64,000 nt of DNA from the NCBI GenBank assembly GCA_963748805.1, contig CAVVLH010000006.1:36186-100185 (forward strand), written 5' to 3'. Below the pieces are notes generated by a model, which did no database searches, was not told where the DNA came from, and saw only the letters and a program-made list of their open reading frames with translations. The stretch comes from an uncultured Alphaproteobacteria bacterium. Its GTDB lineage: Bacteria; Pseudomonadota; Alphaproteobacteria; Rhizobiales; Xanthobacteraceae. This document shows, one piece after another, positions 1-64,000 of the stretch. How positions within the stretch are numbered: the first letter of the stretch is position 1; every line of letters begins with the position of its first letter. The translations under genes were made by a program, and so were the position numbers.

Positions 1-10
1 ACGGCAGATT

Positions 11-33
11 GCCCCTCTCCCTTGCGGGACAGG
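11..33. repeat. Partial CCTCTCCC-N4-GGGAGAGG-type palindromic repeat hairpin
   Basis: cctctccc-ttgc-gggacagg matches the terminal hairpin of the element at 36406-36512 with one mismatch. Confidence 0.5.
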
Positions 34-99
34 TAAAGAGCGCGTTTTAAGCACAGTATTGTAAAGATCGCCGGGCAGCACTCACGCAAGGAACAGGTC

Positions 100-906
100 G
101 TGGCCGACGAGCCTGAACATTCCAGCGATGGACCACTGGATCGCGCGATTGCTATCCTGACCTTTGTTGCCGAACAGAAGAAGGCGCTTTCTGCCGCCGA
201 AATCGCATCCGCGCTCACTCTTCCACTGCCAACCGCGCATCGCCTGATCGGCAACCTTGAAAGCCGGGGCTTGATTCAAAAAGCTCTCGGCACGAAACGC
301 TACGTGGTCGGAAGCAAACTGGTCACGCTGTCGGCCAAGACCATCGGGGCGGCGTTTCGTACGGTGCGCCGGCACGCCGTCCTGAGTGCGGTCGCCGACC
401 GCATCGGCGAACAGTGCGAGATCGGCGTTGTCCGCGACAACGTCGTCGTTTACGTCGACAGCGTGCGATCCAAGCAGCAGCAAGCGTTGCAGTTCAATCC
501 CGGCGACGCAGCTCCCCTCCACTGTACCTCGACGGGCAAGATCTACATGAGCCGGCTGCCCGCGAAGGTTCGGCACCGGCTGGTGCATTCGCTTTCTCTG
601 GTTCGATATACCCCGAAGACGATCGCTGATCCCAAAGAGTTGCTGACGCTGCTCGAAGAGACACGAAGCAGAGGCTGGGCGAAGACCAACGAGGAGTTCG
701 TTCGGGGCGTGGTGGGTTGCGCCGTGCCGATCGTCTCTCCGGCGGGCGACCTCATTGCGTGTTTGGGGGTTTCGGTGCCTGCGGCGCGCGTCGGTTTTGC
801 CGGCCTGGATGCCTTCATCGGTCCGTTGCAGGGGGCAGCGGCCCTGTTGTCCGAAACGATCCTTCAGGACAATGAAGAAGCAGACGATTCTCAATTTTCG
901 GAATAA
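100..906 (+). CDS. IclR family transcriptional regulator
   Basis: N-terminal HTH (LDRAIAIL...LPLPTAHRLIGNLESRGLI); C-terminal IclR effector domain (LHCTSTGKIY, TRSRGWA, GCAVPI). Confidence 0.93.
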   Translation: MADEPEHSSDGPLDRAIAILTFVAEQKKALSAAEIASALTLPLPTAHRLIGNLESRGLIQKALGTKRYVVGSKLVTLSAKTIGAAFRTVRRHAVLSAVADRIGEQCEIGVVRDNVVVYVDSVRSKQQQALQFNPGDAAPLHCTSTGKIYMSRLPAKVRHRLVHSLSLVRYTPKTIADPKELLTLLEETRSRGWAKTNEEFVRGVVGCAVPIVSPAGDLIACLGVSVPAARVGFAGLDAFIGPLQGAAALLSETILQDNEEADDSQFSE

Positions 907-1096
907 AATCTCTCGTTTTTCGTCTTTTGAACTCGACCATGCACGGCCTTGATGTATCTTCGAGGCAGATGATTGAGCTGATCGGATTTTACGCAGCTCT
1001 TTGCTGATCCACGTCGCCAATACCTGAGCTGATCAAGCGCACTCGCCGGACCGTCCGGCGAGACGCCTCGCTATGCCCAGAATTACCGGAGTAATC

Positions 1097-2278
1097 ATGA
1101 GCCAGCATTATGACGTTGCTGCCGTTCGCAAGTCGTTCCCGGCGGCCGAGCACGTCGTCTATCTCGACAGCGGTTTCCAGACCCCGCTCTCGCTTCCGGT
1201 AAAAGAGGCCTACGAACGCTTTCTGCGGGAAGGACTCGAAACAGCGGGTCCCAAACCAATCTGGCTCAACCGTCTCGAAGAAACTCGCGTCAAGGTCGCT
1301 GCCTTTCTCGGCGTCAAACCGCACGAAATCGCCTTCACCAAGAACACCTCTGAAAGCATGAACATCGCCGCCAACGCGCTGCCGCTACGCGCCGGCGATA
1401 AGGTCCTGATGATCCATGGCGATCATCCCAACAACGCTTACGCGTTTCTGAATTTACAGAAGAAGGGCGTGGAAATCGTCTTCATTCCCATGACGGAAAT
1501 TGTGGACGCGGAAAGCTTCCGGCCGCACATCGACGAAAGGACGCGGGCGATCTCGATGTCGCATGTCACTTTCCACGCCGGGCATCGGTTCAACGTCGAA
1601 AGCGTGGGCGAACTATGTGCGCAGCATTCCCTCTACTTCATCGTGGACGTGATGCAGGCTATCGGCGTGGTGCCGATCGACGCCAAGGCCATGAAGGCGA
1701 CCTTCATCGGCTCCGGCACCCACAAGGGCCTGCTCGTCCCGCAAGGACTCGGTCTGCTCTACTGGGACGAGGCACGGACCGAGCTGGAACCGGCCTACCT
1801 TGCGGCTGCGAGTTTTGCCGAACCACCGCTCGATTTCATCGCCCGGCCGGACAACATGGCCTTGCCTCCGACGGCGGGGCGGTTCGAACTCGGAAACTTC
1901 AACCTTCCCGCCATCCAGGGTCTGGGCGCGGCGATCGATTTCATCAACGCGGTCGGCATCGAAAAAATTCAGCGCCACTGCTTCGAGCTCGGCGACCATC
2001 TGATCGAATGCCTCGATCAACTCGACGTCGGACTGGTCGGACCACGTGATCGGCAACACCGCGCGCCGCACATCTACGTCATCGCCCTGCCCGCGGCCGA
2101 CTGGCTGGAATACTTCACGCAGAACGGCATCCGCGTCTCGCCCGAGCGCGATGGGATTCGGGTGTCGCTGGGCATGTTCAACACGATGGCGGACATCGAC
2201 AGGCTGATCGGGGCCATCCGCGCCCGCAATGCGTCTCCTGTTCAGACCCGTACGGCCGTCCTGTCCAAACTCGGATAG
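1097..2278 (+). CDS. Class V PLP-dependent aminotransferase-fold enzyme
   Basis: YLDSG, FTKNTSESMN, VDVMQAIG and GTHKGLL (PLP lysine) motifs; GGAG RBS before ATG 1097; no C-terminal desulfurase Cys motif. Confidence 0.88.
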   Translation: MSQHYDVAAVRKSFPAAEHVVYLDSGFQTPLSLPVKEAYERFLREGLETAGPKPIWLNRLEETRVKVAAFLGVKPHEIAFTKNTSESMNIAANALPLRAGDKVLMIHGDHPNNAYAFLNLQKKGVEIVFIPMTEIVDAESFRPHIDERTRAISMSHVTFHAGHRFNVESVGELCAQHSLYFIVDVMQAIGVVPIDAKAMKATFIGSGTHKGLLVPQGLGLLYWDEARTELEPAYLAAASFAEPPLDFIARPDNMALPPTAGRFELGNFNLPAIQGLGAAIDFINAVGIEKIQRHCFELGDHLIECLDQLDVGLVGPRDRQHRAPHIYVIALPAADWLEYFTQNGIRVSPERDGIRVSLGMFNTMADIDRLIGAIRARNASPVQTRTAVLSKLG

Positions 2279-2376
2279 GCCGATCAGGCTTTTACCATTC
2301 GCGACGGCACCCCGAGATGCTGAAAAGCGCCACAGCTCGGATGCTTCAGACCCCAGGTGGCGCGAAGGATCACGTC

Positions 2377-3675
2377 ATGCAGGTTGGCGGCAAAACGCAG
2401 AATCCAAATCGGCTGACCACGTACATCATGGTCAGCCTGTTCCTTGGCATCGCCGCGGGCTACGCGTGCAATACGCTCGCGAGCCCGGAGCAGGCCAAAG
2501 TCATCGCCGGATATTTCTCGATCGCGGCGGACATCTTTCTGCGAATGATCAAAATGATCATCGCACCGCTGGTGTTTGCCACGATCGTATCCGGAATTTC
2601 CAGCCTGGGGGCGAGCGGCGGCGCCGTCGGGCGTATCGCCGTCAAGGCATTGGCCTGGTTCATCACCGCATCGGTGATATCGCTGCTGGTCGGGCTGTTG
2701 CTCGCAAACGTGCTCCAGCCAGGCCATGGCCTTGGTCTGACCCTGCCCGAGGCGAATGCTACAACCAACGTTCAAACCGGCAGCCTGAACATCAAGGATT
2801 TCGCCGCTCACGTCTTCCCTATCAGCGTCGTGCAGGCGATGGCAGGCAACGAAGTGCTGCAAATTCTCGTCTTCTCGATGTTCTTCGGCTTCGCGCTGAG
2901 CGCCGTCAAGACGACGCTTGCCCCGGACATTGCAAAGTCGATCGATCAGATCGTTCCGGTCATGCTCAAGTTCACCGACTATGTCATGCGTTTCGCGCCA
3001 CTAGGCGTGTTCGCGGCAATGGCCGCGGTGATCACCACGCAGGGTGTAGGCGTTCTCGTCACTTACGGAAAGTTCGTCAGCGCCTTCTACTTCGGCCTCG
3101 CGGTTCTCTGGCTCATCATCATCTTCGCAGGCAGCATGGTTCTTGGCGGGGCCATCAAGCCTCTGCTTCGCCTGCTCCGACAGCCGATGATGATCGCCTT
3201 CTCGACCTCGAGCAGCGAGGCGGCATTCCCGAAGATGATCGAGCAGCTGATGAAGTTCGGCGTCTCCGAACGCATCACCGGTTTCGTCCTGCCGCTCGGC
3301 TACTCGTTCAATCTCGACGGCTCGATGATGTATCAGACGTTTGCGGCGCTGTTCGTAGCTCAAGCATTCGGCATCGAGATGCCGATCACGACCCAGATCG
3401 CAATGCTGCTTCTCTTGATGATTACCAGCAAGGGCATCGCCGGTGTGCCGCGCGCATCCCTGGTCGTGGCGGCGGCGACGCTTCCCACTTTTGGCCTGCC
3501 GGCCGGAGGCCTCGTCCTGCTGATCGGCATCGACGCCTTTCTGGATATGGGACGGACGATGACCAACGTCATCGGCAACGGTGTCGCGACCGCTGTCGTT
3601 GCGAAGTGGGAGAACGAGCTCAGTGAGCCTGTCGAGGAAGATGCCGAACTCCTGACAACGGCCGTCGCGGGATAG
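2377..3675 (+). CDS. Dicarboxylate/amino acid:cation symporter (DAACS, DctA/GltP-like)
   Basis: FLRMIKMIIAPLVF, AFSTSSSEAAFP, VLPLGYSFNLDGS and DMGRTMTNVIGN motifs; start could be 2317. Confidence 0.95.
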   Translation: MQVGGKTQNPNRLTTYIMVSLFLGIAAGYACNTLASPEQAKVIAGYFSIAADIFLRMIKMIIAPLVFATIVSGISSLGASGGAVGRIAVKALAWFITASVISLLVGLLLANVLQPGHGLGLTLPEANATTNVQTGSLNIKDFAAHVFPISVVQAMAGNEVLQILVFSMFFGFALSAVKTTLAPDIAKSIDQIVPVMLKFTDYVMRFAPLGVFAAMAAVITTQGVGVLVTYGKFVSAFYFGLAVLWLIIIFAGSMVLGGAIKPLLRLLRQPMMIAFSTSSSEAAFPKMIEQLMKFGVSERITGFVLPLGYSFNLDGSMMYQTFAALFVAQAFGIEMPITTQIAMLLLLMITSKGIAGVPRASLVVAAATLPTFGLPAGGLVLLIGIDAFLDMGRTMTNVIGNGVATAVVAKWENELSEPVEEDAELLTTAVAG

Positions 3676-3886
3676 AGGCCAATTCAGGCTGGCCGCCGCG
3701 ATTGTGAGGGGTCATGTCCGCGCCGGCCCAAATCAGGCACTTCAAACGCGTTTAAAAATTATCAGCTCCGCCGAGCCTCGCAGCGTTTCGCATCCACGTA
3801 TTTTCCCGGGGGCATTATCATTTTTTTTACCGTAAAGACATTATTATGCAGCGCGACAATTTTTCATCCTGCTCGCGGGGAAAGAC

Positions 3887-4894
3887 ATGCGTGACACGAT
3901 GCGAAGGCGGCATTTCCTTGCGGGTGCCGCTGCGGCCACCATGACTTCGGGCTTCCGGAGCCGGCGCGCCTATGCTTCTGTCCAGCCGCAGGTCTTGCGG
4001 ATAGGCATCACCAATCCCCGGGATTCCCAATTCGGTGCCGGCGCGCTGGAATTCGCCAGCTACATCCAGCACAATTGCGGTGGCCGCCTGAGGGTCGAGT
4101 TGTACCCCGTGGGCGAAGCGGGTGGCGAACTGGAGATGTGCCAGGATCTCATCGCCGGTACACTTGAGATGGCGTTTGCATCGTCGGTGGTTTTTGCCAC
4201 GATCGCTCCAGAACTCAGCATCTTTGATATTCCCTTCCTGTTTCGCGATCTGGGCCACGCCCGCTCGGTGCTCGATGGCGAGATTGGCAAAGCAGCGCTG
4301 GCGCGGCTCGCGCCAACCGGTTTGGTCGGTCTCGCCTGGGGCGAAAACGGGCTTCGCCATCTCACAACCACCGACCGCGCCGTTCATCGGCCGGAAGACC
4401 TCAAGGGGCTGAAGCTTCGCGTGCCGCAATCCGAAGTGATGGTGGCAAGCTTCAAGGCGATCGGCGCGGCCGCGGGCTCGCTGCCCTTCCCTGAACTTTA
4501 CACAGCCCTGTCCTCCGGCGCATTCCAGGCCGAGGAAAATCCGATTGCCACCGTGCTTGCGGCGAATTTCGACAAGGTTCAGCACTATCTGTGCCTGACC
4601 GGACATGTTTACTCGCCGGCCGCCTTCCTTGTCTCAAAGCGGGTTTTCGAACGCCTTTCGCCGGAGGATCAAGACGCGTTCCGCGCCGCCGGCATCGCCG
4701 GAAGCAGGGCCAGCCGCGTCTATATCGATCGGGTCGAAAAGAGCGGCATTGAAGAGCTGCGCCGCCGCGGCATGAAGGTAATCGAGGATATCGACCGCCC
4801 GGCTTTCGCGGCCTCGCTCGCCAGCCTTGAACCCCAATTCCAGAAGCAGTTTGGCAAAGACAACATCGACGCCATTCGTGCGTTCGGCAAATGA
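3887..4894 (+). CDS. TRAP transporter substrate-binding protein (DctP family) with Tat signal
   Basis: RRRHFL twin-arginine leader; [33 protein letters not shown] motifs. Confidence 0.93.
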
Positions 4895-6909
4895 GGCAAC
4901 AACCGATGTCTTTGCTGTCTGTGGTAAACCGGATCAGCCTTAATGGCCGCCTGATCGGCGGTTTCGGACTTTTGATGGTGCTGATCGGAAGCACCTCGAT
5001 TTTCTATAATGTTCGCATTCGCGAGGTGCGGGACAACGTTGCGCGCATCGAGCGCGCGTCGGCGGCCACCGACACGGTGGGTGACTTTACCCGTCATCTC
5101 TTGCTGCTGCGGTCGATCGCCGTCGATTATTTCCGTTCCGGCTCGGCCGCGGACCGCGCACGGACGCTCGCGGCTTTCGAGCCGCTCGACAAATCCATCG
5201 CCGGGCTGAGCGAAGTCGCGGGCTCGCGCGGCGATCTTCTGCGCACCGGCCTCGCCAATTATCATGCCGCGTTCAGCAAACTGGACGAGGAAATCAAAAA
5301 GCGTCAGGCGGCGCTCCAGGCGATGAACGCCAGCGCCGCCCGGCTCACCAACACGTTGACGACGGTGACGCGTGACCTTGGAGCCGCGAACGAAGCGGCG
5401 CTCCCGGCCGCTCAACGGCTCGAACAGGCGTTCCAGGCGCTTCGCGCCGTCGCCTATCGCTATGCTGCAACACCATCCTCGATCGATCTCGATATCATCA
5501 CCGCGGAACGGGAAAGAGTCGTCAGGGAATTGGCCGAGGTGAAGGCGTTGCCTTCGGCCGATCCCGCGCTCGCCAAGATCATCGCGGCGCTGCCGGCGCA
5601 GGTCGAAAAATTGCTGGGTTACTCCGATCAGCTGGTCAGCATGGCGGCCTCGACGGAAGGGAGTTTTGCGGCTCTGGTCAATTCCGGGATCAAGCTCGGT
5701 GACGATGCCGAAGCCTTGCGCAGCGAAAACCAAACCAGCCGCAACACCGCGATTTCAACCGCAACCCGGATTGCCGAAGACGCTTCGACGGCCGGCTCGA
5801 TTGCGGCGGTAGCAGGCGAAGTCCTCGCCGTCATCCTGGCAGCCCTCATCACGATTTCGATCTCGACACTGATCAAGCGGATCACGCAAACGATGTCGAA
5901 GCTGGCGGCCGGCGATCTGAACGTCGAAATCGAGGGTGCCGAGCGCAGTGACCAGATCGGCAACATGGCGCGGGCCGTCGGCATCTTCAAGGCGAATGCC
6001 GTTCGGATTGCCGAGGTCGAAGCGGAGAAGAATCGCCTCGCGTCCCAGACCGAACAGGATCGCAAGGCCGGCTTGAGAGAGCTTGCCTCGCGGCTGGAGC
6101 GCGCGGTCAAGGACATCGCCGACGGCGTGAAGCATTCGGCCCAGAGAATGCACGATGGCGCGTCGACCATGAGCGGAGCCGCCGAGCGGACCAAGGCCCA
6201 GTCGAGCACCGTGTCGGCCGCATCCGAGCAGGCATCGATGAATGTTCAGACGGTGGCTTCCGCGGCCGAGGAATTATCGGCCTCGATCCGCGAGATCGGT
6301 CAACAGGCGCAAAGCTCGGCCACCGTCGCACGGCGCGCCGCCGAGCAGGCCGGCCAGACCACGACCACGATGGAACGGCTGTCCCAGGCCGCCGACCGCA
6401 TCGGTGAGGTGGTCAACCTGATCAACACCATCGCCGCGCAGACCAACCTGCTGGCACTCAACGCGACGATCGAAGCCGCGCGTGCGGGAGAGGCCGGCAG
6501 GGGCTTTGCCGTCGTCGCATCGGAAGTCAAAACGCTCGCCTCCCAGACCGCGCGCGCGACCGGAGATATCGCAGCCCAGATATCGTCGATCCAGAGCGAG
6601 ACCAAGGAGGCCGCCGCGGCCATCAAGGGCATCGAATCCGTCATCCTGGAAATCAACCACATCGCGACCGCGACCGCGAGCGCCGTCGAGGAACAGGGTG
6701 CGGCGACAAGCGAAATCGCACGCAATGTCCAGCGGGCTGCGCAGGGTACCGATGAGGTCTCCAGCAACATCGCAGGCGTGCTCGAGTCCGCAGCAAAAAC
6801 CGACGAGCATGCGCGCATCGCGCTGGAGAATTCCAACGAATTGTCCGATCAGGCAGACCGGCTCTGGCAAGCGGTCATCGGCTTCGTCGAAGACGTGAAG
6901 GCGGCCTGA
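4891..6909 (+). CDS. Methyl-accepting chemotaxis protein (2 TM, ~260-aa helical periplasmic domain, HAMP, signalling domain)
   Basis: [37 protein letters not shown] signature; HAMP (MSKLAAGDL...[10 protein letters not shown]); ATGA overlap with the upstream gene. Confidence 0.96.
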
Positions 6910-9178
<2,269 letters not shown>

Positions 9179-9722
9179 ATGTCCTCCTGCAATTCTCGAA
9201 AAACGACCGTGTGTCTCGTTGATGGCGGCAATCGTCGACCACATGTCGAACGATCGGCGCACGATGAGAGCTTTGACTTCGGATCGATCAGCGTGTCCCG
9301 AAACAAAACCGCGGGACACATCGTAAGTCTCCCGCCACGTTCTGGTGGAAAACTCTTTACCGTCACGTTTAGCCTCGCGTGGCCGGCAGTCTAGAACGTA
9401 ACGGCGACCATTTGAATGAGGTTTTGGAACGCGAAGGCGTTACCGGCCTTCAAATCTTCATTAGCCGGGAGTTCAGTCACAGCAAGTCTGTGTTTCATCA
9501 GATAAAGACTGTCACAAGATGCTTTCGCCTCGCTGCCATCCTTGGAACGAGCTTGACGTCGCTCGAAGGTTTGGAAATCATGACGGGTGTTTGGAAATCC
9601 GTCAGTTTCATTGAAACGTCATTGGAAAGTTCAAGGAATATCACAACTCGGATTTTCGAACGGCGCAGAAAAATAAGCGCTCTCTAATTTGAACCCACGT
9701 ATTATTTTGCTTTCTTCGGTTA

Positions 9723-10286
9723 TTGACAGGTGCGCCGTTGAATAGTGGTGGTGCTTCTGACGGACAGGGCGCCGAGGGCGCCCGCAAGCAGGATGATACC
9801 GACAAGCCGCAATGGCGCCGGCTGGCGCCGCCCCTGATCGCGGCGGTGGTAGCGGGCGTTGCGATCGCTGCGGTACTCTCGCCGCAAAGATCGAACGGAG
9901 AAGGCGCGGAACTCGCCAGCGTCGCAGGCTCCCAGATCGAATCCGCCGCAACCACCATGGATCTGGTCGCCGCCTCAGACGCGGTAGAAGATGCCAAGCG
10001 CTGCCGCATACCGCTCGCCCAGATCACGCTGGCCGCAGCCTCCGGCTCAACCTCAACGATCCGCGTCCGTTCCGGAAGCTATGTGTCGCCGTCCTACGTC
10101 TTGACAGATCAACCGCAGCGCATCGCCATCCCCTTCCCGGCGGCCTATCCGAGCGGCCGCGGCGTCATTTCGGTCGAAGGCCAGGCGCAGAATCTCGCCG
10201 TTGCCCTCACTCCCACCTGGAAAGTAAACTCCCTGACCGGCACGGCAGTCATGAACGTGATCTGGACTCCGAAAACCGGCTGCTAA
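9723..10286 (+). CDS. Hypothetical single-pass membrane protein
   Basis: Hydrophobic LIAAVVAGVAIAAVL segment followed by a beta-rich domain; start uncertain (TTG at 9723 or 9738). Confidence 0.7.
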   Translation: MTGAPLNSGGASDGQGAEGARKQDDTDKPQWRRLAPPLIAAVVAGVAIAAVLSPQRSNGEGAELASVAGSQIESAATTMDLVAASDAVEDAKRCRIPLAQITLAAASGSTSTIRVRSGSYVSPSYVLTDQPQRIAIPFPAAYPSGRGVISVEGQAQNLAVALTPTWKVNSLTGTAVMNVIWTPKTGC

Positions 10287-10387
10287 AGCGCGATGAGATT
10301 TGGCTGAATCGTTATCGCGCTTTAGTTCTTTGATGAAGCATGATCTCTTCGGAAAACCGCTTCACACTTTTCCGGATCATGCTTTAG
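10283..10387. repeat. CIR/RIME-like twin-hairpin intergenic repeat, copy 1
   Basis: CTAAAGC...GCTTTAG ends, two internal hairpins, GAATC at 10306; near-identical inverted copy at 25343-25448. Confidence 0.85.
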
Positions 10388-10412
10388 TGGAGCGGATTTG
10401 ATGTTTGCTACC

Positions 10413-10574
10413 CTAGTGTCCCGATTCCGAAGTTCGTATTATTTTACGGAGCCGCGTTTCGAACTTCGAAATCGAAAGGACACTAGCAAACCTGTTGATC
10501 GAGTGTGGCTTTGGTTCAGAAGTCCGCATGACGAACTCGCGGCGATCATGATGCGGACTTCTGAACCGCCACAC
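10413..10574. repeat. CTAG-bounded twin-hairpin composite element (hairpins 10413-10486 and 10500-10574)
   Basis: ctagtgtccc-gattccgaagttcg...cgaacttcgaaatc-gaaa-ggacactag, a 13-bp core, then gtgtggc-ttt-ggttcagaagtccgcat...atgcggacttctgaacc-gccacac. Confidence 0.8.
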
Positions 10575-10606
10575 GACAATCGGACCACTCGTGAAGCGAG
10601 CGCGCA

Positions 10607-11743
10607 ATGAGCAAGTTCTTCGCCGACCGTCCCCTGCTTGGCTTTCTGATCGTGTCGGTTCTCGCTGCCCTGATCAGCGCCTGGGTATTGAACCCGCAAT
10701 CAAGCCCGATCGATTCCATCAAGGCGTTGATCAGCGGGCTGAACCTCGCCAGGTCCGTCGCGGGCGTGCTGATCCTGCTCGCGGGCGCGGGCATCACCTA
10801 CGTCGCCTGGCGCCTCGGTGGCGATCCGACCGCGATGGGTCTGGTGCCGGCCGGAGCAGGTTATACCGTCGGCCGCCGGCTGACCGTCACGATGCCGGAT
10901 TCAACGACCAAGGTCGTCGCCCGAACGGCAGACGATGCTCTCAACGATCTGGAGAACATGATTGGCCTTGCCCCCGTCAAGTCGGAGGTCAACAAGCTGC
11001 TTGCCAGTCTGGAGATCGAACGCAAGCGGCGCGAACAAGGCCTGCCGGTTGCGCCGACCAGCCGCCACATGGTGTTTACCGGGCCGCCCGGCGTCGGCAA
11101 AACCGTGGTCGCGCGCGCGCTGGGTGAAATCTACAGCTCGCTCGGCGTGCTGCGCAAAGGTCACCTGGTCGAGACCGATCGCGGCAAGGTGGTGGCCGGC
11201 TATATCGGCCAGACCGCGATCAAGATGCTCGAAGTCTGCAAGTCCGCCCATGACGGCATCCTGTTCATCGACGAAGCCTATGCGCTCGCCAGCGATCCGG
11301 GACTTGGTTCGGACTTCGGGCGCGAGGCGATCGACACGCTGCTGAAATATATGGAGGACAATCGCGACCGCATTATCGTGATCGCGGCCGGCTATCCCGA
11401 CGAAATGCGGAAGTTCATCGGCAGCAATCCGGGGCTTGCCAGCCGTTTCACCAAGACCATCAACTTTCCGTCTTACGATGCGTCGGAGCTCGCCGCGATC
11501 TTGCAGGTGATGGCCAAGCAGCAGGGATATTTACTGCCTGAGGGGTTTGAGCCGAAGTTCAAGAATTGGGTCGATGCCGAGCGCAACAGTTCGGACTGGG
11601 GCAACGCGCGCTCGATCCGGACCCTGCTCGAAAAGGCGCGCGAGGCTCACGCGGTCCGCAGCTATTCGGACCCCTCCGCCGACGTGTCGAAGCTCGAACT
11701 TGCCGACCTGGAAAGCGCCTATGGCGCGACGGGATATAAATAA
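10607..11743 (+). CDS. Membrane-anchored AAA+ ATPase, CbbX/CfxQ/SpoVK/EccA family
   Basis: Two N-terminal hydrophobic segments; MIGLAPVK, HMVFTGPPGVGKT (Walker A), ILFIDEAY (Walker B), NPGLASRF. Confidence 0.9.
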   Translation: MSKFFADRPLLGFLIVSVLAALISAWVLNPQSSPIDSIKALISGLNLARSVAGVLILLAGAGITYVAWRLGGDPTAMGLVPAGAGYTVGRRLTVTMPDSTTKVVARTADDALNDLENMIGLAPVKSEVNKLLASLEIERKRREQGLPVAPTSRHMVFTGPPGVGKTVVARALGEIYSSLGVLRKGHLVETDRGKVVAGYIGQTAIKMLEVCKSAHDGILFIDEAYALASDPGLGSDFGREAIDTLLKYMEDNRDRIIVIAAGYPDEMRKFIGSNPGLASRFTKTINFPSYDASELAAILQVMAKQQGYLLPEGFEPKFKNWVDAERNSSDWGNARSIRTLLEKAREAHAVRSYSDPSADVSKLELADLESAYGATGYK

Positions 11744-13386
11744 TGACCGGGCTTGCGTCGCGACTGGCAGCGCTGCATGGCGGTCTCTGGGCGATCGACC
11801 CCTGGTATCAGCGCAGCTGGTTTGTCGCACCGCCTGCCATCGCGCTGGTATTGGCCGGATGGATGATGGGCGACGCGCGGATGCCGGCAAACGCGCCTTG
11901 GGCGAAACCTGGAACCTCGGCGCCGAACGGTCCCGCCGCGCCGCCGGCAAACAACAAACCGCCATCACCGCAGGCGCAGACGTGCCGGAGCGACGACGTC
12001 GACAAGAATGTGGGCCTGGCTGCCTGCAACCAGGCGCTGGCGGAAACCGGTCTCGATACCAACACCCGTTCCGACCTTTTGACCCGCCGGGCCTTTCTGC
12101 GCAACCAGACGCCGGAGGCTCTCGCCGACCTCAATGAGGCGCTTCGGCTCAATCCGAACAATTACTGGTCGCTGGCACGGCGCGGCGCCCACTTTCTGGG
12201 CGAACGTGATTTCACCCGTGCCGCAGCCGATCTCAACAAGTCGATCAGCCTGAATCCCACGTACCAGTACGCGTTGCAGGTCCGCGGCGATATGTATTAC
12301 CAGCAGCAACAATACGACCTCGCCATCGCCGATCTCACAGAGGCGATCAAAATCGATAGCACGTTGACCCGGGCCTATTATCTGCGCGGCCTCGCCGAAT
12401 TCACCAAAGGCCTCTATGCCGCCGCGGCGCGCGACTTCGACGAATATCACAAGCTCAATCCATCGGATGTTGCCGGCCTGCGTTTCCGCGGCAATTCCTA
12501 CGCCTATGCCGGCCAGCGCGACCAGGCCATCGCGGATTTCAGCGAGGCGCTGCGGATCAACCCGCGCGACCAGTTCGCACTGGCGCTGCGCGCCCGCGCC
12601 TACTACTGGCAAAAGAAATTCGATCAGGCTTTCTCGGACGCCAACGAAGCCCTCGCCATCGACGCCTCGATGTCCATCGCCAGCGAAGTCAGAAGCTGGA
12701 TCAATTTTGATCGCGGCAGGTACGAAGCCGCGATCTCCGATCTGAACAACGCCATCAAGGCCGGTGCCAACCTTGACGAGTTGCAGACCCGCGGTCGCGC
12801 CTTGATGGCGACCGGGCAACTTGAGGCCAGCTATCGTGATTTCAAGCAGGCCGAGCAGATGGATACCAAGGCCGGCTACACGCAGTACCTGCTCGGACTG
12901 GTTTCGGAGCGCCGCGAAAATGCGCGGGTTCACCGCTGCATTGCCGGGGAAGGTGATGCGAACTGCTCGCGTATTCCCGATTATACCGAAACGATGGCGT
13001 ATTTCTCCAGAGGCATCGATCTTTCGCCGAACTTCGCACCTTGCTATTTTGACCGCTCGCGCATCTTGATGGCGCAGCGGCAGTTCGATCGCGCCAATGC
13101 CGATATCGAGACCGGCCTCAGGATCGATCCGAATAACTCCGAAGGCTATCTCGCGCGGGGAAACCTGTCGTTGACCCTGGAACGCTGGCGGGACGCGATC
13201 GATGACTACACGCGGTCCATCGGCATCAATTCAAAATCGGCCATGGCCTTCCTCAACCGCGGTCAGGCCTATCTGAAATTGAACGAACGCAACAATGCCA
13301 TCAGCGACTTGCGATCGTCCTATTCGCTCAATTCAAGCAACGACTATACGAGGAATCTTTTACGCTCGCTCGGTCAACGGGTCTGA
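11743..13386 (+). CDS. Membrane-anchored tetratricopeptide repeat protein
   Basis: N-terminal TM (IALVLAGWMM), Pro-rich linker, many TPR units (A..D...A..L.P....A...RG); TAATG overlap with the ATPase stop. Confidence 0.9.
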   Translation: MTGLASRLAALHGGLWAIDPWYQRSWFVAPPAIALVLAGWMMGDARMPANAPWAKPGTSAPNGPAAPPANNKPPSPQAQTCRSDDVDKNVGLAACNQALAETGLDTNTRSDLLTRRAFLRNQTPEALADLNEALRLNPNNYWSLARRGAHFLGERDFTRAAADLNKSISLNPTYQYALQVRGDMYYQQQQYDLAIADLTEAIKIDSTLTRAYYLRGLAEFTKGLYAAAARDFDEYHKLNPSDVAGLRFRGNSYAYAGQRDQAIADFSEALRINPRDQFALALRARAYYWQKKFDQAFSDANEALAIDASMSIASEVRSWINFDRGRYEAAISDLNNAIKAGANLDELQTRGRALMATGQLEASYRDFKQAEQMDTKAGYTQYLLGLVSERRENARVHRCIAGEGDANCSRIPDYTETMAYFSRGIDLSPNFAPCYFDRSRILMAQRQFDRANADIETGLRIDPNNSEGYLARGNLSLTLERWRDAIDDYTRSIGINSKSAMAFLNRGQAYLKLNERNNAISDLRSSYSLNSSNDYTRNLLRSLGQRV

Positions 13387-13478
13387 GCCGCAGCCTCGTT
13401 TCAATAGAGGTATTTCGATCCCGGGCTAGCTTGGGGTGTCCCGTCTTCGAGAGCCACGCCTTGGCCGAATTATTGCAT

Positions 13479-13517
13479 TGGTGCTTTAAGATGGTGCTTT
13501 AAGATGGTGCTTTAAGA
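13479..13517. repeat. Perfect tandem repeat (TGGTGCTTTAAGA)x3
   Basis: Three exact 13-bp copies, about 100 bp upstream of the caspase-like gene. Confidence 0.95.
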
Positions 13518-13614
13518 TTAGTTGCCCGTCGGCCGTGATCACGACGGTGTGTTTGAACCGAAACGATTTTCCAAACCCGAATGAATGCGGGACATCAATT
13601 AAGGGGAATGGGCC

Positions 13615-15018
13615 ATGCGCTTCTTGATCATTGCATTGTCGATTGCTGGTATGCTGGTAAGTGCGAGTGCCGCCAAGGCCGACCGGCGGGTCGCCTTCGT
13701 CGTCGGAAATGGCGCCTACAAGAACGTTGCGGCACTTCCGAATCCGCCGGTCGACGCCAAGGCGATGGCCTCCGTATTGCGAAATGCCGGTTTTGATGTC
13801 GTGGAAGGCATCAACCTCACCCGGGACAAGATGACCGAGCGGCTGCTTGAGTTCGGCAAGAAAACCCAGGGCGCGGATGTCGCGGTATTCTTTTACGCCG
13901 GACATGGCATCGCGGTGGACGGCACCAACTACCTGCTGCCGGTGGACGCCGACATCAAATCCGAAATGGACGTGAAGCTCGGCACCGCCATCAATGTCGA
14001 TCTCAGCATCGACCAGACCATGAGCGACGCCAAGGTCAAGCTGGTGTTCCTGGATGCCTGCCGCGACAATCCGTTCGCGGCGAAACTTCGCACGGAGCGA
14101 GCGACCCGGGGCCTCACCCTTCAATCCGGTTTGTCCGAGATGAAATCGGGCGAAGGCACACTGATCGCGTTTGCGACCGGCCCTGGACAGACTGCACTTG
14201 ACGGCCAGGAAGGCACCAACAGCCCCTTCACCCGGGCGCTGATCGCCAACATCACCCAACCCGGCGTCGAGATTCAGCAGGCGATGACCCAGGTCCGCGC
14301 CCAGGTCCGCGACGAAACCAACAAGGCCCAGCTGCCCTGGGGGAACACCAACCTGACCGGCGCCGTTTATCTCAATCCGGTTGCGGCGTCCGCCGGTGCA
14401 CCGGTAGCGGTTGCTTCGAACAGCCCAACGGCTACCGCGACCGGCACCAATTCCGACGTCGAATTGGAGTTCTGGCGCTCGATCAAGGACTCCAACAAAC
14501 CCGAAGAGCTCAACGCCTATCTGACCAACTATCCAAACGGGCAATTCAAGTCTCTGGCTCTGGCACGCATCGCCTCGCTCGAGAACGGTCCAAGCACCGC
14601 GACCCGCAACCTCAGCGTCGGTACCGATCCCGCCACCTTTACCGACGAAGCCAGCCAGCTCACCGAGGATCAGATCGGCCTCGACCGCAACCAGCGGCGC
14701 GACGTGCAGCGCCGTCTGAGCGGTCTTGGCTTCGACACCAAGGCCACGGGAAAGTTCGATGACTCCACCCGCGTCGTCATCAAACGCTGGCAGGCGGCTC
14801 GCGGCTATCCCAGCACCGGCTACCTCAACAAGCTCCAGCACAAGGCGTTGCTGACGGAAATCGTGGCGACGAACCAGACCAGTTCGAACGACGACTCCGA
14901 CGATCATCCGCGCCGTCATTCCGGCGGTGGCGGCCGCCGCGGTGGTGGCGGAGGCGGCGGACTTGCCGGACCGGGACAATTCATCGGCGGCTTCGCCCGC
15001 GGATTGTTCGGCCGATAA
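13615..15018 (+). CDS. Secreted caspase-like peptidase (C14) with C-terminal peptidoglycan-binding-like domain
   Basis: Signal peptide; RRVAFVVGNGAY, FFYAGHG (His), FLDACRDNP (Cys); RRDVQRRLSGLGFD...GKFD..TR..IKRWQ PG-binding-like segment; Gly-rich tail. Confidence 0.9.
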   Translation: MRFLIIALSIAGMLVSASAAKADRRVAFVVGNGAYKNVAALPNPPVDAKAMASVLRNAGFDVVEGINLTRDKMTERLLEFGKKTQGADVAVFFYAGHGIAVDGTNYLLPVDADIKSEMDVKLGTAINVDLSIDQTMSDAKVKLVFLDACRDNPFAAKLRTERATRGLTLQSGLSEMKSGEGTLIAFATGPGQTALDGQEGTNSPFTRALIANITQPGVEIQQAMTQVRAQVRDETNKAQLPWGNTNLTGAVYLNPVAASAGAPVAVASNSPTATATGTNSDVELEFWRSIKDSNKPEELNAYLTNYPNGQFKSLALARIASLENGPSTATRNLSVGTDPATFTDEASQLTEDQIGLDRNQRRDVQRRLSGLGFDTKATGKFDDSTRVVIKRWQAARGYPSTGYLNKLQHKALLTEIVATNQTSSNDDSDDHPRRHSGGGGRRGGGGGGGLAGPGQFIGGFARGLFGR

Positions 15019-15197
15019 TCCGAACTCGTCGCGGCAGCGCCGGCCGAACCCGGAGCCGCCGCAACTACCCGAAAAGCCCCTCGGTCTTCATTGCCGATCA
15101 AGTATCCCAAAACCGCATCGCTCTGACGATCGAGTCCCGTTCTGATGAACCACCCCTATTGGCAGCCAAATATATACAACCCGCGAGGAAAATTTCG

Positions 15198-15830
15198 ATG
15201 ATCCGATCTTTTAGGACCCAGGCGATTGTTGCCATCGGGGCCCTGCTGACGATGTCTGTCGGACAAGCGTTTGCCGGTGATGACGTCACCGCCGACACGA
15301 TCGTACGAGCGCTTCAGCCCAAGCCGCTGACGAGAAGTCTTTCCATGACGCCGACACGGGACCCGGCCGCCAATGCGGCAGACGGGCGCGTCATCGACAG
15401 CCTTCGCAACAGGAAAACGCGTTCACTTTCGTCAAGCGAGCGCGAAGAGATCGCGACCGTCGCAGCGGACAAGCCGAACATCGATCTCGAAATCACCTTC
15501 GATTACAATTCTGCGGATATCAGCGGAACGTCGCTGCCCAGCGTCCAGGCACTCGGCAAAGCCCTTACAGATCCGCATCTCAAGGGTTCGACCTTCATGG
15601 TCGCCGGCCACACCGATGCAGCAGGTGGGGAAGCCTACAATCAGGAACTTTCCGAACGTCGGGCCGACACCATCAAACGCTATCTCGTCGATAACTTCGG
15701 TATTGCAGGCAACGACCTGATCACCGTTGGCTATGGCAAGGACAAGCTCAAGAATCCGAATGCGCCGATGGATCCGGCCAACCGTCGGGTGCAGGTCGTC
15801 AACCTGGCAAATAAGACCGCGTCCAAGTGA
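15198..15830 (+). CDS. OmpA family peptidoglycan-associated protein
   Basis: Signal peptide; ITFDYNSA, VAGHTDAAG..YNQELSERRA, GYG, NRRVQV motifs. Confidence 0.92.
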   Translation: MIRSFRTQAIVAIGALLTMSVGQAFAGDDVTADTIVRALQPKPLTRSLSMTPTRDPAANAADGRVIDSLRNRKTRSLSSSEREEIATVAADKPNIDLEITFDYNSADISGTSLPSVQALGKALTDPHLKGSTFMVAGHTDAAGGEAYNQELSERRADTIKRYLVDNFGIAGNDLITVGYGKDKLKNPNAPMDPANRRVQVVNLANKTASK

Positions 15831-15857
15831 CGGGTTCGATCGGTTCGCCTCACTTAC

Positions 15858-15928
15858 CTGGTGTGGCGGTTCAGAAGTTCGAAACGTGGCTCCGTAAAAT
15901 GATACGAACTTCGGAATCGGGACACTGG
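15858..15928. repeat. Solo (apparently collapsed) copy of the CTAG twin-hairpin family
   Basis: ctggtgtggcggttcagaagttcg...cgaacttcggaatcgggacactgg; no 3-nt bulge on either arm. Confidence 0.75.
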
Positions 15929-15965
15929 CCTCAATTGGTTCGCAACCCTCAATAGGAGAGACACC

Positions 15966-16334
15966 ATGCGCAAACCTCTTCTCGCGATCGCCGTTCTCAT
16001 GATTTCCACCATCGCCGCCGGTGCCGATCCCACCCTTCGCGTCGCGGAGAACGATCAGCCTTCAGTGCCGCCGGTTGTCATCACGACCGAGCCGAGTGAA
16101 CCGGCAAAGCCCATCGAGGCGAAGACCCCCGAACCGACCAAGGCGGTTGAATCGACAAAGGCCGCCGCCGAACCAGCCAAGGTTGTTGCAGAGCCAGCAA
16201 AGACGGCAGAGCCAACACCGGCTGCGGAAGCAAAACCGGCTCAACCTCAGAAGACGAAGTCGCGTGTGGCGCGCCAAGAAAGCGCCGAACAGAAGGCTCG
16301 CCGGATCGCTGCGAAATACGGCGTCTATTGGTGA
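15966..16334 (+). CDS. Secreted Pro/Ala/Glu/Lys-rich hypothetical protein
   Basis: GGAG RBS, signal peptide, EP(A/T)K repeats, C-terminal ARRIAAKYGVYW. Confidence 0.8.
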   Translation: MRKPLLAIAVLMISTIAAGADPTLRVAENDQPSVPPVVITTEPSEPAKPIEAKTPEPTKAVESTKAAAEPAKVVAEPAKTAEPTPAAEAKPAQPQKTKSRVARQESAEQKARRIAAKYGVYW

Positions 16335-16610
16335 ACTGAAACTCGGATGGGCGGGTAGATCCGCGCAATTCCGATCCTGTTGCAGGACTGAATGACAGCC
16401 GGGATCGCTACTGCCTGAGGACTGCAAGCCCCTTTTCCGACTTCGATCAGCATCCGCGAGAGCCATCCGGGGATGCCGCAAGGATGCTCCGCCACCCGCG
16501 GCCGGCCGGCCCGCGCGGTGGCATTGTTGTTGCAACGTCGGGTCATGCACGGCGACTGTTCAAGCGCGGGCAAGAACCGAGCCCAAAAGAATTGGGCCCA
16601 AGGAGACAAC

Positions 16611-17555
16611 ATGGAACATCACCTGCCTTCAACACCCGGCCATGTGCACTGGGGTCTGTGGGACGCGGCGCTGCCGCCTGTATTGCGGATCGCATCCGGC
16701 GATCGCGTCACCATCGAGACGCTGTCCGGCGAGCCTGAGGATTTGCCGGACCCGGCGTCAGGATTCCGCATCTTGCCGGACCACGAGGCCGTATTGGCGT
16801 CCACTTTTCGCGGGCCCGGCCCGCATCTCTTGACCGGCCCGATCTATGTCGAGGGCGCCGAGCCCGGCGACGTACTCGAGGTGCGTTTGCTCGACATCAA
16901 GTTTCGCAGCGATTGGGGCTGGAATCTCCAGTTGCCGTTCTGGGGCACCCTGCCGGAAGATTTCCCCGAATTGCGGCGGCTCCATATCCCGCTCGACCGC
17001 GATCGCGGCCTTGCCAAGCTGCCATGGGGACAGGAACTGCCGCTCGCGCCATTTTTCGGCAATTTTGGCGTCGCACCTGCCCCCGGCTGGGGCCGGCTGT
17101 CGTCGACCCAGCCGCGGGCCTTCGGCGGCAACATGGACAACAAGGAACTCGGCGTCGGCACCACGACCTATTTCCCGGTCTTCGTGCCGGGCGCCTTGTT
17201 CTCGGCCGGTGACGGCCATGGCGTGCAAGGCGACGGCGAGGTTTGCCTGACGGCGATCGAGACGCCGCTCGCAGGCACCTTCGAGTTTCATCTGCGCAAG
17301 GACATGAAACTCTCGACGCCGCGCGCCGAGAAGCCGGACGCCTGGATCACCATGGGCTTTGACGAAGATCTCGACGATGCCGTTAAACAGGCGCTGCGTG
17401 ACATGATCGCGCTGGTCTGCGAGCACTCCGGCATTTCCCGTCAGGATGCCTACACACTTTGCTCGCTGGCCGCCGACCTGCGCGTCACGCAAATGGTGGA
17501 CCTCAACAAGGGAATCCATTGCGTGCTGCCGAAAGCACACCTGCCCCGCCGCTGA
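16611..17555 (+). CDS. Acetamidase/formamidase family protein
   Basis: AGGAG RBS; GPHLLTGPIYVEGAEPGD, GGNMD, GDGH..QGDGEVCLTAIET motifs. Confidence 0.92.
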   Translation: MEHHLPSTPGHVHWGLWDAALPPVLRIASGDRVTIETLSGEPEDLPDPASGFRILPDHEAVLASTFRGPGPHLLTGPIYVEGAEPGDVLEVRLLDIKFRSDWGWNLQLPFWGTLPEDFPELRRLHIPLDRDRGLAKLPWGQELPLAPFFGNFGVAPAPGWGRLSSTQPRAFGGNMDNKELGVGTTTYFPVFVPGALFSAGDGHGVQGDGEVCLTAIETPLAGTFEFHLRKDMKLSTPRAEKPDAWITMGFDEDLDDAVKQALRDMIALVCEHSGISRQDAYTLCSLAADLRVTQMVDLNKGIHCVLPKAHLPRR

Positions 17556-18044
17556 GGTCCGGATTATCCTCCCACAAGCTGCTACGACTTGAGCGAGCGC
17601 GCCGGCAGCACGACCGGCACATGGGCCGACGAACTCACCACGCGCGGCGCACCATCGGAATAGGTCGGCACCCTGTCGCCGTGGCCCTTGATCAGGGCCT
17701 CGAGGACCAGAAAGAATTTTTCCGCAAGCATTGAACGAACTCCGTTGTTCATCAACTGCCTGCGATGCTGCGCTGACTCTGTTTCACGCCTGTTTCGTGC
17801 CTGCCGCGAAACGGTTTCATCGGGCCGTGCCGGGGCTGACGCGCCGTCACATCGCCGTGATGGGGACGGACCGGACGTTCATTCCAGACTGCCCCCTGTT
17901 TGGAGAAGGCGTTGCCGGAAACCGGCCAATAAAGAGATTCGGTGAATTGGCCGTCCTTAGGGTATTTCCTTCATATGAAGACGTGCCCGTGCTTCCATCG
18001 ACGGAAATGCGGGGCGCAACCAGGATGAGCCAAAGGAGAACGTC

Positions 18045-19022
18045 ATGAAGATTACGCGAAGGGCTCTATTGGGCGGTGTCGCAGCCGGAGCGGCATTCGG
18101 TCCGGCTATCGCTGCGTCTTCAACCGGGACGTGGCCGGCCCGTCCGGTGCGGATGATTTCGACCTATGCCGCCGGCGGCTCCAGCGACATTTCGCTGCGT
18201 ATCCTGGCCGAGTATTTCGAAGGCCGGATGGGCCAGAAATTCTTCGTCGAAAACAGACCAGGCGCGGGTTCGACGATTGCCAACCAGACGGTGGCACGGG
18301 CCGAGCCGGACGGCTACACGTTCCTGTATGCGGCGGCACCTTATGAAACGGCCGAAGCCATGTTCGGCAAGCTCAGCTACGACCCGCACAAGGATCTGCG
18401 TCCCATTGCGATGGCGATGATCGTCCCGCTATTTCTGATCGTCAACGCCAACGCACCTTACAAGACCCTCAAGGAGTTCGTCGCGTTCGCGAAATCAAAG
18501 CCGGACGGCGTAACGTTCGCAACGCCGACGCCTGGCAATCAACCGCATCTCGCCGCAGAACTATTCATGAGAACCGCCGGCTTCAAAGGCGTCGCCGTGC
18601 ACTTCGGCGGCGATGCCCCGGCCTACGTCGAACTTCTGGCCGGGCGTGTCGATGCGACCACCACCGCGCTGCCTGCGGCGCTGCCCCACATCAAGGCCGG
18701 TACCCTGCGCGTGCTCGGGTGTTTTTCCGATCAGCGCAGTTCCGTCTATCCGGAAGCCGCAACGCTGCGCGAACAGGGCGAAGACGTCGTCTCGCTCGGC
18801 TGGTACGGCTTCATGGCGCCGGCGGCGACACCGGGTCCCATCGTCGAGCGGATGCAATCCGAAATCGCTTTGGCCCTCGCCGATCCGACGATCAAGGAAA
18901 AGCTCGCCGTGCAGGGTCTCGATGCACACTATCTGCCGGGCGTGGAGTTCGGACAATTCATCGACCGCGAGAGCGAGAAGTGGGGCAAGATCATTCGCGA
19001 CGCCGGAATCAACAAGCCGTAA
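18045..19022 (+). CDS. Tripartite tricarboxylate transporter substrate-binding protein (Bug/TctC)
   Basis: Tat-like TRRALL leader; WPARPVRMI, AAGGSSD, VENRPGAG, PDGYT motifs. Confidence 0.93.
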   Translation: MKITRRALLGGVAAGAAFGPAIAASSTGTWPARPVRMISTYAAGGSSDISLRILAEYFEGRMGQKFFVENRPGAGSTIANQTVARAEPDGYTFLYAAAPYETAEAMFGKLSYDPHKDLRPIAMAMIVPLFLIVNANAPYKTLKEFVAFAKSKPDGVTFATPTPGNQPHLAAELFMRTAGFKGVAVHFGGDAPAYVELLAGRVDATTTALPAALPHIKAGTLRVLGCFSDQRSSVYPEAATLREQGEDVVSLGWYGFMAPAATPGPIVERMQSEIALALADPTIKEKLAVQGLDAHYLPGVEFGQFIDRESEKWGKIIRDAGINKP

Positions 19023-19026
19023 GCCA

Positions 19027-20145
19027 TCACCCCGAAACGCGTTCGCGGTAATGCGCGAGGACGGCAGCCACGCCGCCGGAAGAGATTGAGCTGTTCAGGC
19101 CTCCCGCGGCTCCTTCCGCAGCCGGCCTGGCGCGCTCCGTGATCGCGGCCTCACAGGCCGTGACCGCCTTCCATCCCTCCGCCGAGGCCAATGCTTCGGC
19201 AAGGTCCGCGGCGTCGGCAAGCGCAAGATTCACGCCTTCGCCACTGAAAGGCGACATCAGGTGGGCTGCATCGCCCAGTAAAGTGAGGCTGGGTCGGCTG
19301 CGCCATCTGTGCCCGATCGGCAACGCATAGAGCGGCCTGACGGCGATGAAGTCGCCGCTTTCGATCAGATAGGTGAGCGACGGCGCCCAGCCGGCGAACG
19401 CGTCGAGCAGCATGTTGCGGATACGCTCCGGACTTTCCGTCGTCCATTCCCGTGCGGTCTTTTCGGGAAGGCGCAGCCCGGCGTAGCCGCGAATATGCCC
19501 GTGGCCGTTACGCTGGGCGATCAGGACCCTGTTGTCGCCGACCGCGAACATCTTGCCGCCACCGACCAGCGCATCGACCGTGATATGGCGCTTCGCGTCG
19601 AAGCCGAGTTCGACCAGGGTCGCGCCTTCGTACAGGGGAACGGCTTCGGTGAGCAGCGGCCGCACCCGCGACCAGGCGCCGTCTGCCCCGATCACGACAT
19701 CGAAGCGTTCGGCCGCGCCGCCGGCAAATACATCGCAGCCGCCCTCCGCGCGAGGCGTGACGGCCTCGACCTTGCTCCCCCAGCGCACAATTCCCGGCGG
19801 AAGTGAGTCCAGCAGGATCTGGCGCAGCGCGGTCCGGTCGATCTCCGGTCGATCGTCGCCGGCTCCGTCGCGGTCGAACAGCAATGTGCCGTTCTGATCG
19901 TAAAGCCGGTCACCCTGATCTTCCGGCCTGGCGGCGGCGCTGAATTCCTTCTCGAGTCCGGCGAGTTGCATCGCCCGTTGACCGGTATCGCCATGGAGAT
20001 CGAGCGAACCGCCTTGCGGCCGGTCGCCGGCATGGCGATCGCGCTCGAATACCACCGGCTCGAACCCGCGCAGCAGAAGCAGGCGCGCGAGCATCAACCC
20101 GCCGGGCCCGCCGCCGATGATCGCGATATGAGGCTTACTTGTCAT
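19027..20145 (-). CDS. FAD-dependent monooxygenase, TetX-like group
   Basis: IAIIGGGPGGL, ERD..GGSLDLH..TGQ.AM..AGL, PEIDR..LR.ILL.SL, DG..SRVR, GDAAHLM.PF.G.GVN. Confidence 0.88.
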   Translation of the reverse strand: MTSKPHIAIIGGGPGGLMLARLLLLRGFEPVVFERDRHAGDRPQGGSLDLHGDTGQRAMQLAGLEKEFSAAARPEDQGDRLYDQNGTLLFDRDGAGDDRPEIDRTALRQILLDSLPPGIVRWGSKVEAVTPRAEGGCDVFAGGAAERFDVVIGADGAWSRVRPLLTEAVPLYEGATLVELGFDAKRHITVDALVGGGKMFAVGDNRVLIAQRNGHGHIRGYAGLRLPEKTAREWTTESPERIRNMLLDAFAGWAPSLTYLIESGDFIAVRPLYALPIGHRWRSRPSLTLLGDAAHLMSPFSGEGVNLALADAADLAEALASAEGWKAVTACEAAITERARPAAEGAAGGLNSSISSGGVAAVLAHYRERVSG

Positions 20146-20163
20146 ACTGATGATCTCCTGTTA

Positions 20164-20197
20164 CATAGGTACCTATATTATAATATAGGTACCTATG
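20164..20197. promoter_or_regulatory. Perfect 34-bp palindromic operator/bidirectional promoter, probable MarR site
   Basis: CATAGGTACCTATATTATAATATAGGTACCTATG equals its own reverse complement; two ATAGGTACCTAT units flank a central TATAAT present on both strands. Confidence 0.8.
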
Positions 20198-20199
20198 CA

Positions 20200-20667
20200 A
20201 TGGCTGATGACGACTGGAATCCGATGGCGCATCCGGGCCATTATTTTAGCCGCATCGCGCGTGGATTGGCGCGGATCGGCGACATCAGGCTTCGCGAACT
20301 GGGCTTCGCCACCGCCCAGCTACCGGTGTTGACCGCACTCAAGGACGGCGCGCGCATGTCGCAAACCGAGCTCGCGCGCTGGGCAAAGGTTGAACAGCCG
20401 ACGATGGCGCAAATGCTCACCCGAATGGAGCGTGACGGAATTATAAAACGGGAGCCCGACCCGGCGGACGGCCGCAGCAGCCTCATCTCATTGACCAAGC
20501 AAGCACGGGCACGGCTTCCGGCCGGCCGCGCCATCCTCCGGCAAGGCAATGTGGACATGACACAGGGTCTGTCGGCGCAGGAAGTGGAGACGCTCGTCGG
20601 CCTCTTGCGTCGCGTGCTCGCCAATGTCGAGGCGATGGAAACCGGATCGCAGGCCGGCAAGGACTAA
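20200..20667 (+). CDS. MarR family transcriptional regulator
   Basis: SQTELARWAKVEQPTMAQMLTRMERDGII.R.PDP.DGRS..I.LT winged HTH. Confidence 0.93.
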   Translation: MADDDWNPMAHPGHYFSRIARGLARIGDIRLRELGFATAQLPVLTALKDGARMSQTELARWAKVEQPTMAQMLTRMERDGIIKREPDPADGRSSLISLTKQARARLPAGRAILRQGNVDMTQGLSAQEVETLVGLLRRVLANVEAMETGSQAGKD

Positions 20668-20751
20668 GCGGCTGCATCCGGCGCCCCGAAGGGATCGCCG
20701 GATGCGCGCGATAGAAAAATGCAGAACTCTCGCCGAGGGTTGGTTTCTCGC

Positions 20752-21249
20752 TTACTTCAGCTGATCGGCGACCTTGTCGAGTCCGGCCTTGATGCAGGCT
20801 TCGTCCTTCTCGCCGCCGGGCGCGCCGGAAGCGCCGGCCGCGCCGAGCACGTCGTCGCCCACCTTGATCGGGAGCGCGCCCTGGTTGGCGATGATGTTGC
20901 TCAGATGAATCAGCGGCAATGAAGGATCGGCCTTCACGCGGGCCGCGAAGTCGCCCGACGGCGACCGGAAAGTGCGCGCGGTGTAGGCCTTGCGGAAGCT
21001 GTTCTCGACGGTGTGAGGTCCTGTGTTGTCACCGCGCACCTGCAAGATGATCTCCCCGCTCCGGCCGACCACGGTGACCGACACCGAATAGCCGTTGGCC
21101 TTGCAGGTTTCGATCGCCGTTTCCGCGATGGTGAAGGCGATGGAAGAGCTCAGATCCTTGTGGCTGAGCAGTTCCGCGCTCGCCGGCGTGGCCGCAGCGC
21201 AAGCGGAAACAAGAGCCAAAGCGGCAAAACGAATCCCAAACGATCGCAT
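20752..21249 (-). CDS. GlcG/HbpS family heme-binding protein, secreted
   Basis: Signal peptide; VTVVGRSG, SFRKAYTA, GALPI..G..LGAAGASGAPGGEKDE. Confidence 0.88.
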   Translation of the reverse strand: MRSFGIRFAALALVSACAAATPASAELLSHKDLSSSIAFTIAETAIETCKANGYSVSVTVVGRSGEIILQVRGDNTGPHTVENSFRKAYTARTFRSPSGDFAARVKADPSLPLIHLSNIIANQGALPIKVGDDVLGAAGASGAPGGEKDEACIKAGLDKVADQLK

Positions 21250-21385
21250 CGTTATACTCCCTGAGTTTTTAGTGCCCATTCTTCGGGGCTTGCAGGCACG
21301 GTTTAGCTTATGCACCGGTTCAAGCCGACAACTCAATGGTCCTGCCCGATCCGCCGAGGCAATTTCACGATCTGAAAAGCGCCGG

Positions 21386-22297
21386 TCAGTAGCTCGAGGG
21401 GTCCGGCGAGTCCGTCGGCTTCTCAAAGGCGTGCTTCAGCGCCGGGCTGATCGGGATGTTCAGATTGACGCCCTTTGGCGGGATCGCTTGCGTGAACCAT
21501 TTGGCGTAGAGCGCCGCCATCTCCGGACTTTGATAGAGAGCCGATGTCGCGGCGTCGGCAACGGCCTTGAACGCCTTGTCGTCCTTGCGCAGCATGATTC
21601 CATAGGGCTCAGGCTTGGAGAACGCGTCCTCCGAGATCACATAGGCCTTTGGATCCTTTGCGTTGGCGATCAGGCCCGCCAGCACGATATCGTCCTGGAC
21701 AAAGGCCACCGCCCTGCCGGTCTCCACCATCAAAAACGCCTCGCCCTGATCCTGAGCCGGGACGATCGTCATCCCGAGATTCAATCTGTTATTGAATTCG
21801 AGCGCCTGCTTGATGTTGGTCGAACCGGCCGGAGCTACGACCGTCTTGCCCTTGAGGTCGCCGATCGAGCCGATCTTCGATTCGACCTTGGAGACGAAAC
21901 GGCTCGCGGTCAGAAAATGCGTGTTGGTGTACCAGACCTGCTGTTGCCGCTCGGCATTGTTGGTGGTGTTGCCGCACTCGAGATCGATCGTGCCGTTGGC
22001 CATCAGCGGAATGCGCGACGGCGACGTCACCAGCTGATAACGCACTTCGAGCTTGTCGAGCTTCAATTCGCGTTTCACCGCCTCGACGATTTTGGCGCAA
22101 ATATCCATGGCGAATCCGACCGGCTGCCGCTTGTCGTCGAGGTAGGAGAACGGCACCGACGCCTCGCGGTGCCCGATGGTGATATAGCCGAGCTCCTTCA
22201 CCTTCTGAAGCGTGCCGGTGAGCTCCTCGGCGCCAGCGGTTGCATGGCTTGAGAGAAGCGCTGCGAAGCTCAGCGCCACGAACAGGTTTTTACGCAC
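21386..22297 (-). CDS. Amino acid ABC transporter substrate-binding protein (GltI-like)
   Basis: GHREASVPFSY, RIPLMANGTIDLECG.TTNNAERQ, EPYGIMLRKDD; GTG start with GGAG RBS. Confidence 0.92.
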   Translation of the reverse strand: MRKNLFVALSFAALLSSHATAGAEELTGTLQKVKELGYITIGHREASVPFSYLDDKRQPVGFAMDICAKIVEAVKRELKLDKLEVRYQLVTSPSRIPLMANGTIDLECGNTTNNAERQQQVWYTNTHFLTASRFVSKVESKIGSIGDLKGKTVVAPAGSTNIKQALEFNNRLNLGMTIVPAQDQGEAFLMVETGRAVAFVQDDIVLAGLIANAKDPKAYVISEDAFSKPEPYGIMLRKDDKAFKAVADAATSALYQSPEMAALYAKWFTQAIPPKGVNLNIPISPALKHAFEKPTDSPDPSSY

Positions 22298-22576
22298 GAA
22301 AATTCTCCGTCGCCGATTTTGGCCCTCTCGCCATGCTTCGCGATATCCGGGAATTTTGCAAGGCGCGGAGGGGCCAATCGGGGATGTGACCGCAGGTCGA
22401 GGGTTAACAGCGCGCCGACCAGCGGCCACCGCATGCTTCGTTTGTCTTGCTCTACCAATGGTAGCGTATAAGAGGTCAGCAACACGCAAACGTGTTCCCA
22501 TCTCACGCAACTCTTTGTGGCGAGCGGGCTTGGTCTTCCGAAACAACCTTCGTTGTTCAGAGTATTGGAGAGCAAA

Positions 22577-22954
22577 ATGCTTCGTCGAACATTGATTGCC
22601 TTTACTACCGTGGTTGCACTTGGGTGCGTACCGTTAACCACAAGCGCGTTTGCGGCCGGTAAAGCCGGCGGTCACGGTGGCGGTGGACACGCGGCGGCAG
22701 GTCGCGCCGGCGGCGGACATGCGATGGGCGCACGCTCCATGGGTGGTCGCGCCCATGTTGGCGGCGGACGTCGATATGTTGGCGGACGTGGCGGACCCCG
22801 TTACGGCTATGGCGGGGGTGGCTACGGTTACGGCGGCGGCGACTACGGATGCAACGGCTACTACGATGACTACAATGGCTGCGGCTACAATCCGGGAGCA
22901 GCTATCGTTGGCGGCCTGATCGGTGGCGCCTTGAATGGCTTTGGTGCTTACTGA
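22577..22954 (+). CDS. Secreted Gly/Tyr-rich small protein
   Basis: GGAG RBS, signal peptide, GYGYGGG repeats, hydrophobic C-terminal glycine-zipper-like segment. Confidence 0.8.
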   Translation: MLRRTLIAFTTVVALGCVPLTTSAFAAGKAGGHGGGGHAAAGRAGGGHAMGARSMGGRAHVGGGRRYVGGRGGPRYGYGGGGYGYGGGDYGCNGYYDDYNGCGYNPGAAIVGGLIGGALNGFGAY

Positions 22955-22993
22955 GACACGTCGCTCAATAAAGCGCTGGTTGCGCAATAACGC

Positions 22994-23030
22994 AGGAGGC
23001 CGGGATCATATCCCGGCTTCCTTTATTTTT
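22994..23030 (+). terminator. Rho-independent terminator
   Basis: aggaggccgggat-cat-atcccggcttcct stem followed by a T-rich tract. Confidence 0.75.
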
Positions 23031-23866
23031 GCGAATTGGCTCCTGTCATGATCTCGATCTTCAACAACGGCGCCCGCCGCTTCGAACGAATAGACGTCCA
23101 TTCTCAGGATGCTGTAGGTGGAGCTCGCGTGCAGCCGCTCGACGCGCGGCTCTATCCCTGCGGCGCCGAGGGCCGAATAGAGCGGCAGGAAATGCTCCTC
23201 GGTCGGGTGGTTCTTGGCGGCGAACGGCGCCAGATCTCGATAATTCAATAAATCGTCGGTCGCGCCCGTCATCAGCGATTGGTGAGTCCAGTTCGCAAAG
23301 CTGTTGACCCAATCCGGTGCGGGATCGTTCGCCCCGTGGCCTCGAAATTCAGACAGATCGTAAGTCATGCTGCCGCTGCCGATGATCAAGACGCCCTCCT
23401 CGCGCAGCGGCGCCAGCGCGCGCCCCATGGCCAGGTGATGCCTGGTGCCGAGATGTGGCTGTATCGAAAGCTGCACAACGGGAATGTCGGCTTGCGGATA
23501 CATCAGGAGCAACGGCACCCAGGCGCCGTGATCCAGCCCGCGACGCCGATCGGTCCTGCAATCTATTCCGGATGCGCGCAGCAGATCGGAAACCCTTGCC
23601 GCGATCGACGGTGACCCGGCCGCGGGATATTGCAGCTCGTATAGCGCTCGCGGGAATCCGCCGAAGTCGTGGATGGTGTCGTTACGCTCGACGGCGTTGA
23701 CCGTCGGGACCGCCGTCTCCCAATGCGCCGACACCACGAGAATGGCGTTGGGGCGCGGCAGCTCGCCGCCAAGCTGTTGCAGGAATGCGCGCGCCGGCGT
23801 GTCGGTCAGCGGCAAGGTCGGGGCGCCGTGCGAAAGAAAAAGGCTGGGCATTTTACCTTGCTTCAT
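23006..23866 (-). CDS. DODA-type (LigB family) extradiol dioxygenase
   Basis: FLSHGAP, SAHW, IHDFGGFP, LDHGAW.PL, GSGS.T, HPTEEHFLPL. Confidence 0.92.
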   Translation of the reverse strand: MKQGKMPSLFLSHGAPTLPLTDTPARAFLQQLGGELPRPNAILVVSAHWETAVPTVNAVERNDTIHDFGGFPRALYELQYPAAGSPSIAARVSDLLRASGIDCRTDRRRGLDHGAWVPLLLMYPQADIPVVQLSIQPHLGTRHHLAMGRALAPLREEGVLIIGSGSMTYDLSEFRGHGANDPAPDWVNSFANWTHQSLMTGATDDLLNYRDLAPFAAKNHPTEEHFLPLYSALGAAGIEPRVERLHASSTYSILRMDVYSFEAAGAVVEDRDHDRSQFAKIKEAGI

Positions 23867-23892
23867 GTCGATTGGGACCCCGCTGTGCCGGT

Positions 23893-24333
23893 TCATCGCG
23901 ATGGCGCGCCGCTCAACCCGCCAGGGATTACTCCAGCGCTGGACGTGCGCAGCGCATAGGCGCCATCGCCGAGCAACGCCTGGACCATCAAGGCGACGGT
24001 CCAGAATGCCGGGTATTCCCAACCGCCATTGGGGTTGTTGAAGAAAAAGCCGGCCGCCCCATGCACCGTAAAGATCGCGCCGAGCAAAATCGGGATCGCC
24101 GCGATCGCAACGACCCGCGTCCAAATTCCGAGGATCAGCCCGGCAGCGGCAAGCAGTTCGGCCGCGATGACGACATAGGCGAGTTCGCCTGGCAGGCCGA
24201 CGCTGCCGAAGAACTTCGCCGTTCCAGCCGGCGTGAAGACAAACAATTTGAGACTGGCATGCGCCAGAAAAAGCAATCCGAGCGTCAGGCGGAGTAGCAA
24301 CGCGGCATAGGGGGCTGTGCGGGAATCGATCAT
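23893..24333 (-). CDS. DoxX family membrane protein
   Basis: LLLRLTLG.LFLAH, GG.EYP, LLGDG motifs; four hydrophobic segments. Confidence 0.92.
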   Translation of the reverse strand: MIDSRTAPYAALLLRLTLGLLFLAHASLKLFVFTPAGTAKFFGSVGLPGELAYVVIAAELLAAAGLILGIWTRVVAIAAIPILLGAIFTVHGAAGFFFNNPNGGWEYPAFWTVALMVQALLGDGAYALRTSSAGVIPGGLSGAPSR

Positions 24334-24437
24334 GGCTGGCTCCTGATTTGGACGTCCAGCGCCTTATCGCTTACCCTAAAATATTAGATAATACGCTCAT
24401 TTTAGAATACACTTAACACTGTTAGAGTGAGATTGCC

Positions 24438-25346
24438 ATGCTTGACCGCCTGACGGGCCTCGAAGTCTTTGCAAAAGTCGCCTCCAACGGAAGCCTGTCG
24501 GCCGCCGCACGGGCGATGGGCCTGTCGAAGACGATGGTCACCAAGCACATTGCAGCCCTTGAAGCGCGGCTTGGGGCCAAACTGTTTCACCGCACGACCC
24601 GCAGACTTTCGATCACCGAAGCCGGGCGGAACTATCTCGAGGCTTCGGAACGGATTCTCGCCGAAATGGAAGCGGCCGATGCGAGTATCGCGGTGGACCG
24701 TGTCGAGCCGCGGGGGCTGCTTCGGCTGAATGCGCCGGTGTCGTTCGGGACCCGACAGATCGCGCCGCTGCTGGCCGAGTTCGCCGCACACTATCCGCGC
24801 GTCACGATCGAGCTCGGTCTCAACGATCGCCTGGTCGATCTTGCCGAGGAGGGTTGGGACCTCGTCATCCGCATCGGCAATTTGAGCAGTTCAAGCCTGA
24901 TTGCCCGGCGCATCGCGCCTTGCCGTGTCGTGGTATGCGCGGCGCCGTCCTATCTCAAAGCGCGGGGCACACCGCCAACGGTTTCGAGCCTCGCCGAGCA
25001 CAATTGTCTTGGTTACACACTGTCACAGACCTCGGTCGATCGCTGGGCGTTTGGCGAGCGCGGGGAAATCAATGTTCGTGTCTCGGGCAATCTGCGCGGC
25101 AACAACGGCGATGCGCTGCGGGCCGCGGCCATTGCCGGGCAAGGCGTGATCTATCAGCCAACGTTCATTGTCGCTGACGATTTACGGGCCGGCACATTGG
25201 TCGCGCTCACGCTCGATTACCCGACGGTCGAACTCGGCGGCATTTATGCCGTCTATCTGCACGATCGCCAGCCACCTGCGAAAGTGCGCGCATTCATCGA
25301 CTTCATCGCCATGCGCTTCGCACCCGACCCGCCCTGGGACCGCTAA
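24438..25346 (+). CDS. LysR family transcriptional regulator
   Basis: LSAAAR...SK..V...I..LE..LG..LF.RTTR.LS.TEAG; divergent from doxX. Confidence 0.95.
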   Translation: MLDRLTGLEVFAKVASNGSLSAAARAMGLSKTMVTKHIAALEARLGAKLFHRTTRRLSITEAGRNYLEASERILAEMEAADASIAVDRVEPRGLLRLNAPVSFGTRQIAPLLAEFAAHYPRVTIELGLNDRLVDLAEEGWDLVIRIGNLSSSSLIARRIAPCRVVVCAAPSYLKARGTPPTVSSLAEHNCLGYTLSQTSVDRWAFGERGEINVRVSGNLRGNNGDALRAAAIAGQGVIYQPTFIVADDLRAGTLVALTLDYPTVELGGIYAVYLHDRQPPAKVRAFIDFIAMRFAPDPPWDR

Positions 25347-25448
25347 AGCATGATCCGGAAAAGTGTGAAGCGGTTTTTCCGAAAAGATCATGCTTCATCA
25401 AAGGATTAAAGCGCGATGACGATTCAACCAAATCTCATCGCGCTTTAG
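25343..25448. repeat. CIR/RIME-like twin-hairpin intergenic repeat, copy 2 (inverted)
   Basis: Reverse complement of 10283-10387 with few changes; GATTC at 25421. Confidence 0.85.
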
Positions 25449-25486
25449 TTGTCAGCGCGGGGCGCGGAGACCGGCGGCGGTGTGCC

Positions 25487-25786
25487 TCAAGATACGCCCG
25501 GCTCGCCCAAACCGATGCGCGTCCTCAGTTCAGGTTTTTGGGCGAGAACCTCGACCAGCCACTGAACACATCGCTCCGCCGCATTCAGGGCATCGGCCGG
25601 CGAACGATAGGTAACGCCGGAATAGTAATGCACCGGCGTCCATTGCCCGCCATCTTCGACATCCCGCCGAAATTCCTCGAACCCGTAGCTGGCATTTTCC
25701 CGCGAAAAGAAATCGACGCATCGGTTGTGCTCCAGATCTTCGATGCTGACGAAGACGATCCAGGACTTGTCGATGCGCTTGGACAT
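25487..25786 (-). CDS. Hypothetical protein
   Basis: Compact ATG-initiated ORF with protein-like composition (RCVDFF...YGFEEFRRDVEDGG.W). Confidence 0.75.
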   Translation of the reverse strand: MSKRIDKSWIVFVSIEDLEHNRCVDFFSRENASYGFEEFRRDVEDGGQWTPVHYYSGVTYRSPADALNAAERCVQWLVEVLAQKPELRTRIGLGEPGVS

Positions 25787-25811
25787 GAAATTGGGATCAG
25801 CAAATTGGAGA

Positions 25812-26096
25812 TCAGCGGCTGTCGCCGCGGCCGGTCCAGTTGCTCCAGTTTACGCCGGTGAGACTTCCAAAGTCGGTGGCGAGCGGCCGCCTGGTTTGCC
25901 GCTCATACATCGCAACGCACCGCTCGGACTCGGCAATCTTTTGCTTGAGGTCGGCGATGGCCCTCGAGATCTGCCCGCGACGGCCGGCGATTTCGCCCGT
26001 GGTGAACCGGGCCGCTTCCAAAGCCTTCAACGCCTCGCGGTTTTTCCTGAGTTGAACCCTGTGCCACGCAACGCTGCTATCGCTGTCTGCAACCAT
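25812..26096 (-). CDS. Hypothetical coiled-coil protein
   Basis: ATG ORF, helical charged sequence, same orientation as its neighbours. Confidence 0.6.
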   Translation of the reverse strand: MVADSDSSVAWHRVQLRKNREALKALEAARFTTGEIAGRRGQISRAIADLKQKIAESERCVAMYERQTRRPLATDFGSLTGVNWSNWTGRGDSR

Positions 26097-26235
26097 GATC
26101 CGAATCCCTGATTCGCCATGATCATATCATTGCATGCAAGCCGAAAGGCGGCAGCGTGGCCCGCCGAATGGCCGGCACCTGTGGCTGGGGCGCCACTCTC
26201 CGGCCGCTGCCATTATAATTACGCAACCATTATCA

Positions 26236-26520
26236 CTACAGGAGTCTCCGCCTGCCCCAGAAACCGCCGCCAACCAGCCGGAGCACCAGCAACAGGACAA
26301 CGGCACCGATAAAAGCATTGATGATCAGCGCGACAATGCCGACCCCGAGGTGGATGCCGAGTTGTGGCAACAGCCAATCGCCGATAAAGGCGCCGATCAG
26401 GCCGACCAGCAAATCGCCGATCAATCCGAACCCGCCTCCTTCCATTACCCTGCCCGCCAAATATCCGGCGACGATTCCGACAATGATGATCACGAGCAGG
26501 CTTTGATTGGACAGGTGCAT
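26236..26520 (-). CDS. GlsB/YeaQ/YmgE (transglycosylase-associated) stress-response membrane protein
   Basis: IIVGIVAGYLAG...GFGLIGDLLVGLIGAFIG...GAVVLL; GGGAG RBS. Confidence 0.92.
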   Translation of the reverse strand: MHLSNQSLLVIIIVGIVAGYLAGRVMEGGGFGLIGDLLVGLIGAFIGDWLLPQLGIHLGVGIVALIINAFIGAVVLLLVLRLVGGGFWGRRRLL

Positions 26521-26550
26521 GACTTTGACTCCCGAGAGGGCACGCCGGGT

Positions 26551-26575
26551 AATGCCGGCGGATCGCCGTTGTTCC
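26551..26575 (-). promoter_or_regulatory. Putative EcfG/sigmaT general-stress-response promoter
   Basis: Minus strand GGAAC-N16-CATT, about 30 nt upstream of the GlsB-family start. Confidence 0.5.
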
Positions 26576-26593
26576 ATCGGCGGATGGATTAAG

Positions 26594-26671
26594 CCTGACA
26601 TTCGTCTTGCGGCCGACGGAATTTGACGGACGTCTCCGATAATGATGCGGACTTCTGAACCGCCACACTGG
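26594..26671. repeat. Degenerate single hairpin of the CTAG family
   Basis: Right arm atgatgcggacttctgaaccgccacac is identical to 10548-10574; left arm decayed (ctgacattcgt). Confidence 0.6.
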
Positions 26672-26768
26672 AGGCATGCCGTTGGAAATCGATTCCATGA
26701 TTAGCCGGACGTGACGTTTTTGCTGCGTGCGGTGAGAGCTGCGCAGCAGCTATTCCGGAAAATGGGTT

Positions 26769-28070
26769 GTGCAACGCACCATAGTCAATATCTCTCGGCC
26801 CTCCAATGAGGTGCGCCGCGTGGCTAATTTGAATGCTGATGCTCTGGTGTCGTTGCGGCATCAGCCGATGGGCTTTACCGAATTCGTCATCGTGATCGCT
26901 TCGATCATGGCACTGAATCCGCTGGCGATGGACATGATGCTGCCGGCGCTCCCGGACATCGCATCGGCATTCCACATCACCGCCGCCAACCAGCCGCAGG
27001 AAGTCTTGTCGTCGTTCCTGATCGGCTTCGGCCTCGGCCAATTCATCATGGGTCCTCTTTCGGACCGTTTCGGCCGGCGCCCGGTCCTGATCGACGGCAT
27101 GGCGCTCTATTGCATCGCCAGCCTTCTGGCGATCATGGCATCGTCGTTCGAGACGTTGCTGCTGGCGCGGGTGCTGCAAGGGCTTGGCACCTCCGCGACC
27201 CGCGTGATCGCGACCTCGATCGTCCGCGACTGCTACGCCGGCCGCCGCATGGCGAGCGTCGTGTCACTGGCGATGATGATTTTTATCGCGGTGCCGGTGA
27301 TCGCGCCATCGCTGGGTCAGGCGGTGATGTTGTGGACGCAATGGCGTGGCATCTTCATCGTCCTGATGCTCTACGGCGTGCTCGCGCTGATCTGGAGCGC
27401 GGTGCGGATGCCGGAAACCCTGCTGGAAGCCGACCGCAAGTCGCTTGCTTTTTTCGACGTGCTTGACGCCTTTCGCCAGACCGTGACCAACCGGCAAACC
27501 CTCGGCTATGCGCTCGCGGCCGGCGGCGTGCAGGGCTCGCTGTTCGCTTTCGTGTTCGCCGCGCAGCAGGTGTTCACCGAAATTTACGGGCTCGGGCACT
27601 ATTTTCCGCTGGCGTTCGCGGCAGTCGCAATCGGCATTGCCATCGCTGGCTTTCTCAACGCCCGTTTCGTCGGCCGCATCGGCATGCGCGTGATTTCGCA
27701 TGGCGCGCTGGTCGGCTTCGTCGCGGTGGCCGGCATCATGCTTTTGGCGGCAAAGCTGAACATGCTGCCGCTGCCGTTGTTCATGGCGCTGTCGGCGCTG
27801 ATGATGTTCGCGTTCGGACTGACCTTCGCCAACTTCACCTCGCTGGCGATGGAGCCGCAAGGCCATATCGCCGGCACGGCGTCCTCGCTCTATGGATCGA
27901 TCACGACGCTGCTCGGCATCGGCCTCGGCACCACGATCGGTCAGGCCTATGATGGCACGCTGTTGCCGTTTGCCACCGGGTTTTTCCTGTGCACGCTGGC
28001 CTCGCTCGCGGTCGTGCTGGTCGTGGAAAAGGGCCGCCTGTTCCAGCCGCACGCACGGTCCGTGACGTAA
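26769..28070 (+). CDS. Bcr/CflA family MFS drug efflux transporter
   Basis: DMMLPALP, GPLSDRFGRRPVL, RVLQG motifs; about 12 TM; start uncertain. Confidence 0.92.
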   Translation: MQRTIVNISRPSNEVRRVANLNADALVSLRHQPMGFTEFVIVIASIMALNPLAMDMMLPALPDIASAFHITAANQPQEVLSSFLIGFGLGQFIMGPLSDRFGRRPVLIDGMALYCIASLLAIMASSFETLLLARVLQGLGTSATRVIATSIVRDCYAGRRMASVVSLAMMIFIAVPVIAPSLGQAVMLWTQWRGIFIVLMLYGVLALIWSAVRMPETLLEADRKSLAFFDVLDAFRQTVTNRQTLGYALAAGGVQGSLFAFVFAAQQVFTEIYGLGHYFPLAFAAVAIGIAIAGFLNARFVGRIGMRVISHGALVGFVAVAGIMLLAAKLNMLPLPLFMALSALMMFAFGLTFANFTSLAMEPQGHIAGTASSLYGSITTLLGIGLGTTIGQAYDGTLLPFATGFFLCTLASLAVVLVVEKGRLFQPHARSVT

Positions 28071-28110
28071 GACATGCCGCGGGTGCAAACCGCGACGAAC
28101 AATATGGCCG

Positions 28111-29097
28111 TCAGCGTGTCTCCAGTGACCTGCAAAAACGGGAGCGGTATTCCTGCGGCAGCACATTGAGACGCCGGCGAAACGCCCGGCGCATGTGCTC
28201 TTCGTCCTGAAACCCCGAGCGGGACGCAATCTCCTTCATGCTGAAGGTCGTTTCCTCGAGCTTCCTTCGGGCGGCTTCGACGCGAAACTCCTCCACGACT
28301 TTGGCCGGCGTCCTGCCGGTTTTGTCCGAGAAGGCGCGCGCGAAGGTGCGCGGGCTCATCCCCGCCTTCTCGGCGAGAACTTCCACGCGCAAATCCTTCT
28401 CGAGATTATTCTGTATCCATGCCGAAAGACCTTCGAACAGCTCGTCTTCCCTGGATTGAATGGCAAGCGGAACGCTGAATTGCGCCTGGCCGCCCGGCCG
28501 CTTCAGAAAAACCACCAGCCTGCGCGCCACCCGCATGGCCTCGCGGTGTCCGAGATCGCTTTCCAGCAAGGCCAGCGCCAGGTCGATTCCGGCGGCAGCG
28601 CCGGCCGAAGTCCAGATACCGCGGTCATGGACAAAGATCGGATCCGGGCAAACCTCGATATCCGGATAGCGTTCAGCGAGCGTCTTGCACGATCCCCAGT
28701 GCGTCGCTGCGCGGCGATTTCGCAGAAGACCCGCCGCGGCCAGCACGAAGGTCCCGGTGCAAACCGAACACACCCTTCGAACGTCTTGTGCCTTGCTGCG
28801 AAACCAATCGACGATCTGCGGATCGGCGGCGGCCAGGTGAATGCCGGGCCCTCCGCCAATGACCAGCGTGTCGATCGTCATGTCGTCGCATTCCGCAAAC
28901 GACGACGTCATCACCGCCACGCCTGAAGAGGTGCGGACCAGCCCGCCCCTCGGCGAACAAACAATCAGTCTATAGGGCGACGATCCGGCCTCAGTGGTTT
29001 CGCAGGCAATTTCGAAAACCTGCAACGGACCTGAGAAGTCGATCAGCAGGCAAGCATCGAACAGCACGAAGACAATGTTGCGGATTTTGTCAGCCAT
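28111..29097 (-). CDS. GlxA family AraC regulator (DJ-1 + HTH)
   Basis: SVCTG.FVLAAAGLL..R.A.THW, WTSAG..AGIDLAL, RPGGQAQFS, MSPR.FAR.F. Confidence 0.93.
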   Translation of the reverse strand: MADKIRNIVFVLFDACLLIDFSGPLQVFEIACETTEAGSSPYRLIVCSPRGGLVRTSSGVAVMTSSFAECDDMTIDTLVIGGGPGIHLAAADPQIVDWFRSKAQDVRRVCSVCTGTFVLAAAGLLRNRRAATHWGSCKTLAERYPDIEVCPDPIFVHDRGIWTSAGAAAGIDLALALLESDLGHREAMRVARRLVVFLKRPGGQAQFSVPLAIQSREDELFEGLSAWIQNNLEKDLRVEVLAEKAGMSPRTFARAFSDKTGRTPAKVVEEFRVEAARRKLEETTFSMKEIASRSGFQDEEHMRRAFRRRLNVLPQEYRSRFCRSLETR

Positions 29098-29190
29098 AAC
29101 GCCACCGATTTGGCAGGAAATGCGTCCTGTCTGACATTTCCGTAAATCAGGCGCTCTGTCAAACATGCGGCCGTTCACTCGGAGTCACCA

Positions 29191-29904
29191 ATGCCGGACC
29201 AGCCACTTCACATCGGACTCTTGATCTATCCGGGCATGACCCAGCTCGACATCACCGGGCCTTTCGAAGTCTTTGCCCGCCTTCCCAACGCGCGCGTGCA
29301 TTTGCTGTGGAAGCGAATAGAGCCCGTCGTCAGCGATGTCGGCCTGCCGGTGCTACCGACCACGACCTTTGCCGAGTGCCCGGATCTCGATGTGTTTTGC
29401 ATCGGCGGGGGCCCAGGCCAGGTCGACTTCATGGACGATGATGAAGTTATTGCGTTCGTTCGCGAAAAAGGTGGCTCGGCGCGCTACATCACCTCGGTTT
29501 GCGCAGGCTGTCTGATCCTCGGCGCCGCCGGCCTGCTCGACGGATACAAATCGGCCTGCCATTGGCTGATGAGTGACCAGCTCGCCGCCTTTGGCGCGAT
29601 CGCGGTCAATGAGCGCGTTGTCATCGACCGCAACCGCATATCCGGCGGCGGCGTGACCGCCGGAATCGATTTCGGCTTTCAGGTCGCCTCCGAACTGTGC
29701 GGCGAAGAATTTGCAAAGCGGCTGCAACTCTTTCTCGAATATCAACCGGAGCCGCCGTTCGATATCACCGTCCAGAATGCTCCGCCCGAACTGATTTCCC
29801 AAATGCGGATCGACGCCCAGCCGTGGCTGCGCAAGCGCGCGGCGGCGGTCCAGAAAGCTGTCACCAAGCTCAAATCGTCGGCAATGACGGCTGTCGAGCC
29901 ATAG
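29191..29904 (+). CDS. DJ-1/PfpI family protein (isonitrile hydratase-like)
   Basis: QLDITGP.EV, TSVCAG.L.LGAAGLL.GY...HW, GGGVTAGIDFG, EYQPEPPF. Confidence 0.9.
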   Translation: MPDQPLHIGLLIYPGMTQLDITGPFEVFARLPNARVHLLWKRIEPVVSDVGLPVLPTTTFAECPDLDVFCIGGGPGQVDFMDDDEVIAFVREKGGSARYITSVCAGCLILGAAGLLDGYKSACHWLMSDQLAAFGAIAVNERVVIDRNRISGGGVTAGIDFGFQVASELCGEEFAKRLQLFLEYQPEPPFDITVQNAPPELISQMRIDAQPWLRKRAAAVQKAVTKLKSSAMTAVEP

Positions 29905-29930
29905 AACCGCATTCGGAAAAAGGCATTCGC

Positions 29931-31181
29931 ATGAACCGGGTCCGTCGCGATGGCTGCTCTGCTCTATTTAACGTCATCGCGTTTTTGATTTTCGGGTCCA
30001 TCGCCGGCTCATTTGCCGCCGCTACCGCCGCCGGGATTTCGGATGGCGTCGTCCGGATCGGCGTCATCAATGACCAGACAGGGACATTGTCCGACCTGGC
30101 CGGACAAGGTTCGGTCGTAGCGGCTAGGATGGCGGCGGAAGATTTTCAGAAATTGGAGCCGTCGATCAAGGTCGAGATCGTTGCCGCGGACCATCAGAAC
30201 AAGGCCGACATTGGCCTTGGCATCGTACGAAAGTGGTTCGACGTCGACGGCGTCGACATGGTCGCCGACGTCTCGAACTCGGCGGTCGGGCTCGCCGTCC
30301 AGTCACTAGCCCGAGACAAAAACAAGATCGTGATTTACGCGGCGGTTGCGACGACGGAGCTCACGGGAAAGCAATGCTCTCGAACCGGTTTGGCCTGGCT
30401 TCACGATTCCTATAATCTGGTCGCGGGTCCTATTCGCAAGCTGGTCTCACAAGGCTACGACACCTGGTTCTTTATCGCAGCCGACTACGCGTTCGGGAAG
30501 AACATGGTGTCGGAATCGCAACGCGTCCTCACGGCGGCCGGCGGCAAGTCCCTCGGCGCCGTGTTCCACCCGGTGGGCAACGCGGATTACAGCTCCTTCA
30601 TTTTGCAGGCGCAGGCATCCGGCGCCAAGGTCATTGCTTTCGCGAATGCCGGCGAGCAGCTCGTGACATTGATGAAACAGTGGAACGAGTTCGGCATGAA
30701 CACGGGCACGCAAAAACCGGTAGCGGAATTGATGTTCATCAGCGATGTCCACGCCATGGGCCCGAACATTGCCAGAGGCCTGACGACCCTCACGGCATGG
30801 TATTGGGCCTTGAACGAAGAAACGAGAGCTTTCGCGCAACGCTTCTTCAAGCTTCGCGGCACCATGCCCACAGCCCCGCAAGCCGCGGTTTATTCCGGCG
30901 TGAGTCATTATCTGAAAGCGGTCGCTGCGGTCGGGACGGATGCGACGGATCCGGTCCTGGAGAAGATGCGTTCAACGCCGGTTGACGACTTCTACGCCAG
31001 GGGCGCGAAAATACGCGAAGACGGAAAACTCGTGCACGATTTCTATCTGGTGCAGGTCAAGAACCCATCCGACGTGAAGGCCCCCTGGGAATACTATAAT
31101 GTTCTTGAAAAGGTTCCGAGCGACGACGTCTACGCCCCTTTGACCGAGAGTGAGTGCCCGTTGACCAAACAGGTCCGTTGA
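29931..31181 (+). CDS. Branched-chain amino acid-type ABC substrate-binding protein (orphan)
   Basis: ISDGVVRIGV.ND, ADHQNKAD, IAADYAFG, QAQASGA.VI motifs. Confidence 0.9.
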   Translation: MNRVRRDGCSALFNVIAFLIFGSIAGSFAAATAAGISDGVVRIGVINDQTGTLSDLAGQGSVVAARMAAEDFQKLEPSIKVEIVAADHQNKADIGLGIVRKWFDVDGVDMVADVSNSAVGLAVQSLARDKNKIVIYAAVATTELTGKQCSRTGLAWLHDSYNLVAGPIRKLVSQGYDTWFFIAADYAFGKNMVSESQRVLTAAGGKSLGAVFHPVGNADYSSFILQAQASGAKVIAFANAGEQLVTLMKQWNEFGMNTGTQKPVAELMFISDVHAMGPNIARGLTTLTAWYWALNEETRAFAQRFFKLRGTMPTAPQAAVYSGVSHYLKAVAAVGTDATDPVLEKMRSTPVDDFYARGAKIREDGKLVHDFYLVQVKNPSDVKAPWEYYNVLEKVPSDDVYAPLTESECPLTKQVR

Positions 31182-31232
31182 TCCGCTTGCCGCGGACACG
31201 AGTTCGCTATCTCAACGTGGCCGGCGAAGACC

Positions 31233-31676
31233 TCACGCCGGGCGGCGCGGCACGATCGCAATCGGATTGAACGTATAGACCGCCTCGCCGTTCTGGTTGA
31301 ACGCGGTCCATTTGACCCGTGCAATGCCTTGCGGCTTCGTTTTCGACGGAATCAGTTCGGTCACTTCGCCTTCGAGATGCAGCGTATCGCCAGGGCGCAC
31401 CGGCTTCATCCAGCGCAATTCGTCGACGCCGGCGCCAAACAGCGGATGCGGCCCGAATGGTTTGGCCGTGAGCGCCAACCGCATCGAAATCGCCGCCGTG
31501 TGCCAGCCGGAAGCGGCAAGCCCGTTCAATATAGTGTCCTTGGCCGCCTCGTCGTCGAGGTGAAACGGCTGCGGATCGAACTCATTGGCAAAGCGCAGGA
31601 TCTCTTCCTTCGAGACAGTCTTGCTGTCGCTTTTGAAGCGCATGCCGACCTTCAGGTCGTCGAACCATTCAACCAT
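31233..31676 (-). CDS. MaoC family dehydratase
   Basis: FDPQPFHLD..AA, ASGWHT, ELRW.KPVRPGD. Confidence 0.92.
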   Translation of the reverse strand: MVEWFDDLKVGMRFKSDSKTVSKEEILRFANEFDPQPFHLDDEAAKDTILNGLAASGWHTAAISMRLALTAKPFGPHPLFGAGVDELRWMKPVRPGDTLHLEGEVTELIPSKTKPQGIARVKWTAFNQNGEAVYTFNPIAIVPRRPA

Positions 31677-31820
31677 GATCTATCTCTCCAGCGACGCGCG
31701 CAGCATCTGCTCCACAACCGAAACTAAAAACGGATTTATTGTCGCAGCCGGAATATCTTTTCAGGCGCGGAGTTTTATCATGCAAGGGTTCGCATGCCCC
31801 GGGCAATTCTGGAGGGCCGC

Positions 31821-32087
31821 ATGACGAGATCGGCGATCCGGCTTTTGGCACTGACCATCTGCGCGACAACGCTGGCAGCCGCGCCGGCCGAGTCCGGCAC
31901 AAGCCACAGCAAACATATCAAAAAGCACGCCTTCCGGACTGTCCGTCCGGCGTGGCCGGGTGTCAGCCCGCCCGCTCAGTCCGGCGGGGTCTGCCCCGGC
32001 ATGGGCCGAAGCTTCGATTGCAAGATATGGCCGCCGCCATTCGATGAAGACCCCGACCGGAAAGTTTCGGGCTCCGACGGCGCCTGA
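31821..32087 (+). CDS. Small secreted hypothetical protein
   Basis: GGAGG RBS, signal peptide, C-X6-C followed by WPPPFDEDPDRK. Confidence 0.7.
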   Translation: MTRSAIRLLALTICATTLAAAPAESGTSHSKHIKKHAFRTVRPAWPGVSPPAQSGGVCPGMGRSFDCKIWPPPFDEDPDRKVSGSDGA

Positions 32088-32112
32088 GCGCACGATGCGT
32101 TGCCGGACTTCT

Positions 32113-32209
32113 CCTCATCCTGAGGAGCGGCGTTGTCGCCGCGTCTCGAAGGATGAGATTGAAAGCCTCATGGTTCGAGACGCGCTGAAAAGCGCTCCTC
32201 ACCATGAGG
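32113..32209. repeat. REP-like palindrome pair (CTCATCCTGAGGAG...CGTCTCGAAGG type)
   Basis: Inverted doublet ctcatcctgaggag..cgtctcgaa / ttcgagacg..ctcctcaccatgag between convergent genes. Confidence 0.75.
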
Positions 32210-32212
32210 ACT

Positions 32213-33868
32213 TCATCCGAGATTGAGCTCCTTGAAGAAGTCGTTGCCCTTGTCATCGATGATGATGAAGGCCGGGAAATCCACCACCTCAATGCGCCAG
32301 ATCGCTTCCATGCCGAGTTCGGGATATTCGACGACCTCGACCTTCTTGATGCAGTGTTCGGCGAGATTGGCCGCCGCACCTCCGATCGAGCCGAGATAGA
32401 AGCCGCCGTGCTTCTTGCAGGCCTCGCGCACCGCGACCGCGCGATTGCCCTTGGCGACCATCACCATCGAGCCGCCGGCGGCCTGGAACTGATCGACAAA
32501 GGAATCCATTCTTCCAGCCGTCGTCGGGCCAAACGCGCCGGACGCGTAGCCTTCCGGCGTCTTGGCAGGGCCGGCGTAATAGATCGGATGATTCTTGAAA
32601 TAATCCGGCAGCGGTTCGCCCTTCTCCAGCCGTTCGCGCAGTTTCGCATGCGCCGAATCCCGCGCCACGATCATGGTTCCGGTCAATGACAGCCGCGTCT
32701 TGATCGGATGCTTCGACAGCGTGGCGAGAATGTCCTTCATCGGCTGGTTGAGATCGATCTGGATCACCTCGCCGCCGAGCGCCTGCTCGACCTGTGGCAG
32801 ATATTGCGCCGGATTGTGCTCAAGCTCCTCAAGATACACGCCGTCCTTGGTGATCTTGCCGAGCACCTGGCGGTCGGCCGAGCACGACACGCCAAGGCCG
32901 ATCGGGAGCGAGGCGCCATGACGCGGCAGCCGGATGACGCGGACGTCGTGGCAGAAATACTTGCCGCCGAACTGCGCGCCGACGCCGAGGCTTTGCGTCA
33001 TCTTCAATATTTCCTGCTCCATCTCCAGATCGCGGAAGGCATTGCCGTCCGGCGAGCCGTGGGTCGGCAAGGCGTCGAGATAGCGCGCGGAAGCAAGCTT
33101 CACCGTCTTCATGCAGAGTTCGGCCGAGGTGCCGCCGATCACGATCGCCAGGTGATAGGGCGGACACGCCGCGGTGCCCAGTGTCAGCACCTTCTCCTTC
33201 AGGAACGCCAGCAGGCGGTCTTTGGTCAGCACTGAAGGCGTTGCCTGAAACAGGAAACTCTTGTTGGCGCTGCCGCCGCCCTTGGCCATGAACATGAACT
33301 TGTAGGCGTCATCGCCCTCGGCATAGATCTCGCACTGCGCCGGCATGTTGTTGGCGGTGTTCTTTTCCTCATACATCGACAGCGGCGCCACCTGCGAGTA
33401 GCGCAAGTTTCGACGCAGATATGCATCGCGCGCGCCTTCCGAGAGTGCGGCCTCGTCCTCGCCATCGGTGATGACGTTGCAGCCCTTCTTGCCCATGATG
33501 ATCGCGGTGCCGGTGTCCTGGCACATCGGCAGTACGCCGCCGGCGGCGATGTTGGCGTTCTTCAGGAAATCCAGCGCCACGAACTTGTCGTTGGAGCTTG
33601 CTTCCTTGTCGTCGAGAATCGAGCGCAGCTGCTTCAGGTGCCCGGGCCGCAGGTAATGGTTGATCTCGCCGAAGGCGGCTTCCGACAGCGCCCGCAGCGC
33701 CTCGCGCGACACCACCAGCATGTCCTTGCCGAGTACCTTTTCGACCCTGACGCCTTCAGTCGTGATCTTCTTGTAGGGCGTGGTGTCGGCCCCTAACGGA
33801 AACAGCGGGGTGTGCTTGTAGGGCGGGACGGGCTTTTGGCTATCGGGAAAGGCTGTGGGGGCGTTCAT
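32213..33868 (-). CDS. fumA: Class I (Fe-S) fumarate hydratase
   Basis: [44 protein letters not shown]. Confidence 0.95.
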
Positions 33869-34026
33869 GGGTGGGCTCGCGCTGGTTTCAGGCCGGCAGC
33901 AGCTCTAAACGCGCTCCGGCAATTCCACCGTTCTAAGCCCTTTTTCCCGAAAAGAAAGGGAAGTCCGCAGCGCGGCCGTCGCCGCTAAAACTTAGCCCTT
34001 CCGGTCCTGCGCCAGATCGGGATCAG

Positions 34027-34227
34027 CTACAATTCTCGCTGGCCAATACGCTTGCGCACCTCAGCCCGAGATACAAGCCTACGACTAGGGGCGGCCACGC
34101 GGCGGCGAACCTCAGCTACTTGTTCGTCAGTCAACAGCGTCAACTTGTCCGGCGACGCCAGAAAGTCCTCGCCGATCCTGACCCGGCCGATTTCGCCCTT
34201 GCTGTATTCAACTGTTGGCCTCTTCAT
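34027..34227 (-). CDS. Small hypothetical protein resembling the N-terminus of CopG-type antitoxins
   Basis: MKRPTVEYSKGEIGRVRIGEDFL.SPD.L resembles the start of CopG-type antitoxins (from recall); no partner toxin nearby. Confidence 0.4.
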   Translation of the reverse strand: MKRPTVEYSKGEIGRVRIGEDFLASPDKLTLLTDEQVAEVRRRVAAPSRRLVSRAEVRKRIGQREL

Positions 34228-34278
34228 AGATCGCAATTCCACTGTAGGTCGTTCACGCCCGAACCCTGTCAGTTTATC

Positions 34279-34366
34279 CGTCATGCCCGCGCTTGTCGCG
34301 GGCATCCACGTCTTTCTTTAGATCCAAACGAAAGACGTGGATGGCCGGGTCAAGCCCGGCCATGAC
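34279..34366. repeat. CGTC-tagged REP doublet
   Basis: cgtcatgcccgcgcttgtcgcgggcatccacgtc...gacgtggatggccgggtcaagcccggccatgac. Confidence 0.85.
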
Positions 34367-34452
34367 ATCGGAAACCGCCGACAAGCTCCTCCCCACCCTT
34401 GCACTCCCTGCCCGCTTGAGGCTTTGATGCCGGGAATTGAGGGGCTGCCACC

Positions 34453-34932
34453 ATGAAATTCCGACGACCGTTTCGCCGACCGATCCTGCTTGCCGCGCTA
34501 TTTGCCATATCATCCGCACTCGCCGTCTCGCCGGCACGCGCCGACCGCTGTAATGACATCGCCAACCAGCTCAAGGAACAGGTCGACAATCTGAAGGTCG
34601 GCATCACCGCGGCCAACATCATCTATCTGTCGCATCCGCTGGCCAAGGAAATGTCGCTTGGCTGCGCCAACCGCAAATATTCCAACGAGCTTTACGTCAA
34701 GGGCTATAGCCGCAAGCCGAAGCCGGAGTTCATTGCGTTCGTCGCCGGCGCCGCCGCGATCGTCTTCACGCTCCCCAAGGACGATTTACTCAAGGGCGTT
34801 TCGGGCTGCATGTCCCGGATGGGCATTTTCCGCGGGGACGACGTCTCGATCCGCTTCCGCCGCCTCGACATGAATTGCACGCGGACCAAGACCGACGCTG
34901 CGATCGCGATTTCGCGCGGACTGGACCAGTAG
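34453..34932 (+). CDS. Secreted hypothetical protein
   Basis: Signal peptide ending in ARA; four Cys. Confidence 0.75.
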   Translation: MKFRRPFRRPILLAALFAISSALAVSPARADRCNDIANQLKEQVDNLKVGITAANIIYLSHPLAKEMSLGCANRKYSNELYVKGYSRKPKPEFIAFVAGAAAIVFTLPKDDLLKGVSGCMSRMGIFRGDDVSIRFRRLDMNCTRTKTDAAIAISRGLDQ

Positions 34933-35076
34933 ACGGGCGTTTAGACCACTAGCGGCTCGTTCACCATGCGGACGCGAGTGCGCCCGATCGCTCGCATTTT
35001 AACAATTCGGTTCACAAGACCTTCGGCCCTGTCCGCTCAGAGTGCGCGCTGCTCCATGTAGCAGGATTTGAAATTC

Positions 35077-35271
35077 ATGAGCGTTTCAAGCATCAATTCG
35101 CCGTCCGCGCCGCTGCCCAACCACTATCTCGACAACAACACGCAGCCTGCTGCGATTGTTTCGCCAGTTGTGACTGACAACACCAATTCAACCGACGCCA
35201 GCCAGGCCCAGCCGCCGGCCCCTCCGCCGCTACCGCCCGGACAGGGAACCCGCGTCAACCAGCTCGTCTGA
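35077..35271 (+). CDS. Small Ser/Pro-rich hypothetical protein
   Basis: MSVSSI start with AGGA upstream; C-terminal PPGQGTRVNQLV. Confidence 0.55.
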   Translation: MSVSSINSPSAPLPNHYLDNNTQPAAIVSPVVTDNTNSTDASQAQPPAPPPLPPGQGTRVNQLV

Positions 35272-35341
35272 GCCTTCCCGCCGCTGGTTGTCGAAGGACA
35301 CCGCGATCACCAAGTGTCCTCCTTAAAAGGGAGGACGCTGG

Positions 35342-36016
35342 ATGGTCGCGAAATGGCTGTTGCAGAGTCTCGCCTGGACCGTCGCCTTCGCTGTGTTGCT
35401 GTTCGTGCCCGCTGGCAGGCTTGATTGGCCGGCGGCATGGGTTTTTGTCAGCGTGATGCTGTTGATCGGGCTCGGTTGCGGATCATGGCTCGCAAAAAAC
35501 AATCCGGAACTCCTGGCCGAGCGCATGCGCCCGCCGATCCAGCGTGATCAGCCGGCCGCCGACAAAAAGCTCGTCGCCGCTCTCGGTTTGACCTTCCTGG
35601 GCTGGTTCGTCGTGATGGGGCTCGACGAGCGCTTTCATCCCTCCCGCATGCCTGTCGCCCTGCAAGCAATCGGGCTTGCATTCCTGATCATCTCGACTGT
35701 CCTTATCATGCGGGTATTTCGCGAAAATTCATTCGCGGCTGCGGTGGTGAAGGTTCAGTCGGAACGCGGCCACCATGTCATCTCAACCGGACCTTATGCT
35801 TTTGTTCGGCACCCGATGTATGCGAGCGCGCTCGTCTTCTTCGTCGGGAGCGCGTTGTTATTGGGATCGTGGTGGGGCGTCGCGATGACGGCTATTTTCG
35901 CGATTCTCTTTGGCATCCGCACCCGGATCGAGGAGAATACCTTGACGGCCGGGCTACCCGGATATGCTGACTATGCGGCGCGGGTGCGCTATCGTCTGGT
36001 GCCCGGAATATGGTGA
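35342..36016 (+). CDS. Isoprenylcysteine carboxylmethyltransferase (ICMT/PEMT) family protein
   Basis: ENSF....V..Q.ERGH.VISTGPYAFVRHPMY, EE..L...L.GY..Y...VRYRL.P. Confidence 0.92.
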   Translation: MVAKWLLQSLAWTVAFAVLLFVPAGRLDWPAAWVFVSVMLLIGLGCGSWLAKNNPELLAERMRPPIQRDQPAADKKLVAALGLTFLGWFVVMGLDERFHPSRMPVALQAIGLAFLIISTVLIMRVFRENSFAAAVVKVQSERGHHVISTGPYAFVRHPMYASALVFFVGSALLLGSWWGVAMTAIFAILFGIRTRIEENTLTAGLPGYADYAARVRYRLVPGIW

Positions 36017-36021
36017 GACCG

Positions 36022-36384
36022 ATGCCCGACACCAAAACCCTGACCGGCGGCTGCCATTGTGGCCTGGTTCGGTTCGAATGCACCACCGATCTTGCGATGG
36101 TGACGGCGTGCAACTGCTCGATCTGCACCAAGCGCGGCCTGCACTTCGCTTTTCTGCCGCCTGCGAGTTTTCAGCTGCGCGCCGGTGAAGACAACCTGAA
36201 AGAATACCTCTTCAACAAACACGCGATCCATCATCAGTCCTGCAACGATTGCGGCGTCGAGGTATTTGCCCGCGGCAACAAGCCGGACGGAATGGCCGTG
36301 ATTGCGCTCAATGTCAGTTGCATCGACGGCATCGAGCTTGCGAGCCTCAAGATGACGCCGATGGACGGCCGGAAGCGGTTGTAG
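36022..36384 (+). CDS. GFA/CENP-V family protein
   Basis: GGCHCG.VRF, CNCSICTKRG, C..CG motifs. Confidence 0.92.
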   Translation: MPDTKTLTGGCHCGLVRFECTTDLAMVTACNCSICTKRGLHFAFLPPASFQLRAGEDNLKEYLFNKHAIHHQSCNDCGVEVFARGNKPDGMAVIALNVSCIDGIELASLKMTPMDGRKRL

Positions 36385-36405
36385 CCGCCGACGGGCACTG
36401 CAGGT

Positions 36406-36512
36406 GCTCCCTCTCCCTTTGGGAGAGGGCTGGGGTGAGGGGTTACGGTTTATCGTTGGACCGTATCCCCTCACCCGGCGCTTTGCGCCGACCTCTCCCC
36501 ATGGGAGAGGTG
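36406..36512. repeat. CCCTCTCCC/CCCCTCACCC-type palindromic repeat
   Basis: ctccctctccc-ttt-gggagagggctggggtgagggg...cccctcaccc...cctctccccatgggagagg between convergent genes. Confidence 0.8.
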
Positions 36513-36542
36513 AAGCAGAGCTTGCCGCACGCTCGGCGTTTC

Positions 36543-37247
36543 CTAGACATCCAGCTCTTTGTAGTAACGAAAAATGCCGTCCGTGTTGAAGGCAATCCGC
36601 CGCTCGCTGGCAAGATACGCCCTGATATTGGGGCGGCCGGCGATACGGTCATGCAGTTCGATTAGTTCTGGAATTTTCCGCTCGAAGGCCTTCATCCGCT
36701 TCGGGAAAGCGTAACGCAGCCCCTCGACCAGCTGGAACAGCGACAGGTCGACATAGGTGAGCTTGCGTCCGGTGATGTAGTGCCCGGAACTCGCCTCAAG
36801 CAGGCGCTCGAAATAGCCCAGATATTTCGGCACGCGCTCGTCCCAGAACGCCCCGGTGCGTTTTTTCGCTTCGCTCTTTTGATCCTCATAATAAAGCGAG
36901 GGGCCGAGCGGATGATGGGTGTCGTGCACTTCCAGGACGAAGTCCGTGACCGTCAATTGCAGCTGATGCACCCAGAGCCTTCCGGTTTCCGTTTTCGGCG
37001 CAAGCGAATGCCGCGCGCCGAGATAAAGCAGGATATTGGCGGTCTGCCCGATCACGACCTTGCCGGCTTTAAGAAACGGCGGCGCGAAAGGCGGCGTGCC
37101 ACTGCCCTTCTCCATCATCCGCATCATCGCAGCCACGCCGCGTTCGCGCGCCACATCGACATAGGCCGCGCCGGCCTCCTCGAGCGCCAGACGGACATAT
37201 TCGCCGCGGCCCTGGATCGACGGCCAATAGTAGAGTTCGTAGCGCAT
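36543..37247 (-). CDS. Glutathione S-transferase
   Basis: YYWP.IQGRGEYVRLALE, FAPPFL, QTANIL, TYVDLSLFQ. Confidence 0.92.
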   Translation of the reverse strand: MRYELYYWPSIQGRGEYVRLALEEAGAAYVDVARERGVAAMMRMMEKGSGTPPFAPPFLKAGKVVIGQTANILLYLGARHSLAPKTETGRLWVHQLQLTVTDFVLEVHDTHHPLGPSLYYEDQKSEAKKRTGAFWDERVPKYLGYFERLLEASSGHYITGRKLTYVDLSLFQLVEGLRYAFPKRMKAFERKIPELIELHDRIAGRPNIRAYLASERRIAFNTDGIFRYYKELDV

Positions 37248-37429
37248 CGAGAAGCCTTTCTGCTTAACGGGATATTAACGTGACCCAGATCCGGGAAGTG
37301 AGCCGCACCTGAAGGAATTGTCCGAAACAACACCCGCCTTCTGTCAGTGTTTCTTACAAAGTTTCAACGCTATTTCGCAAAGTGCCCCGAAACCGACATC
37401 CAGGCCCTTCGCCAGTTAACCGGACCGCC

Positions 37430-37596
37430 CTAGTGTGGCAACTCTGACGTTCCTTTCAGGGCCACCGTGAGTTCTTCGAAGGAACGTCAAAGTCAAAGCC
37501 ACACTAAAATCATATGGTTGCTAGTGTCCCTTTGGTTCTGACATTCGTAAAAGTTGCCGCCGCGATAGGATACGAATGTCAGAACCGGGACACTAG
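37430..37596. repeat. CTAG-bounded twin-hairpin composite element (hairpins 37430-37507 and 37521-37596)
   Basis: ctagtgtggc..ctgacgttcc/ggaacgtca..caaa-gccacacta, a 13-bp core, then ctagtgtccc-ttt-ggttctgacattcgt/acgaatgtcagaacc-gggacactag. Confidence 0.8.
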
Positions 37597-37618
37597 GGTG
37601 GTGGCAGGAAACCGTCGC

Positions 37619-39698
37619 ATGCTCTCCTCCACTGCCCAAAATTTCGCCTATCAGCAGACCCTCGTCGCATTTGCAGGTGCCGTGTGCCTGTTCGGCACCT
37701 GGATTGGTATGCGCCACTTCGCCCGCGCCCGCGCCACCGAAGGCGCGACCCGGCGCGGCTGGCTGTTCATGGCTTCCGTCGGCACCGGCGTGGCGCTGTG
37801 GGCCTCGACCTTCATCTCGATCTTGGCGCTCGATCCCTTGCTGACCAGCGGATTTGAACCGGTCGCCACCGGCGCGGTCCTCGTCATCGCGGTCGTCGCC
37901 TGTTTTGTCGGCTTTGAGATCGGCAGCCGGCACTTTACCCTCGCACCGGAAACCGGCGGCCTTGCGATGGGCGTCGGCATCGTTGCGATGCATCTGGTGG
38001 GTTTCAACGCCTGGCATATCAAGGGCAGTTTCGAGTGGAACGCCTATGGCCTGGCCACGACTCTTGTGCTCGGACTGGGCTTGAGCGCACTCGCCGTCAA
38101 CCGCGCCAACCGTCCGGTCACACGCTGGTGCCGCCATGGCGCCGCCATCGTGCTCGCTTTCATGATCTGCGTCATGCACTACGCGCTGACTGCTTCGGTC
38201 GCGGCTGTACCTGATGCCTCCGTGATTCTGCGGGCTGACCTCGTGCCCGCCGATACACTTGGCATCGCCGTGGTCGCAGCCGTTCTCCTGGTCATGGGCA
38301 ACGGCTTTTCGACCTATATCATCGACCTGCGCGCCCGCACCGAGTTCGGCCGACCGCATCCACCAATTGTCGTTCAACGACACCATGACCGGGCTGCCCA
38401 ACCGCATCGCCTTCAACGAGCGGCTCGCCTTTGACAGCGCCGAGGCTCACGAAAAGGCGCACAAGCTCGCGGCCTTCTCGATCGACCTCGACGGCTTCAA
38501 GGACATCAACGATCTCTATGGCCACGGCGCCGGCGACCTGCTCCTGATCGACGTGGCGACACGGATGTGCAAGCGGCTTGCGCCGGGTGAATTCCTGGCG
38601 CGCCAAAGCGGCGATGAATTCCTGGCCTTGACGACCTCACGCAATCACCCGGATGACGCCTATGCGTTTGCGGAGCGGATCTCGCAGGCCTTCGCCGAGC
38701 CCTTTACGGTTCAAGGCTACGCCGTCCGCCTCACCGCCTCGATCGGCTTTTCGGTGTTTCCGACCGATACGCCGGAGCGCGACCAGTTGCTCAGCAACGC
38801 CAAGCTCGCGATGCACCGGGGCAAGAGCGGGCAATCCGGCTCGATCTGCATGTACAGCCCCGAAATGGACGACAGCGCCCGCAAGCGCCGCGCGCTCGCC
38901 CGCGATCTCGAACATGCGGCGGAGCGCCACGAACTGCTGTTGAACTATCAGCTCCAGATGTCGCTCAATGACGGCAAGATCTGCGGCGCCGAAGCCTTGA
39001 TGCGATGGAAGCATCCGAAACTCGGCATGGTTTCGCCGGCGGAATTCATTCCGCTGGCCGAAGAAACCGAGGCGATCTTCGAAATGGGCGAATGGGCGCT
39101 GCGCGCCGCCTGCCGCGACGCTGCGGAGGGAAAAATTCCCGGAAACGTCGCGGTCAACCTCTCGCCGGTCCAGTTCGGCCGCGAGGATCTGGCCGAGATG
39201 ATCCACGGCATCCTGCTGGAAACCGGCCTGCCGCCGGCGCGTCTTGAGGTCGAGGTCACGGAATCGACCATCATGTCGGACCAGAGCCGCGGCCTGCACA
39301 TCCTGCGCAAGCTGAAAGCCATGGGCATCACGGTGGCGATGGATGATTTCGGCACCGGCTATTCGTCGCTGGCGACGCTGCACGCCTTCCCGTTCGACAA
39401 GATCAAGCTCGACCAGTCCTTCGTCAAACGGCTGCCGCACGATGCGGCCGCTGCCGCCATCGTCCGTACCGTGCTGGCGCTCGGCGAAAGCCTGCGCATG
39501 CCGGTTCTGGCCGAGGGTATCGAGACCGAGGCGCAATGGGATTTCCTGGCGCGCGCCGGCTGCGCCAAGGGCCAGGGCTATCTGTTTGCAAGACCGGCGG
39601 CGGTGTCGCAATTGTCCACTGTGATCAGCGCGGCGGCCCGATTTACCCGCGAGGCGCTGCCGGCGGCCGACGTCGAGCACGCCACCGTCGCGGCGTAG
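37619..39698 (+). pseudogene. MHYT-GGDEF-EAL c-di-GMP signalling protein, +1 frameshift near 38345 (real lesion or sequencing error)
   Basis: MHYT motifs (IVAMHLVG, VMHYAL) in one frame; DTMTGLPNR, SGDEF, EAL and DDFGTGYSS in the next; removing one T from GAGTTCGGCC gives RTESADRIHQL. Confidence 0.88.
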
Positions 39699-39761
39699 CC
39701 TCCTTACTCGGCAGGCGTGTACTCATACATCCGGTCAGCCCGCGAAGCACGCCTTGGCCGC

Positions 39762-39803
39762 TTGCGTCCAAGTATTTGCATCCAAGCATTTGCGTCCAAG
39801 TAT
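39762..39803. repeat. Tandem repeat (TTGCRTCCAAGYAT)x3
   Basis: Three adjacent 14-bp units; the middle unit has two mismatches. Confidence 0.85.
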
Positions 39804-39889
39804 GGACATGAGCTGGCAAGACAGCCATGTCGCCGCTGTGCCATAACAGTTCAGCTAAAATGGCTCACGGACCCAGGAGAATTAAAAAA

Positions 39890-40657
39890 ATGCGATACAA
39901 AATGCTGCTGCTCGCGAGCGCCGTCGGTGCCGTCCTTTGCACCACCGCTTGCCGGGCCACTGAGCTGAAACTGTTCACCGCCGGTGCATTCAAGTCGACC
40001 GTGATGGCGCTGCTACCTGAATATGAGAGGACCAGCGGCAACAAGGTGTCGGTCGAAAACGATACCGCCGGTGCGCTGATGAAGCGGATCAAGGCCGGCG
40101 AACGTTTCGATGTCGTCGTGATGACGCCTGAGGGAATTGACCAACTCGCTGGCGAGGGCAAGGTGATTTCCGGCAGCCGGACCGACCTCGCCCGCGTCGG
40201 CGTCGGCGTCATGGTGAAGACCGGCGCGAACAAGCCTGACATTTCCACCGTCGAAGCTTTCAAGAAGGCCGTGCTCGAGGCAAAGTCGGTCAGCTTCATC
40301 GATCCCGCCAGCGGCGGCTCCAGCGGCATCTATGTCGAGAAGCTGCTCGAGCGCCTTGGCATTTCGGATCAGGTCAAGCCGAAGGAAAAGCTCAAACAAG
40401 GCGGCTATGTCGCCGATTACGTCGAGTCCGGAGAGGCCGAGCTTGGAATTCACCAGATCAGCGAAATCTTGCCGCATGCCGGCGTCACCTTGGTCGGACC
40501 GCTGCCGAAGGAAATTCAAAACTACACCGTGTATGCCGCCGGCATCGGAGCAGGAACCAAAGACGGCGATGACGCCAAAGCATTGATCGCTTCGCTGGTT
40601 GGCCCATCGGCCCAGGCATTGTTTAAATCGAAAGGCATGGAGCCGGCCGCCAACTAG
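39890..40657 (+). CDS. ModA-like periplasmic substrate-binding protein (orphan)
   Basis: AGGAG RBS, signal peptide, DP..GGSSG.Y, G.AELG..QISE, GPLP.EIQ.YT.Y.AG. Confidence 0.82.
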   Translation: MRYKMLLLASAVGAVLCTTACRATELKLFTAGAFKSTVMALLPEYERTSGNKVSVENDTAGALMKRIKAGERFDVVVMTPEGIDQLAGEGKVISGSRTDLARVGVGVMVKTGANKPDISTVEAFKKAVLEAKSVSFIDPASGGSSGIYVEKLLERLGISDQVKPKEKLKQGGYVADYVESGEAELGIHQISEILPHAGVTLVGPLPKEIQNYTVYAAGIGAGTKDGDDAKALIASLVGPSAQALFKSKGMEPAAN

Positions 40658-40703
40658 GCCGCCGAAGGGCTGTTAAGTGATCCACCGGAAAGCTTTCAAA
40701 ATC

Positions 40704-41615
40704 ATGCGCAAAGCGTTGACCGCACTTTGGCCCTCCGGTTTGTGCGTGGTGCTCGTTTGTCTGGCGCAGACGGCATGGACGGCCGAAACTACGCCGGCGT
40801 GGCATGCTGATCTTGCCGAAATCCGCCAGGTCGCCGGGATGATCCCGGGGCCTCGGCCGCTGCGCGTCAACGTGGTCAAATTCGCCGAGAGCCGGCGCAC
40901 GAAGAATTTCGCGGTCAAGGGGCTGCCGGCCGAGCCGAGCGTGCAGGCGCGCACCGCCTATCAGATCGTTTATGCCGACGGCACCATCATGGTCGATACG
41001 GGCATGGATCTCGCCACCCATCGCTTCTTCGGCCGCGGCGTCGATGAGCCGTACTTTCCGGAAACCGAGGCGCGCGTGGCCTTCGCTTTGCAAAAAGCAA
41101 AGGCGATCATCGTCACCCATGAGCATGGCGACCACATTGCCGGCCTGATCAAGAGCCCGTCTTTCAACGAACTCGCGCCGAAGACCGTGCTGACGCGCGC
41201 GCAACTGGAGACGCTGCTTGGCGAGCCACAGATGCCGGAGCTGCGGCCGACGCCCGAGATGGCGTCGCGCCTTCGGGTGATCGACTACACCAACACGATG
41301 GCGTTTGCGCCGGGCATCGCGCTGATCAAGGCGCCCGGCCACACGCCGGGTTCGCAGATGGTCTATGTCGCCCTGCAATCGGGCAAGGAATTACTGCTGG
41401 CCGGCGATGTCGCCTGGCACATGGACGGCGTGCGCTTGAACAGAGGCAAGGACGCGCCGTGGATCAAGGAGCCGGCGGAGCTGATGGCCGCCGAGCTCGA
41501 CTGGCTCAACGGCCTCAGCCAAACCGGACACAACCTGTCGATCGTCATCAGCCACGATGAAGAGCAACGCCGCGCCTATATCGAGCAAGGCGTGCTCGGC
41601 GACGGATTCGAGTGA
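40704..41615 (+). CDS. Secreted metallo-beta-lactamase-fold hydrolase
   Basis: Signal peptide; VDTG, THEHGDH, APGHTPGS, LAGD, SHD. Confidence 0.9.
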   Translation: MRKALTALWPSGLCVVLVCLAQTAWTAETTPAWHADLAEIRQVAGMIPGPRPLRVNVVKFAESRRTKNFAVKGLPAEPSVQARTAYQIVYADGTIMVDTGMDLATHRFFGRGVDEPYFPETEARVAFALQKAKAIIVTHEHGDHIAGLIKSPSFNELAPKTVLTRAQLETLLGEPQMPELRPTPEMASRLRVIDYTNTMAFAPGIALIKAPGHTPGSQMVYVALQSGKELLLAGDVAWHMDGVRLNRGKDAPWIKEPAELMAAELDWLNGLSQTGHNLSIVISHDEEQRRAYIEQGVLGDGFE

Positions 41616-41686
41616 CACGTGACCGGCGCCCCGTCACGAGAGAAATGACAAGGGCGCCGTCGCTGCGGATGCGGTCGCGATGCCCC

Positions 41687-43769
41687 TCAGTGCCACATGT
41701 GCTCGAATTGATGATGGTGACCGAAGCCGTGATCGGAGAACTCGTTGCCTCCGGTCTCCACGATGGGCGGAGTTCCATTGCTCCCCTGGCCCGCCGGCGC
41801 CGCCGTTGCCGGCACCACATGCCCCACCGTTACCTGCACCGTTGCCACCAGCCGCGCTGCCGGAGTTACCGCTGATCGCCGCCGTCAACGTCGCGACGGC
41901 CGCGCTGATCGCGCTCGAATGACCGCCCTCCAGGGCCTGCACCAGACTGGCGATATCGCCGGCGATCGCACTCGAAAGCGCTGACGTCGAAGTACCCCCT
42001 GAAATCGGTCCCGGAACCGGAGCCGCCAGAACCGGAGCCGCCGGCCGTGTGACCGGCATTCGGATCCGGATTCGAGACCCCAAAACCGTTATTGGCCAAT
42101 CCGTCGACCGGATTTGCCGTTGGGTTATCGTTACCATCAACCGCGCCGGAAACGGGAACGGTGGTGCCCGCGGTAGCGGCGCCTGTCGTGGTGGCACCCG
42201 CGACAGTCGTCGCAGTGCCCACGAATGAGCCGCCTCCGGTCGGCAAATTGTTGCCTGAGACGTCATTGGCGTCGGCGACAAATCCAACTCCCGCCGCGAC
42301 CAGCTGAGCTGCGTTGGTTGCGTTCAGACCGTTGGCCTCGACGCTTTGCAGCGCGGACACCGCATTCGCGGTATCCGTCTTGAGCGTGCCAGATAGCAAT
42401 TCATTGTCGAACCGGTCACCGAAGACCCCGCCTTGCGAACCGGTGAAGCTCGCCCCAAACTCGTTGTAATTATTGATCTGAGTGATCAGCGACTGGACCT
42501 CCGAAGCGGTCGGCTGAACCGTCCCGTTGGCAATACCGCCAAGCGTCGTGTTCAACTGATTGGCTTCCGCAATGAACTGTGACCAGAAATTGGTTTGAGC
42601 CTGGTTGTCCTGAAATTGCAGAATGGTGCCGCCGTGGTCGTTCACCCCGCCGATGCCGTTGAGATAGCCGGGCATCTCACCAAATCCGCCCGTACTCGCG
42701 CCGAACGTCTGATTTGGCTGCGCGCCGTTGTTGGCAACCGAAACATCGCCGGCCGCGGTCGCCAAGGCCGCATCGTTATTCACGATATCGACGATGTCGA
42801 GAATGTTGTCATTCGTCGATCGGGCGGCGTCGTTGGGATTGGTCGCATACATCGGGTCGAACTTGTTGATCTGAAGTTCAACCTGATTGAGCGCCGTTTC
42901 GAGATGAATCGTCGTCAGGGCCTGTTCCTGCTGAGCCGTCAGCGCCTGCCCTTGCGGAGACATGCCCGCCTGCTCATTCGCCTCGATGCCTGCGAGTGCC
43001 GTTGGACTGTTGAGGATGTTTGTAAGGCCCGTCACCACCGCCTGCATGTCGGTGTTGAACTCGGTGAGATTGTTCGCATTCAATCCCCCCACCTCGAGAT
43101 CGTGGGCAGCGTTGAAGACGGAACCGATCTGCGCAAGCGTCGGAGGCGCCGCGGCTGAACCCTCGGCCGATGCGGAGACTTCGCGGCTGAATCGCTTCCC
43201 GTCGGCAGCGCCTGGAACCCTACATTGGTAAAGCCGGTCCCGCTTTGATACGCCGCCCCGTTCAACGCGCTTGCCAGCGTGGCATCACCGTTCACCTCCG
43301 ACAGAATTTGCTGTTGAGTAAGCGCGATCGTTCCTTGCGCCGCTACCTCCGCCGCGCTGTTGCCAACCGACAGCGGCGCCTCATGCTGTAGCGTCGCCAA
43401 CTGACCCTGAATCGTCTGAAGTTCGGTAATCAAGGCCGGATCTGTAATCGCCTGACCGCCAACGGTAATTGCATTCGGATTCGCCAGCATCGCGCTGACA
43501 TCAGCCTGCACGGCGTTGACGTCTTGCAGATACATCGGCTCGTAGGGCTGTTCGTTGCTGCCGCTTGCCGCCTCGATCGCCGTCGAACCTGTCCAGAGCC
43601 CGCCATCGGAAAGGCGGACCGCGTCGTTGAAGACCGCGCCGGCCTGCGCCAGATCGGTCGACGTGTTCAAAGCGCTTTCAATCGTCGTCGCGTAGTTGTT
43701 GCCGACCTGGGTGATCGATACCCCATCCAGCCCTTCGGTATCCCGGATCGTCGTTGGAACTGTGATCAT
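41687..43769 (-). pseudogene. Large acidic helical/Gly-rich protein, probable T1SS substrate; three single-base indels (~43182, ~42002, ~41789)
   Basis: GAGAGG RBS; four consecutive frame segments join into one ~690-aa ORF ending DHGFGHHHQFEHMWH-TGA at 41687; no signal peptide; very few Lys/Arg. Confidence 0.75.
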
Positions 43770-44200
43770 GATGTCCTCTCTTACGCTGGCCCGCTGCCCC
43801 CGGTCAGCTTATGAAATACGTGAGATCAGGCGCATGGTGCCGGCAGGCCAAGCATCGCCTCGTAACAGCAAGCGCATTGTTTGCGGCGACTGTGTCAGGT
43901 TGGCGGCCTTGAGATGCCACAGCTCGGGTATTGTCTGGACGATAATGAACTGACAACGAAGCGTCTGCGAGCAAGCCGCTGCGCCCGGACATGCGACAAC
44001 GGTTCGCCGCCATCCTCGTGCCTCGAAATCACACTCACTCCGTCACCGATGTCACAATGCGGCGAAACAAACGTCACGGGGCGGGATGGAAATGTGCCTG
44101 CAAGGTTCGAAAAATAAGGCGGCGCCATCTGCCGGCTGCGCGAACGGACAATGTTCCGCTCGCGTCGGATTGTGGCAAATATCGAAATTACGAAAACGAT

Positions 44201-46117
44201 TTACTGCTCGACGAAAGCCCGGCGCATCTGATCGGCGATCGGCTTGAACAGATAGCTCATCATCGTCCTGCTCCGCGTCTGCATGAAAACTTCGGCAGGC
44301 ATTCCAGGCACGAGCTGTTGACCGGCGAGTCGCCGGCGTTCCTGGTCCGACAGGACAACTCTCACCGTAAAGTAAGGCGCGTTGGTCTGCTGGTCACGGC
44401 TCGTGTCGGCCGAAACATAGGAGACGGAGCCGGTGAGTTGCGGCGTCACGCGCTGATTGAAAGCCGAAAACCGGACAAAGGCCGATTGGCCGGTGCGCAC
44501 CTGGTCGATGTCCTTGGGCTGCAACCGCGCCTCGATCTGCAAGTCTTCGGTATCAGGAACGATTTCCATGATGGTATCGCCGGCGCGGATGACCCCGCCG
44601 ATGGTGTGCGCGGCAAGCTGGTGAACGATACCGGCCACCGGCGCGTGGATCTCGATGCGGTCGAGCAGGTCGCGCGCCGAAACGCTGCGTTCGACAAGTT
44701 CGGCCTCCTTGCCCTGGGCTTCGCCAAGCTCTTTCACGACATCGGTGCGAAAATCCTGATCGGCGCGGACCATCTGCAACTGAGTCTCGCCGATCTTCGA
44801 TTTCGTCTCGGCGATTGACGAGACGATCTGCCCGCGCTCGCCGTCGATCCGCGCGGATTCCCGCTGCAACGTCGTCAGCCGGGTCAGCGGAACCAGGTGC
44901 TTGTCATACAGCTCCTGCACGCCGGTCAGCTCGCCCGCAATCAGCTCCAGTTGCCTGGCCTTGGAATCAAGCTGGGCCTGTAAGCCCACGATCTCCTCGG
45001 TCAATTGCGCAACCTTGCCCTGCAACAGATCTTTCTGGCTTTGGCGCGCGGTCAGACGAGCCTTGAACAGCGAATCTTCCGACGCCAGCAGGCTTTTCAC
45101 TGTGTCGTTGCCCGATCGCGATGCGAGCCCCGCGGGAACTTCTATGCGAGCAAGACCATCGCGCTCGGCCACGAGACGAGCGATCTTCGCCCCCAACTCA
45201 TCGAGCTGCTTGCTCACCATTTGCAAGCCGGCACGCGCCTGGGTCGCGTCCAGCCGCAACAGCAGCTCGCCCGGCTGCACCCGGCTGCCATCCTGCACAC
45301 CGATTTCGGCGACAATGCCTCCGGTCGGATGCTGGATATTCTTGACATTCGATTGCACGACGAGATTGCCGGGAACGACGACCGCGCCTGCGAGCGGCAC
45401 GAACGCCGCCCACCCTCCACCCAGAATCCCGCCGACGAGGAGAACCCGCAGGCCGACGCGCAGTTCGTGTTCGAACGCCCATCGAACGCCCGTCTGCAAG
45501 CTGTCATCGGCCGCATCCGCAGGAGGCAAAGCGCCGTCACGATCGAGAATAAAGGCGGCGCCGGCCACCAGACCGTTACGGCACTGGCCGATCAGCTCCA
45601 TAACCGCCGCGTTGGGCTTCGGCGGGGCGGCGGATGCGACAATGCGCTCGCCTTCAATTTCGGACGGAGGCGAATCCTCGTGCGCGGTCATGTCTGGCGC
45701 GGGATGACGCAGATCCATATACACCGGATCGCTCTGGAAGATCGGCGGACTCTGCCCGTGCAGCGGCGGCACGGCCGACTCGACCGACGGATTGCTGCGG
45801 CTATCAGCCTGGACGGGAGGATTGATGCCAAACGACTTCAGGCAGATGTCAATCGCAAGCTTGACCGTGCTCTTTGGCTTTCGCCTCGGACGCAGCGGCT
45901 GTGGTTTGCGAGGCGCTTGACGTTTCCGCGCCTCACCGCGCCCGGACGGGCCGGCTGGACGCCGACCGTCGCCGCGCTCACCGTCGAGCGCCTGGCGCAA
46001 ACGCTGAAGTTCGAGGATGAGCGCCTCCCCCTGTGGTCCGACGCGGTCCACACCCGGCTCGCCACTCCCGTTCCGATCAGATCCGTCGAGATGTCGATGA
46101 TCCCTTGAGTACGGCAT
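44201..46117 (-). CDS. HlyD/PrtE family type I secretion membrane fusion protein with a long N-terminal extension
   Basis: GAVV.PG....SNVK.IQHPTGG.V, LLRLD.T, I.AP.AG.V, LVPGMPAEVF..T..RT..SY; ATG 2 bp after the ATPase stop. Confidence 0.92.
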   Translation of the reverse strand: MPYSRDHRHLDGSDRNGSGEPGVDRVGPQGEALILELQRLRQALDGERGDGRRPAGPSGRGEARKRQAPRKPQPLRPRRKPKSTVKLAIDICLKSFGINPPVQADSRSNPSVESAVPPLHGQSPPIFQSDPVYMDLRHPAPDMTAHEDSPPSEIEGERIVASAAPPKPNAAVMELIGQCRNGLVAGAAFILDRDGALPPADAADDSLQTGVRWAFEHELRVGLRVLLVGGILGGGWAAFVPLAGAVVVPGNLVVQSNVKNIQHPTGGIVAEIGVQDGSRVQPGELLLRLDATQARAGLQMVSKQLDELGAKIARLVAERDGLARIEVPAGLASRSGNDTVKSLLASEDSLFKARLTARQSQKDLLQGKVAQLTEEIVGLQAQLDSKARQLELIAGELTGVQELYDKHLVPLTRLTTLQRESARIDGERGQIVSSIAETKSKIGETQLQMVRADQDFRTDVVKELGEAQGKEAELVERSVSARDLLDRIEIHAPVAGIVHQLAAHTIGGVIRAGDTIMEIVPDTEDLQIEARLQPKDIDQVRTGQSAFVRFSAFNQRVTPQLTGSVSYVSADTSRDQQTNAPYFTVRVVLSDQERRRLAGQQLVPGMPAEVFMQTRSRTMMSYLFKPIADQMRRAFVEQ

Positions 46118-46119
46118 GA

Positions 46120-47940
46120 CTAGACACGCTCTGGCGCTGTGGCGTGGCGCGGAGCGGGGCCAGGCGCGGTGCGCGGCTGCGGCCGGACTGGCGCACTTTG
46201 CGTCCTGGAGCCACCGACGCGGGCAAACACCTCCTGGCACGAACCGAAGGCGATCGACTTTCCTTCGTAAAGCACGAGAGCCATGTCCAAGGCGGCAATC
46301 ACGCTTGGACGATGCGATATCACGATCACGATGCTCTTGTTCTGCCGCAGGATCTGAATGGCGCGGCTCAACGCGTTCTCGCCGTCGGTATCCAGATTGG
46401 CGTTGGGCTCGTCGAGCACGACCAGAAACGGATCGCCATAGACCGCGCGTGCCAGTCCTACTCTTTGCCGCTGGCCCGCCGACAGCGAAGAGCCGCTCTG
46501 ACCGATCTGGGTCGAATAGCCGTTGGGCAACCGCACGATGAGATCGTGCACGCCCGAGATCTGCGCCGCCTTTATAATCGCCTCTGAAGTCGCGCCCTCG
46601 TCGAAACGACAGATATTTTCGGCGATCGTACCGTCAAACAGAGCGACGTCTTGCGGCAAATAGCCGATATGCCGTCCGAGATCCTCGCTTCGCCACTGAT
46701 CGATCGCCGCGCCATCAAGTCGAACCGCCCCGCCCTTGGCCGGCCAAATTCCGACCAGCGCCTTGGAGAGCGAAGTCTTGCCGGATGCGCTGGCTCCGAG
46801 CAGGGCCAATCCCATGCCGGCCTTGAGCGAGAAGCTGACGCTCGAGACGATGGGCATGTCGGTAGCGGGTGCGGTAACCGTGAGCTGCTGGACCGCGAGT
46901 TCGCGGCACGGACGCGCCAGATGAACTGCCGGAACAGGAGGTCTCGCCGTTACCTTGCAAACCTCGCGCAGCCGCGCGATGCCCTGGCGTGCGGCGACAA
47001 GCTGCTTCCAGCTGGATAATGCGACCTCGACCGGCGCCAACGCCCGTCCCATCATGATCGACGAAGCGATCATGATGCCGCCGGAGGCGCTGTCGGTGAC
47101 CACCAGATACGCCCCCATCCCCAACATGCCGGATTGCAGGACATAACGCAGCACCTTGGCACCCGAGCCTAGATTGGCGAAGAGGTCGCTGGCGCGCATG
47201 TTTTCCCGCAGGTATCGCTCGTTCGATTGCGACCACCGCGCCTTGAATCGATCCGTCATGCCGAGCGCACGAATCACCTCGGCATTGCGCTGGATGGTGC
47301 CCAAGAGCTCCTGCCGCTGAGCGCTGGATTCTGTCGCGGACTTCGCCGCATCGCGCGACAGGCGCTCGGTCAGGAACATCATGGCCACGATGGACGCGGT
47401 CCCGATCAGCGCGGTGACGCCGATCGCGGGATGAAACAGAAACAGTCCAATCAGGAAAATGGGAATCCAGGGCATGTCCAGGAACGCCGTCGGCCCCATG
47501 CCCGACATGAAGGCACGAACCTGCTCGAGATCACGCGACGGCTGCTGCATCGCCGACGGTTTCACGCCGCGAAGCGGCAGCGTCACCAACGCATTGTGGA
47601 TCGCCTCCTGAAGGCCGACATCGAAAAGCGTCGCCACACGGCACAACATGCGTGATCGCAGCGCTTCGAAATATCCCTGTATCAGGTAGGCCAGCAGCAC
47701 CATCAGCGAGAGACCCGACAGTGTTGCGAGATTCCGGCTCGGAATGACGCGGTCGTAGACCTGGAGCATGTAGAGAGAGCCGGACAGCATCAACAGATTG
47801 ATCACGCCGCTGAACGCGGCGATGCCGGTCATTCGTCGCGCGCTCTCCCGCAAACCGTGCAAGACCGGATCACCCGCCGCCGAGGCAGCCAGCAGACTGC
47901 GCGGGCCGAACCGTAACGTCTGTCGCAAACGATCCTGCAC
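46120..47940 (-). CDS. Type I secretion ABC permease/ATPase (PrtD/AprD type, no C39 domain)
   Basis: INLLML.GSLYMLQVYDRV, FLD.PW.P.F, GASASGKT, LSAGQRQR, VLDEPNANLD; GTG start with AAGGAG RBS. Confidence 0.94.
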   Translation of the reverse strand: MQDRLRQTLRFGPRSLLAASAAGDPVLHGLRESARRMTGIAAFSGVINLLMLSGSLYMLQVYDRVIPSRNLATLSGLSLMVLLAYLIQGYFEALRSRMLCRVATLFDVGLQEAIHNALVTLPLRGVKPSAMQQPSRDLEQVRAFMSGMGPTAFLDMPWIPIFLIGLFLFHPAIGVTALIGTASIVAMMFLTERLSRDAAKSATESSAQRQELLGTIQRNAEVIRALGMTDRFKARWSQSNERYLRENMRASDLFANLGSGAKVLRYVLQSGMLGMGAYLVVTDSASGGIMIASSIMMGRALAPVEVALSSWKQLVAARQGIARLREVCKVTARPPVPAVHLARPCRELAVQQLTVTAPATDMPIVSSVSFSLKAGMGLALLGASASGKTSLSKALVGIWPAKGGAVRLDGAAIDQWRSEDLGRHIGYLPQDVALFDGTIAENICRFDEGATSEAIIKAAQISGVHDLIVRLPNGYSTQIGQSGSSLSAGQRQRVGLARAVYGDPFLVVLDEPNANLDTDGENALSRAIQILRQNKSIVIVISHRPSVIAALDMALVLYEGKSIAFGSCQEVFARVGGSRTQSAPVRPQPRTAPGPAPRHATAPERV

Positions 47941-48062
47941 GGTGTTCCCCTCTCCTTCGTCTCCTCGTCGTGCGCCAGTCCAATTTTCTTTTGGCGACAG
48001 ATGCTGTCCATTTTCCGGCAGCAATTGGACCGTAGACAGTCGCTGCTGCGGCTTTCTGGCCG

Positions 48063-48231
48063 CGAGTGCCCACTTTCCGAAGTTCGTGCTCCATTGCGGC
48101 ACCCACCGTCACGAACTTCGGAAAGTCATGGGCACTCGTAAGCTTATTGATTCTAGTACCGCTTCATCGATCTGAAGTCCTTGATCGAATTCGCGGCTGG
48201 TGGTGCAGGGACTTCAGATCGGCGGTACTAG
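48063..48231. repeat. CTAG-bounded twin-hairpin composite element (hairpins 48063-48138 and 48153-48231)
   Basis: cgagtgccc-actttccgaagttcgtg/cacgaacttcggaaagt-cat-gggcactcg, a 14-bp core with GATTC, then ctagtaccgc..gatctgaagtcc/ggacttcagatc-ggcggtactag. Confidence 0.78.
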
Positions 48232-48857
48232 GATCGATCAAGCGGACCAACTCGAAGAGTTCACTTGTGGACACGCGCGGCTTTGCGCGGCACGAAGCTG
48301 CGGCAGGTGCGCCCAAACATGATGCAGCAAAGCTGCCGCGTGCCACGATCGAGGCCATAGAATCGTCCGGCTATCACCTTGCTTCAGCGCGCATTGGCCG
48401 CTGTCTCGGCCGATTGACGCCACGAAACTGAATAAACCTTTGTGTCGTTCCGCCGGCGGCGTTGATCGATTTCTCCCAGGCCGACGACGATACGGACAAC
48501 AAGGAAAAACAAGACAAGGAAAACAAAATGGAGCGCTTGGCGTACGAAGCGAATGCATCAGTTAGTATGAGGATCAGCAGGTAACCAACCACGCGCAGAT
48601 AGGCTCGTCGTTCGCAGCGGGGCGTCGCTGTCCGGACGATTCGACTGCGCGTCGACGAAAAGGAGACGATTTTATTCGCCGGCCAGGCGATCTCTGATTT
48701 TGGGGAACGGACAGTTGAGTAAGCGTCGCTATGGAACCGCAAAGCCGCGCCCGGAAAACTCCGGTGCAAGATCGCGCTGCGCACTTGCCCGGTGCGCGAA
48801 GGCCGCGCGCCGCAGCGGAATCGAAACTCGCCGCATTCATGAAAAGGGAGCGCGCGA

Positions 48858-50669
48858 GTGAGACAACGCAGGACCGACTACGGCACAATCTTCTTGCACT
48901 GGCTGCTTGTCGCAGCCATCGGGGCCGCTTTCGTCAGCGGGCTTCGTATCGCAACGGAGGCGCCAAGCCGAACGTGGATCAATCTGTTCGACGTGCTGTT
49001 GCCGCGGGCCAATGTCTGGACCCTGCACATCGAAGCGGCGGTGGCACTGGTCGCGATTGCGGTCGCCTATACGGTCTATTTGACCCGATCCGGCCTGAGC
49101 CGCCGCGTGCAACTGGACAAGATTCGCCTGCGTGCCCTGATAGGACGAAAGCAGGGCCGGCTTGGTGCGGTCAGCGTCCTGCTTTCGTGGTTCTTCTTCC
49201 TCACCATGGCAATCCTGATCGTCAGCGGCGGCCTTCTCTATTTTGGCCTGCTCGCGGGCCAAAGTGTTGCGGCCGCACATTGGTGGGCGAGCTGGGCAAT
49301 TCCGGTCTTCACTTGCCTGCATATCCTTGTCCAGATTCTGATCGGCGGGACGTCGCAGCTTCTTCGTATTTTTCGTCCCGGACCCCTGCCGCCCCCTCCG
49401 CCTCGCCTTGATGCCGTGGAGCTGCTCACACTGCTCGCCGAACAGTCCGGGCAACCGGCAGCACAACCGCGGCAGCAGCCGCAGCGAAAGCCGAAAAGTG
49501 GCAGCCCGGCAAGGCAGCGCGACGTCACCCTGCAAGCGAACCCTCTCATCGTTGCAACGTCGGTCGCGATCCTGGGCACCTGGGTCATGATCGCGACGGA
49601 CTGGCTGATGGTCGACGGCTTGCGCATCCACCGCGTCTCCAGCGCGCAGGCTCCGATTCTTGACGGCGACACCTCCGATCCGGTCTGGCGCAACATCCAG
49701 CCGTTCTCCGTGATGACCAATCAGGGCGACAATTTCGACGGCAAGGGCGAAACCAGGATCAACATTCGCGCGGTGCATGACGGCGTCTGGGCGTATTTCC
49801 TGTTCGACTGGGAGGATCCGACGCGGTCGTTGAAGCAACTGCCGCTCATCAAGCGGGCTGACGGCTGGCAACTGCTGCATGACGGCTATGAGAGGGGCGA
49901 CGAGCACGCCTTCAATGAAGACAAGTTCGCTGTCCTGTTTACGACGCTGGACCTGACGCTGGCGGGCGACCACACCTTCCATGCGGGTCCGCAGCCGATC
50001 GACGGTGCGCCCCAGACCATGACCGGAAGAGGCTTGCACTACACATCCGCTGCCGGAGTTTACGCCGACGTGTGGCAATGGAAGGCCACCAGCACCGGCC
50101 CAAGCGGCTGGATGGACGATGATCATTTCGGTCCGCCGCTCGAGCCTACCCCCGCGCAATTACAAAACGCCGCTCCCTACCGGGGCGGGTTCGAGCCCGA
50201 CCCTGGCACCGCGAACTATTCCAGCAATTTCGACGCGACGCTGGATCCGGCAGACCGCGATCAAGTGGTGAGGCCGCGGCGTCTGCCGAAAGATCTCGCC
50301 ACGACGTCAGCGGCCATGGGCGCCATCGATCTCGATCCGGAGGTCGGCGAGAACGACGGCGCGCGCTGGTTCATGACGGAGGTCGATTCCGTTCCTTATA
50401 CGAAAGAGATGGACCGTCAGATCCCCGTCGGCACCGTCATTCCCGGGGTCATCATCTCCGGGGATTTTTCAGGCGACCGCGCCGACGTTCGATGCGCCGG
50501 GCGATGGGCCTCCGGACATTGGTCGCTCGAGGTCGCGCGGCGCCTCGATACGCACAGCCAATTCGACGTGCCGATCAAGACGGGCGTCTTCATGCGCGTC
50601 GCGGCATTCGACCACAGCCAGATCGCACATACGCGGCATGTCCGGCCCATTCGTATTGAGGTGGAGTAA
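48858..50669 (+). CDS. Di-heme cytochrome b fused to an ethylbenzene-dehydrogenase-gamma/DOMON-like heme-binding domain
   Basis: Four TM His (FLHW, TLHI, AAHW, CLHI); a fifth TM; then P.LDG...DP.W, F.WEDPT, EDKFAV, D.WQWKA, WSLEVARRL.T. Confidence 0.82.
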   Translation: MRQRRTDYGTIFLHWLLVAAIGAAFVSGLRIATEAPSRTWINLFDVLLPRANVWTLHIEAAVALVAIAVAYTVYLTRSGLSRRVQLDKIRLRALIGRKQGRLGAVSVLLSWFFFLTMAILIVSGGLLYFGLLAGQSVAAAHWWASWAIPVFTCLHILVQILIGGTSQLLRIFRPGPLPPPPPRLDAVELLTLLAEQSGQPAAQPRQQPQRKPKSGSPARQRDVTLQANPLIVATSVAILGTWVMIATDWLMVDGLRIHRVSSAQAPILDGDTSDPVWRNIQPFSVMTNQGDNFDGKGETRINIRAVHDGVWAYFLFDWEDPTRSLKQLPLIKRADGWQLLHDGYERGDEHAFNEDKFAVLFTTLDLTLAGDHTFHAGPQPIDGAPQTMTGRGLHYTSAAGVYADVWQWKATSTGPSGWMDDDHFGPPLEPTPAQLQNAAPYRGGFEPDPGTANYSSNFDATLDPADRDQVVRPRRLPKDLATTSAAMGAIDLDPEVGENDGARWFMTEVDSVPYTKEMDRQIPVGTVIPGVIISGDFSGDRADVRCAGRWASGHWSLEVARRLDTHSQFDVPIKTGVFMRVAAFDHSQIAHTRHVRPIRIEVE

Positions 50670-51703
50670 TGACAAAGATTTGCAAGGTGACCTTCAACAA
50701 AGAGACCTTTCTGATGAATTGCGGTGATCTCCTGCTCGACGGCGCGCTGATGAGCGGCGTCGATCTGCCCTACGATTGCCGCAGCGGCATTTGCGGGTCC
50801 TGCCGGGTGCGTCTTGAGGAAGGCAAGGTATTCGGCGGCACCGATGAGAGCAGCGACATGATCCACGCCTGTCAAGCGCGGGTCGTCTCCGATCTCAAAG
50901 TGGTCGCCGAGCCTACACCAGATCCGGTTTCGATACCGGCGCGGGTGTCCGAAATGGTCCGGCTCGCGCCCGATGTCATCGGCGTCGGCCTCGAGCTCCA
51001 GCAGCCATTCCGGCATCTGCCGGGCCAATATTGCAAATTGCAATTCCGCGGTTTCGCGGAACGATGCTATAGCGCGACCTACCCCCTCGAAGGCGCCCCG
51101 AATAATCGCCGGCTGCATTTTCACATCCGCCGCCTGCCGGACGGCGCCGTATCATCGGCGCTCGGAAGCAAGATCTGTGTTGGCCATCGCGTCAGGCTGT
51201 CGGGCCCGTTCGGCAGTGCATTCCATCGGCGCGAACATCATGGTCGCATGGTCCTGGTCGCCAGCGGGACGGGGTTCGCACCGATGTGGGCGATCGCGGC
51301 CGCCGCCATCACCGAGCGGCCGCAGCGCGAGCTGACCTTTGTGGTCGCCACCCGAAAGCTGAAGTCGTTCTACATGCACAGCGCGTTGTGCCGGCTGGCA
51401 CGATTTCCCAATGTCACCATCGTTCCCGTCGTATCGGAACCGCAGAGCGTCTCGTTTGCCATCAGAAGCGGACGACCGGTCGACTACCTGCCTGAACTGT
51501 CGCCGGAAGACATCGTCTATACGGCGGGTGCGCCCGCCATGACCGACGCTGTGGCAGAGATCGCGAAGGCGGCGGGCGCCAGATGCTACACGGACCCGTT
51601 CTCGCCTAACGATCAAGGCGGAGATTCCTCCGGCCTGATGGCGCGTTTCGTCGGCTGGCTCGACGGTTCCAGAAAGAGCCCCGAAGTTCTGCACGCCGCT
51701 TGA
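50669..51703 (+). CDS. 2Fe-2S ferredoxin:FAD/NAD(P)H oxidoreductase
   Basis: CRSGICGSC...ACQ cluster motif, RCYS (FAD), GPFG, ASGTGFAP; TAATG overlap with the upstream gene. Confidence 0.92.
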   Translation: MTKICKVTFNKETFLMNCGDLLLDGALMSGVDLPYDCRSGICGSCRVRLEEGKVFGGTDESSDMIHACQARVVSDLKVVAEPTPDPVSIPARVSEMVRLAPDVIGVGLELQQPFRHLPGQYCKLQFRGFAERCYSATYPLEGAPNNRRLHFHIRRLPDGAVSSALGSKICVGHRVRLSGPFGSAFHRREHHGRMVLVASGTGFAPMWAIAAAAITERPQRELTFVVATRKLKSFYMHSALCRLARFPNVTIVPVVSEPQSVSFAIRSGRPVDYLPELSPEDIVYTAGAPAMTDAVAEIAKAAGARCYTDPFSPNDQGGDSSGLMARFVGWLDGSRKSPEVLHAA

Positions 51704-51736
51704 GAACCGCTGCGCCCGCCGGCGCAGCGTTTCGAT

Positions 51737-52603
51737 CTAGTTGCTCAGTCGTTCAATCACCAAATCCAGCAGCGCCCGCAATCGCGCGAGCTTCTTCAGG
51801 TCGCGATGGTAGCCGACATAGGTATCGCGCCGGGGCGGCTCTTCCCCAAGATCGATCCGCCTTACGCCCAGAAGCGCATCCCCTATCGGCCGCGGAAGCA
51901 CGGCGACGCCCGCCCCGCATGCGCACATCCGCGCCTGGACGTCGCGATTGTTGCTGCGCGAGACCACATGGCCGTTGGGCAAGACCTTCCGAAGCCAGAC
52001 CGCGTCTGGCATGCCGGCGAAATTGACATCGAGGGTGATGAGCGGCATTCCCCCGCCGTCGCCGGGATGTGGCGCCTCGATATCCGATTTGAGGTAGGCC
52101 CCGTAAGGAATGGTCATCAAGCGCCGCGATATCACCTCCGGCTCATCGAACGGCCGGATCCTGAACACCATCTCGGCTTCCCGCCGGGGCAGGCTGTAGA
52201 GAATCTCACTGGTCAGCAGTTCGACAACGACGCGCGGATGAAGTTTGGAAAATTCGGCGAACACCGGCGCAAGCATGTGAGCGCCAAACCAGTCGGACGA
52301 CGAAATGCGCAGCAACCCTTCCAGTTGCTGGTCTTCGCCGGCGAGCCTTCGCTGGAAGGCAAGGACTTCTTCCTCGATCCGCTCCGCATGCGAGAGCACG
52401 GCCTCACCTTCGTCGGTCAGGACGAAGCCATCGCCGGTACGCTGGAACAGGGTTTGGCCGACCGCCTCCTCCAGGGCCCTCAGCCGTCGGCCCATGGTCG
52501 GCTGACTTTGGCCTAACTTCTGGGCTGCGCCACTGAGCGTCCCTTCACGGGCGACAGCGAGGAAGATACGAAGATCGCTCCATTCCACCGAATGGTCCCT
52601 CAT
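51737..52603 (-). CDS. LysR family transcriptional regulator
   Basis: WSDLRIFLAVAREGTLSGAA..LG.SQPT.GRRL..LE...G..LF.R. Confidence 0.95.
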   Translation of the reverse strand: MRDHSVEWSDLRIFLAVAREGTLSGAAQKLGQSQPTMGRRLRALEEAVGQTLFQRTGDGFVLTDEGEAVLSHAERIEEEVLAFQRRLAGEDQQLEGLLRISSSDWFGAHMLAPVFAEFSKLHPRVVVELLTSEILYSLPRREAEMVFRIRPFDEPEVISRRLMTIPYGAYLKSDIEAPHPGDGGGMPLITLDVNFAGMPDAVWLRKVLPNGHVVSRSNNRDVQARMCACGAGVAVLPRPIGDALLGVRRIDLGEEPPRRDTYVGYHRDLKKLARLRALLDLVIERLSN

Positions 52604-52691
52604 TCAATTTTGTCTGGAGTCCGTGCAGCTTTGTGAGTTTCCATGGACGCCTGCCGCATCCATCTTGTGACCCTGAAGAAGGACAACAAAG

Positions 52692-53705
52692 ATGATGACC
52701 TCAACTCCTACCATGCAGGCGGCCGTTCTCACCAGCCACGGATCGCCCTTCACGATTGGCCCGATTTCCCGCCCCAAGGCCGAGCAGGGTCAGGTTCTCG
52801 TTCGGATCAAGGCCAGCGCCGTCAATCCGCTCGATCTCAAGATCCATCACGGCGAGGCGGCTCATGCGCGTCATCCGCTGCCGGCGGTCCTTGGCATCGA
52901 CCTCGCCGGTGTCGTCGAAAACGTCGGACCGGGCGTCACAGGTTTCCGTCGGGGCGACGAGGTGTTCGGCATGACCGGAGGGGTCGGCGGCCTGCAAGGC
53001 TCGCTGGCCGAGTTTGCCGCGGTCGATGCCGATCTGCTGGCACTGAAGCCGGCCAACCTCACCATGCGTGAGGCTGCGGCCCTTCCGCTGATATTCATCA
53101 CCGCATGGGAGGGACTTGTCGATCGCGCGGGCGTCGGACCAAGGCAAAAGGTGCTGATCCAGGGCGGCGGAGGCGGCGTGGGCCATATCGCGGTCCAGCT
53201 CGCCCGGGCGTTCGGCGCGGAAGTCTTCGCGACTGGATCGGCCAGGGACAAGGCTTACATCGAGCAACTCGGTGCGACCTTCATCGATTACAACGCCGCG
53301 CCGGTGGCCGATTATGTCGCCAAGCATAGCGGTGGCCGCGGCTTCGACATCGTCTACGACACCGTCGGCGGTGCTGTGCTGGACGCGTCATTCAACGCGG
53401 TGGCGCGCTTCGGACATGTGGTCAGCGCGCTCGGCTGGGGCACGCACGCGCTGGCCCCGCTATCGTTCCGCGCCGCGAGCTATTCGGGCATCTTTACATT
53501 GCTGCCGATGCTGACGGGCGAAGGCCGGGCTCATCATGGCGAGATCCTGCGTGAGGCGACCAGGCTCGTCGAGGCGGGAAAGATCGTACCGAAGCTCGAT
53601 CCCCGCCGGTTCACTTTTGAGACGATCGCGGATGCCTATGACGCCGTCAGGACCCGGAAGGCCACTGGCAAGATTGTCGTCGATGTCGAAACCTTGAAGG
53701 CGTAA
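52692..53705 (+). CDS. MDR superfamily NAD(P)H quinone oxidoreductase-like protein
   Basis: VNP.D.K, LG.D.AG.V..VG.GV..F..GDEVFG, GGGGGVG, GKIVV. Confidence 0.92.
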   Translation: MMTSTPTMQAAVLTSHGSPFTIGPISRPKAEQGQVLVRIKASAVNPLDLKIHHGEAAHARHPLPAVLGIDLAGVVENVGPGVTGFRRGDEVFGMTGGVGGLQGSLAEFAAVDADLLALKPANLTMREAAALPLIFITAWEGLVDRAGVGPRQKVLIQGGGGGVGHIAVQLARAFGAEVFATGSARDKAYIEQLGATFIDYNAAPVADYVAKHSGGRGFDIVYDTVGGAVLDASFNAVARFGHVVSALGWGTHALAPLSFRAASYSGIFTLLPMLTGEGRAHHGEILREATRLVEAGKIVPKLDPRRFTFETIADAYDAVRTRKATGKIVVDVETLKA

Positions 53706-53850
53706 GGCCGCTATTCGAGGAACGACTCGGATTTTTCGTCGGGTTTTGACGCCTAACGACATCGTCATTCCACGGATGAAAGTCCGCATGTAGGGTAAAA
53801 GCGGACGCGGCTCAAAGCCGCCGAACGATTGAGATGCAGGAACTAGAAAC

Positions 53851-54519
53851 GTGATGAAGCGGTTTAGCCGGGTATTTTTGACCATCGTTGCACTGGCGTT
53901 GCCGTCCGCAGCATTTGCCGAGGAATGGCCGGGCAGTTTCCTCGCGCGTGTCGAGGCCATGGCGTTGATCGAAACGCTGAATGCCGAACTGCTCTCGAAT
54001 CCCAGCGCCACCCTGACGCTGGAGCGCTGGTGCGGCGCCCACCGGCTGGCGGCAGAGGCAAAGGTTTCAGCGCACCTTGTGCGCGGAGAAGATCGGCAGA
54101 TTGCGCCGGAAGATCGCCAGCGGTTCGCGATTGCCGCTGACGAGCCTGTACGTTACCGGCGCGTGCAATTGTTCTGCGGCGACAGGCTGCTTTCCGAGGC
54201 CGACAATTGGTATGTGCCGAGCCGCCTCACGCCCGAGATGAACCGCCTGCTTGACGAAACCGACACGCCCTTCGGACGCGCGGTGAAGGATCTTGAATTC
54301 CAGCGCCAGACGCTCAAGGTCACCCCGCTCTGGCAGCCACTGCCCGAAGGATGGGAGCTTCAGGCGGCACAAAAGGACGGGACGAGCGCTCTGCCGATCC
54401 CTGACCATGTGCTGGAGCACCGCGCCATTCTTTTTACAAAAGCACGGGTGCCGTTCTCGATCGTGGTCGAGACCTATACGAAGCACATGTTCGATTTTCC
54501 GCTCAACGCCGCGAAGTAA
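53851..54519 (+). CDS. Secreted hypothetical protein, possible chorismate-lyase-like fold
   Basis: Signal peptide; SAT..LE.WC, YR.VQL.CGD.LLSEA.NWY, TDTPFG.AV pattern (fold call from recall). Confidence 0.6.
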   Translation: MMKRFSRVFLTIVALALPSAAFAEEWPGSFLARVEAMALIETLNAELLSNPSATLTLERWCGAHRLAAEAKVSAHLVRGEDRQIAPEDRQRFAIAADEPVRYRRVQLFCGDRLLSEADNWYVPSRLTPEMNRLLDETDTPFGRAVKDLEFQRQTLKVTPLWQPLPEGWELQAAQKDGTSALPIPDHVLEHRAILFTKARVPFSIVVETYTKHMFDFPLNAAK

Positions 54520-54650
54520 CGGGCGCGACGCTCGATGCGGTGAACATCACCGGCGGGTGCCGGCGACCACTGCGGGCATGTTTTCCAGAAACATGGGGAA
54601 ACAACATTTTCTTTTAAAAAAGGCGCCGAATCACGGCCCATGATGAACTG

Positions 54651-55388
54651 ATGATCACCCAGAATATCCTGATTGTGGAAGACGATAGGGAGATGCGAAC
54701 CCTGATTGCGCGGTATCTGCGTGCCAATGGCTGCAATCCGATTGCTGTGGCCGATGGCGTCGAAATGGTGCGCATCTTGGCCGTCTGCCGCGTCGATGTT
54801 CTTATTCTGGATCTCATGCTTCCGGGTGAAGACGGCCTCAGTCTTTGCCGCAAGGTGAGAGCAGGATCTTCCTCACTGCCGATTATCATCCTCACCGCCC
54901 GCGGCGGCGACGTTGACCGTATCGTCGGACTCGATAACGGGGCGGATGACTACCTCGCAAAGCCGTTCAATCCACGCGAATTGCTGGCAAGAATACACGC
55001 CATCATGCGGCGGCAAGCTTTCGGCCACAGCGCCCGTTTGACCGACGACGCGGCCGTGCTTGCATTCCTTGGCTGGCAAATCGACCTTCGTCAGCGCGAA
55101 GTCCGAAGCCCCAATGCCGCGAGCATCGCCATGACAGGTGCCGAGTTCAACCTTCTGCAGACCTTCTGCGAAAGAGCCGGACGGGTACTTTCCCGTGATG
55201 ACTTGCTCGATCTTACCCAGAGCCGTGACGGAAGTGCTCTGGGGCGGAGCATCGACGTCCTGGTAAGCCGCATCAGGCGCAAGATCGAAGACGATCCGCA
55301 AAATCCCTCCATTATCAAGACGGTGCGTGCCGGAGGATACATGTTCACGCCCAAGGTCGAGGTTATCGCGCACGCCACGAGCAGCTGA
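54651..55388 (+). CDS. OmpR/PhoB family response regulator
   Basis: ILIVEDD, DLMLPGEDG, GADDYLAKPF.PREL, R.IDV.VSRIRRKIE, KTVR.GGY. Confidence 0.95.
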   Translation: MITQNILIVEDDREMRTLIARYLRANGCNPIAVADGVEMVRILAVCRVDVLILDLMLPGEDGLSLCRKVRAGSSSLPIIILTARGGDVDRIVGLDNGADDYLAKPFNPRELLARIHAIMRRQAFGHSARLTDDAAVLAFLGWQIDLRQREVRSPNAASIAMTGAEFNLLQTFCERAGRVLSRDDLLDLTQSRDGSALGRSIDVLVSRIRRKIEDDPQNPSIIKTVRAGGYMFTPKVEVIAHATSS

Positions 55389-56737
55389 TGAGAGACGCGA
55401 TCGCTTTCCTGAATTTAAGACGGATTAGCGGTCAGATAACAGCGCTGGTGCTCGCCTCCATCGTCACACTGCATTTAATTGTCACGACCGTCTTTCTGAT
55501 CCACCAGCCCGATCCGCAATCGCGGCATGAGAATCCGTTTCTGCACAGTCATGCTCTGGCGGGTGTGGCTATGCGTCTGCTTGGCGCGGCAACGCCGGCA
55601 GAGCGGGCTACTCTCATCGCGGTATTCTCGCGTTCCGATCCGCAGCTGGAGATCGAGGCGCTGCCGCGCGATTCCGTTCCGCCACCGGAAGATGCTCGCC
55701 GAACCAAGTTGAGGGATTTGCCGCCCTGGTTCAGGGACGATGTCAGGATCTTTGCGGTCGATGCCGACGCAGACAATCCCAGGATCGGTTTCGCCTTGCC
55801 GGACGGGACCGGGGTTACCATGCGGCTGAAACCGGATGGCCACCGCCCGCCATTCTGGGCCGGCCCGTGGATGATGACGTTGTTTCTCGCGGCCATCAGC
55901 GTTGTGCTGCTTAGTCTGTGGGCCGCGCGCGCCTTGACGACCCCGCTATCGTCGTTTGCCGACGCTGCGGAAAATTTCAGCCTTAGTCGCACGCTGAGCT
56001 CGCTGCCGGAACGCGGGCCCGAGGAAGTCCGGCGCGCGGCACGCGCCCTCAATCGAATGCACGATCGTATCGCCGGTCTTTTGGACGATCGCACCAAGAT
56101 GCTTGCTGCGATCAGTCACGATTTACGTACTCCAATTACGAGAATGCGTCTGCGCTCCGAGTTCATAGATGATGAAGCGCAGCGCGATCGCATGTCGGCC
56201 GACCTCGATCAGATGCGATCGATGCTGGATTCGGTGCTCACGTTCCTGCGCAACGATCGCAAACTGGAGGTCATGACGCTGGTCGATATCGCGACCGTGT
56301 TGCAGCTGATCGCAGACCAATTCACCGATATGGGGCACAGCGTCACTTATGCCGGTCCCGAACATGCCATGGCCATGGCGCGACCGGACGATATCCGTCG
56401 CGGCATCACGAATTTGGTAGAAAATGCGGTCAGGTTCGCGAACAGCACAACGGTTCGGCTGACCACGTCGCAGGGCCATGCGATCATCGACGTCGACGAC
56501 AACGGGCCCGGCATTGCCGAAACCCAGAAGGGCAAAGTGCTCGAGCCGTTTGTGCGAGGTGACGACGCCCGGAATATGGACGAGGCTTCAGGCTTTGGGC
56601 TGGGACTGTCAATCGCGCGGGCCATCGCGTTGGCACACGGCGGTATGCTGTCGCTCCATGACCTGGCGCCGCGGGGCTTGAGAGCGCGAGTGCAATTCCC
56701 GCTCAACGAAAGTATCCAGCTTCGAAAGGCGTCGTGA
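55388..56737 (+). CDS. HAMP-domain sensor histidine kinase
   Basis: Two TM, HAMP, ISHDLRTPITR, NLVENA, DDNGPGI, GFGLGLSI. Confidence 0.95.
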   Translation: MRDAIAFLNLRRISGQITALVLASIVTLHLIVTTVFLIHQPDPQSRHENPFLHSHALAGVAMRLLGAATPAERATLIAVFSRSDPQLEIEALPRDSVPPPEDARRTKLRDLPPWFRDDVRIFAVDADADNPRIGFALPDGTGVTMRLKPDGHRPPFWAGPWMMTLFLAAISVVLLSLWAARALTTPLSSFADAAENFSLSRTLSSLPERGPEEVRRAARALNRMHDRIAGLLDDRTKMLAAISHDLRTPITRMRLRSEFIDDEAQRDRMSADLDQMRSMLDSVLTFLRNDRKLEVMTLVDIATVLQLIADQFTDMGHSVTYAGPEHAMAMARPDDIRRGITNLVENAVRFANSTTVRLTTSQGHAIIDVDDNGPGIAETQKGKVLEPFVRGDDARNMDEASGFGLGLSIARAIALAHGGMLSLHDLAPRGLRARVQFPLNESIQLRKAS

Positions 56738-56928
56738 ATTCGGGCTTCGGTTGGCCCCTGTTCTTCCAAACGAGCCGCCTAACACGAAGAGCACGTCCAG
56801 ATTTTTGTTTCAATCTGGCAACAGAGACAAACCTGAAACATCCGGAAATAACCCGCCGCAGCCCGGTAAGATTGAGTTAATCGAGCCTGCCTAACCATGG
56901 CGACATCTTATTCGGCGGGAGACATTCG

Positions 56929-57627
56929 ATGTCATCGATTTCGGCAACCAGCTCCAATCAGTACGCGTACAGCAGTCCTCTTCAGCAGCTCGAGTCCGAG
57001 CTTCAATCCGAAGTGTCGGCCGGCACCGTCAGTTCATCTGACGAGACGGCGCTGTCGTCGGCACTGACGAGCATCAACGATTCGCTGACGTCCGGTCAGT
57101 CCTCGTCCGGTTCGTCCAGCTCCACGGCCGGCAGCGGGGATACCGGTCCTGGAGATATCAAGTCCAAGATCACAAGCCTTATCCAGGCTCAGGTCTCCAG
57201 CGGCGCCCTGACGAGTTCTCAGGCCACTGAATTGCAGAACCTGTTCACCAACACCTTTGCCAATGGACCGGGCGGCGCCGGCGGTCCTAGTGGACCCGGC
57301 GGTCCTGGTGGACCCGGGGGCGCCGGTGGACCACCGCCCGGCCCCCCTCCGGGCGGCGGTCCATCGGGGAGCAACGGTTCATCGTCGTCGTCTTCGAACA
57401 GCCTGGCCTCGGAAATCGAGCAGTTGATCGACAGCAGCGCGTCGTCTTCAAGTTCGAGCGACTTGTCGTCGAGCAGCAGCTCGTCATCCGACAGCAATTC
57501 GTTGAGCAACGTTCTGCAAGACTTCTTGAAATCGCTTCAGGATGCTCAATCCTCTTCTTACGCAGCGAATGGCGCTGCGACAACGTCCAGTTCAAGCTTG
57601 TCGGCGCTGTTCAACTATCAGGCCTGA
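56929..57627 (+). CDS. Ser/Gly/Pro-rich low-complexity protein
   Basis: GGGAG RBS; two short helical repeats, GGP repeats, poly-Ser, C-terminal LFNYQA. Confidence 0.8.
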   Translation: MSSISATSSNQYAYSSPLQQLESELQSEVSAGTVSSSDETALSSALTSINDSLTSGQSSSGSSSSTAGSGDTGPGDIKSKITSLIQAQVSSGALTSSQATELQNLFTNTFANGPGGAGGPSGPGGPGGPGGAGGPPPGPPPGGGPSGSNGSSSSSSNSLASEIEQLIDSSASSSSSSDLSSSSSSSSDSNSLSNVLQDFLKSLQDAQSSSYAANGAATTSSSSLSALFNYQA

Positions 57628-57669
57628 TGTTCCAAAAAATCCGCTGAGGCGGCCTGGCACAAAATCGCT

Positions 57670-57697
57670 CCTCCCTCTCCTGCTAAAGAGAGGGAGG
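57670..57697. terminator. Hairpin between convergent genes
   Basis: cctccctctc-ctgctaaa-gagagggagg. Confidence 0.5.
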
Positions 57698-57707
57698 AGA
57701 AGCCCGA

Positions 57708-58397
57708 TCAGTTCGCCGCGAAACAATACAGCAAGCCGTCGCCGCCGGTGCTCTTGAGGTCGGCCTGCGAACAGCCGCCATCCGGACCACGCGAGGGATG
57801 CGAGGAGTTCCAGGATTTCGAGGCATCGTCGTCGCGCAGGCCGATGCGGTCGATATGGCCCAGCATCGCCGCACCCTGCGTGGAGCTCGTCCAGTTCTTG
57901 CAGGTGCGGTCTTCACCGGCTGCAAACGCCGTACCGTCCGGTTGCGAGCCGGTTAATGCGTCGTGACGGTTCGGCGTGTCGCCACGGCCGTTGATCACTT
58001 CGCCCTTTTCGCTGAGCGCGGTTTGCTTGTTCAGGTTGTTGGAGGCTGAGTGCAGGTCGGCAACGTCCTTGGCGATCACGACGCCTTTCGAATTCTGCCA
58101 CGGTCCCTTGCCGATGCGATCGCGCGCATTGATCGCCGGCTTGCCGTCGGCGGCCTGGGTCGAAAGATAAGCGTGCCAGGTCTTGGCGGTCGCGCCCGAG
58201 GCGGTGGCGAGCGTCGCGCAATGTTTGTCGGCGCCGTCGATACCGCCGAGGTCGGCGCCCTTGCCGGGACCGGCCGAGGTGACGAAGAAGGTGGTATTGG
58301 CCGATTGGGCTTGCGCCGGCGCGACGGCAACAATCGCGAACAAGCCAGCCACCGAGACAAGAGCGAAACGCGAAATTTGTTTAGCGAGAACAGACAT
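57708..58397 (-). CDS. Secreted C-type-lectin/endostatin-like protein
   Basis: GGAGG RBS, signal peptide, TFFVTS, DLGG..GAD.HC..LA, W.AYLS, ARDRIG.GPW, C..WTS, YCFA. Confidence 0.8.
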   Translation of the reverse strand: MSVLAKQISRFALVSVAGLFAIVAVAPAQAQSANTTFFVTSAGPGKGADLGGIDGADKHCATLATASGATAKTWHAYLSTQAADGKPAINARDRIGKGPWQNSKGVVIAKDVADLHSASNNLNKQTALSEKGEVINGRGDTPNRHDALTGSQPDGTAFAAGEDRTCKNWTSSTQGAAMLGHIDRIGLRDDDASKSWNSSHPSRGPDGGCSQADLKSTGGDGLLYCFAAN

Positions 58398-58562
58398 TGA
58401 AAACCTCCCATTTGTTTTTGATTGAACGACCGCTTTGCATCGGCCGTCCAACGATAATGCAACCCTTTTCGGTCGACATTATTCCGTTTGCGCGACGCAC
58501 AAATGAAAAAGGCGCCGCGGTAAAACCGCAGCGCCCGTTCACGTCACAATTTTCGAGCAAGA

Positions 58563-59504
58563 TCAGGTTTGCTGGATCGCTGACAATTCCCAATTAGCGC
58601 CGCGCGGGCGCAGGAAGGTCCACACCTCCGTGACTTCCTCCGGCTGCCCGTTGCCTTTGACGACGCGGCCGGTGGCGCGATCGAGCGTGGTGTCGACCAG
58701 CGAATAGCGCATCGCTACGCTCGCGTAATCGGTGTCGCCCTCGCGCCAGGCTTCGGCGAGATCGCCTTGCAGAAGCCGCGTGCCGGCAACCTTGTTGACG
58801 ACATTCTCCGCCTTGTTCTGCTCGAGATCGCGGACGAAGTACGACACCATTTCCGGCGTCGCCAGCGTGTGAAGCCGGGCGACATCCTCGTTCGACCAGG
58901 CGTCCTGGGTTTCGCTGAGCAGCCGCTCGAAGGCCTCGTAATCGGCGGGAAGAATCTGAACCGGCGCACTGCCCGAGCCCAGACCAAACCCCATCCCCGA
59001 TCCGTGCGTCGCCTGGGCGCTGAGCGGCGAAGGCCCACCGGCATAGGCCGTCGCCGTCTGATTACGGCGCTGCCACCACGACATCGCCATGCGCACCACG
59101 AACACGATCAAGCCGATCTGCAAGATGAGCCCGATGATCGAGGAAAAGCCGCCGATGCCGCCGAACAGTCCGCCGCCAAACAGCATGCCGAGCAGACCGG
59201 CGCCGAGAAATCCCGCCGCTAGTCCGCCGAACAGGCCCATGCCCGGCCGGTTGAAGAAGCCGCCACCGCCCGTGCCCAAACCGGGGCTGCCCGGCTGCGT
59301 CATGGTGCGATTGAACGGTTGCGCCGTGCTCGGCGCGGTCGAGGTCGAAGGCGGCGCAGAGAACGTCCGCGCGCCGCGCGAGCCCGAGCTGACGCCGCCG
59401 CCGATCCGCGCATCGGCAGAGGTTGCAACGACCAGCGGCAAGGCAAGCGACAAAACGACGGCGAAGGCCTGCATGACGCCGAAAACACGTGGCCTGAAAT
59501 TCAT
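58563..59504 (-). CDS. Tim44 domain-containing membrane protein
   Basis: DAR.GGG.S.GSRG.RT, glycine-rich TM, AW.EG..DYA.V, E..E.WTF.R..G..W.LSAIQQ. Confidence 0.9.
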   Translation of the reverse strand: MNFRPRVFGVMQAFAVVLSLALPLVVATSADARIGGGVSSGSRGARTFSAPPSTSTAPSTAQPFNRTMTQPGSPGLGTGGGGFFNRPGMGLFGGLAAGFLGAGLLGMLFGGGLFGGIGGFSSIIGLILQIGLIVFVVRMAMSWWQRRNQTATAYAGGPSPLSAQATHGSGMGFGLGSGSAPVQILPADYEAFERLLSETQDAWSNEDVARLHTLATPEMVSYFVRDLEQNKAENVVNKVAGTRLLQGDLAEAWREGDTDYASVAMRYSLVDTTLDRATGRVVKGNGQPEEVTEVWTFLRPRGANWELSAIQQT

Positions 59505-59686
59505 GGCGATATTCCCTTGAAACCCGCGCTTCGATGGTCTTGATGCCCTTGGGAAAGCGCTCCCCCTTAGGTGGGCAGGGTCGCTCAAAAGGGAAGCCAC
59601 AGCGAGGGGGATAGGCTGCGGCCCTGCGTCGCGGGGCCGGCGCCCATCTTTACGAATGTCACTGTGATCGCAACGCGATATCAACC

Positions 59687-62245
59687 TTACTGCGGCGTCA
59701 TGGTCTCCTTCACGGCGGCGACGAGCTGGCTCAGCGTGAAGGGCTTCGGCAGGAAGGCAAATTGCTGGTTCTCCGGCAGGCTTTTCTCGAAGGCGTCTTC
59801 CGCATAGCCCGAAACGAAGATGATCTTCAGGTCGGGGTTCTTGCCCCGCATGGTTTTCAGCAGCGTCGGCCCGTCCATCTCCGGCATCACCACGTCGGAG
59901 ACGACGAGATCGACCGCACCGTCTTTTTCCTCCAGCGCCTCCAGCGCCTCGACGCCGTTGGAGGCCTCGATCACGCTATAGCCGCGCGAGCGCAAGCCCC
60001 GCGCATTGAGCGAGCGCAAGCCCTCTTCGTCCTCGACCAGCAGGATCGTGCCCTGCCCGGTCAGATCGGTGCGCGGCTTTGCGTCGGCGGGAGTTTCCCT
60101 GGCAGCGCCGTTGGCAGCCACCGGATCGCTCGCCACTTCCTTCTCGGGGTGATGCCGCGGCAGGAAGATGCGGAACGAGGTTCCCTTGCCCGGTTCGGAA
60201 TCCACGTAGATGAAGCCGCCGGTCTGCTTGACGATGCCGTACACCGTCGAGAGCCCAAGGCCGGTGCCTTTGCCGACCTCCTTGGTCGAGAAGAACGGCT
60301 CGAAGATCTTGTCGACGATATCAGCCGGAATACCGGTGCCGGTGTCGCTGACATCGATCCGGACATATTCAGCCGCCGGCATCCCCTTATAGGCCAGCTG
60401 GGTGGCTTCGTCGGCCGTGACGTTGGCGGTGCGTACCGTGAGCTTGCCGCCATCGGGCATCGCATCGCGCGCATTGACCGCGAGATTGACCACCACCTGT
60501 TCGAATTGCGAGACGTCGACCTTCACCGGCCACAGGTCGCGGCCATGGACGAGGTCGAGTTTCACCTTCTCGCCGATCAGACGGCGCAACAGCATGGTGA
60601 GGTCGGACAGCGCGTCGCCGAGATCGAGCACCTGCGGTCGCAGCGTCTGGCGGCGCGAGAACGCCAGCAGCTGGCGCACCAGCGTCGCCGCCCGCGTCGC
60701 GTTCTGCTTGATCTGCATGATGTCCTGGAACGACGGGTCGGTCGGCTTGTGCGCGTTCAGCAGGAAATCGTTCGCCATCATGATCGCGGACAGCACATTA
60801 TTGAAGTCGTGCGCGATGCCGCCGGCGAGCTGGCCGACCATGTCCATCTTCTGCGACTGATTGATCTGGTTTTCCAGCGCCCGGCGCTCGGTCGTCTCCA
60901 GCATGTAGACGATCGCGGCTTCCGCCTCGCGCTCGTCTTCCTCCACGGCGGTGACGAAGAACTGAGCCCACCGCTCCTTGCTGCCGTCGAGCATCACCTC
61001 GACCGGTGCGATATCGCCCTGTCCCTGCGCTGCCTGGTTGATGGCGGCGACCAGAAGGTTGCGGTCGCGCGCGTTCACGGTGCTGAAGATCGATTTGCCG
61101 GCCGCGCCATCGGCGCCGAGGCCCTGCGACAGTTTGGCGAACCTGGCATTGGCGCGGACGATGGCACCTGCGCTGTCGACGGTCGCAATCGCCATCGGCG
61201 TATGGTCGAAGAAGCGCATGAAGCGCACTTCGGCGGCCCGTTGCGGATCGGCGCGCTCGTCGCGCGCGCGGCTGATCACGAGCGTCCGCGAGGCGCCCGG
61301 CGCGCCATCGGCGCCGAATGCAAGCTTGTGATAAAGCCGCGCCGGCATGGTCTTGCCGGTGCGCATGCGCAAATCGATATCGAAGACCTCGGTCGTGACT
61401 TCGCCCGGCACCGGCGTCACCGAGGTCAAAAGCGCCGCGCCATCGCCGGACACGATGTCGGTCAGCTTCAAGCCGCCCGACCCGATTTCCGCCAGATCGT
61501 AATCGAGCCAGTTGGCGAGCGTCGCATTGACATAGGCGATGTCGCCCGAGGCGTTGACCGAGAAAAACCCGCACGGCGCATGATCGAGATATTCGATCGC
61601 GTGCTGCAATTCCTGGAACACGTCCTCCTGCCGCTCGCGGTCGCGGGTGATGTCGGCGATCGACCATACCGCATACTTGGCCTCGCGCTTGCTCTGGCCG
61701 AGCGGACGGACCCGCATCCTGAGCCAGCGGCCGTGGGCGCCGTCGGTGCCGGCAAGGCGGACTTCCTCCTGCTGGCGTTTGCCTTCGCGCGCCGCCTTGA
61801 GCAGCCGGAACACCGCTTCCGAGACGTCGGGATTGCCGATGAAAACCCGCTCCACCGGGCGAACGTCTTGCGGGTTCACCGCGCCCGTGATCGCCAGATA
61901 GGCCGAATTGGAATAAGCGACATGGCCTGATGGGTCCGTAACGGCAATCCCGTCATAGGCGAGATCGGCGATGCGGCGCACCACCGGATCGTCGATCGAG
62001 CGGTCGACAAAGCGGATGATGCCGGCGGCAAAGGCGAACAGATTGAACAGGCCGACCATGGCAAGCAGCGCCAGCAGCCCTAGAATATAAGGCTGCGCCT
62101 GCGCCCGGCCGATGGACATGAGCGCAGCCGCCGCGGCGACGATGACGCCGGCCACCAGCAAAACCAGCACAATGCTGCCGCCCCGCCGCACCGGCTCGTG
62201 GGCGGTGGCCGGTCTCGGGGCGTATGGATCGGATTCGGCGGTCAT
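59687..62245 (-). CDS. cckA: Cell-cycle hybrid histidine kinase CckA
   Basis: Two TM, PAS domains, [35 protein letters not shown]-terminal receiver; immediately downstream of flhB. Confidence 0.95.
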
Positions 62246-62409
62246 AGGTAAGGAGAATAGCCTGTCGACACGGAAAGACGCGCAATATGTACGCTAAATT
62301 CGGCGTTTCTCTCCCTGAGTGCCCCAATCAGGCCCGTTAGCGCAAGCCGCCGCCGGGGTAATTCGCAAGCTGTTCGCCATCCGAAGGACCCGGAACCGGT
62401 GGGGCTGCA

Positions 62410-63483
62410 TCATCGCCGGCCCGACACGCCGCGCCGCAGACCCATCACGTAGCCGATGATTTCGGCGACCGCGTGATAATGTTCCACGGGTATTTCCTGG
62501 TCGATCTCCACATTGGCATAGAGCGCGCGCGCCAGCGGCACGTTCTCGACGATCGGAATATCGTGCTTGCCGGCGATTTCCCTGATCTTGAGCGCGATCA
62601 GGTCGGCGCCCTTGGCCACGCAGATCGGGGCCGGCATGCCGCGTTCGTAGGACAGCGCCACCGAGTAGTGGGTCGGGTTGGTGATGATGACGGAGGCCGT
62701 GGGGACCGCGGCCATCATGCGCTTCTTCATGCGTTGCTGCCGCAACTGCCGGATTCGGCCCTTGATATGCGGATCGCCTTCGGACTGCTTGAATTCGTCC
62801 TTCATCTCGCGCAGCGACATTTTCTGCCGCTCGTACCATTGCCGGTACTGGAAGAAGTAATCCGCAATCGCGACGACTGCGAGCATGGCGACCACCGCGC
62901 CCATCAGATGCATCGTCAAACTGACGATTACGCCCAATAACGCGGCCGGATCGAACCGCAGCATCGACTCCAGACGATGCCGCTCCGGCCACAGGATTGC
63001 CGTCATCACCGAGCCGAGCGCAATCAGCTTGAACAGGCCCTTGGCGAAATTGGCCAGCGCCTGTTTGCCGAAGATGCGCTTGGCGCCTTCCTTCGGCGAA
63101 ATCTTGGAGAACTTGGGCTTGAGCGATTCGGCCGACCAGACCAGCCGGTGCTGCAACATGTTGCCGGCGATCGCCGCGATCAGCAGCATCAGGATCGGCA
63201 GGCCGAGCGCGGCAAACAGCACATATTCCAGGTTTTGCATCAGCATCAGAAGACCCGGACCATCGACCCGGATCATCCAGGAATTGGCGATGAGATTCTT
63301 CAGCGGCGTCTGGACATCGCCGATGGAACCGGAAAAGTTCGAAATAACAAGGGTTGCGCCCGCGATCATGAACCAGGTGTTGACTTCCTGGCTCTTGGCG
63401 ACGTCGCCGCGCTCAAGCGCATCCTTGAGACGTTTTTGGGTGGGGTCTTCTGAGCGTTCGCCGCTATCGTCCGCGTCGGCCAT
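62410..63483 (-). CDS. flhB: Flagellar export protein FlhB
   Basis: E.PT.KRL..A..RG.VAKS.E, E.KQSEGDP..K.R, TNPTH autocleavage motif. Confidence 0.97.
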   Translation of the reverse strand: MADADDSGERSEDPTQKRLKDALERGDVAKSQEVNTWFMIAGATLVISNFSGSIGDVQTPLKNLIANSWMIRVDGPGLLMLMQNLEYVLFAALGLPILMLLIAAIAGNMLQHRLVWSAESLKPKFSKISPKEGAKRIFGKQALANFAKGLFKLIALGSVMTAILWPERHRLESMLRFDPAALLGVIVSLTMHLMGAVVAMLAVVAIADYFFQYRQWYERQKMSLREMKDEFKQSEGDPHIKGRIRQLRQQRMKKRMMAAVPTASVIITNPTHYSVALSYERGMPAPICVAKGADLIALKIREIAGKHDIPIVENVPLARALYANVEIDQEIPVEHYHAVAEIIGYVMGLRRGVSGRR

Positions 63484-63498
63484 GAATTCAAAAAGCCC

Positions 63499-64000
63499 TT
63501 ACTTCAGAGGGATCATGTCGTGCATGACGGCGATAAAGTAGTCGAGGAAGCTGCCCATCATGGCCGTCAGCACGACGGCAAAGATCAGAAACCCGGCCAG
63601 GATCGAGAGCGGCACGCCCACGAAATAGACCTGCATCTGCGGCATCAGCCGCGCCAGCACGCCGAGACCGATGTTGAAGACAAGGCCAAAAACCAGAAAC
63701 GGCGCAGACAGTTGCATGCCGATCTTGAAGGCAGCCGCGAACGCGCGGGTGGCGAGCGCGGCGACGTCGCCGCTCGGCATCACCTCGCCCGGCGAGAAGA
63801 TCGAATAGCTGTCGTTGAGCGCGGCAATGACCAGATGGTGGCTGTCGGTCGCAAACAACATGGTAATGCCGAGCATCGTCAGGAAATTGCCGATCACGAC
63901 GCCCTGCTGGCCCTGCGTCGGGTCGACCGAAGTCACGAAGCCAAGGCCGAGCTGCTGGGCGATCACGGCGCCTGCGACCTGAAGTGCCGCCAACGTGACC
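63499..64000 (-). CDS. fliR: Flagellar export protein FliR (5' end outside the window)
   Basis: AG..IAQQLGL, LF.TD.HH, G.L.RL.PQMQVYFVG.P; upstream of flhB. Confidence 0.95.
   Translation of the reverse strand, partial: VTLAALQVAGAVIAQQLGLGFVTSVDPTQGQQGVVIGNFLTMLGITMLFATDSHHLVIAALNDSYSIFSPGEVMPSGDVAALATRAFAAAFKIGMQLSAPFLVFGLVFNIGLGVLARLMPQMQVYFVGVPLSILAGFLIFAVVLTAMMGSFLDYFIAVMHDMIPLK

Follow-up and report, generated by a model that had tools for sequence, protein, structure and literature searches.

The question raised by this locus is where the electrons go when a cytochrome b carries a haem-type domain on its periplasmic end and its gene is overlapped by that of a cytoplasmic NAD(P)H reductase. 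To our knowledge, few bacterial routes take electrons from cytoplasmic NAD(P)H across the inner membrane while bypassing the quinone pool. The main examples of such quinone-independent export are MsrQ-Fre and the bacterial NOX homologues. In the window, i.e. the whole stretch of 64,000 nucleotides that was analysed, we identified a pair of Bradyrhizobium genes, A and B (Table 1), whose products probably form a dedicated two-protein line exporting electrons across the inner membrane.

Table 1. Features of the locus, in positions of the window; residues are those of the gene A product.
Feature	Position	Strand	Basis
ABC transporter of a type I secretion system, in divergent orientation to gene A	46120..48102	-	neighbour in 41/41 Bradyrhizobium loci
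HlyD-family membrane fusion protein, same type I secretion system	44201..46240	-	neighbour comparison
Fragmented gene, acidic secreted protein with His-rich tail, candidate secretion cargo	41687..43769	-	
AAGGGAG, Shine-Dalgarno-like, 7 nt 5′ of the gene A GTG start	48844..48850	+	read from sequence
Gene A, 603-aa fusion of di-haem cytochrome b and periplasmic EB_dh/DOMON domain	48858..50669	+	ORF, Pfam PF01292 + PF09459, AlphaFold
Gene A, four-helix di-haem b module, residues 7-171	48876..49370	+	hydropathy, His positions, FdnI/HyaC alignment, Foldseek
Gene A, cytoplasmic TM2-TM3 loop, residues 72-104	49071..49169	+	loop comparison over 74 representatives, tree
Gene A, Pro/Gln/Arg-rich cytoplasmic linker, residues 174-226, low model confidence	49377..49535	+	pLDDT 55-80
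Gene A, fifth transmembrane helix, residues 227-250, leads the chain to the periplasm	49536..49607	+	hydropathy; model helix 229-250
Gene A, periplasmic EB_dh/DOMON-fold domain, residues 252-603	49611..50666	+	Pfam, Foldseek, ligand-region alignments
Gene B, 344-aa soluble 2Fe-2S/FAD/NAD(P)H reductase	50669..51703	+	ORF, Pfam, motifs

The AlphaFold model of the gene A product (pLDDT 92.8, pTM 0.89) covers two Pfam domains, Ni_hydr_CYTB (PF01292, residues 7-171, E 1.9e-11, 44.5 bits against a cut-off of 30.1) and EB_dh (PF09459, residues 274-596, E 3.5e-35, 122.6 bits against a cut-off of 33.3), and the latter is the only EB_dh domain counted in the genome. The sequence-only reading had noticed four transmembrane histidines in a cytochrome-b pattern, a Pro/Gln linker and a fifth transmembrane helix, all of which we recovered. 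The histidines are His14, His57, His141 and His155, one each in TM1 and TM2 and two in TM4. Across 74 diverse homologues they show no or almost no variation, and they align with the four ligand histidines of FdnI (1kqf_C; the alignment included also HyaC, 4gd3_A), which we take to be H18, H57, H155 and H169 in the E. coli protein. The target-normalised TM-score of the cytochrome module against FdnI 1kqf_C was 0.55 in Foldseek. Judging from the aligned sequences, H14 and H155 would hold the haem on the cytoplasmic side and H57 and H141 the one on the periplasmic side. The linker (residues 174-226) reads 'PGPLPPPPPRLD...QPAAQPRQQPQRKPKSGSPARQR', and the TM2-TM3 loop has a motif core GLSRRVQLDKIRLRAL...GRLGA at 79-104. 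Basic residues concentrate in three segments (N-terminus, TM2-3 loop and TM4-5 linker), so these parts are predicted to lie inside and the EB_dh domain outside; the predicted topology thus leaves the loops facing the reductase in the cytoplasm and the EB_dh domain in the periplasm. The Pfam scan gave no match to the six-helix Ferric_reduct domain in A or B, and no eukaryotic b561 core was found in gene A, where only the prokaryotic PF01292 was recovered and the core has four helices. No genes for a periplasmic hydrogenase or formate dehydrogenase were found within about 10 kb of gene A or at related loci, and genes for molybdoenzyme subunits were likewise absent within about 10 kb on either side of A/B, as had been remarked from the sequence.

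Regarding the C-terminal domain, its earlier description as EbdC-like agrees with both structure and profile searches, in which the haem proteins NxrC and EbdC are the top matches (Foldseek: NxrC 7b04_C, E 4.8e-10; EbdC 2ivf_C, E 1.4e-6, target-normalised TM-score 0.67). Foldseek returned also CBM9 modules (1i82, E 2.2e-4; 7nwo), ranked below these two. The EB_dh/DOMON fold also includes sugar-binding CBM9 modules. A RAVHDG...W.D block is common to the domain and EbdC-type proteins, and the WxWKA strand downstream of the EbdC Met loop is retained. In the ligand-region alignments, neither of the EbdC axial ligands Met108 and Lys201 is present in the gene A domain; the Met region holds H375 and H394 and the Lys region H591 and H594. 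H394 and H591 are invariant across the 74 homologues, in which many Trp are conserved too, and H375 aligns with the His of the CX3CH motif of c-type relatives. The placement of the ligand loops differs between two alignments, so that the sequence routes concur on the regions and not on the exact residues. Conserved histidines stand in the places from which the Met/Lys ligation is lost, so that a haem in this domain is an inferred one, and the conserved H375, H394, H591 and H594 are its candidate ligands. In the same phylum, fusions of EB_dh domains with NapC/NirT and with di-haem cytochrome c exist as well, and EB_dh is thus used repeatedly as the periplasmic terminus of electron-input modules anchored in the membrane. 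EbdC-type domains had been described as normally taking electrons from DMSO-reductase-family enzymes, but these fusions show that they are not restricted to them, and the same holds for FoxC of Sulfolobales, which has an extracytoplasmic EB_dh-like haem b domain and a membrane partner without a molybdoenzyme (PMC13741234).

Gene B starts at the last base of the TAA stop of gene A (one-base overlap, TAATG) and, as recognised from the sequence, encodes a reductase of the ferredoxin-NAD(P)H type. Its domains follow in the order Fer2 (N-terminal, plant-type 2Fe-2S), FAD_binding_6 and NAD_binding_1 (FNR-like), and Cys37/42/45/68, RCYS (residues 132-135) and GTGFAP correspond to the four-Cys, RxYS and GxGxxP pattern. 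Neither a signal peptide nor a transmembrane helix was found in gene B. The top NCBIfam match was BenC with 113 bits against a cut-off of 430, and the protein falls far under every equivalog cut-off. Domain order and cofactor motifs are those of BenC/AntC/MmoC-type reductases, but gene B lacks an oxygenase partner, as neither an oxygenase nor another usual reductase client lies beside it in any locus examined, and it belongs to a group of its own that travels with gene A. The B proteins of A-linked loci are mutually related (33-64 % identity) and retain the Cys ligands and RxYS; those that are complete also have CxxDPF at the C-terminal end, ahead of a short tail.

Homologues of gene A amounted to 1057 cluster representatives at E<=1e-3, and the family at E<=1e-30 comprised 246 clusters at 50 % identity. 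It is a moderately large, sparsely distributed and wholly uncharacterised family, and our literature search found no study of the cytochrome b–EB_dh fusion. In Bradyrhizobium, B lies directly 3′ of A in 41 of 41 loci (55-97 % identity). The pair was found also in about seven lineages beyond these main loci, down to 36 % identity: in a paralogous Bradyrhizobium clade (L057, 42 %), in another family of the same order (G020/L050, 46 %) and in the metagenome lineages P0125, P0142, P0149 and P0160 (36-45 %), which were sampled via contigs encoding individual gene A representatives. P0135 probably carries the pair as well, with a 344-aa gene overlapping the end of A. Across these distant lineages the reading frames of A and B usually overlap or abut.

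We compared 74 representatives of the gene A family by a tree and by their loops. Six of the seven reductase-coupled A proteins in the tree fall into one clade (support 100/100, 21 of the 74 representatives), and the seventh, P0142, is placed in a small second group. All seven possess a cytoplasmic TM2-3 loop of 33-34 residues, which is absent from the six members with other partners; because it is conserved only in the reductase-coupled members, this loop may be the docking surface for gene B. About half to two thirds of the family have no adjacent reductase gene, and such members pair with genes for an Lcl_C protein and with purple-acid-phosphatase-like genes. A gene A-type protein can therefore do without B and presumably interacts with the quinone pool instead. 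No natural fusion of A and the reductase was found among the longer homologues (P0140, P0156, P0197, P0199, P0217 and P0252), which carry in addition DUF2336, Lcl_C or an N-terminal extension without assignment. The reductase-coupled lineages have no conserved acceptor gene in common: L050 and L052 encode, upstream of A, proteins without mutual relationship, and the neighbours of A in L053, L056 and L083 are regulators or products without Pfam match, so the loci offer no third gene as a conserved candidate acceptor.

An outward wire of two proteins, as suggested by the sequence-only reading, is the interpretation best supported by the A–B pairing, the predicted topology and the conserved transmembrane ligands. 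Taking the cofactors to be bound and B to dock on A, cytoplasmic B would oxidise NAD(P)H at its FAD and pass single electrons to its 2Fe-2S cluster. The next carriers would be the two haems b of A, first the one on the cytoplasmic side (H14/H155) and then, across the membrane, that of H57/H141, followed by a third, non-covalent haem in the periplasmic EB_dh/DOMON domain, probably ligated by two histidines, H375 or H394 on one side and H591 or H594 on the other. The third haem would deliver the electrons to some periplasmic or secreted acceptor, for which chelated ferric or cupric ions, an enzyme of the periplasm, O2 and the neighbouring secreted protein are candidates. With NAD(P)H at about -320 mV, outward flow is downhill and aided by the membrane potential. 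Electrons in FdnI/HyaC-type cytochromes usually move inward, to quinone. This normal direction, the reductase-free members, the missing Met108/Lys201, the fold kinship with CBM9 and the want of a conserved acceptor gene in the reductase-coupled lineages count against an export line.

The same observations can be arranged differently. Gene A may be a quinone-linked respiratory module after the model of FdnI, HyaC or NapC, connecting the quinone pool and a periplasmic partner via three haems, with B auxiliary (e.g. keeping the haems reduced) or unrelated. Homology of the transmembrane part to the quinone-reducing FdnI and HyaC, the many representatives without adjacent reductase and the existence of NapC/NirT–EB_dh fusions speak for such a module. 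However, the strict adjacency of A and B extends over at least eight lineages and to identities as low as 36 %, with frames usually overlapping or abutting, the reductase-coupled A proteins cluster in the tree with a cytoplasmic loop of their own, and no periplasmic dehydrogenase or reductase is conserved nearby. We regard this arrangement as unlikely. The pair could also be an analogue of NADPH oxidases, its outer haem reducing O2 to periplasmic superoxide for signalling, for defence or for feeding a peroxide-using enzyme. The path from NAD(P)H via flavin and two transmembrane haems to the outside follows the logic of NOX, whose bis-His haems reduce O2 by an outer-sphere route, and the predicted bis-His haems of A could do the same. 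However, nothing in the sequence points specifically to O2, the location of the third haem within a protein domain is more suggestive of a protein or a chelate as partner, and neither peroxidase nor superoxide dismutase is conserved at the examined loci, which makes an oxidase very improbable. Equally slim are the chances that the C-terminal domain is a haem-free binder of carbohydrate or another ligand, of the DOMON/CBM9 type, which would make A a two-haem protein anchored to, or sensing, an envelope glycan. The CBM9 hits in Foldseek, the loss of the EbdC Met/Lys ligands and the many conserved Trp would suit a binder, but the best structural and profile matches are NxrC and EbdC, invariant His stand in both ligand regions with H375 aligned to the CX3CH His, and the domain is fused to a di-haem cytochrome served by a reductase.

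The surroundings of the pair in Bradyrhizobium allow a further interpretation, in which A/B are the redox arm of a five-gene module completed by the type I secretion system and the acidic cargo with its His tail, and possibly reduce metal bound or delivered by the cargo. The ABC and HlyD genes are divergent neighbours of A in all 41 loci. Cargo-like genes were found in 16 of 121 Bradyrhizobium genomes, all 16 among the 47 genomes with gene A, so that within the genus they were seen only in A-carrying genomes, mostly within a few kb of A; where both mapped to a single contig, they were always neighbours. The cargo gene immediately precedes A, in the same orientation, in two loci (L058 and L059), and its product matches the known cargo locus at 42223-43137 only; the 755 bp of intergenic DNA preceding A contain no remains of the gene seen there in L058/L059. 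Against such a module, the link is seen in one genus only, and no secretion system or cargo was found near the reductase-coupled pairs of L050, L052, L053, L056, L057 and L083. Moreover, type I cargo bypasses the periplasm, where the output domain of A resides, and the pattern would also arise from co-inheritance within a single genomic island. We consider the module unlikely. The Bradyrhizobium iron control element (TTTAGAANNNTTCTAAA, <=3 mismatches) was not found in the window and the scan of 48000-52000 for sigma-70 promoters found nothing, so regulation provides no clue for A/B. A broader scheme, to which we give a similarly low probability, sees the cytochrome b–EB_dh protein as a periplasmic one-electron reductase of general use that has changed both its input and its output in the course of evolution, and includes a five-gene reductive metal-acquisition module in Bradyrhizobium. 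One clade would be wired to NAD(P)H via its own 2Fe-2S flavoprotein, and the rest, paired with Lcl_C and purple-acid-phosphatase-like proteins, would presumably be wired to quinol. The Bradyrhizobium version would serve the adjacent secreted acidic protein with its His/Trp tail, e.g. by reducing captured metal.

The export line can be set beside several known systems. The gamma subunits of E. coli formate dehydrogenase-N and hydrogenase-1, FdnI and HyaC, are homologous four-helix di-haem cytochromes b with aligned ligands and the N-terminus inside, as in A. However, their electron donor is a periplasmic Fe-S subunit and their acceptor is quinone on the cytoplasmic side, whereas A is without such a partner and adds the fifth helix, the haem-type domain and the linked gene of a cytoplasmic reductase. 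EbdC, NxrC, SerC and DdhC, the haem b gamma subunits of the type II DMSO-reductase family, have the fold and the Pfam EB_dh domain in common with gene A, but they are soluble and sit on a molybdoenzyme, whereas the domain of A is membrane-tethered, about 110 residues longer and has His for Met/Lys. The Met/Lys ligation of EbdC-type gamma subunits is associated with high potential (PMC8840923). FoxC/FoxD are archaeal, not fused to an FdnI-type cytochrome and without an NAD(P)H reductase; they are thought to run in the oxidising direction, and Met/Lys-type ligation is reported for FoxC.

In MsrQ-Fre of E. coli and in NOX/ferric reductases, as proposed for A/B, electrons pass from a flavin reductase in the cytoplasm to a stack of two b haems in the membrane and on to the outside. 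Their transmembrane family is unrelated to that of A (six-helix Ferric_reduct versus Ni_hydr_CYTB), they lack both a 2Fe-2S step and a third haem domain, and their known acceptors are MsrP, O2 and Fe3+. Eukaryotic CYBDOM proteins resemble A in that a transmembrane di-haem b is joined to an extracytoplasmic haem domain of the DOMON superfamily, and some, e.g. CRR and HYP1 of Arabidopsis, act as ferric reductases (PMC10784552, PMC10784544). The likeness to b561-DOMON proteins pointed out from the sequence stands as an analogy only and does not extend to homology of the whole proteins, as the transmembrane part of A is of the prokaryotic FdnI/HyaC family. The CYBDOM b561 is a separate six-helix family, fed by ascorbate and with another domain order, and is thus convergent with A and not orthologous.

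If confirmed, A/B would be a third route of this kind besides MsrQ-Fre and the bacterial NOX homologues, built of other parts: a flavoprotein with a 2Fe-2S cluster, an FdnI-type cytochrome that apparently works backwards and a haem domain of DOMON fold. These parts would mirror the eukaryotic b561-DOMON ferric reductases by convergence. Should the interpretation of the Bradyrhizobium cargo be true, the genus would have a new five-gene module for reductive metal acquisition. For the family as a whole, the split of gene A proteins into reductase-coupled and reductase-free members is a natural experiment on the exchange of electron input modules.

Gene A, annotated publicly just as an 'ethylbenzene dehydrogenase-related protein', matched the Pfam families Ni_hydr_CYTB (residues 7-171, 44.5 bits vs cut-off 30.1) and EB_dh (residues 274-596, 122.6 bits vs cut-off 33.3), and no NCBIfam model. 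Hydropathy revealed four helices, a linker rich in Pro, Gln and Arg (residues 174-226) and, at 227-250, a further helix, the fifth, with His14, His57, His141 and His155 sitting in TM1, TM2 and TM4. The gene B protein contains Fer2, FAD_binding_6 and NAD_binding_1 domains (Pfam) and the motifs Cys37/42/45/68, RCYS and GTGFAP, and its sequence has neither a signal peptide nor a TM segment. Its nearest NCBIfam models are BenC, AntC and MmoC, all far under their cut-offs (113 bits vs 430). These features bear out the sequence-only reading, which had described four TM histidines in a cytochrome-b pattern, a Pro/Gln linker with a fifth TM, an EbdC-like domain and a reductase overlapping gene A at TAATG. 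The absence of molybdoenzyme subunits nearby was also correctly noted, as we found no molybdopterin or Fe-S subunit within ~10 kb of the pair. The EB_dh domain of gene A is the only one in the whole genome (5.76 Mb, 128 contigs, ~91 % complete).

Coordinates of genes A and B, their neighbours and the related loci (L, related locus; G, genome; C, contig)
Feature	Sequence	Position	Strand	Details
Fragmented gene for acidic protein (candidate cargo)	window	41687-43769		beyond HlyD
HlyD protein	window	44201-46240		upstream of gene A, divergent
Type I secretion ABC transporter	window	46120-48102		upstream of gene A, divergent
Intergenic region, ABC gene to gene A	window	48103-48857		755 bp
Shine-Dalgarno-like motif AAGGGAG	window			7 nt upstream of gene A start
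Gene A	window	48858-50669	+	603 aa, GTG start
Gene B	window	50669-51703	+	344 aa, starts on last base of gene A TAA stop
LysR regulator and quinone-oxidoreductase-like dehydrogenase	window	51737-53705		downstream of gene B, LysR convergent
Exported 222-aa protein	window	53851-54519		downstream of gene B
Two-component system	window			downstream of gene B
Reductase-free branch	L051	5893-12067
Reductase-free branch	L079	6001-11144
Reductase-free branch	L054	1417-5765
Reductase-free branch	L081	4027-7785
Reductase-free branch	L082	1915-4166
EB_dh fusion/c-type	L073	637-2454
EB_dh fusion/c-type	L076	1357-2940
EB_dh fusion/c-type	L060, L062, L065, L069, L070
A homologue with N-terminal extension	L050	7078-9324
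Cargo-like open frame	G497:C22	574806-578801		1614 aa

The AlphaFold2 model of gene A, built with 74 diverse homologues as input, reached pLDDT 92.8 and pTM 0.89 and was weak in the linker only. Foldseek matched it in the PDB to NxrC (7b04_C, E 4.8e-10, TM-score on target 0.47), EbdC (2ivf_C, E 1.4e-6, 0.67), CBM9 (1i82, E 2.2e-4, 0.60) and FdnI (1kqf_C, E 1.4e-2, 0.55). The family profile matches FdnI and HyaC, and in the profile alignment H14, H57, H141 and H155 correspond to H18, H57, H155 and H169 of FdnI. In the FdnI structure we take the periplasmic haem to be bound by H57/H155 and the cytoplasmic one by H18/H169; therefore, gene A would pair H57/H141 at the outer and H14/H155 at the inner haem. 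The basic residues, clustered at the N-terminus, the TM2-3 loop and the TM4-5 linker, fit a predicted topology with the N-terminus inside and the EB_dh domain in the periplasm.

The axial haem ligands of EbdC are Met and Lys (PMC8840923); the alignments put the Met at position 108, within 'TMGATGRPVNAWYWKA', and the Lys at position 201, within 'AFAVWSGGNAERSGRKSYS'. Both are lost in the gene A family. The WxWKA strand is kept ('DVWQWKAT'), and the invariant H394 ('GRGLHYT') lies 11-12 residues ahead of it, the EbdC Met being 10 ahead; hhalign placed the EbdC Met loop slightly differently, between H394 and the near-invariant H375. The segment 'FDHSQIAHTRHVRP' holds the invariant H591 and the near-invariant H594, 7 and 10 residues after the strand-end aromatic, respectively, where the Lys of EbdC and NxrC comes after 11. 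From these patterns we infer that the domain retains the haem site of its relatives and binds haem b non-covalently, most likely through two histidines, with a candidate pair among the conserved ones. Many long EB_dh proteins of the phylum possess a CX3CH motif (GCWLSCH, GCQAACH, GCNAACH), whose His aligns with H375; in the same alignment a Lys in 'KY' stands opposite H394 and a His at or near H591. Some of them have an additional CXXCH motif, and these motifs suggest c-type versions of the domain. Fusions of EB_dh to a NapC/NirT tetrahaem module or a di-haem cytochrome c are also found in the phylum.

Gene B directly follows gene A in all 41 Bradyrhizobium loci (55-97 % identity to A). It likewise follows the A homologue in a second Bradyrhizobium clade (L057, 42 %), in a genome from another family of the same order (G020/L050, 46 %) and in the metagenome lineages P0125/L052, P0142/L053, P0160/L056 and P0149/L083 (36-45 %; P numbers are cluster representatives). 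P0135 is probably reductase-coupled as well, with a 344-aa gene overlapping the end of A. The frames overlap or abut in most paired loci, and the B proteins are interrelated (33-64 % identity) and have the cofactor motifs in common; those that are complete finish with CxxDPF and a short tail. Of the seven A proteins with a known reductase partner, six grouped in one clade of 21 (support 100/100) in the maximum-likelihood tree built from 74 representatives; the seventh, P0142, joined a small second group. The cytoplasmic TM2-3 loop measures 33-34 residues in all seven, mostly with the pattern (A/S)GLxxRxxLDxxRLxxL...RWxA, from which P0142 and L050 deviate; it is shorter or unrelated in the six members whose known partners are others. 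We propose this loop as a putative docking surface for the ferredoxin domain of gene B.

Considering sequence, predicted fold and gene context, we regard a complete path from NAD(P)H to the periplasm as reasonably probable. Within gene B, in the cytoplasm, electrons would pass from NAD(P)H through FAD to the 2Fe-2S centre, then to haem b H14/H155 and haem b H57/H141 of gene A, and from there to the DOMON-domain haem in the periplasm and an acceptor. For electrons leaving NAD(P)H, the outward direction is exergonic and helped by the membrane potential, whereas the reverse is not. The predicted bis-His haem would have a much lower potential than the Met/Lys haem of EbdC, which is of high potential (PMC8840923), and would thus suit a donor role. 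A quinone-linked module with gene B as an auxiliary competes with this path, as does a NOX-like O2 reductase. The pair resembles NOX, MsrQ-Fre and the eukaryotic CYBDOM proteins in working mode, by analogy, but it belongs to none of them and its TM domain is unrelated. A haem-free, sugar-binding EB_dh domain of CBM9-like or lectin-like type agrees with the CBM9 fold match and is unlikely given the conserved histidines. The component families (Ni_hydr_CYTB, EB_dh and BenC-like reductases) are already known, and we found no published study of the gene A fusion family in the literature searched.

The gene A family is present in 47 of 121 genomes of the genus. Genes resembling the cargo, the candidate substrate of the neighbouring secretion system, occur in 16 (E<=1e-20), all among these 47, and where cargo and gene A matches share a contig, no more than a few kb separate them. 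This confinement to gene A carriers would favour a functional five-gene module of A/B, secretion system and cargo, which nevertheless has a low probability, as no secretion system or cargo was found near the reductase-coupled loci outside Bradyrhizobium. The association is thus real in the genus, though the sharing of one island may be all that it reflects. The cargo gene of L058 and L059 sits immediately 5' of A and points the same way. In the window this position is taken by the 755-bp intergenic region, in which we found neither a convincing ORF nor a match to a sigma-70 promoter or an iron control element. The L059 cargo has 528 aa, starting with MARFTHKGHHHH... and ending with ...AHHLHHTWG. 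The open frame in the Bradyrhizobium genome G497, a few kb from gene A, contains three cargo-like copies, apparently a tandem triplication of the secreted protein. On the other side, the LysR and quinone-oxidoreductase-like genes have no match in L001 and L020, the two closest relatives, where the 222-aa gene comes ~600 bp after gene B; this genome seems to have gained them by a recent insertion.

The whole family is of moderate size, with 1057 clusters at 50 % identity (E<=1e-3), or 246 at E<=1e-30, and is sparse: among 401 genomes sampled phylum-wide, 5 contain it. The named homologues and named related loci are all Bradyrhizobium. An N-terminal extension of 170-250 residues precedes the cytochrome b part in P0140, P0199, L050, P0156 and P0197; it is a DUF2336 domain in the first two, and could be either a genuine cytoplasmic domain or an artefact of start codon or gene merging. 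The other 53 tree representatives include members without an adjoining reductase. In P0217 the A homologue is fused to an Lcl_C (PF07603) protein, and in G119/L051, P0173/L079-L080, P0216 and P0236/L082 the gene after it encodes one. Neighbours of the A homologue in L051, L054, L079 and L081 include purple-acid-phosphatase-like genes (Pur_ac_phosph_N, in part combined with Metallophos), with PhoD as an additional neighbour in L051. This reductase-free branch may be redox-linked to Fe-centre phosphatases of the periplasm, and its members presumably draw on the quinone pool, by analogy with FdnI-type cytochromes. Since reductase-free members exist, the membrane protein would be a reusable conduit, with the NAD(P)H input specific to certain lineages.
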